A model generated the notes under the pieces. That model did no database searches. It was not told the origin of the DNA and worked only from the letters and a program-made list of their open reading frames with translations. Source: Macrostomum lignano (Eukaryota). From it: 64,000 bases of DNA. The stretch lies in assembly GCA_002269645.1 (NCBI GenBank), contig NIVC01000103.1:372001-436000 (forward strand). Reading direction: 5' to 3'. The position numbers and the translations under genes are program-made. Below are positions 1-64,000 of the stretch, piece by piece; positions within the stretch are counted from its first letter, which is position 1, and every line of letters starts with the position of its first letter.

Positions 1-2063
1 AACGGTGTGTTGCCATTCTTGTCTGCCAAATCGCAGTTCGCCTTCATCTCGTTTTTAAGAAATTCAATTATCTCTAAGCGTCCAGAGAGAGCAGCAAAAT
101 GGACCGCTGTGCTCCCATTTATGTCTGTTGAATTGACGTTTGACTGCGATGGTGAAGTACTTATAATCTTCAGAACCTCAAGGTGATTGCCTTTTGCAGC
201 TTGCATTGTGGTCGTCTCACCGGTTTTTGTAATGTTCCCGAGGTTACCTCCGACAGAGTCAGAGATCAGATAGTTCAAGGCCTCCACGCTGCCTTGCTCT
301 ACTGCAATGCTTGTAGCGGTATTTCCTTTATTGTTTTTTGTCTCCACGTCGCACTTGAGTTCAATAAACCGCTTTATCAGGTCTAAATTTGCTGGTTGAA
401 TTGTTGCAATAATGAGAGGCGTATTGCCTCTGTTATTTTGTTCGTCAAGGGGTGCTGATGCCCGATGAACGACTTTAAACAATTCAGTGTCGCTTTCTGA
501 GGCAGCGAGGTGGGCCAAGCCCATGCCATTATCATCTGAAGTTGTTACGCTGCAGCCTTCGTTGTACAAGAATTCAACTAGCGAGGTCTTGCCCCGCAAC
601 GCTGCAGCTAGAATGGCTGTGTCTCCAGACACTGCGGGAACATCCAGCTGGGCTCCGTGCTCCTTTAATAGTTTAACCGTTTTTAGATCACCATTGGCAC
701 TTGCTCTTATGACTGGAGTTATACCTTTCTTATCCATCACTTTAACGTTGCATCCGTTGTCAAGTAGGTACTTGACAACTTCCGGTGAAGATGTCTGACA
801 GGCTGTCAGCAGAGGTGTCTCTCCGTCTTTTTCGTTCACGTGATCCAGAGGCAAGCCTAACTTGTGGAGCTTCTTAAGAATTTCGAATCGCTTGAATGAA
901 GTGGCAAGGATCACCAGATCGTGTCCATCTTTGTCAAGGACTCTGGGGTTCGCATTCTTTTTAATTAACAAGTCGAATATTTCTTGACTTCCTGACATAA
1001 TGCTGTGAGCAAGAGGGCAAGTTTCATTCGCATCTTTCTTGTTCACATCCGCTCCGGCCTCAATAAAAAGCCTTGAAATACCCACATTGCTTGTCTGAAT
1101 TGCATAAAACAAAGGAGTTCTACCGTTTTTGTTAACGCGGTTTACGTCATAACCTCTCTTCAAGAGTAGCTTCGCGATCTTTTCGAACCCATTCTGCGCT
1201 GCGCAGAACAAGGGAGAGCTATTTGAGTTTTCTGGTAAATCCAGATTTGCTTTATATTTATCAACGAGTTCTAAAATTTCCATTGAGCCACTGAGCACCG
1301 CTGCGAATGCGATGGTTCGACCATCCTTATACTGTTGATCGGCCGGACACTTGTTTTCCTGCTTTGGGAAATTCTTCAGCCAATAGTCAATCATTTGCCT
1401 TTTTCCTTTCGAGACAAGGCGTAGAATGGTTTCATCGTGAACTTTCGGATCATACTGGAGGGCCTGCTGCTTTGCCTCTAGCAACTCGAGAATCTCTAAG
1501 TCCTCAAGCATTAAGGCTATATCAGCTGCAGTCAGATTTTTTTTATTTTTATTTGTCAGGTCTGTGCCCCTTTCAACAAGAATGCGGACGAGCAATCGAT
1601 GCTTTTTCATTACAGCAAGCATTAGCGGAGTGTCGCCGTCACGGTCCACTGCGTTGACATCGGCACCCCTGGACAGCAGCAAATTCGCTATGTCTGCTTC
1701 GTTCTCTTGCGCCGCCAAATGCAGCGGTGTCGTCTTCCTTGGACCAGGGCTATTCACGTTGACACCTGTCTGAAGAATCTGACTGCAGAAGTTAACGTCT
1801 CCCATTTTGATGGAAAAAAACAGGGCCTGAACATCTTTCTCCATTTGATCGTCGCCGTCTTCATCACTTTCACTGCTGGACGAGTCGCTGGACGAGTTTT
1901 CTTTTTCTTCGGTTGCAGTTTTTTTAAACTGCTTTCGATGCTTCTTCCATTCTTCCCATTGCTTTTTAAGAAATTCTTCGAACTGGCTGAAATCTTGCGG
2001 AACTTCCATATTTTTTAGCATTTCTTGCATCTCAGGCGGAAGTCCGCGAAGAAACTTTTCCAT
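1..2063 (-). CDS. Multi-ankyrin-repeat protein, intronless over this span, 3'-partial (runs off window edge)
   Basis: Manual translation from ATG at 2063 (MEKFLRGLPPEMQEML...) stays open to base 1, about 687 codons. It has an acidic linker (SSSDSSSSESDEDGDD) then at least 15 ankyrin motifs (TTPLHLAAQ, DTPLMLAVM, SSPLFCAAQNG, RTPLFYAIQ, ETPLLTACQ, STAVHFAALSG). There is an in-frame TAG upstream and an acceptor ttttacag at 2126-2127. It is absent from the ORF track because there is no stop codon in the window. Confidence 0.92.
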   Translation of the reverse strand, partial: MEKFLRGLPPEMQEMLKNMEVPQDFSQFEEFLKKQWEEWKKHRKQFKKTATEEKENSSSDSSSSESDEDGDDQMEKDVQALFFSIKMGDVNFCSQILQTGVNVNSPGPRKTTPLHLAAQENEADIANLLLSRGADVNAVDRDGDTPLMLAVMKKHRLLVRILVERGTDLTNKNKKNLTAADIALMLEDLEILELLEAKQQALQYDPKVHDETILRLVSKGKRQMIDYWLKNFPKQENKCPADQQYKDGRTIAFAAVLSGSMEILELVDKYKANLDLPENSNSSPLFCAAQNGFEKIAKLLLKRGYDVNRVNKNGRTPLFYAIQTSNVGISRLFIEAGADVNKKDANETCPLAHSIMSGSQEIFDLLIKKNANPRVLDKDGHDLVILATSFKRFEILKKLHKLGLPLDHVNEKDGETPLLTACQTSSPEVVKYLLDNGCNVKVMDKKGITPVIRASANGDLKTVKLLKEHGAQLDVPAVSGDTAILAAALRGKTSLVEFLYNEGCSVTTSDDNGMGLAHLAASESDTELFKVVHRASAPLDEQNNRGNTPLIIATIQPANLDLIKRFIELKCDVETKNNKGNTATSIAVEQGSVEALNYLISDSVGGNLGNITKTGETTTMQAAKGNHLEVLKIISTSPSQSNVNSTDINGSTAVHFAALSGRLEIIEFLKNEMKANCDLADKNGNTP

Positions 2064-2265
2064 TGTTGAGCTTGTGCCTGTATTTATTGGCTAGCATGCA
2101 GGGCCTTGCAGATGCTTGCACGAATCTGTAAAATGGAATTTTATCGATTGTGATTGGATGTGAAATGTACACCTGTATGAATGCAACTATGTGGATAAGC
2201 AATTTCAAGGTTCTGACATTATTCTTTGCATCAGCGATTCCGGGCCTCTGCGGCGAAATTGTGGC

Positions 2266-3004
2266 AGCTAAATGTCCGGCGGTTAAATGTCTGGCGGTTA
2301 AATGTCCGGCGGTTAAATGTCTGGCGGTTAAATGTCCGGTGGTTAAATGTCCGGCGGTTAAATGTCTGGCGGTTAAATGTCCGGCGGTTAAATGTCTGGC
2401 GGTTAAATGTCCGGTGGTTAAATGTCCGGCGGTTAAATGTCTGGCGGTTAAATGTCCGGCGGTTAAATGTCTGGCGGTTAAATGTCCGGCGGTTAAATGT
2501 CTGGCGGTTAAATGTCCGGCGGTTAAATGTCCGGCGGTTAAATGTCCGGCGGTTAAATGTCTGGCGGTTAGATGTCCGGTGGATAAATGTCCGGCGGTTA
2601 AATGTCTGGCGGTTAAATGTCCGGCGGTTAAATGTCTGGGGGTTAAATGTCCGGTGGTTAAATGTCCGGCGGTTAAATGTCTGGCGGTTAAATGTCCGGT
2701 GGTTAAATGTCCGGCGGTTAAATGTCTGGCGGTTAAATGTCCGGCGGTTAAATGTCTGGCGGTTAAATGTCCGGCGGTTAAATGTCTGGCGGTTAAATGT
2801 CCAGCGGTTAAATGTCTGGCGGTTAAATGTCCGGCGGTTAAATGTCTGGCGGTTAAATGTCCGGCGGTTAAATGTCTGGCGGTTAAATGTCCGGCGGTTA
2901 AATGTCTGGCGGTTAAATGTCCGGCGGTTAAATGTCTGGCGGTTAAATGTCCGGCGGTTAAATGTCTGGCGGTTAAATGTCCGGCGGTTAAATGTCTGGC
3001 GGTT
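2266..3004. repeat. 15-bp minisatellite (ggcggttaaatgtcY), about 49 units, often alternating C/T
   Basis: Directly visible. It produces the spurious KCPAV, LNVRR and FNRRT ORFs. Confidence 0.97.
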
Positions 3005-3282
3005 CTGGTGCACTAAACAGTTAAAGGTACTCCATAAGTAAAACAAATTAAAGTTATATAGCACCTACACACGCGGAAATTGAAAAATATCCACCCTGTC
3101 TAGTGAGCCATTCAATTGCACACGTTTGTGCGCACCCTGGCACACTTTTAAGCGACATTGTCACACAACCGACTTCCCTGAGTAGGCACACAAGCGCGCG
3201 GATGCATATGCAATAAGGAGTGTACAACTCCTTATTGCACTCACACAGGAGTTTACAACGGCCCTGACTTTAAAACGACGTT

Positions 3283-4740
3283 GATGCTGAAGTTCCCTTT
3301 TTGTTTTGAGTACTATGTTTCTCGGGTACGTACACAACTGTACAATATGAGCACTGTACAATCAAGCCCAGAACACCTCCACAATCGGGAGGGGGGGGGG
3401 CGGCAAGCTAGACTCACTAGACTTACTAGAGTCTAGACTCACTGACAACAGACTTGCTGCTGAAGTTCCCTTTCTATTGAGTACTGCAATTCTCGAGTAC
3501 GTAGCTCGTAAACAACTGTCTGATATGATGAGCACAGTACACTCGAGCCCAGAAAGCATCAACAATAAGATGGCAAGCACAGACCAATGAAAATTACTAG
3601 GTTGCGTCTTACTCCATACCTGGGCGTATTGTGAGACAGAAAAGCTGTATAGAAGGTGGCCCCCTCATATTAAAAACACCGAATAACTACTCGTATCTTT
3701 GTCTGATACCAAAAAAGATTTCACTCAGTGTTGTCCGTTGACAGTCAATTATATTTAAAAGAATGTTGATGAAAGATTAGAGTAATCCTTTAGGAATGCC
3801 CGTCCAAGACTTACAAAGATTAGGTGTGTCTGTAAATGGGAGGGGTTGTTTTCACAAACGCGGAAATTCACAGTCGCTAAACATGCCTGCCGTATATGAA
3901 AGTGACTGCAAAATTTTTAGCTGTTATGAAGTTTTGCGTTTGTGAACGCCTTCATGAAAGCTAGTGCTTATAGCGGTTAAGAAATATCGCGTTTGAGAAC
4001 CCACCCCATGGTAGCGTGACGAGGTGGACCATATCGATGGATAAAATATAGATGAAGGATGGAACATTTCCATTGGAAATACAACTGCACGTACAACTAC
4101 AATTATACGCTAGATGGCATCGCGAAGTTAAAAAGTTCGCGGCAAAAGAACAAAAGCATTTTGTGGAGGTTTTAAATCCGACCAGTGCCTCTGGTTTTTA
4201 ACCACCATTAACATCTTGAGTAGCAGCCTAAACAAAGTTACGCGTTAGCCAACTGAGGGCAAAAACTGGGAACGACAACTAGAGTTATGCTCGTAATAAA
4301 GTAGTAATAATAATAGTAATAATAGTAATGATAATAGCGAAGTAAAAGCATGCAAGTGCTCTTGCATACTGATTAAATTTGATGCATACTTACATTAACG
4401 ATCAGATTCTGTCCTTTTCTGCGTTCTTTTCGTTAGAGATATTAATTAAGCTAATCTGTTTTAGCTCAGCTCATACTCAGAGCCGTGTAGCAGGGCATTC
4501 TGAATTTATAATTTCCTACGCACTGTCAACGCACTTGCTGCTGAAGTTCGCTTTTAATTGAGTACTGCAATTCTCGAGTACGTATGTACGTTGTAAACAT
4601 CTGTCTGATATGAGCACAGTACAGCCAAGCCCAGAAACCCTCCACAATAGGGGGCAAGCACAGACCAGTGGTTATAACTAGATTTATGGCAACATATTTG
4701 CTGCTGAAGTTCCCTTTTTATTGAGTACTACAATTCTCTC
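3283..4740. repeat. Four diverged copies of a ~150-bp unit (gctgctgaagttccc...ttgagtact...gagcacagtaca...agcccagaa)
   Basis: Copies at about 3283-3400, 3455-3600, 4534-4685 and a truncated one at 4697-4740. Confidence 0.75.
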
Positions 4741-4993
4741 TTCTCTCCTTTCTTTTCTTTTCTTAACTCGTTCTCTTTTCGTATGGCCCGCAGGCCATCG
4801 AGGTAAAAAAGTTTTTCGACCCATGCTTTGGTAGAAAAGTAATTACACACATAGTTCGTGTAATTATGCGTGTAATATTCATAACGAAGACAGTCACTGA
4901 CCTGCAAATGGGACTTTTTCAAGATTATGCAAGATAATAATGTCAAGATATACTGTAGTTATAATATTAATATATTTATTGACGCGAGTAGAT

Positions 4994-5149
4994 GCGCAAC
5001 CTTTGGAATCACCCGGCCGTCTCTATTGGCAACACACACATGTAAGTCGCTATTGGCTGAGAGCAGTCACGTGACTACTTTTCCGTCCAATAGCGACTCA
5101 CATGTGTGTGTTGCCAATAGAAACGGCCGGGCGAATCCCTAGGTTGCGC
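4994..5149. mobile_element. Palindromic ~156-bp element (MITE-like or symmetric promoter) with four CCAAT boxes and a central GTCACGTGAC
   Basis: The left arm gcgcaacct..cccggccgtctctattggcaacacacacatgtaagtcgctattgg is near-perfectly complementary to the right arm ccaatagcgactcacatgtgtgtgttgccaatagaaacggccggg..aggttgcgc. Confidence 0.6.
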
Positions 5150-5478
5150 CCGAGCATGGCGAGTAGCCTCGTGAAGTTTTTACAAACTTTATTTTGAAAT
5201 CAAGACGTACTCAAACAAAAAGTCAGTTGTACTGATCAGACAGCAACAAAAACAAGTATACCAATTTGCTACGTGGCTACTTAAAATTTGAATCAACATA
5301 TACGTATACGCAGAAATATCTAGCTTCATATTAGAAAAGAACACTGCAGACAGGGTATAAAAATGCAGCCAATATCAGCATTTAAAATTTTTTAATACGC
5401 AAAACCTTGCTTATGAAGGGTGCCCCATTTTTCCGGCTTAGATAATTTCAATCAGTAAATTATAACAAAAATAAATAA

Positions 5479-12511
<7,033 letters not shown>

Positions 12512-12547
12512 CGTAAACACCCTAGCCAATACCTTAATCTAACACGT

Positions 12548-12830
12548 GCCTGCCCCAACCCCTTAGCCTGCCCCAACCCCCTAGCCTGCCCCAACCCCCT
12601 AGCCTGCCCCAACCCCCTCGCCTACCCCAACCCCTAGCCTGCCCCAACCCCCCAGCCTGCCCCAACACCCTAGCCTGCCCCAACCCCCAGCCTGCCCCAA
12701 CCCCCTAGCCTGCCCCAACCCCCTCGCCTACCCCAACCCCCAGCCTGCCCCAACACCCTAGCCTGCCCCAACCCCCAGCCTGCCCCAACACCCTAGCCTG
12801 CTCCAACCCCCCAGCCTGCTCCAACCCCAA
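12548..12830. repeat. ~18-bp C-rich minisatellite (gcctgccccaacccccta)
   Basis: Directly visible upstream of the first ANKRD42 coding exon. Confidence 0.9.
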
Positions 12831-13261
12831 ATGAGAAATGAAGAAACAAATAAAACACTTTATTCGACAGAAAATAATGTTTATTTCTTAGAATGCATTC
12901 CATTTAATTAGCCAATCATAAAAATAGATTAAAATCGAAAAAGCTTTCTAGCTTTGCTATTAATATATTCTAAGAAAATAAATAATTCCAATTCTGGCTG
13001 AAGCAAAAAAAACTTGTTGATAGTCGGAGAGCACACAGATGGCCAATGCTATGCAGCTCCAATATTACTGAAGTAACAGAATTGCATACTATTGGACGGA
13101 TTGGTAAGGCGGATGGGCACTTCTATACGAAAAATAACCGAATGTGAAAAACTGCCTTTCTTAAAGTGTTTTTTTGAGTGAGGAATAACAGCAGATTCTT
13201 ATATAACACCACAAAACGTGACTGTGACATTGATTAAACAGGAAATAAAAGATCGAGTTTG

Positions 13262-13605
13262 AGAGCAACAGGTAGCTTCATCGTCTAATGGAGGCTGGGA
13301 AAAACAGTTAGCTTCATCGTCTAATGGAGGCTGGGAAAAACAGTTAGCTTCATCGTCTAATGGAGGCTGGGAACAACAGATAGCTCCATCGCCTAATGGA
13401 GGCTGGGAATAACAGGTAGCTTCATCGCTTGATTCAAGTAGGGAGTAACAGGTAGCTTTATCACCTAATGGAGGTTGGGAACAACAGGTAGCTCCATCGC
13501 CTAATGGAGGCTGGGAACAACAGGTAGCTTCATCGTCTAATGGAGGCTGGGAACAACAGGTAGCTTCATCGTTTGATTGAGGCTGCGAGTAACAGGTAGC
13601 TTCGT
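13262..13605. repeat. 36-bp tandem repeat (tagcttcatcgtctaatggaggctgggaacaacagg)
   Basis: About nine diverged units. The minus strand reads as an open DEATCCSQPPLD repeat. Confidence 0.85.
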
Positions 13606-14436
13606 AGTCAATTAGTGTGTACAATGTACATGTACAAGTTAGAGAGCAAAATTTAAATATAAAGACATTTCTACAGTAAGCGAGCAAATTGAAAACAGCA
13701 AATTCGATCAAAGAAAAAAAATAGCAGTTGAATTTGGAAGCAAAAACTAATAAATAAAGAAAACTTTTTGTTGCTTTATAACAGTCTAAACATAGATTTC
13801 AAATAAAAGTACATTTTACATACAGTTTTTTGTTCACTTTGGCGAGCCCATAGTTGATAGAGTTAAAACACAAAACTTCTAGGGCTTGGAAGACTTTCGA
13901 TTTGTTATAACAAAAAAGTTCTAAAAAATATTCGATTAAATATCACTCCAGGAAAGAGAAAAATATCAGAATTTCAAATCAGTGTAGCAATTAGCAGAGG
14001 TGCCATAAAAGTACACACAATAAAACTTGATAGTTGAGCAGCCAGTCAGTAAATAATATTATAAATCAACAGGCTAAACATTACTCTAATTCGATAGAAT
14101 ATTTTTGGTCCAAATAACGACACAATCTCACTGCCTGAAAGCACCATTAATTATCATTTGAAAAAATGAAAATATAGTTTGTTATAATCGTTGACAGATA
14201 GACAGAACGACGACAGACAGAATTTATCAGAAAATTCAATAGTTAAATGTTGCTCATATTTGGCGCGAAGAATTCTAAAAAAATGTTTATGAGGCGTTGA
14301 TAAATAATTTTAAGATGGCCACTGTGCTCAGTGAGCTTGAATTAATAATTGTCCTTTTTAATCCTGTCGCCAGATTTATTTACACTGAGCTATACGCATT
14401 TAGAAACAACTGGCTTGCCTCCCCTATCTAGATAGT

Positions 14437-16887
14437 CTACTCTACGTCACCTCCGGGTACGTCAACAACGCTCGGCGTCGGAGCGGGGCCCAGCGGATCG
14501 CCACCGCCTCCGCGCTGTTCTGAGCCGCTGCGGGCTGAAACCGGCCTGGCGCGGCTCGAGTGCGGCCGCTGCTGCTGCTGCCCGCTAGTCGACGGTCTCT
14601 GACCGCTGGCGTCGCCGCTGGTGCCGCTGCCACGGCTGGCGGAGCTCTTCGCCCCGGACACTGGCGGCAGCTTTGTCGGCGGCTCGTCGGAGGCTCGAAC
14701 CTCAGTGAAGAATCGATCGATCCGTCCCTTGTAGATGTGGCCGTCCATGCCCTGGATTTCCGTCTCCTCGCGGTTCGGAGGCGCTGCGGCCGCCGCTGCG
14801 CCCCTAGTTGGGCTGTGGTAGTCCTCCTCCGGCACTGCGGCCGTGCGGGTGACCCTCTTGCTGGGATAAGTGAGGGTATGAGACCCACCCGCAGCCCGCG
14901 GAGTGTAGTAGGCATCCAGCATCTCTCCAGCGTTAATGCTCTTGGCGTGCTGCCTGATGGAGTCCAGCTCGAAGGTGGTGTACGGCCGCATCGACTTCGT
15001 GACGCTGAGTGCTGGCTTCTCCGGCAGCGACGGCGCTGGCGGGTGGGCGCCCATCTCCAGCGGCCGGTCGCAGGAGATGCAGTGGAAATGCTGCAGCAGC
15101 TGCCGCCTGAGCCCGGCCGCGTCGTCCTCGTTGATGTCGGCGACCCCGGCGCCGCCGCCGCTCTTGATCTTGGCGGCGAGGGCTTTCAGCCGCTTCTCCA
15201 GCCAGTCCTTCAGCGCGTCCATCTCCAACCGGTCGAGTTTGCCGTCCAGATCGGCGCCGAGCAGCTTCAACAGTCGGCGAAGATCGTCCTCGGTTGCCAT
15301 CAGCTTCTGCAGCAGTTCGTCAATCTGTGAGTTCAAGTTTCCAGTTGTCTCGTCGAACAGGCTGAAGTTGACCTTGGTGTCCAGCTGGATTTTGTCCGCC
15401 TTGGACTCCAACTGCTGGTCAAGGTAGTCCTTGTCGGCTTTCACTTCGTCCAGGTGAGCAGTGATTCGGAACAGCTCTTGCAGCTTCTCTCCGACATCTT
15501 TGCCGCCCTGCGCCAGGGCCTCTAAGACGGTGTTGATTCTCTCGAGCTCCTTCTGCTGGTCGCTGAGCGCCTTTCGGATCCGGTTGAGGGCCTCCACGTC
15601 GCGGTCGCGGCTCTGGCGCATGTTGTCAACCAAGGAGCGAAGATCGTTCAGCTGCTTGAGCAAGTCGTCGGGCAGTTTCAGGTTCTCCAGATCCTTCTTG
15701 TCAGCCTTGTTCGGCATCTCGTGCTCGAGCTTGTCGACGCGAACCTCCAGACTCTCGTGCCGATTGGTGAGCTTGCCGAGGCTCTCGAGCATCTCGCGCA
15801 GCGCCTCGCTCGGCCCGGGGCTCTGAGGCCGCGACATCGGGTCGGTGGACATGTTGACAACAACTCGCTCTGGCGGGTTGGCCATCCGAGCCATGTCCTC
15901 ACGGATGCCGCGCAGCGCCTTCTCCAGCGACTCCCAGGTGACGAAGTCCTTGAACATCTCCTTTGTCGGCAGATTCTGCATGCTGTCGCGGAGTTCGCTG
16001 AGCTGCGACTCGAGCTGGGCCAGCCGCTCCCACACCGACTTCATCGAGGACAGGTCCTTCATCTCCGAGCGCAGGTTCTCGTTTTCTTTGCGCAGGCGGC
16101 CCATCTCCTTCATCAGCTCGTCAACCAGCGACGAGAGCCTGGCAACGCCCTCTTCATTAGCGTCCGTGCGGCGCCTCATCTGCACCATCTGAAACATGTC
16201 CGCGGTGGCTCGGCCGTCCGACTTGCCTTTGCTGCCGAACACCAGGTCAAAGACGTCCTTGCCGCTCGGCAGGCTGTTCAAAGCGTCCAGCTGCGTCTCC
16301 ACGTTGGACAGACGGTCGAGCAGCTGCTCTGAGTTCAGGCCTCCGCCTGAGAATGAGATCAACGTTGAGATCGAGGGAGTTCGTGGAATCGATTTTGCTT
16401 TAGTTTAGGTTTGAGAAACACGAGCTAAAAAGGGATGATTTTGAAAAAACTTGAAATTCCGCAATCACGGAGCTTCAAACAAACGTTGAGCTTCAGAAAC
16501 GGTATTTTGAGCTGCTTGCTCAGGAAAAGTTGCGACATACTTGTAAAGACAAAACATGTGGTATATAAAAGCTGATTTACCTGCACCGCCGCTGCCGAAA
16601 GTGCCGTCGCGCGGTAGGCCGCTGTCGGTGGTCACAACCGACTCGGTGCCGTCGAGATCGCGCCGGCTTTTAGCCGACTTCTGACCGCCGACTTGCACCG
16701 GCTGACCAGCAGCCTCCGATTGTGGCCTCATCAGTCGGTCGGTGCTGACGCTGGGATCGTTCAGCTTCTCCACGATTGCGTGCAAAAGGCCGTGCAGCAG
16801 ATTGAAGTTCACAGCTCCCTGCTCTGGCGAGCCGACCGCCATGTCCACAAGTTTTGACAGATTCACCACCTCAGCCTGTGCTGCCAT
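14437..16887 (-). CDS. QRICH2: QRICH2/C16orf96-family (DUF4795) coiled-coil protein, about 738 aa
   Basis: Two exons, 16887-16581 and 16346-14437, joined in phase 1. The N-terminus LSKLVDMAVGSPEQGAVNFNLLHGLLHAI and the C-terminal LLQHFHCISCDRPL and SMRPYTTFELD match the family signature as recalled. A long coiled coil lies between them. Confidence 0.82.
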
Positions 16888-18992
16888 GGTGACAAATAAA
16901 ACTGTATTTGAAAGTTTTTAACCCTTTTGAATTAGTGTGCTCAGTGAATGGCGTCCTCTGGTTGTAGCTCAGTGAAGAGCATACATAAAAATTCAATTAA
17001 TATGGTGATTGCAGATAACTCCTTAAGCAGTAAAGCTAGGCTATGTAGAAAACAAATATTGTTCTTTTGTGTTCATAGCGCTTATCATTACATGTGCTAC
17101 ATCTAAAAATTGTTTGCAATTGAAACAAATATTTCAATTCTACCATCTAAATCACTTAAAAATCCTCAATCAAACAGCTGTTAAAAAGGTGAAATCAAGC
17201 GGAGTATTTTTAGCAAAATTTTCTGGCTATTCCTATGCGTTAAAAAATTATAAACGAAGTTACTAATAGGTTTACATATTGCTTCTTGGTATTTTAAAAT
17301 AAATTTGAGGTTAGAATATAGATACCTATTTAAACTGATAATATAAAATTCCAAATATAGTGTTAAAGCTCATAAAATATTTTAGAATTAAAGACTGGAC
17401 AAATAAAGGCTCCAACTGCCAATTAGAAAAAATGGTTTACACAGACTATTTTGGGTGCAGTTCAAGTTTCAACAGGGTCGTGTCCAGGTTGGACAAGAGC
17501 TCTAAGGTACGAGGCCTGATCGAGTTGCACCCAATGAACCTAGTCATCCCGCCAGCTCCCATATAAACCCTAATCAGCCATGAGCTAAGCGTCGAATATT
17601 TTCTCTTTTGGGAAAATTTCTCGGATTTTTGCTTTACTATTTTCTTGGGCTTGGGCCCATATGTGCTTTTTGTGCTTGCTTTGCCTTCGGATGTATACAT
17701 GAAGACAAATACTAGCTAATAAAGTACCATATTAAACAATTCCTGTTAATTTTAATATAGACATAACTACAATACTCGAAGTCTGTTAGCTGAATACATA
17801 GTGCAATGGAAAAGCTAAAACGCATTTTATAAATATTTTTATGATAGTTTCAATTTCAAGCACACCAATAAATACGGATTTAGAGAACCAAAATACAAAT
17901 CTAAAATACAAGACGAAAATTTAAGTGATCAAAACTTTTCTAGTACGCTTAAGTGTAGTTCCATTTAGAAAACGTTACTTGTGTTGAATCGTGGCTAGGG
18001 TCTTTTATCACTAAACAATTAAAGACCTTAAAACAAACTTGAATCGTGCAAATGTCATAATAGAGACGGTAAAAATACATTTTTTTACAAAGCATAACTG
18101 CAACTAATGTAGTAAAAACTGTATTCATAAAGTAAAGATACTATTGTTTTTATTTTATTTTAAATATTAAACTTCGGTGAATATACTTTGTTTTAAAGTG
18201 TTAATTTTTTAAGCTGAAATGTGTGGACAATTTCTAAGAATATTAATTTACTGTCAAAGCGGTAGCAACTTAGCAAGCGGTGTAAGCCTTGCCAGTCAGT
18301 GTTTGTATCAACGTTAGAACCTAGATTCTGCGTATGTATAAGTATCTTTTTGTTCCAGCAGAGTGGATTAAATCTGGTACATTTTGAGAATCACTCGCGC
18401 TCGCGCATTTTCGATCCGATCTCCGCAGGGCGGTAGGACCTGCCTGCTGCCTTGCCCTTACCTGATTGGATCGGATCCCGCTCATCGCTTGCTTGCCTAT
18501 TCATGATGATCAACTACAACACGAACAACTACAGCTATACTAGGCCCTAACATCTTCATCATGCTGAAGAACATCATGGTCTTCCTTCCTTTTGTAGGTC
18601 CAAGAAATAATAAACATTGGCTTACTTTTGAAACAATCCCACTGCCACGCCACTGGCACTAGGCCTACAAACATCAACATGCAAAAGAATTCTAAGTTTT
18701 ATGAACAATTAGTCGTACATACAGCATTTTTCTATAATTCAACAAAGCATAATTAACAATCTGTATTCCTTTTCAATTCCACCTATTTGAATGTGGACTA
18801 GGCCCTAAATCATTAAAATTTATTAAATTGATATCTTCAATTTTTACTTGTTTTAAAGAGGCAATAACAAAGCCCTAGGGGCTTACTATCCCAATTTATT
18901 ATAGGTCCTAGTTATTGAAGTGCATTGTAAATGCATTTAATAGGGCCTACTTGTAGCTCATACTCTTACTTTGTTGATTAGGCCCATTCCAT

Positions 18993-20361
18993 GGCTCCTG
19001 GACACTTCGTCATCTAACCACTTTGTCATCTAACCACTTCGTTATCTCAATGACAAAGTGACCATGGTTTTTGGATGCTTCGTCATATCAAAAAATTGTT
19101 AGTAAATCTAGATGACAAAGTGGCCAATTTAATTTTTAATAATTATTTTTGCTTCCTTGCTAAAGCCTAAAATTGGCATTATCACTTTTACAAACCAGTG
19201 GAGGCAACAAATTATGTGGCCATGGATTTCTCCTTGCTCCACCTGCAGGAACTTAACCAACCCTTGAATCACAACCCCATACAATCTAAGCTAGAGTGAT
19301 ATTATGTAATGGATTTCTCCTTGCTCCACCTATAGGGACTTAACTAACCCTTCACATGCATACAGTCTAAGCTCAGAGCATTTTCACCCCCTAAATGTGC
19401 TAAGCCGTATATGCATTTGTGTCTATGAGTATAACGTGCCAATTCTCCAACCAATTAACCATAGTGCATGGCGGATCCAAGAAGGGTGCAGGTGCAGAGA
19501 TGGTCACTTTACCCCTCAAGACTGAAGTGGCGAGCCTACTCCCACCTAGAATTTTATTATAAATATGGTGCATGAAATCACATATGTGAAGCAAATACAT
19601 GTAATAAAAAGATAGTTTATAAAAGAAAATGGCAGACATCTGCATTTTTGCCAAGAGCCAGTTAGTACAAAACAGCAAGCGCTTCAATGTGACATTTGTC
19701 AGCAATGGCAGCACCATCGTATGCATTGTGGCACAGGAATTTCTAATGAAGAATATTGAGAGCTGTCTAGCCAAGGGAACTTTCCATGGAGCTGCACAAG
19801 GTGTCGAGGTGAGCCGCCAGCTGCCAGCCGCAGGTAGAGCCGCTAGCCGTCTAGTAGTAGGTAGAGCCGCCAGCCACCAGCCATCCAGCAGCAGGTAGAG
19901 CCTCCAGCCGCCAGCCATCCAGCAGCAGGTAGAGCTGCCAGCCATCCAGACGCCAGCTGTCCAGCAACAGTAAAGCCACCAGCTGTCCAGCTGATTATCA
20001 GTTAATTTTCAGTTAACTTTAACAAAATTAAGAATTATTAAGTTAGGATTTTTTGTTTTAACATGTAGTTACAAATTACAGTATTTAACAACTATCTTTG
20101 TGGGTTGTGACTCCGCCATTCTGGTCCCAAGCCCAGAATGTGAAAAGAGGAGGGCAACTATATGTAGATACATATACATGTATAATGTTTAATCTTTATC
20201 TTTATATAGCTATATAGTTATATAATTGCATATACTTCATACAAAAAGTGGATGACGAAGTGTCCACATTAGTAATGTGGATGACGAAGTGGTAAGATGA
20301 CGAAGTGTCCAACAATAAGAGTGGATGACGAAGTGGTAAGATGACAAAGTGTCCAGGAACC
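18993..20361. mobile_element. Non-autonomous TIR DNA transposon, ~1.37 kb, GG...CC termini, 8-bp TSD with one mismatch
   Basis: The left end ggctcctggacacttcgtcatctaaccactttgtcatc pairs with the right end gatgacgaagtggtaagatgacaaagtgtccaggaacc. Flanks are cattccat (18985-18992) and cattctat (20362-20369). Subterminal motifs are repeated and no transposase ORF is present. Confidence 0.75.
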
Positions 20362-21238
20362 CATTCTATATAAGATGGACAAATTTGGAAAATAGAAAAA
20401 AGTCAATATTTTTGCTTGTCATTGCCTTATCAGCCAATTTTTTTACCAAATCTTTTTTGTATATAATGTATATAATCTAAGAATAAATAAATGATAAAAT
20501 GTTGGATTAGTATGTTATCAATTGGCAAAAAGTTATTTTTGTAAAAAATTGGACATTTTCTAAGCAAAAGATATCATTAAGTTTATGTACCTTTTAAAAA
20601 CAAATAGAAAGCTTTAGAAGGTTAAAACAAACTATATATAAAATTATAGTACTTGCATCATCAGATAAAAACATTAGCAACCATATAATCTATTATATTT
20701 TTAATATATTAGTATTTCAAAGTTACTGAATTGACAGAAAAAAATATGTTACAACCATAATGTTACGACCATAAGGCTGCCTTTTCTTTTGTATCTTTGT
20801 TGCCTTTTTGAGTTTATATATTCTAATAAAAGAGTATGACTTCTAAAGATGTTCTTAGTCAAATTTAAAAAAAAATATTGCAAAATATCAAAAATGAAAA
20901 ATGTTATAAGACTTTTACCTTTTAGTTTCTATATGTCAAAAATCCTGTTGTTACAACCATAAATGCCATTCAAGGTTTAATAGCACCTATACTAATGATG
21001 CTATCTATATGAAACTCTATAAACATATTCTTGACAAAATAATCTTTCATTCAAAATATTGGTTTAGTATATTCTATTATTAGATTACATTTTATAAGTA
21101 AAATAGTCTGTCATGTTAAGACTATAATTATATGGAATGGCCCATTAGCGTTTCCTCTGTTATTATCCTATTCATTTATGTCTATGACTGCAACTTAAAA
21201 TCCTCGTTATTGCCTTCCCCCGAGCATGTTTTCTCTCT

Positions 21239-22060
21239 GGTTTCCATGCATTTTGGTACCCATGCTTTTTGGTGCCCAGCATTTTGGTGCCCCAGATTGC
21301 CTTTTGGTGCCCCAGTTTATATTATGCCAAAATGATGATAATAAAAAAATAAATCTTATAACAAATATATTAAATACTTTACAGAACATTCAATATTCCT
21401 AATAAAAGCAGTATTAATTTTGTTGAACATGCATGTTTCTTTAAATTGAAAAAATCCATTCAATTTAATTGCATATATTTGCTATATCCTGTATATACAA
21501 TACAAGCTGGCTGCACTCAGCAAGCATGCTATGAATACTTAGTTAGGAAAGTTGAAATCCATCAATGATGCTACATGTAGTTTTGATCAAAATTATGAAA
21601 TGTGACAAGTCTACATGTATTTTAGTTAGTATTGATTTTTTGAATCACCCAATCATGTTTTATTTCATAAAACTGCCTAGGAAATAAAGCAAGTATTATT
21701 TAATGAGCTAAAATCTTTTGGGGCATAACTATTGGACCATAATCTATCAGATTTTATTACAAGCGCATTTGGGGCATTAGTTTAAAATTTTAACACGGCT
21801 GAGATGTGCAGCTATAGCAACATGGAAGTAAATCGAATTGAGTAATCTAAAACAATTTTTTGAATTAAAGCAGCAAGTCAGCTTAACTAAATGAATAATA
21901 CCTTATTTTTTAAAGTAAATAAGTACTGCAAAGACAAAGCACTTACTGCTAAATCAGGGCTCAATCTCTATATTTTGTGTCCAATTCTAATGTATAATTT
22001 GGGCACCGAAAAGCAAGCTGGGGCACCAAAAAGCACAGGCACCAAAAAGTGTGGATACCC
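21239..22060. mobile_element. Non-autonomous TIR DNA transposon, ~0.82 kb, GG...CC termini, 8-9-bp TSD
   Basis: The left end ggtttccatgcattttggtaccc..ttttggtgcccag pairs with the right end ctgggcaccaaaaagcacaggcaccaaaaagtgtggataccc. Flanks are ttctctct at 21231-21238 and 22061-22068. Confidence 0.72.
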
Positions 22061-23090
22061 TTCTCTCTAAGCAACTTGTTGGCACAAAGCTAATCATATT
22101 GCAGCGCAAATATAAAGCAAATAATAAGACATAGCAATCAAACATAAAGCACAGAATTACAAGACATAACAATGGCGTCACAAGCAGGATTGTTTATGTC
22201 TAACATAACATAATGCCTTTCTGTTAATTTCTAGCATATATATGCTACTGGTATAAGTAAATTTGTTTTTTTCTAGTATAAACTAAGAAATATAGTGTGG
22301 GGGACTATAGTGTAGCATATGATATAACAGATTTAAGAGTATGGCCTATTTCAGAAAACTAGGAATATAAACATATCTACACATCTTTATACATAGGTTA
22401 TGTGACTAAATATAAGGATTTGGGAATTTCTTTTTTTAAGGCAGTCAGATAAGATTTAAAGGTCATATATACACAAACCCCCTAATTTACACTGGCCATA
22501 TGACTTACTTTTTGACCAAAAATGTGACTTACGTATAAAAAACCCTAAAACAAAAACTAATGCAATTTTGGATAAATGGTAAGAGTAACTATGGCTATCC
22601 TTTTAAGCCTAAATACCTTATCATCTAATTAGTACTATATGTATATTCTTTTGGGTGGGCATTTTTCAAACTTACACTTGGTAAATTATAAATTATTTAT
22701 ATTTATAAATTATGGTAGCCAGATTGGCCAGGTCAGATAGCAGTTTTGCATGTATATAAAAGGTAAATAAATAGTGAGCCTATACCTAAACTATACCTAC
22801 TTTTTATTTTTGGGTGCAATTTCAAAATTCAATATGCATATATATACTCTATGGATAATATATAATCTATGCACTAAAAACCCAGAATTTAGAGCTTGTA
22901 ATAAAAGTGACTTATTCATATATAGACAGCTTCAAGAATTTAATGGCCTATAGTAACACTTATATAAATTAGTATAACTTAAAATTCTCTTTACATTTAT
23001 TAGATATTATCTATAAATTATACATGAATTCTGATTATATTTTAATTATATAAAAAATTATTTTATAAGTTAAAACTTCGTTCATTCCAG

Positions 23091-26000
23091 CATCCATCAT
23101 CTCATTTTTCTCGATCGGCTCTGCCTTCAGCTGCCACCCTTTGGGGTGGCGCACCCAGGCCACCACTGCTGCCAACTCCATTTCGCCCTCCCAGTGCAGC
23201 TGGCGGCTTCCCTGGCATGCAGAGCAGCTTTGCTCCATCCACATTCCTTGGCGGCGGCTTTGGTCGACCGCATTTTGCTGCAGGTAACTCAGGGGTTTTC
23301 TTTTACAACTTGCTCACTCAGACCCCTGAGCTGTCCGCCAGCCTCCCAGATCCTCAGTTGCTGGGCCAGCCTCCCAGCTCCTCAGTTGCTGGGCCAGCCT
23401 CCCAGCTCCTCAGTTGCTGGGCCAGCCTCCCAGATCCTCAGTTGCTAGGCCAGCCAACAATATCCTCAGTTGCTGGGCCAGCCAACAATATCCTCAGTTG
23501 CTGGGCCAGCCTCCCAGATCCTCAGTTGCTGTGCCAGCGTCTCAGATCCTCAGTTGCTGTGCCAGCCTCCCAGATCCTCAGTTGCTGGGCCAGCCTCCCA
23601 GATCCTCAGTTGCTGTGCCAGCCTCTCAGATCCTCAGTTGCTGGGTCAGCCTCTCAGATCCTCAGTTGCTGGACCAGCCTCCCAGATCGTCAGCTGCTGG
23701 GCCAGCTTCCTAGATCCTCAGTTGCTGGGCCAGCCTCCCAGATCCTCAGTTGCTGGGCCAGCCTCCCAGATCCCCAGTTGCTGAGCCAGCCTCCCAGATC
23801 CTCAGTTGCTGAGCCACCACTGCTTTGTATTTCCCAATCAATTAAATATTATTGTCTTACTCTTAAAGCAGATTTCGTGAAGAGAATATTGTATTATAAT
23901 AATTATATAGGAACCAGTCACGTGCAGCATCACCAACAGCAGCAGCATCAGCATCATCAGCAGCACCGCTTCAACGACAGAGGGCGTGGCTTCGCCTTCT
24001 CTCGCGGTCGCGGCCGAGGCAGAGGCAGAGGCGGCGGCGGAGATCGAGGAGGCGCCGCAGAGGTGTCGCCCTGGCACTGCTGCAACCGCGACTTCCGCAG
24101 CGAGTTGGAGCTGGAGCGGCACAAATCGGAGCACGCCAAGTGCTGGGTGGCCGACTGCCCGTTCACAGCCAGCCAGGAGCTGATCGAGCTGCACTTTGTG
24201 CACCAGCACCGCACCGGCTTGGCCAATCAGATTTTGCAGGCCGATTGCGACACTTGGCGTCGGGAAAGGCGCAAAAATTTCCCAACAGCCGAACGGGCCG
24301 AAGCGAAACGACGCGAGGCGGCGGCGCGAGAGGCGCGCGGCGAAGTTGTGCAGCAGCGGCAGTTTGGCCGGATGGGCGGCGGTGGAGGCGGCAGAGGCGG
24401 CGGCGGCTGGCGAGGACGCGGGGCCGGCGGAGGTCGAGGCGGTGGCCGCGGCTGGGGTCAGCATCGAGGCGGCAGAGGTTCGCACCAGCAGGTACCGGCA
24501 CTCTTAATAAGTCTTGCTGCCATCTTCCCAGATCCTCATACTGAGCCACTATCTTCCCAGATCCTCATACTGAGCCACTATCTTCCCAGATCCTCATACT
24601 GAGCCACTATCTTCCCAGATCCTCATACTGAGCCACTATCTTCCCAGATCCTCATACTGAGCCACTATCTTCCCAGATCCTCATACTGAGCCACTATCTT
24701 CCCAGATCCTCATACTGAGCCACTATCTTCCCAGATCCTCATACTGAGCCACTATCTTCCCAGATCCTCATACTGAGCCACTATCTTCCCAGATCCTCAT
24801 ACTGAGCCACCATCTTCCCAGATCCTCATACTGAGCCACCATCTTCCCAGATCCTCATACTGAGCCACCATCTTCCCAGATCCTCATACTGAGCCACCAT
24901 CTTCCCAGATCCTCATACTGAGCCACCATCTTCCCAGATCCTCATACTGAGCCACCATCTTCCCAGATCCTCATACTGAGCCACCATCTTCCCAGATCCT
25001 CATACTGAGCCACCATCTTCCCAGATCCTCATACTGAGCCACCATCTTCCCAGATCCTCATACTGAGCCACCATCTTCCCAGATCCTCATACTGAGCCAC
25101 CATCTTCCCAGATCCTCATACTGAGCCACCATCTTCCCAGATCCTCATACTGAGCCACCATCTTCCCAGATCCTCATACTGAGCCACCATCTTCCCAGAT
25201 CCTCATACTGAGCCACCATCTTCCCAGATCCTCATACTCAGCCACCATCTTCCCAGATCCTCAGCTCGGCCAATGCAGCCGAGTTTGGCGCCGCCGACAG
25301 CGAAGCCGATGCCCGACATCGCGACCCTCTGTCGGCCTGTCTGGTCGAGTCCGAATCTGACGATGACGACGATGACGACGCTGGCACCCGGAATGCTGGC
25401 GTCGAAAACCCCGAAGGCAAGACTGAGATGCTCATCGGCGATGTCGAAGATCCCGAAGCCGACGCTCCGCCAACTGTGCTAAGCAGTCTGGCTGCCAACT
25501 ATGCTTCATCAGCTTCCATGTCTGCCGACTCCACTGAGGCCGATCTGGACGACTCGATGGAGAAAGAGAAGGACAAACAGCGGCCAGATGGCGGCCCAGT
25601 CGAATCATTGAGCTGCGGTCAGTCGCGACGGCACGTTGATGCCGCGCTGATGCTTCATCGTCGTCGGGAGCGGCTGATGCAGGTGCGTCTGCGTCTCGTG
25701 TACAGTGCCCCTCCTGCGCCTGTGACTTTCATCTGCTTGCCGGGATTTTCGCGACTCACTCCCACTTTTCCCCTCTATCCTCCCTTACCCCCTCTACCCC
25801 CCTCATTCCCCCGTTCCCCCTCTACCCCTCCTCTACCCCCCTCTACCCCTCCTCTACCCCTCCTCTATCCGCCTCTACCCCTCCTCTATCCCCCTCTACC
25901 CCTCTATCCCTCTTTTACCCCCCTCTATCCCCCTCAATCCCTCTTTTACTCCCCTCTATCCCCCTCAATCCCTCTTTTACCCCCCCTCTATCCCCCTCAA

Positions 26001-26743
26001 TCCTTCTTTTACCCCCCCTCTATCCCCCTCTATCCCCCCTCTACCCCTCTATCTTCCTTTAATCCTTCCTAACCCTCTCTTTCCCCCCTATCCCAATGTA
26101 TCCTCCTTTATTCCTCTCTACCCCTCTCCATCCCCGTCTACAACCCCTCTTTCCTCTATTCTTTATCCCTCTATCCTCCTGTCTCTATCCCCTCTCTTTT
26201 CCTCTCTTTCCTCTATCACTCTATCCACTCTTATCCCCCTCTTTCTCCCTCTATTCCCCTCTATCCCCCTCTGTCCCTATCTATCGCCTCTATCCCCATT
26301 TTTTCCTTTATCCCTATCTATCCTCCCATACCCCCTCTATTCCCATAGATGAGGATCTATTTCTTTCTATCCCCCATCCACTTCTAAAAGGAAAAGCATT
26401 TAACAACACGCAGGAGCCAGCAATGCGCCTGAGACGGCCAGCCCTACTAGAGATGCTTCTGTCAAGGCACATTCGCCACGAACGCAATCTGCTGTTTCAG
26501 TGCGTGCGCTACATCTGCTCTACGGATTTCTTGAATAGCGATGCGCCAACTATTGACAAGTCCGCTGCCCCAGCCCACCGCATTGATGTTGAGGCGGCAG
26601 CTGAAACTGATGACGCCAAAGTCGATGATGCAGCCCCAGAATTCGATTGCGATGATGTCGAATGGGAGGCTGCAGATGAGGAAGCTGGTATGGCTACCGA
26701 TGAAGATGGAGATGAAGCTGGAAGTGATGAAGCGTCTAGTTAA
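23091..26743 (+). CDS. NUFIP1: Nuclear FMR1-interacting protein 1 / Rsa1 (box C/D snoRNP assembly factor)
   Basis: Exons 23091-23283 (first in-frame ATG at 23217), 23911-24491, 25257-25682 and 26414-26743. It has C2H2-like CNRDF..ERHKSEH and C..DCPF..HFVHQH motifs, WRRERRKNFPT, an RGG-rich tract, DPLSACL and the C-terminal RRPALLEMLL..IRHERNLLFQCVRYI. AATAAA at 26789. Confidence 0.9.
23328..23815. repeat. Intronic ~28-bp minisatellite (cctcccagatcctcagttgctgggccag)
   Basis: Directly visible in NUFIP1 intron 1. Confidence 0.9.
24522..25264. repeat. Intronic 29-bp near-perfect minisatellite (atcctcatactgagccacYatcttcccag), about 25 units
   Basis: Directly visible. The last unit supplies the phase-0 acceptor at 25256/25257. 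Confidence 0.95.
25765..26345. repeat. Polypyrimidine low-complexity tract (cctctatcccc)
   Basis: NUFIP1 intron 3. Confidence 0.9.
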
Positions 26744-27029
26744 TTTAAAAAGTTAGCAAGTCAAAAAGGATTCCGACTGTCACTTGATAATAAAATCTTG
26801 TTATTATTGTCACAATGCATTTCCCTCTCCATTTCTGCATTAGTGCCGTACAATGTATCGTGAACTTCGTGAAAATTTGTGCCTAAGTCTGTCCTCGCTG
26901 ACTTGCTGGATAAATACAACTGTTCCATTATTTTCAATCTTAGTGAATGGTTGCATTTATGACTAAATTGTGTCCTTACTGTTAACTATTTTTTTCTGTC
27001 ATTCCATCACTTGGCTCACAGTTTAACCC

Positions 27030-27718
27030 CCCACTGACATGTACGCTCCCTTACCCCTAAACCCCACTGCCAATGTACACTCCCTGAGCCCTAAACCCCA
27101 CTGCCAATGTACACTCCCTGAGCCCTAAACCACACTGCAAATGTACACTCCCTGAGCCCTAAACCACACTGCAAATGTACACTCCCTGAGCCCTAAACCA
27201 CACTGCAAATGTACACTCCCTGAGCCCTAAACCCCACTGCAAATGTACACTCCCTGACCCCTTAACCCCACTGCCAATTTACGCTCCCTGAACCCCACTG
27301 CCAATGTACACTCCCTGACCCGAACCCTCACTGCGAATGTATACACTCTCTGACCCCTGAACTCCACTGCAGATGTACACTCCCTGAACTCTGACCCCAT
27401 TGCCAATGTACACTCCCTGAACTCTGACCCCACTGCCAATGTACACTCCCTGACCTCTGAACCCACTGCTAATGTGCACTCCCTGACCCCTGAACCCCCA
27501 CTACCAATGTACACTCCCTGACCCCTGAACCCCACTGCAAATGTACACTCCCTGACCCGAACCCTCACTGCCAATGTATACACTCTCTGACCCCTGAACT
27601 CCACTGCAGATGTACACTCCCTGAACTCTGACCCCACTGCCAATGTACACTCCCTGAACTCTGACCCCACTGCCAATGTACACTCCCTGACCCCTGAACC
27701 CCACTGCCAATGTACACC
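27030..27718. repeat. ~35-bp minisatellite (ccactgccaatgtacactccctga..ccc) between NUFIP1 and CLPB
   Basis: Directly visible. Confidence 0.92.
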
Positions 27719-27754
27719 CTGATATTCAATAGAGATGTACTTATAAACTTCCAG

Positions 27755-30700
27755 ATTATTGGCACCGCAAGATCTGCTGCTACCCAGTCTCAGCTACTGG
27801 TGTCGGCCACCTGGTGCCGACGTCTCAGCCGGCTGCTGACTGCTCAACTGCCGACTCAAACCGAAGCTAGTCAGTACAGTCGGGATCATCGTCGACACCG
27901 TTATGAGCATCGTCAGCAGCCTCGCCGGCCGGTGGTCGCGATGGCCGTCCTGCTCGGCGGAGCAGCCGGAAGCGCCGTGGCCAGAGCCGATGATGGCGAC
28001 AAAAATTCGCAAGCCGATGAGGACGAGCTGCTCAGATTCTGTCGGCTTGGCGACGCCAACAAAGTGCAGCAGTTGATTCTGCGGCATCGGATGGTGCGCC
28101 GAAACCATCTGGGCTCGCGGGATAGAGATGGGGATCCTGAGAGGCGATTGGCCAATGTGAGGCACAGGCTGGGCTGGACTGCCCTGGCTGCAGCTGTTGT
28201 CAACGGGCACGAGGAAGTTGCCAGGTAATTATTTGATGTCCGAACCTCTAATCCATATGTCCGAATCCTTAATCTACCTGTCCGAATCTCTAACCCACTG
28301 TCTGAATCTCTAATCCACTTGTCCGAATCTCTAATCCATCTGTCCGAATCCTTAAACCACCCGTCTCTACTAATTCATCTGTCCGAATCTCTAATCCACC
28401 TGTCCGAATCTCTAATCCATCTATCTGAATCTCTAATTAATCTGTCCAAATCTCTCATCCACCTGTCCGAATCTCTAATCCACCTGTCCGAATCTCTATT
28501 TCACCTGTCCAAATCTCTAATCCACCTGTCCGAATCTCTAATCCACCTTTCCGATTCTCTAATCCATCTGTCCGAATCTCTAATTCACCTGTCCTAATCC
28601 TTAATTCACCTGTCCGAATCTCTAATTCACCTGTCCGAATCTCTAATTCACCTGTCCGAATCTCTAATCCACCTGTCCGAATCTCTAATTAACCTGTCCG
28701 AATCTCTGATCAATCTTTCCGAATCTAATCCACCTGTCCGAATCTCTAATCCATCTATCCGAATCTAATCCACCTGACCGAATCTCTAATCCATCTATCC
28801 GAATCTAATCCACCTGACCGAATCTCTAATCCATCTATCCTAATCTAATCCACCTGTCCGATTATTCTCCAAACCATCTGTCCCGTCACTGGTTGCCAGG
28901 CTGTTGCTAAGCATGGGTGCGGATCCCAATGCGTCGGACACATTCTCCGGCGCCTTCTCGGTGGCCGCCCGGCTGGGCGCTAACTCGGCCGAAGTGAGCA
29001 GCCAGCGGAGCGCAGAGTTCAGCGAGCGGCTCAATCACAGCGCCACTTTTGTTGGCTGCACTCCGCTGCACTATGCCGCCCTGATTGACTCGGTTGCTAT
29101 GGTGCAGCTGCTGCTGGAGGCTAAAGCCGATCCGACTATGTAAGGCTTTATTGGCAGTATAAATTGCTATGCATGTTTCATTGCCTGTACAAAATTGTCC
29201 TGATACCAATCGATGTTTATTCCAATTTATTCCCTATTTGCTCTGACCCAAAATCCATATTTATCCCCTATTTTAACTGATCCCCAACCCATATTTTTCT
29301 CCTATTTGATTCCCAATCCATAGTTATTCTCTATTTGCTCGATCCTCAATCCATATTTATCCCCTATTTGCTCAGATCCCCAATCCATATCCCCTATTTG
29401 CTCGATCCTCAATCCATATTTATCCCCTAATTGCTCAGATCCTCAACCGATATTTATCCTTTAATTGCTAAAATTCCCAATCCATATTTATCCCCTATTT
29501 GCTCAGATCCTTGATCCATATTTATCCCCTATTTGCTCAGATCCCCAATCCATATTATCCCCTATTTGCTCAGATCCTCAATCCATATTTATTCCCTAAT
29601 TGCTCAGATCCTCAACCGATATTTATCCTTTATTTGCTCAAATTCCTAATCCATATTTATCCCCTATTTGCTCAGATCCTCAATCCATATTTATCCCCTA
29701 TTTGCTCATTGCTCAGATCCCCAATCCATATTATCCCCTATTTGCTCAGATCCTCAATCCATATTTATCCCCTATTTGCTCAGATCCCCAATCCATATTA
29801 TCCCCTATTTGCTCAGATCCTCAATCCATATTTATTCCCTAATTGCTCAGATCCTCAACCGATATTTATCCTTTATTTGCTCAAATTCCCAATCCATATT
29901 TATCCCCTATTTGCTCAGATCCTCAATCCATATTTATCCCCTATTTGCTCATTGCTCAGATCCCCAATCCATATTATCCCCTATTTGCTCAGATCCTTGA
30001 TCCATATTTATCCCCTATTTGCTCAGATCGTCAATCCATATTTATCCCCTATTTGCTTAGATCCTCAACCGATATTTATCCTTTATTTGCTCAAATTCCC
30101 AATCCATATTTATCCCCTATTTGCTCAGATCCTTGATCCATATTTATCCCCTATTTGCTCAGATCGTCAATCCATATTTATCCCCTATTTGCTCATTGCT
30201 CAGATCCCCAATCCATATTATCCCCTATTTGCTCAGATCCTTGATCCATATTTATCCCCTATTTGCTCAGATCCCCAATCCATATTATCCCCTATTTGCT
30301 CAGATCCTCAATCCATATTTATTCCCTAATTGCTCAGATCCTCAACCGATATTTATCCTTTATTTGCTCAAATTCCCAATCCATATTTATCCCCTATTTG
30401 CTCAGATCCTCAATCCATATTTATCCCCTATTTGCTCATTGCTCAGATCCCCAATCCATATTATCCCCTATTTGCTCAGATCCTTGATCCATATTTATCC
30501 CCTATTTGCTCAGATCCTTGATCCATATTTATCCCCTATTTGCTCAGATCCTCAATCCATATTTATCCCCTATTTGCTCATTGCTCAGATCCCCAATCCA
30601 TATTATCCCCTATTTGCTCAGATCGTCAATCCATATTTATCCCCTATTTGCTCAGATCCTTGATCCATATTTATCCCCTATTTGCTCAGATCCTTGATCC

Positions 30701-33700
30701 ATATTTATCCCCTATTTGCTCAGATCCTCAATCCATATTTATCCCCTATTTGCTCAGATCCTCAATCCATATTTATTCCCTAAGTGCTCAGATCCTCAAC
30801 CGATATTTATCCTTTATTTGCTCAAATTCCTAATCCATATTTATCCCCTATTTGCTCAGATCCTCAATCCATATTTATCCCCTATTTGCTCATTGCTCAG
30901 ATCCCCAATCCATATTATCCCCTATTTGCTCAGATCCTCAATCCATATTTATCCCCTAATTGCTTAGATCCTCAACCGATATTTATCCTTTATTTGCTCA
31001 AATTCCCAATCCATATTTATCCCCTATTTGCTCAGATCCTTGATCCATATTTATCCCCTATTTGCTCAGATCGTCAATCCATATTATCCCCTATTTGCTC
31101 AGATCCCCAATCCATATTATCCCCTATTTGCTCAGATCCTCAATCCATATTTATCCCCTAATTGCTCAGATCCTCAACCGATATTTATCCTTTATTTGCT
31201 CAAATTCCCAATCCATATTTATCCCCTATTTGCTCAGATCCTCGATCCATATTTATCCCCAATTTGCTCAGATCCCCAATCCATATTTATCCCCTATTTG
31301 CTCAGATCCTCAATCCATATCTATCCCCAATTTGCTCAGATCCTCAATCCATATTTATCCCCTATTTGCTCAGATCCTCAATCCATATTTATCCCCTATT
31401 TGCTCAGATCCTCAATCCATATCTATCCCCAATTTGCTCAGATCCTCAATCCATATCTATCCCCAATTTGCTCAGATCCTCAATCCATATTTATCCCCTA
31501 TTTAATCAGATCCCCAATCCATATATACCCTCATTTTCACTCAAATCCCCAATCGAAATTTATCCCTCTCTCCCATCCAGCCGGAACTCTGACGGCCACC
31601 GGCCATCAGTGTACGCTCCCGAGGCAAGCCAAGTCCGCCGGCTGCTGCAGTCGGCCGAACTCGAAGCCGACCGTCGGGCACGTCGCCAGTTCCCGCTTGA
31701 GCAGCGGCTGCGCCAGTCGCTAGTCGGCCAGGAGGCCGCCATTCGATGCGTCGCCGCGGCTGTCCGTCGCAAAGAGAACGGCTGGGGCGACGCTGACCAC
31801 CCGCTGGTGTTCCTGTTTCTGGGCAGCTCCGGCGTGGGCAAGACTGAGCTGGCTAAACAGGTAGGTTTGGGGGGTTTCAGGTAGGTTTGGGGTAGTTGTC
31901 AGGTAGGTTTTCGGGGAGTTGTCAGGTAGGTTTTGGGGGATTTCAGGTAGGTCTTTGGGAGTTTTTAACGTAGGTTTGTAGGGACTTTCAGGTAGGTTTT
32001 TAGTGATTTTCAAGTAGGTTTTTGGGGGATTTTCAGGTGGTAGGTTTTTTGGGGATTTTCCCTAATGTTCAGGGTATGCCTAGAGGATTTTCATTTCAGG
32101 TAGATTTTAGAGGACATAAGAACTCTCAGTTAGGTGTGCTGATTTACCAAGCTTTGAGATTGTGCGAGCGTAAATCACAATGCGCCTCGCAGGTATCGCT
32201 CTACCTAAACCGAGACAGCCAGCAGGCGCAGCAGCAGCAGGGTCAGAATCTGTCACAGCGGCAATCGCCTCTCCAAAAGCAGCAAAAATCCGGCAATAAT
32301 TCGTACGGTTTCGTCCGCCTTGACATGTCCGAATACGCCGAGAAGCACGAAGCCGCCAAGTTGATCGGCGCTCCGCCTGGCTACGTTGGCTACGAGAGCG
32401 GCGGCCAGCTGACACAGGTGAGGCAGGGCGGGAGGATGCTGGGCGAGGGATGGCAGAGGAAAATTGAACAGCAACTCGGGCTTTCAAGATTTTTCAGGGG
32501 TAAGAGAATTATAGAGATTAGGAGAGAGGGGATGGAGGAGAGGAGAGAGGGGATGGAGGAGAGGAGAGAGGGGATGGAGGAGAGGGAAGAGGGGATGGAG
32601 GAGAGGAGAGAGGGGATGGAGGAGAGGAGAGAGGGGATGGAGGAGAGGGAAGAGGGGATGGAGGAGAGGAGAGAGGGGATGGAGGAGAGGAGAGAGGGGA
32701 TGGAGGAGAGGGAAGAGGGGATGGAGGAGAGGGAAGAGGGGATGGAGGAGAGGGAAGAGGGGATGGAGGAGAGGAGAGAGGGGATGGAGGAGAGGGAAGA
32801 GGGGATGGAGGAGAGGAGAGAGGGGATGGAGGAGAGGGAAGAGGGGATGGAGGAGAGGAGAGAGGGGATGGAGGAGAGGGAAGAGGGGATGGAGGAGAGG
32901 AGAGAGGGGATGGAGGAGAGGGGAGAGGGGATGGAGGAGAGGGGAGAGGGGATGGAGGAGAGGGGAGAAGAGATGGAGGAGAGGGAAGAGGGGATGGAGG
33001 AGAGGAGAGAGGGGATGGAGGAGAGGGGAGAGGGGATAGAGAAGAGAAGAGAGGGGATAGAGGAGAGGGGAGAGGGGATAGAGGAGAGGGGATAGAGAAG
33101 AGGGGAGAGGGGATAGAGGAGAGGGGAGAGTTGATGGAGGAGAGGGGATAGAGAAGAAGAGGGGAGAGGGGATGGAGGAGAGGGGATAGAGGAGAGGGGA
33201 GAGGGGATGGAGGAGAGGGGATAGAGGAGAGGGGAGAGGGGATGGAGGAGTGGGGAGAGGGGATGGAGGAGAGGAGAGAGGGGGTGGAGGACAGAAGAGA
33301 GGGGGTGGAGGACAGAAGAGAGGGGGTGGAGGAGAGGGGAGAGGGGATGGAGGAGAGGAGAGAGGGGATGGAGGAGAGGGGAGAGGGGATGGAGGAGAGG
33401 GGATAGAGAAGAGGGGAGAGGGGATAGAGGAGAGGGGAGAGTTGATGGAGGAGAGGGGATAGAGAAGAAGAGGGGAGAGGGGATGGAGGAGAGGGGAGAG
33501 GGGATGAAGGAGAGGGGAGAGGGGATGGAGGAGAGGAGAGAGGGGATAGAGGAGAGGGGATAGAGAAGAGGGGATAGAGGAGAGGGGAGAGGGCATATCG
33601 TCTCTCTACTCTCAAAAAGCTAAATATTGGCAGAAGGGTTGGGCCACAACCTCATAAACCACAGCTGACGGCAATTCTGCCCATCCCACTGACTCTTAAG

Positions 33701-34803
33701 CACATAGAAGCGGTCCCCCTTTTGGGTAATTTTCGCGCTACATCACCCTGAATCCCCCAGGCACTGCAGCGCTGCCCGTCGGCCATAGTCCTGCTAGACG
33801 AGGTGGACAAGGCCCATCCGGACGTGCTCAGCACGCTGCTCCAATTGTTCGACGAGGGTCGCCTAACCGATGGCCAGGGTCGCACCGTCAGCTGTAAGGA
33901 TGCTGTGTTCATCATGACATCGAATTTGGCGTCGGATCAAATTGCCGAGTACGGGCAGCGCCTGAGGCAGGCCGAGGCGGCCGGGGGCGCGGGCCGTAGC
34001 GGCGGTGCGGGCAGCAGGGAGCTGCAAGTCGAGGCCGAGGTGATTTTGCTGTTTCAATACCTGTTGGATCCCCTGTTGTATTGTATACGAATCACCGGGT
34101 TTTTATTCACCGCTTGGATCCCTGTTATTTCTTCAGTAAAAAACACCGGTTAGATAACCTGTTATTAGCCCTGTCAATAACACCGGTTAGATCACCTGTT
34201 ATTAGCCCTGTCAATAACACCGGTTAGATCACCTGTTATTAGCCCTGTCAATAACACCGGTTAGATCACCTGTTACCAGCAAAATCTCCCAACTCCCGCA
34301 CCTGGCAGGTGAGCCGCGACTTCAAGGACACTGTAGTCCGCCCAATCCTCAAGCGTCACTTCCGCCGCGACGAGTTCCTTGGCCGAATCAATGAGATCGT
34401 CTACTTCCTGCCGTTCAACTCTGCCGAGCTGGCTCAGCTGGTCAACCGGCAGCTCAACAAGTGGGCAGCTGTGGCCAAGGACCGCCACGGCATCGATCTG
34501 GTCTGGAGCGGCAAAGCAGTCGAGGCGCTGTCAGACGGGTATGACTATCACTACGGCGCCAGGTCCATCAAATACGAAGTTGACCGGCAGGTGGTGAGTC
34601 AGCTGGCATTGGCTGACGAATTCGGCCTTTTGAGCTCTGGCGATCGGGTGGAGCTCATCGTGTCCGACTCGGCCAAGCAGCGCAAAGTTGATTTGAAAAT
34701 CTGCCGCGGTCAGCTGGGTTCTAAGGATTATTCTACTGTCATTGTTAGGGAGAAGCTGGCTGCGGATTCGGCAGGCGCTTCATCAGCAGCGGCTTCTGAG
34801 TAG
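27755..34803 (+). CDS. CLPB: Mitochondrial AAA+ disaggregase CLPB/Skd3 (ankyrin repeats + AAA+ domain); start codon not located
   Basis: Exons 27755-28224, 28900-29139, 31581-31860, 32193-32417, 33761-34039 and 34309-34803, all phase-compatible. Motifs: [25 protein letters not shown], Walker A GSSGVGKT, pore loop GAPPGYVG, Walker [21 protein letters not shown] and YGARSIK. AATAAA near 34909. Confidence 0.95.
28240..28862. repeat. Intronic 21-bp minisatellite (tgtccgaatctctaatccacc)
   Basis: CLPB intron 1. Confidence 0.92.
29290..31530. repeat. Intronic ~33-bp minisatellite with higher-order blocks (atccatatttatcccctatttgctcagatcctca), ~2.2 kb
   Basis: CLPB intron 2. Confidence 0.95.
31861..32105. 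repeat. Degenerate ~22-bp repeat carrying about nine GTAGGT donor-like motifs
   Basis: Starts at the authentic donor CAG|GTAGGT at 31860/31861 in CLPB intron 3. Confidence 0.8.
32521..33592. repeat. Polypurine 21-bp minisatellite (gaggggatggaggagaggaga)
   Basis: CLPB intron 4. Confidence 0.93.
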
Positions 34804-34997
34804 CTTCTCTTATTCGCGTTATCCAGATCTGAATGCAAAACTGGATTTTTATTTTGTACACCTTTATAATTCACGTACAATGCTGATGCTGTGACGTTGC
34901 GAAATTCAATAAATTTGATTGGACATTATCTAGCTGATTCTCTTATGCACTAAATGCTTCTGTTTTCTTACGGTGATTTGTACTTTCTGTGGGCTTC

Positions 34998-35289
34998 GGA
35001 CGGACAGGCAGGCAGACAGGCAGACAGACAGACAGACAGACAGACAGGCAGGCAGGCAGACAGACAGGCAGGCAGGCAGGCAGGCAGGCAGACAGGCAGA
35101 CAGACAGACAGGCAGACAGACAGGTAGACAGACAGGTAGACAGACAGGTAGACAGACAGACAGGTAGACAGACAGACAGGCAGACAGACAGGTAGACAGA
35201 CAGACAGGTAGACAGACAGACAGATAGACAGACAGACAGACAGACGGACAGACAGATAGACAGACAGATAGACAGACAGACAGACAGAC

Positions 35290-35329
<40 letters not shown>

Positions 35330-35543
35330 ACAGACAGGTAGACAGACAGGCAGACAGACAGACAGGCAGACAGACAGGTAGACAGACAGGTAGACAGACA
35401 GGTAGACAGACAGACAGGTAGACAGACAGACAGGCAGACAGACAGGTAGACAGACAGACAGGTAGACAGACAGACAGATAGACAGACAGACAGACAGACG
35501 GACAGACAGATAGACAGACAGATAGACAGACAGACAGACAGAC

Positions 35544-35579
<36 letters not shown>

Positions 35580-35689
35580 ACAGACAGACAGGTAGACAGA
35601 CAGACAGGTAGACAGACAGACAGGTAGACAGACAGACAGATAGACAGACAGATAGATAGACAGACAGATAGACAGACAGGTAGACAGAC

Positions 35690-35720
<31 letters not shown>

Positions 35721-35850
35721 TAGACAGACAGGTAGACAGACAGGTAGACAGACAGATAGACAGACAGACAGACAGATAGACAGACAGACAGACAGACTGT
35801 CAGACAGACAGACAGACAGACACAGGCAGGCAGGCATGCAGACAGTCAGA
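34998..35850. repeat. (AGAC/AGGC/AGGT)n tetranucleotide microsatellite
   Basis: Lies between the convergent 3' ends of CLPB and the KH-like gene. Confidence 0.97.
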
Positions 35851-36279
35851 CAGGGCAGTACACTGTATATGACAAAGACGTAGAACAAGGACAAAGACTG
35901 CACACTATGAATTATGTACTACAAAGGTAAATAAAATAGCGGTGCTGATTTGCCTCCGAGTTCAGCCGCAGGAAAATGCAAAAAAATGGAAATTATAGTT
36001 TTATTGCTGCAATACTCTGAAACTCAGGTCCGTATATGCTGTACGGTACAGGCGCTAGTTAACTGCGGGCCTTTGCGCACCAAGAAAGCTGTCTTAGCAG
36101 GCATTGCGCTGTCTTTTTGGTGAAATAATAGTGTTTTAGACAGTTGTAAAAATGCAACTATTTGAGAAATTATGGTTTAAAAAAGTGACGGTATGTTCTA
36201 TCTGCGGTGAGCTGATTCTATGAAACTGAAAACAAATATTGGTCTCCAGATGGCAGCCGGTCCAGTTGTGCCTGATAAG
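35834..36279 (-). repeat. Left copy of a ~446-bp inverted duplication (3'UTR of the KH-like gene, includes AATAAA)
   Basis: Its reverse complement matches 45084-45528 apart from a few substitutions and a 1-bp indel in an A run. Confidence 0.92.
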
Positions 36280-36284
36280 GCAAT

Positions 36285-39200
36285 TCAACGGCACACGGGT
36301 ATAGTGAGGGCCCGTTTCAGCGCGAGAGCCGACTGCCGACCCATCTGGAACTGGTCGTGCAGGGCTGTGATTCGTTCCACCGCGTTCACGCCCTGGTACT
36401 CCGGCTCCAGGTTGCTGGTGGTCTGGTAGCCCAGGCTGGGGTACACGTGCTTCATGCACAGCTTCACTGCCGGCGCCGAGAAGGTCAACTTGCCCACCTG
36501 GGTTGGTTGCCAAGTGCATTGGTGTACGGTTAGTACAGTAGGCTGATATGCGGCTCTTTGGTCTTGCGAACATACGCTCGTAAGGAGAGCGGGGAATTTG
36601 GGCATCGCGGGTGTAGGCGTGTGAAGTGTAGAGGCGTGGGTGTAGAGGTGTAGGCGTGGAGTGTAGAGACGTGGGCGTGTGGGGTGTAGAGACGACGGTG
36701 TGTGGGGTGTAGCGGTGTGGGCGTGTGGTGTGGTATGGTGTGGGTTGTGGGTGTCAAATGGGAGGTGTGGTGTGTCTGGTGTGTTGTGTTGGTGTGTGCG
36801 TTGTTGGGTTCGGGTTTGGTGTACGGTGTGGGGTAATCAGTATGTCTCCGTTCAGAATTCCTGCAGAATCTCACCTTGAACAAGCCGAACTTCCACGGCG
36901 AGTTACCCACAGTTCGCGTGGCCGTCTGTCTGTACGGCGACTCGAGCTTGAGCGCGCCGAACCTGTGCGAGCTGCCCCCGGTGCGTTGGTAGCCAAAGTA
37001 CAGCTCGGCATTGTCCGGCACGTCTTCACGGAGGTACATCCGGCAGACTGCGGCAGTGTGGTAGGTTTTGCGCCACTTGTAGCTGGGCACCGCCTTCTGC
37101 AGCAGGGTGTCGCAGTTCTCGATGCACTTGAATGTTGGCCCGACAATCCTGATGATCATGTACTTGTGCCAGCGGCCGCCGATGCACAGCTTGCGGTTCA
37201 GCAGGCGGCGGGTCACCTCAACCTGCGTTCGATTTGGGATTGCTTCGTCCGGACTACTGGGGTCTAGTGGACGAATAAAATACAACACCGAGTCGAACCC
37301 GGGATGTCTTGTTGCACCCTGCCCTCACTCCTCTTCCTCCTCCCTTCTTCCCAAACCCGGACTCGCGGGGAACTAGGGGGAAAAATGACAATTTCGCACC
37401 TGGCAGCGGGTCCGGTAGCAGATGGCCCGGAAGACGCCCGGCTCTTTCAGGAAGGCCTCAATCAGCGAGTCCTTCACCGGCAGGATGAACTCCCGCTGCA
37501 TTCTGGGCGCGAAGATGTCCACATCGCCGATGATGACGCCCTCCTTGACCAGCTCGCCAGTCACCGGGTGCGGCGTCGACGCCGATTTATCGTCGTGCCG
37601 TCCACCGTCGCGTAGCAACGCATCGGAGTCGTTGGTGACGCCGGCAAACATTCTGCGCATGGTTTCAACAGTGCGCGAGGAGCAGAAATCCAGGATGGCC
37701 TTCTCGATGAGGTTGGCAATCTCGTTTTTGTTGAGTCGCAGAGACTGGCGCTGAGTCGCCGGCTTCTCGGCGTTGCCCTCCGTCAGGGAGGCCGCCTCCG
37801 CGTCCGAAGTCTCCCCGAGATTGGTAAACTGAAGGTTGTGGGTGTGGCTGCGATACCCGCTGATTGTGGCTGCAATACCTGCTGATTGTGGCTGCAATAC
37901 CCACTGATTGTGGCTGCAATACCCGCTGATTGTGGCTGCAATACCCGCTGATTGTGGCTGCAATACCTGCTGATTGTGGCTGCAATACCCGCTGATTGTG
38001 GCTGCAATACCTGCTGATTGTGGCTGCAATACCTGCTGATTGTGGCTGCAATACCTGCTGATTATGGCTGCAATACCTGCTGATTGTGGCTGCAATACCC
38101 GCTGATTGTGGCTGCAATACCTGCTGATTGTGGCTGCAATACCTGCTGATTGTGGCTGCAATACCCACTGATTGTGGCTGCAATACCCACTGATAGAGGC
38201 TGCAATACCTACTGATAGAGGCTGCAATACCTACTGATAGAGGCTGCAATACCTACTGATAGAGGCTGCAATACCTACTGATAGAGGCTTCAATACCCGC
38301 TGAAGAGTCTGATCTGCAATACCCGCTGGTTGTAGAGTCTGATCTGCAGTACCCAATTGCCAGGCCTCACCACCGAGTCAGTTTGCTCGCCCACGCCAAA
38401 CTCCGAGGAGTCGCCTTCCATGCCACCGTCAGTGCTGGGGCCCTCAGTCGCCGAAGTGTCGTTCTCTTCATCGGTGGACCGCATCGCCGGCGCTGAGTCC
38501 TCTTCCACGCCTTCGGTTTCGGGTTCCTGGGATTCTTCCGCTTCTGCGGAGCCGGCGGATGGGGAGCCGGTACACTCTCTGTTAAGCCCTCAAATGGACT
38601 CTCAGCAGGACTCTCTGCTAGAATCTCTGCTGGACTCTCTAATGGACTCTCTAGTGGACTCTCTAATGGACTCGCTAATAGATTCTCTAATGGACTCTCT
38701 AATGGACTCTCTAATGGACTCTCTAATGGACTCTTTATTGGACTCTCTAATGGACTCTCTAATGGACTCTTTATTGGACTCTCTAATGGACTCTCTAATG
38801 GACTCGCTAATGGACTCGCTAATAGATTCTCTAATGGACTCTCTAATGGACTCTCTAATGGATTCTCTAATGGATTCTCTAATGGATTCTCTAATGGATT
38901 CTCTAATGGATTCTCTAATGGATTCTCTAATGGATTCTCTAATGGACTCTCTGCTGGACTTCACTTGACTCTCTGCTGGACTCTCTGCTGGACTCTCTGC
39001 TAGAGTCTCTTTTCTTTCGTGTCTCCCAACATGTGTCTAACCAGCGCGAGCTAACGAAACAGGCCCTCCTTGAGCAGGTTGCGCCTTCTATCCCTCCTCC
39101 CCTACCCGACTGCTCCAGAGCGTCGCTGGCCAGGTTCGAGTTGCTGTAAGGACCACCGCCGCCACCGCCGCCTCGAACAACGACTCGATCGTCGCTGATG

Positions 39201-42100
39201 TCGCTGCCGCTGCTGCCGCTGTTGTGACTCTCTGTGCAGTCGCTGCTGTCTTCGCTGCCGCTGCCGCCGCTGCTGCCGCCGCTAGCGAAGGTGGCCGGCG
39301 ATTTGGCCGACTGGTTGGTGGCGAAGTCTTCGTTGATTCTGGCCGAAACCGCCGCCACCGCCACCGCTGCGTCCTCGGCGCTGCTCGCCGGCTTTCTGCC
39401 GATGCTGGTCGACGACAAACTGTCCGGCTCAAGCGCGGAGGCCGACGACGAAGTCGACGAGCTGGTGGACGAGAACGAGTAGGTGCCGCGATCGTCTGAG
39501 GAGGCGGCGTGGACTGAGGCTCTGTTGTGCGACAGCTGGGTTGGTTCGGGGTTGGGTTGGGGATGCATGGGTTTTTGATAACTCGCTTGAAGTCAGCACT
39601 GAAAAGAAAGCTAGATTGAGTACACTATTCAGCACATTATCGAGTAGCTGAATATTTAAACACAGCATTGAGCTCAGCATTGAGCACACCATTGAGCACA
39701 CCATTGAGCACACCATTGAGCACACCATTGAGCACACCATTGAGCACACCATTGAGCACACCATTGAGCACACCATTGAGCACACAACTGAGCACACAAT
39801 TGAGTACACAATTGAGCACACCATTGAGCACACCATTGAGCACACCATTGAGCACACCATTGAGCGCACCATTGAGCACACAATTGAGCACACCATTGAG
39901 CACACCATTAAGCACACCATTGAGCACACAAACTGAGCACACAATTGAGTACACAAATGAGCACACCATTGAGCACACCATTGAGCACACCATCAAGCAC
40001 ACCATTGAGCACACCATTAAGCACACCATTGAGCACACAACTGAGCACACAATTGAGTACACAAATGAGCACACCATTGAGCACACCATTGAGCACACCA
40101 TTGAGCACACAATTGGGCACACAACTGAGCACACCATTGAGCACAGCATCGAGCACAGCATTGAGCACAGCATTGAGCACACCATTGAGCACACAACTAC
40201 CATTGAGCACACAAATGAGCACACCATTGAGTACACAATTGAGCACAGCATTGAGCACACCATTGAGCACACCATCAAGCACACCATTGAGCACACAACT
40301 GAGCACACCATTGAGCACACAACTGAGCACACAACTGAGCACACAAATGAGCACACCATTGAGCACACCATTGAGCACACCATCAAGCACACTATTGAGC
40401 ACACCATTAAGCACACCATTGAGCACACAACTGAGCACACAATTGAGTACACAAATGAGCACACCATTGAGCACACCATTGAGCACACCATTGAGCACAC
40501 AATTGGGCACACAATTGGGCACACAACTGAGCACACCATTGAGCACAGCATCGAGCACAGCATTGAGCACAGCATTGAGCACACCATTGAGCACACCATT
40601 GAGCACACCATTGAGCACACAATTGGGCACACAACTGAGCACACCATTGAGCACAGCATCGAGCACAGCATTGAGCACACCATTGAGCACACCATTGAGC
40701 ACACAACTACCATTGAGCACACAAATGAGCACACCATTGAGTACACAATTGAGCACACCATTAAGCACACCATTGAGCACACAAACTGAGCACACAATTG
40801 AGTACACAAATGAGCACACCATTGAGCACACCATTGAGCACACCATCAAGCACACCATTGAGCACACCATTAAGCACACCATTGAGCACACAACTGAGCA
40901 CACAATTGAGTACACAAATGAGCACACCATTGAGCACAGCATCGAGCACAGCATTGAGCACAGCATTGAGCACACAATTGAGCACACAACTACCATTGAG
41001 CACACAAATGAGCACACCATTGAGTACACAATTGAGCACAGCATTGAGCACACCATTGAGCACACCATCAAGCACACCATTGAGCACACAACTGAGCACA
41101 CCATTGAGTACACAATTGAGCACACCATTGAGCACACCATTGAGCTCAGCATTGAGCACACCATTAAGCAAATCATTGAGCACACAATTGAGCACAGCAT
41201 TGAGCACACAATTGAGCACACAACTACCATTGAGCACACAAATGAGCACACCATTGAGCACACAATTGAGCACACCATTGAGCACACCATTGAGCACACC
41301 ATCAAGCACACCATTGAGCACACAACTGAGCACACCATTGAGCACACAACTGAGCACACAACTGAGCACACAATTGAGTACACAAATGAGCACACCATTG
41401 AGCACACCATTGAGCACACAATTGAGCACACCATTGAGCACACCATTAAGCACACCATTGAGCACACAAACTGAGCACACAATTGAGTACACAAATGAGC
41501 ACACCATTGAGCACACAAACTGAGCACACAATTGAGTACACAAATGAGCACACCATTGAGCACACCATTGAGCACACAATTGAGCACACCATTGAGCACA
41601 CCATTGAGCACACAAACTGAGCACACAATTGAGTACACAAATGAGCACACCATTGAGCACACCATTGAGCACAGCATCGAGCACAGCATTGAGCACAGCA
41701 TTGAGCACACAACTAAATCCAACCAGAAATCATTTTTTAGCCGGCCTCCCGTACCTGATTGCTTTCAGCCCAACCTTTCGCTTTGTGCCGCTTGCTCTTC
41801 TTCTTTGATCTGAATCAGAACGGCAATACAGATTACGTTGATTCGATCAGAAGTTCCATAAAATAGTGTTGCAAATAAAATTCCAACTCACGACTGCAAC
41901 GTTGCGATAGCAACGGCCGACGGGCTGCGGTGACGCGGGCTGGCGCACATCATCGTGCCGCTGTCAGGCTGCAGCAAGGTCGAGCCCGGTTCCAGCGGTG
42001 GCGAATCCTCGATGGTGAACGGCTGCACCGTCTCCAGCTGACTGCTGCTGGATGTCACCGTGGCCTGGTCGAGGTCTGACAGCTCCAACTGCTGCTCCAT
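36285..42100 (-). CDS. Uncharacterised ~630-aa protein: Ser/Gly/Glu-rich N-terminus with a basic patch, then a globular C-terminus with a degenerate KH-like segment
   Basis: Exons 42100-41892, 41809-41755, 39535-39106, ~38577-38371, 37828-37400, 37222-36875 and 36497-36285. All junctions are phase-consistent GT-AG except exon 3/4, which is uncertain. Codon usage is GC-rich like the other genes. Confidence 0.75.
37852..38300. repeat. Intronic 21-bp minisatellite (gctgattgtggctgcaatacc)
   Basis: Directly visible. Confidence 0.92.
38600..39000. repeat. Intronic 12-bp minisatellite (ggactctctaat)
   Basis: Directly visible. Confidence 0.92.
39664..41712. repeat. Intronic 12-bp minisatellite (gagcacaccatt), ~2 kb with re-duplicated blocks
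   Basis: Directly visible. It is the source of the HTIE, STPL and MVCS ORFs. Confidence 0.96.
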
Positions 42101-42529
42101 GCTGAATATTGATTACTTAAATTTGTGTACTTTTGATTGCGGCTAACAGATTCAAGTCTCCGTGTTATTGTAAGTAGATCAGGGCGATTCTTTCACCCAT
42201 AATAGCTCTTTACGATTCTGATGCACCCTGTACTCTAAGAATACTTTGTCTATGGTAATTCTCGTTGGTTTCTAAGCCAAGTGTTGAGTCGCAGGCTGAT
42301 GTATGCGTGTAGCACTAGGGTATTATTAGAATCAGGAATGATGGAAATATTGAAACATTAATTTGATTTGCAAAACATTGCGCTTTGTTTTAAGTTTGTT
42401 CCGTGTCGGTTCAACTTCATTCAGAGCAATTAGATGTACATAATTGGTTTGGCTTGTAGGGCCTCAAATCAAGGCGACAATTGAACTGCAGTCAACTCAT
42501 CAATTACCTCACATGACGATGACTCATCC

Positions 42530-43612
42530 CCCGCTGGGACAGAATGAGAGGGGTTGCACACCGTGACTAATCACCCGCGGGGACAGAATGAGAGGGGTTG
42601 CACACCGTGACTAATCACCCGCGGGGACAGAATGGGAGGGGTTGCACACCGTGACTAATCACCTGTGGGGACAGAATGGGAGGGGTTGCACACCGTGACT
42701 AATCACCCGCGGGGACAGAATGGGAGGGGTTGCACACCGTGACTAATCACCCGTGGGGACAGAATGGGAGGGGTTGCACACCGTGACTAATCACCCGCGG
42801 GGACAGAATGAGAGGGGTTGCACACCGTGACTAATCACCCGCGGGGACAGAATGGGAGGGGTTGCACACCGTGACTAATCACCCGCGGGGACAGAATGGG
42901 AGGGGTTGCACACCGTGACTAATCACCCGCGGGGACAGAATGGGAGGGGTTGCACACCGTGACTAATCACCCGCGGGGACAGAATGGGAGGGGTTGCACA
43001 CCGTGACTAATCACCTGTGGGGACAGAATGGGAGGGGTTGCACACCGTGACTAATCACCCGCGGGGACAGAATGGGAGGGGTTGCACACCGTGACTAATC
43101 ACCCGTGGGGACAGAATGGGAGGGGTTGCACACCGTGACTAATCACCCGTGGGGACAGAATGGGAGGGGTTGCACACCGTGACTAATCACCCGCGGGGAC
43201 AGAATGGGAGGGGTTGCACACCGTGACTAATCACCCGCGGGACAGAATGGGAGGGGTTGCACACCGTGACTAATCACCCGCGGGGACAGAATGGGAGGGG
43301 TTGCACACCGTGACTAATCACCCGCGGGGACAGAATGGGAGGGGTTGCACACCGTGACTAATCACCTGTGGGGACAGAATGAGAGGGGTTGCACACCGTG
43401 ACTAATCACCCGCGGGGACAGAATGGGAGGGGTTGCACACCGTGACTAATCACCCGCGGGGACAGAATGGGAGGGGTTGCACACCGTGACTAATCACCCG
43501 CGGGGACAGAATGGGAGGGGTTGCACACCGTGACTAATCACCCGCGGGGACAGAATGGGAGGGGTTGCACACCGTGACTAATCACCCGCGGGGACAGAAT
43601 GGGAGGGTTGCA
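42530..43612. repeat. Highly homogeneous 44-bp minisatellite, about 24 units (ggggacagaatgggaggggttgcacaccgtgactaatcacccgc)
   Basis: Period measured from agaatg at 42541 and 42585. There are no spacers. Confidence 0.96.
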
Positions 43613-43858
43613 AAGGGAGGGTTCACCGTAAAATAGGCGAAGCAAATTAGGGAAAATTTATCTGGCAACACACATGCAGCCTACTATAGAATGAGTAGTA
43701 TACTATAGGATAATAATGTTTGGTTTGCTTAAATTTCATCCTCGGAAAAAAGCCTTGAGGCCAATTTGCTTGCATTTTTTATTTAAAATTCTGAAAAATC
43801 ATGACCGTTTCAATGAGTTTAGGGGAAATCGTCATTCTCTAGACGACGTCGCGATCCA

Positions 43859-44602
43859 TCAGTCGAAGGGCGACAGGCACTCGGCCAGTGTTCCGTTGTA
43901 GCTGTTCACCAAAGAAATTTGCACTGATCGGCCATCGTTAATGCCCACAATTCCGGCACCAGAGACTGTGGCGTTCTCTATTTTACCAGCGTTATTCGGC
44001 TGATTCTCCATCCACAGATCGGCGCTGATGCTGAGCCTGCAGCTGTCCCAGATCCACCCACCAGCCGGTTCCTCGCTGCCTGGCGGCTGCGTGCCGCCCA
44101 GCAGCACCTTCCTGAGGTTGTCCCGGGTGAAAATGCTCTCCAGATGAATGATCTCGTTCATGTCGGTGACATCGGCCATGATGGTGAAGCCGGGCTCAGA
44201 GTCGATCAAAGTCTTGGCCACGTTGAAGTCCTTGGCATCTCTAAATAGTTTGTACTTGGCGCCGCAGTAGTCGTCAGCGTAGCCAGTCGGGCACAGGGCT
44301 CCCGGCGGCACGCCCGGCTGCCGCTTCATCAGCACCGCGGCCCGGCGAGTACAGTCGCAGTCGCGAACGTACTTGCTGCACCTGTTGAACACGAACAGCT
44401 GGCAGGTGCCGTCAGCCAGGCTGGCAGCCTGACAGTCCGGCGTGGCGTCGCACTGGCCGGCGCATTCAATCTTCGACGTGGCATCGGCGCGGTTGTCCAC
44501 GAACTCCGGCCTGATGCAGAATGGGGCGTCGATTTCCAAAAACTCGGTGGCCAGAGCGCCCGTCAGCAGGATGGCGGCAGCTGTTAGCAGACAGAAAGGC
44601 AT
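43859..44602 (-). CDS. Secreted PAN/Apple + atypical C-type lectin domain protein, 247 aa, intronless
   Basis: Signal peptide MPFCLLTAAAILLTGALA, PAN motif SKIECAGQCDATPDCQAAS..GTCQL, and CTL motifs VLLGG, EPAGGWIW and WMENQPNN. Confidence 0.85.
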   Translation of the reverse strand: MPFCLLTAAAILLTGALATEFLEIDAPFCIRPEFVDNRADATSKIECAGQCDATPDCQAASLADGTCQLFVFNRCSKYVRDCDCTRRAAVLMKRQPGVPPGALCPTGYADDYCGAKYKLFRDAKDFNVAKTLIDSEPGFTIMADVTDMNEIIHLESIFTRDNLRKVLLGGTQPPGSEEPAGGWIWDSCRLSISADLWMENQPNNAGKIENATVSGAGIVGINDGRSVQISLVNSYNGTLAECLSPFD

Positions 44603-45083
44603 GGCGACCGGCCCAGTTGCAGACCCGGATTTCCAATGCGTTTAAGTAGATAGACAAGGCTGAGTCTGAGACGATTCGTCTCTTGTTTTTCAGTTTCAGC
44701 AGTCTCTGTTTTCTCAGCAGCTATGGAGAACAATTTCCCTCGGAAAATTGTCGTTACTCGTATCTCCATTGTTTTCCTCGAAGTCACTTCAACAGGGTCT
44801 CGAGGGTTTTTTCATTAGCAGCCAGAAAACCTGCCAGCTGAAAGCATTCGAAATTCAGCTTTTTGTTGCCAAGCATTGTGAAATTAGCCTGGGCACGACA
44901 GAGACATGCAAATTGTATTGCCCGATCGGCTTTGCGTCTTGATTGTCAATTTCAATGGGACAAAAGAAATCACTGTGCCGAACTCTGTGGCGGGAGATTT
45001 CTGCCTGTCAATCAATCTCTCTGTAGATGTGTATTTTGCATGAGTATGCATGTCTAAATGTGTATGATTGTTTGTCTGTCTGT

Positions 45084-45575
45084 CTTATCAGGCACAACTG
45101 GACCGGCTGCCATCTGGAGACCAATATTTGTTTTCAGTTTCATAGAATCAGCTCACCGCAGATAGAACATACCGTCACTTTTTTAAACCATAATTTCTCA
45201 AATAGTTGCATTTTTACAACTGTCTAAAACACTATTATTTCACCAAAAAGACAGCGCAATGCCTGCTAAGACAGCTTTCTTGGTGCGCAAAGGCCCGCAG
45301 TTAACTAGCGCCTGTACCGTACAGCATATACGGACCTGAGTTTCAGAGTATTGCAGCAATAAAACTATAATTTCCATTTTTTGCATTTTCCTGCGGCTGA
45401 ACTCGGAGGCAAATCAGCACCGCTATTTTATTTACCTTTGTAGTACATAATTCATAGTGTGCAATCTTTGTCCTTGTTCTGCGTCTTTGTTGTATACAGT
45501 GTACTGCCCTGTCTGACTGTCTGCATGCCTGCCTGCCTGCCTGTCTGTCTGTCTGTCTGTCTGTCTGTCTGCCTC

Positions 45576-45642
<67 letters not shown>

Positions 45643-45679
45643 GCCTGCCTGCCTGTCTGTCTGTCTGTCTGTCTGTCTC

Positions 45680-45736
<57 letters not shown>
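45084..45736 (+). repeat. Right (inverted) copy of the KH-like gene 3'UTR (45084-45528) followed by (GTCT)n to 45736
   Basis: Begins cttatcaggcacaactggaccggc, identical to the reverse complement of the sequence ending at 36279. Confidence 0.92.
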
Positions 45737-46591
45737 ATTTATAAGTACCTTGTAATACTCCCAGGCAATTTAGTTTGCCCACCAGAGCATACATAAAAGA
45801 TTTTGTCTACAGCAACTCAGAAATACTCATCAATATTCGCTGTGCAATGCGCGAATCAGTGCATATCATAAAATTATTCATTAATAACCATTCAACTTTC
45901 AGTACTTCCTCACATGCAGCAAGTGCCTGTGCAGTGTAATTATGCATATTAATATTAGAATTCACAGCGTACAGGTAAGCAGCTGATGCACACAGAATAC
46001 GGTCCAGTAGTGCAGTGAGAATCAGCATACTCAGGAATGCTCAGCATTAGGATCAAAACGGGAATGTGGCGAGTATTCTGTAGAAAATATCACTCAAATC
46101 TGCTGCGCAGCTTTCAGTTTGAAAATAAAATTTATCAGCACAAAATGTAGGTGCGCTACTAATAGTAGGATACTGCAGAAATGTGCACGCCTAAAATACC
46201 CAAGGGCCAAGTGTCACGGGGGTTCTGCATTGTGTACTTTTATTTACCTGGATTTTATTTTTATGCTTTAAGCTGATGATACGTAGTCTTAAAAATTCAA
46301 AATTTAACAAAAGTACACAAAGTACTATCTTGATTGACAAGACAACAATGATCAAATAGTGTGGTAAACGAAGGTAAAATAATAGTACACAATTTCACTA
46401 TTAATGAGTGTAAATTCTCGTCTATATGTTTTGAACCTCTGTGCTCAGTGCAGATGCAGTGCATGTAATACATTTTGCTTGTTAAACCTTAGAGATTAGT
46501 ATGTAAAAGTACAGTCCAAATGTACTCAGTCCATTTCTGTGTCCAAACTGGCTCTTTGCATTGCTCACAAGTCTTCTTCATCTAATTCTAC

Positions 46592-62456
<15,865 letters not shown>

Positions 62457-63100
62457 CTGACACAGCTGACATAACAGTCTGACACAGCTGACATAACAGT
62501 CTGAAACAGTTGACATAACAGTCTGACACAGTTGACATAACAGTCTGAAACAGTTGACATAACAGTCTGACACAGCTGACATAACAGTCTGACACAGTCG
62601 ACATAACAGTCTGACACAGTTGACATAACAGTCTGAAACAGTTGACATCATAACAGTCTGACACAGCTGAGATAACAGTCTAACACAGTCGACAAAACAA
62701 TCTGACACAGCTGACATAACAGTCTGACACAGTCGACAAAACAGTCTGACACAGTCGACATAACAGTCTGACACAGTCGACATAACAGTCTGACACAGTC
62801 GACATAACAGTCTGAAACAGTTGACATCATAACAGTCTGACACAGTCGACATAACAGTCTAACACAGTCGACAAAACAATCTGACACAGCTGACATAACA
62901 GTCTGACACAGTCGACATAACAGTCTGACACAGTCGACATAACAGTCTGACACAGTCGACATAACAGTCTGACACAGTTGACATAACAGTCTGACACAGT
63001 CGACATAACAGTCTGACACAGTCGACATAACAGTCTGACACAGTTGACATAACAGTCTGACACAGTCGACATACATGTAACAGTCTGACACAGTCGACAT
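62457..63100. repeat. Intronic 22-bp minisatellite (acagtctgacacagtcgacata)
   Basis: Directly visible. Its edge supplies the acceptor at 62457-62458. Confidence 0.94.
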
Positions 63101-63877
63101 AACCAATCCAAGTTGCAGAGAGATGATGGACTGAGCAAACTGTTTGATCCGACTTCACATCAATCAAGATGGGTACGCTCGTAGCTCATAGTCTACTCTA
63201 CGCTGCCCTGGCATCTCTCAAGCAAGTGGGCGTTGTTTCGAAGTCCGCTTCATGTATTGTGCACAACCTTCGGAGGCCTTGATTTGACAGCAGTGAAACC
63301 AAAATTTGCTACCTAAAAGGATCTACGGCTATCGTTCTTGAGTACAAATCAGGCAGAATGGAGTGCAATGGGTTACTAATCAAAGAACTACATGTATGGC
63401 TATGTCAAAGAATCCTGTTGGACACAAGCGCACAAAGCACATCAGACATTCGTCATCATTTTATTTGCTAAGCGTCTTAGAATGGATCAATAAAAGCCGT
63501 TAACTGTCCAACACAAGAGATAGTAGCTAATGATATTTTTATCTAAGCTTCGACTTAAGCAACGCTCGTAACGTCAGTAAGACTCGTACTTCTGAACTTC
63601 TGAACTTCGGTCGACAAGTTATCGACTGCAGTCAGTTTGGTTTGGAGCTGAACTTCGGGCTCCATTCTGGTGCTTAAGTTGACATCCCCTTTGGAGCGAT
63701 CGCTTTGCTTTATAAATAAAAAACAAACACTCTCTGACAAACATCTGGCATATTATCGAAAACATCTAAGACACCTAATGACACGGTCTGACACCGTCTT
63801 TACTGCAGTGTAAAGTTTTCCGACACAGTTGCAATAATGTGTTTAAATGATTGGGAGAGAATAAAAATACTCCACTC

Positions 63878-64000
63878 CAAGTTTCTCCTCACCAAGAATC
63901 TCCCCTTCCAAGATTCTCCTCTCCAAGTTTCTCCTCACCAAGAATCTCCCCTTCCAAGATTCTCCTCTCCAAGTTTCTCCTCACCAAGAATCTCCCCTTC
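63878..64000. repeat. 15/30-bp minisatellite (aagtttctcctcaccaagaatctccccttcc), runs off window
   Basis: Directly visible. Confidence 0.9.

Follow-up and report, generated by a model that had tools for sequence, protein, structure and literature searches.

Adjacent NUFIP1 and CLPB genes of Macrostomum lignano probably borrow their start codons from the spliced leader

The window analyzed here, a stretch of 64,000 nucleotides from scaffold NIVC01000103.1 of the Macrostomum lignano assembly Mlig_3_7 (GCA_002269645.1; record coordinate = window coordinate + 372000), carries two neighboring forward-strand genes encoding homologs of NUFIP1 and CLPB (also SKD3). NUFIP1 comprises four exons (23091–23283, 23911–24491, 25257–25682 and 26414–26743, with the stop codon TAA at 26741–26743), which canonical GT-AG splicing joins into a 509-amino-acid protein that is letter-identical to GenBank entry PAA90811.1 (P0164). 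Its identity is indicated by the Pfam domain PF10453 (31.5 bits versus a cut-off of 23.3) and a C2H2 zinc finger, both encoded in exon 2, and by a conserved C-terminal LLEMLL..IRHERN motif. A 3′UTR of ca. 232 nt (26744–26975), whose end was estimated by subtracting the 5′-partial coding sequence from the published transcript lengths (1760 and 1738 nt), contains AATAAA (26789–26794) and ACTAAA (26962–26967). It is followed by a minisatellite of 20.6 copies of a 34-nt unit (27028–27717) and by the six exons of CLPB: 27755–28224, 28900–29139 (ankyrin repeats), 31581–31860 (Walker A), 32193–32417, 33761–34039 and 34309–34803, with the stop codon TAG at 34801–34803 and the next AATAAA at 34908–34913. 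The corresponding GT-AG model of 662 amino acids is letter-identical to PAA90812.1 (P0162) and matches the Pfam families AAA_2 (6e-48; NBD2-type AAA+), Ank and ClpB_D2-small (1.5e-8) as well as PDB 7xbk (E = 1.4e-162). Both GenBank proteins are labeled partial and lack an initiating Met, and their coding sequences (CDSs) start exactly at 23091 and 27755.

As reported in a first-pass annotation of this DNA, both genes open at a strong acceptor in phase 0, ttccag|CATCCATCA at 23091 (TTCCAG at 23085–23090, the outron end) and ttccag|ATTATTGGC at 27755 (TTCCAG at 27749–27754), and the frames, open from the first base, run on into the genes. The same annotation had presumed a flatworm with an AUG-terminated spliced leader (SL), correctly so: the organism is M. 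lignano, whose 35-nt SL, CGGTCTCTTACTGCGAAGACTCAATTTATTGCATG, ends in ATG (PMC8629364). The trans-splice motif of this worm, [T/C]TNCAG (YTNCAG; PMC8629364), fits both first-exon acceptors and none of the eight internal ones. Phase 0 alone is not significant, since it is expected by chance in one of three cases per gene, and the weight comes from other evidence. The published supplementary table marks NUFIP1 Mlig033978.g1/g5 and Mlig009805.g1 as {TRANSSPLICED}; a TRANSSPLICED flag for CLPB was not found among the rows listed. Gene boundaries were set in the annotation paper by cutting at peaks of SL-containing reads, and comparison with paralogous copies, L003 included, revealed no conserved upstream exon for either acceptor. 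Together, the 5′-partial GenBank CDS starts, the NUFIP1 flag, the motif match and SL-end letters in paralogous scaffolds, described below, support the proposed trans-splicing at both sites. Most likely, NUFIP1 and CLPB have no genomic start codon of their own and borrow it from the spliced-on leader RNA.

The two genes had also been proposed to form an operon. From the NUFIP1 AATAAA to the CLPB acceptor we measured 961 nt, close to the ~950 bp estimated earlier, and the 34-nt repeat accounts for 690 of the 1011 nt between the NUFIP1 stop codon and that acceptor, in line with the description of the gap as mostly minisatellite. Without the repeat, the spacer shrinks to 321 nt when counted from the stop codon and to ca. 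90 nt when counted from the poly(A) site inferred above. The published operon rule asks for a spacer of <1 kb once repeats are subtracted, and spacer lengths peak near 100 nt (PMC8629364); the pair falls within this rule, with both genes on the same strand, a short repeat-adjusted spacer and a trans-spliced downstream gene. The transcriptional-unit prefix Mlig033978 is common to NUFIP1 (g1, g5) and CLPB (g2, g3, g4), which implies at least one transcriptional unit spanning both genes. In a Logan contig from a related worm (L004), spliced NUFIP1 3′ exons are directly followed by spliced CLPB exons 1–3; neither AATAAA nor YTNCAG occurs near this junction, which counts against the reading favored here. 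The shared prefix, the repeat-adjusted spacer of ~90–320 nt and the contig joining both genes support the operon claim, and from them we infer co-transcription in M. lignano itself. A rather unlikely alternative is that no operon exists and that CLPB is monocistronic, transcribed from a promoter of its own within the 1-kb spacer before being trans-spliced via a short outron. This would agree with the raw spacer of 1011 nt, with the differing NUFIP1 and CLPB prefixes in L003 and with the assignment of only ~40% of M. lignano SL trans-spliced genes to operons (PMC8629364). However, the common prefix needs a unit spanning both genes, the non-repeat spacer is short, the relative has both genes on one molecule, and transcriptional units tend to break within repeat-rich spacers (PMC8629364).

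In both genes the main ORF is open from the acceptor onward and would continue the frame set by the SL AUG. The first in-frame ATG of CLPB is found at codon 63 (27941), matching the earlier count of about 62 preceding codons, and the 13-residue Arg/Leu/Ser-rich segment noted there is present. Codons 1–62 (27755–27940) form a putative Arg/Ser/Leu-rich presequence translatable only from an AUG supplied upstream. Residues 1–37 contain four Arg and no acidic residue, and an RRL|S motif is located at residue 23; this assessment uses a heuristic based on composition rather than a trained predictor. The N-terminus of the related-worm CLPB (P0167, on L004) is within two residues of the same length and has conserved presequence character, which argues that codons 1–62 are coding; a domain layout matching that of human CLPB provides a further basis. 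Human residue 160 aligns with M. lignano residue 133, which places ca. 90 residues before the first ankyrin repeat. By eye, the presequences of L001 and L003 differ by four non-synonymous versus two synonymous changes, and this excess among three paralogous copies suggests weak within-species constraint. The related worm appears to have its own ATG at the CLPB start position, overlapping the NUFIP1 stop codon. A CLPB N-terminus starting at the SL AUG would be expected to drive mitochondrial import.

For NUFIP1, an in-frame ATG that the earlier annotation did not list lies at codon 43 (23217). This leads to a second alternative, in which both genes are trans-spliced but translated from Met63 (27941) and Met43 (23217), the in-frame SL AUG being a 1-in-3 coincidence that is skipped by leaky scanning. 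Such scanning is possible given the weak context of the SL AUG (uugcAUG, with U at −3), compared with gcgAUGg at Met63 and ggcAUGc at Met43. Moreover, the SL AUG is reported to be in frame in only 28% of S. mansoni trans-spliced transcripts, approximately the chance level, no AUG intervenes between the SL AUG and Met43, and UniProt models from an older assembly (P0122, P0166) begin NUFIP1 at Met43 (MQSSF). In the modelled CLPB mRNA, however, the next AUG after that of the SL, at 27903, is out of frame and opens a 57-codon ORF running over Met63. A start at Met63 would also yield an acidic N-terminus (three acidic and one basic among the first 20 residues) without a presequence in a protein whose homologs are named mitochondrial disaggregase in databases, and the 62 upstream codons are kept in length and character in the related species. 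NUFIP1 ortholog alignments reach residue 26–32 and match ortholog residues 22–31; although these are low-complexity alignments, their extent fits an N-terminus of the long form only, and a 3-nt indel among the paralogs keeps the frame of the upstream codons. The NUFIP1 codons before Met43 thus appear to be coding, with weaker support than in CLPB. We consider translation from the genomic AUGs improbable in view of these data; initiation at the SL AUG is inferred with a strong case for CLPB and a weaker one for NUFIP1.

Additional evidence on the splice junctions comes from the paralogous scaffolds. L001 and L002 are 98–99% identical around the acceptors, but at both sites L002 has AT where L001 has CA (positions −3 and −2) and thus reads TTCATG at the NUFIP1 and the CLPB acceptor, ending in the last four SL letters. 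At the CLPB acceptor of L003, the sequence TGCATG corresponds to the last six. Assuming a divergence of 1–2%, the CA>AT change would arise at both L002 sites by chance with a probability of ~1e-9. The assembly was polished by Pilon with RNA-seq reads, as documented for Mlig_3_7, and this is the likeliest cause of the SL-end letters; SL-bearing reads would then join at exactly these acceptor bases. The GenBank CDSs in L002 and L003 start 3–27 nt downstream of the acceptor, still in frame, an observation that counts against the favored reading. It is conceivable, with quite low probability, that the ATG and TGCATG letters are real genomic alleles, e.g., from cDNA conversion, such that some copies encode their own start and are not trans-spliced there. 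The letters are present in the deposited assembly, in which another protein-coding gene is reported to carry a complete SL copy at its 5′ end (PMC8629364). Yet the changes match precisely the last letters of the SL at three independent sites, with the very low chance expectation given above for the two in L002, and polishing with RNA-seq is on record. GenBank treats the CDSs of these copies as partial, and all introns are kept, so the copies are not retrocopies.

Two upstream ATGs were considered as possible cis-encoded starts. The first, in a candidate exon at 26854–26943, had been put forward by the first-pass annotation as a feature speaking against its own proposal (near 26850–26945); we rejected this candidate as an upstream exon, as it lies within the NUFIP1 3′UTR inferred from transcript length and L003 has ATC and a 4-nt insertion at this position. 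The second, ATG 27710, was absent from that annotation; it sits within the final minisatellite unit, 15 codons upstream of the acceptor, and its frame runs uninterrupted into the CLPB exon. Its L003 counterpart is 50 nt from the exon and hence out of frame, with a TAG after eight codons. That the acceptors are ordinary cis-splice sites served by an ATG exon upstream, at 26854–26943 or ATG 27710 for CLPB and far upstream for NUFIP1, is hardly credible: although ATG 26854...TTA|GTGAAT joins in phase 0, ATG 27710 is contiguous with its exon and parasitic flatworms are reported to often use one acceptor for both cis- and trans-splicing, both candidates are disrupted in L003, the sequence upstream of NUFIP1 has 28% GC, contains stops in all frames and cannot be aligned with L003 beyond ca. 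−25, and the RNA-seq-based GenBank models of both genes show no upstream exon.

We propose, with a probability of roughly 0.78, that NUFIP1 and CLPB constitute a two-gene M. lignano operon resolved by SL trans-splicing, with the SL AUG opening both ORFs, the CLPB presequence included. Transcription of one precursor RNA would begin at a promoter located upstream of 23091; the nearest gene on that side is encoded by the other strand. The 35-nt SL would be joined at the TTCCAG acceptors 23090|23091 and 27754|27755, and NUFIP1 would be polyadenylated around 26975, ca. 90 non-repeat nt before the CLPB acceptor. With AUG as the last SL codon and phase-0 acceptors in both genes, the mRNAs would read ...UUGCAUG|CAU CCA... 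for NUFIP1 (M-HPSSH...) and ...UUGCAUG|AUU AUU... for CLPB (M-IIGTARS...). On each mRNA, the SL AUG would be the first AUG and the sole one opening the full reading frame. CLPB would need it for the 62-codon presequence ahead of a hydrophobic stretch, the ankyrin repeats and the AAA+ domain, a layout expected of a mitochondrial disaggregase. A more speculative and rather doubtful extension is that the CLPB presequence becomes translatable only after trans-splicing, such that an unprocessed bicistronic precursor or a transcript escaping SL addition would make no importable CLPB, while the SL AUG, with its weak context, could determine how much of the protein is imported and how much is not. The own ATG of the related worm would then mean that M. 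lignano handed the CLPB start to the SL once the genes had been parted by a spacer carrying a minisatellite.

NUFIP1 and CLPB are a new example of a known flatworm mechanism (Cheng et al. 2006), not of a new mechanism, and their splice sites already coincide with public annotation. Schistosomes are reported to use the SL AUG as an initiator (Cheng, Cohen, Ndegwa & Davis 2006, J Biol Chem 281:733); ORFs initiated in this way are also termed ‘slORFs’ (PMC9851317). The M. lignano pair shares with this system an SL ending in AUG, a phase-0 acceptor, a recipient exon without an AUG at the ORF start and 5′-partial public CDSs. It differs in that the organism is the free-living M. lignano, not Schistosoma, that a targeting presequence is concerned and that SL-AUG use is predicted from sequence. 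With the SL-resolved operons of M. lignano (Wudarski et al. 2017, PMC5730564; Ustyantsev & Berezikov 2021, PMC8629364), the pair has in common the shared strand, YTNCAG trans-splicing of the downstream gene and a repeat-adjusted spacer of ~100 nt, and a minisatellite lengthens its raw spacer in just the way those authors describe. There is no difference in kind from these published operons, and the pair is one among ~10,000 operon-assigned genes (PMC5730564, PMC8629364). We did not find NUFIP1–CLPB named as a pair in the text of any paper.

Agorio and colleagues are said to have described in 2003 how alternative trans-spliced mRNAs of the Echinococcus granulosus thioredoxin glutathione reductase give rise to mitochondrial and cytosolic variants. 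In this enzyme, as proposed here for CLPB, trans-splicing in a flatworm decides if the mRNA encodes a mitochondrial leader peptide. The E. granulosus enzyme, however, has two mRNA variants for two locations, whereas a single acceptor is seen for CLPB, for which dual targeting would need leaky scanning. As in human CLPB/SKD3 (PDB 7xbk, 7ttr, 7us2), ankyrin repeats precede a single NBD2-type AAA+ domain and D2-small. M. lignano CLPB is ca. 52% identical to its mammalian homologs and, like the human protein, is extended at its N-terminus and has a hydrophobic stretch before the ankyrin repeats; the extension measures ca. 90 residues compared with ca. 130 in human CLPB, whose start codon, unlike that proposed for the worm protein, is genomic. 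M. lignano CLPB further differs from its human counterpart in having a Gln-rich insertion (residues ~335–367) within the AAA+ domain.

The acceptors from which the first-pass annotation had opened both genes are present in the sequence, TTCCAG standing immediately before 23091 and before 27755. With canonical GT-AG splicing, the forward-strand models that begin there comprise 509 codons in four exons for NUFIP1 (23091–26743) and 662 codons in six exons for CLPB (27755–34803), in a stretch of eukaryotic layout with GC-rich exons and introns between them. The models are letter-identical to GenBank PAA90811.1 (BOX15_Mlig033978g1) and PAA90812.1 (BOX15_Mlig033978g2), respectively; the flatworm assignment on which the earlier reasoning depended thus holds, the spliced CLPB model being 100% identical to Macrostomum lignano proteins. 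Both records are labeled "partial", lack an initial methionine, and have coding ranges that begin exactly at 23091 and 27755. Pfam assigns NUFIP1 to PF10453 and finds ankyrin repeats, AAA_2 and ClpB_D2-small in CLPB, which also matches human CLPB structures (E = 1e-162). As described before, the first in-frame genomic ATG lies deep inside the CLPB frame, at codon 63 (Met63, 27941); in NUFIP1 it is codon 43 (Met43, 23217).

Several lines of evidence make trans-splicing at both sites, as originally proposed, near certain. The M. lignano spliced leader (SL), CGGTCTCTTACTGCGAAGACTCAATTTATTGCATG, is added to 30% of genes at the acceptor motif [T/C]TNCAG (PMC8629364). This motif fits both first-exon acceptors (23085–23090 and 27749–27754; 2/2) and none of the internal acceptors of the two genes (0/8), which suggests that it discriminates well between trans- and cis-acceptors at this locus, albeit in a small sample. 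The Mlig_3_7 annotation was produced with the TBONE pipeline, in which transcripts are cut at peaks of SL-containing reads (PMC5730564); this accounts for GenBank coding ranges that open at the acceptors rather than at the upstream stop codons, which sit 14–16 codons before both. Among the matches listed from a supplementary table of PMC5816591, NUFIP1 (Mlig033978.g5, Mlig033978.g1 and Mlig009805.g1) is flagged {TRANSSPLICED} and CLPB has no entry; the searchable supplementary tables of other papers gave no match for Mlig033978 or CLPB. A search of the window for the SL 3' end returned 86 matches against 72.5 expected, i.e., chance level, and no SL RNA gene; the best-looking matches belong to an internal ankyrin-gene exon or to non-coding sequence.

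An independent trace of SL addition came from paralogous scaffolds. Recent duplications in M. lignano have left two further copies of the locus, L002 (NIVC01000411.1) and L003 (NIVC01002210.1), which we compared with the present copy (L001 on NIVC01000103.1, base-for-base identical to window 17755–44803). Near the acceptors, L001 and L002 are 98–99% identical, yet the CLPB acceptor reads ttcCAG/ATT in L001 and ttcATG/ATT in L002, and the NUFIP1 acceptor ttcCAG/CAT and ttcATG/CAT. At the CLPB site, L003 has TGCATG, the final six letters of the SL. SL-end letters thus replace the CAG acceptor at L002 4882–4884 and 9995–9997 and at L003 9968–9973; at 98–99% identity, the probability of both L002 double changes arising by chance is ~1e-9. 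The letters could reflect real cDNA-mediated conversion of the genome. According to the assembly paper, however, Pilon polishing of Mlig_3_7 used STAR-mapped RNA-seq reads, and the simplest explanation is probably that reads still bearing the final few letters of the SL were mapped over their whole length, so that these letters displaced the genomic ones. Under polishing and conversion alike, there must have been mRNA in which the SL was attached at precisely these two bases. For users of Mlig_3_7, polishing seems to place SL letters over acceptors in some scaffolds; if so, false genomic ATGs have been created and real splice sites erased, also elsewhere in the assembly.

We then considered genomic start codons that could make a donated AUG dispensable. 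A cis-spliced ATG exon at 26854–26943, which the first-pass annotation had itself raised as a possible refutation, fails: it lies within the inferred NUFIP1 3'UTR, and L003 carries ATC in place of its ATG together with a 4-nt insertion. Another in-frame ATG, previously overlooked, lies at 27710 and is continuous with CLPB exon 1; it was likewise rejected, as its L003 counterpart lies 50 nt from the exon, which puts it out of frame, and meets a TAG after eight codons. No upstream coding exon could be assigned to NUFIP1 either: the preceding sequence is rich in AT and all of its frames are interrupted by stops, and L003, well conserved from the acceptor onward, is in contrast unalignable beyond about -25.

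On both modeled mRNAs, the first AUG is that of the SL, and it is in frame. In CLPB, the following AUG (27903) falls in another frame and starts a 57-codon ORF that runs across Met63, so most ribosomes passing over the SL AUG would be diverted. The 62 codons ahead of Met63 are also conserved coding sequence. An exhaustive representative search, queried with CLPB exon 1, returned a single related protein besides the M. lignano cluster, P0167; its gene lies on a 1567-nt Logan contig of a related flatworm (L004, SRR28338164_13541). P0167 is a singleton, as is the neighboring NUFIP1 fragment. The P0167 N-terminus, MRKPFESILEIGSRCLLASAACWQRLRSLSAL..., aligns to M. lignano CLPB from residue 15 with a two-residue offset. 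A dN/dS comparison of the presequence across the three paralogues was uninformative owing to too few substitutions. Together, the in-frame first AUG, the conserved codons and the diverting AUG support the proposal that the SL supplies the CLPB start codon, to which we assign a probability of about 0.8. For NUFIP1, the stretch from the SL AUG to Met43 holds no further AUG, so translation could begin at either. The long form is favored by alignments to orthologues and by a 3-nt indel that preserves the frame among the paralogues, and initiation at the SL AUG is plausible, with somewhat less confidence than for CLPB.

By composition, residues 1–37 of CLPB with the SL-encoded methionine resemble a mitochondrial presequence, with four Arg, no acidic residues, a Ser/Thr/Ala/Leu-rich makeup and an RRL/S motif. 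Next come a hydrophobic segment surrounding Met63, a linker of acidic character and then the ankyrin repeats; the same heuristic gives a protein starting at Met63 an acidic N-terminus. In M. lignano CLPB, the first ankyrin repeat begins after some 90 residues, in human CLPB after ~130, and human residue 160 aligns opposite M. lignano residue 133. Mitochondrial import of CLPB would be mediated by the N-terminus that the SL AUG opens.

The two genes likely form an operon, as suggested earlier. The nearest called genes on either side, upstream of NUFIP1 and downstream of CLPB, both lie on the minus strand, which limits the unit to two genes. M. lignano transcriptional units are clustered at 95% identity, each cluster sharing a prefix, and the genes into which they are cut receive.g numbers (PMC5730564). 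As NUFIP1 (g1, g5) and CLPB (g2, g3, g4) share the prefix Mlig033978, this naming rule implies that one assembled unit or more covers the two genes together. From the NUFIP1 stop to the CLPB acceptor, the spacer measures 1011 nt and is mostly minisatellite, as first noted, with a 34-nt repeat occupying 690 nt (27028–27717). The published NUFIP1 transcript length of 1760 nt (PMC5816591), set against a 5'-partial CDS of 1527 nt, would place the 3' end near 26975, after ACTAAA at 26962, leaving a non-repeat intercistronic distance of ~90 nt. This fits the published mode of ~100 nt and is far below the 1-kb operon threshold (PMC8629364). A separate CLPB promoter in the spacer is possible, though less likely. 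On the related contig L004, the last two NUFIP1 exons, spliced, lead directly into spliced CLPB exons 1–3 and then intron 3. CLPB starts there at an ATG (425) that overlaps the NUFIP1 stop (439–441), so a single molecule carries both genes and leaves no space for a promoter between them. AATAAA and ATTAAA are absent from the entire contig, as is YTNCAG near the junction. We detected no nucleotide similarity between the L004 start region and the M. lignano outron, the precursor segment upstream of the acceptor; the idea that the outron retains a remnant of the ATG region was discarded, since 82% of shuffles reached the alignment score.

Overall, the first-pass observation is confirmed and its interpretation supported, and the locus adds little biological novelty. 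According to PMC9851317 and PMC12582326, Cheng et al. 2006 showed that the terminal AUG of the Schistosoma SL acts as initiator; 28% of trans-spliced transcripts there have it in frame, and >40 cDNAs need it. In Macrostomum, the final ATG of the SL has been described as a likely start codon (PMC10468722), and repeat-inflated operon spacers are known from the M. lignano genome (PMC8629364). Since SL-AUG initiation, trans-splicing and repeat-inflated operons are all published, also for this species, and both genes already begin at these splice sites in the public annotation, the locus is a further example of a known mechanism. Specific to it is that the donated AUG would be needed to encode a predicted organelle presequence. 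It offers a clean, checkable case in which the start codon, and with it the predicted targeting signal, would be supplied by the SL and not by the genome. For proteins of this kind, gene finders and databases take the first genomic Met as the start or keep the entry as "partial", so localization predictions go wrong.

Upstream, a divergent coiled-coil gene lies on the minus strand at 14437–16887, its L003 counterpart matching Pfam DUF4795, and a ~6-kb AT-rich interval ending at 23090 should hold the operon promoter and NUFIP1 outron. Like the spacer, every intron of both genes has its own minisatellite (23337–23816, 24520–25263, 25770–26322, 28237–28861, 29221–31566, 31858–32060, 32520–33588 and 34142–34275), with differing units of 10–37 nt, mostly C-rich on the coding strand, CLPB intron 4 being a G-rich exception. 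NUFIP1 intron 1 (23284–23910), made of a 28-nt minisatellite, spans 627 nt or 209 codons with no in-frame stop; an ORF at 23217–24602 crosses it uninterrupted, so intron retention would preserve the reading frame. Directly 3' of CLPB lies a (GACA)n/(GGCA)n microsatellite of ~215 copies (34999–35853).
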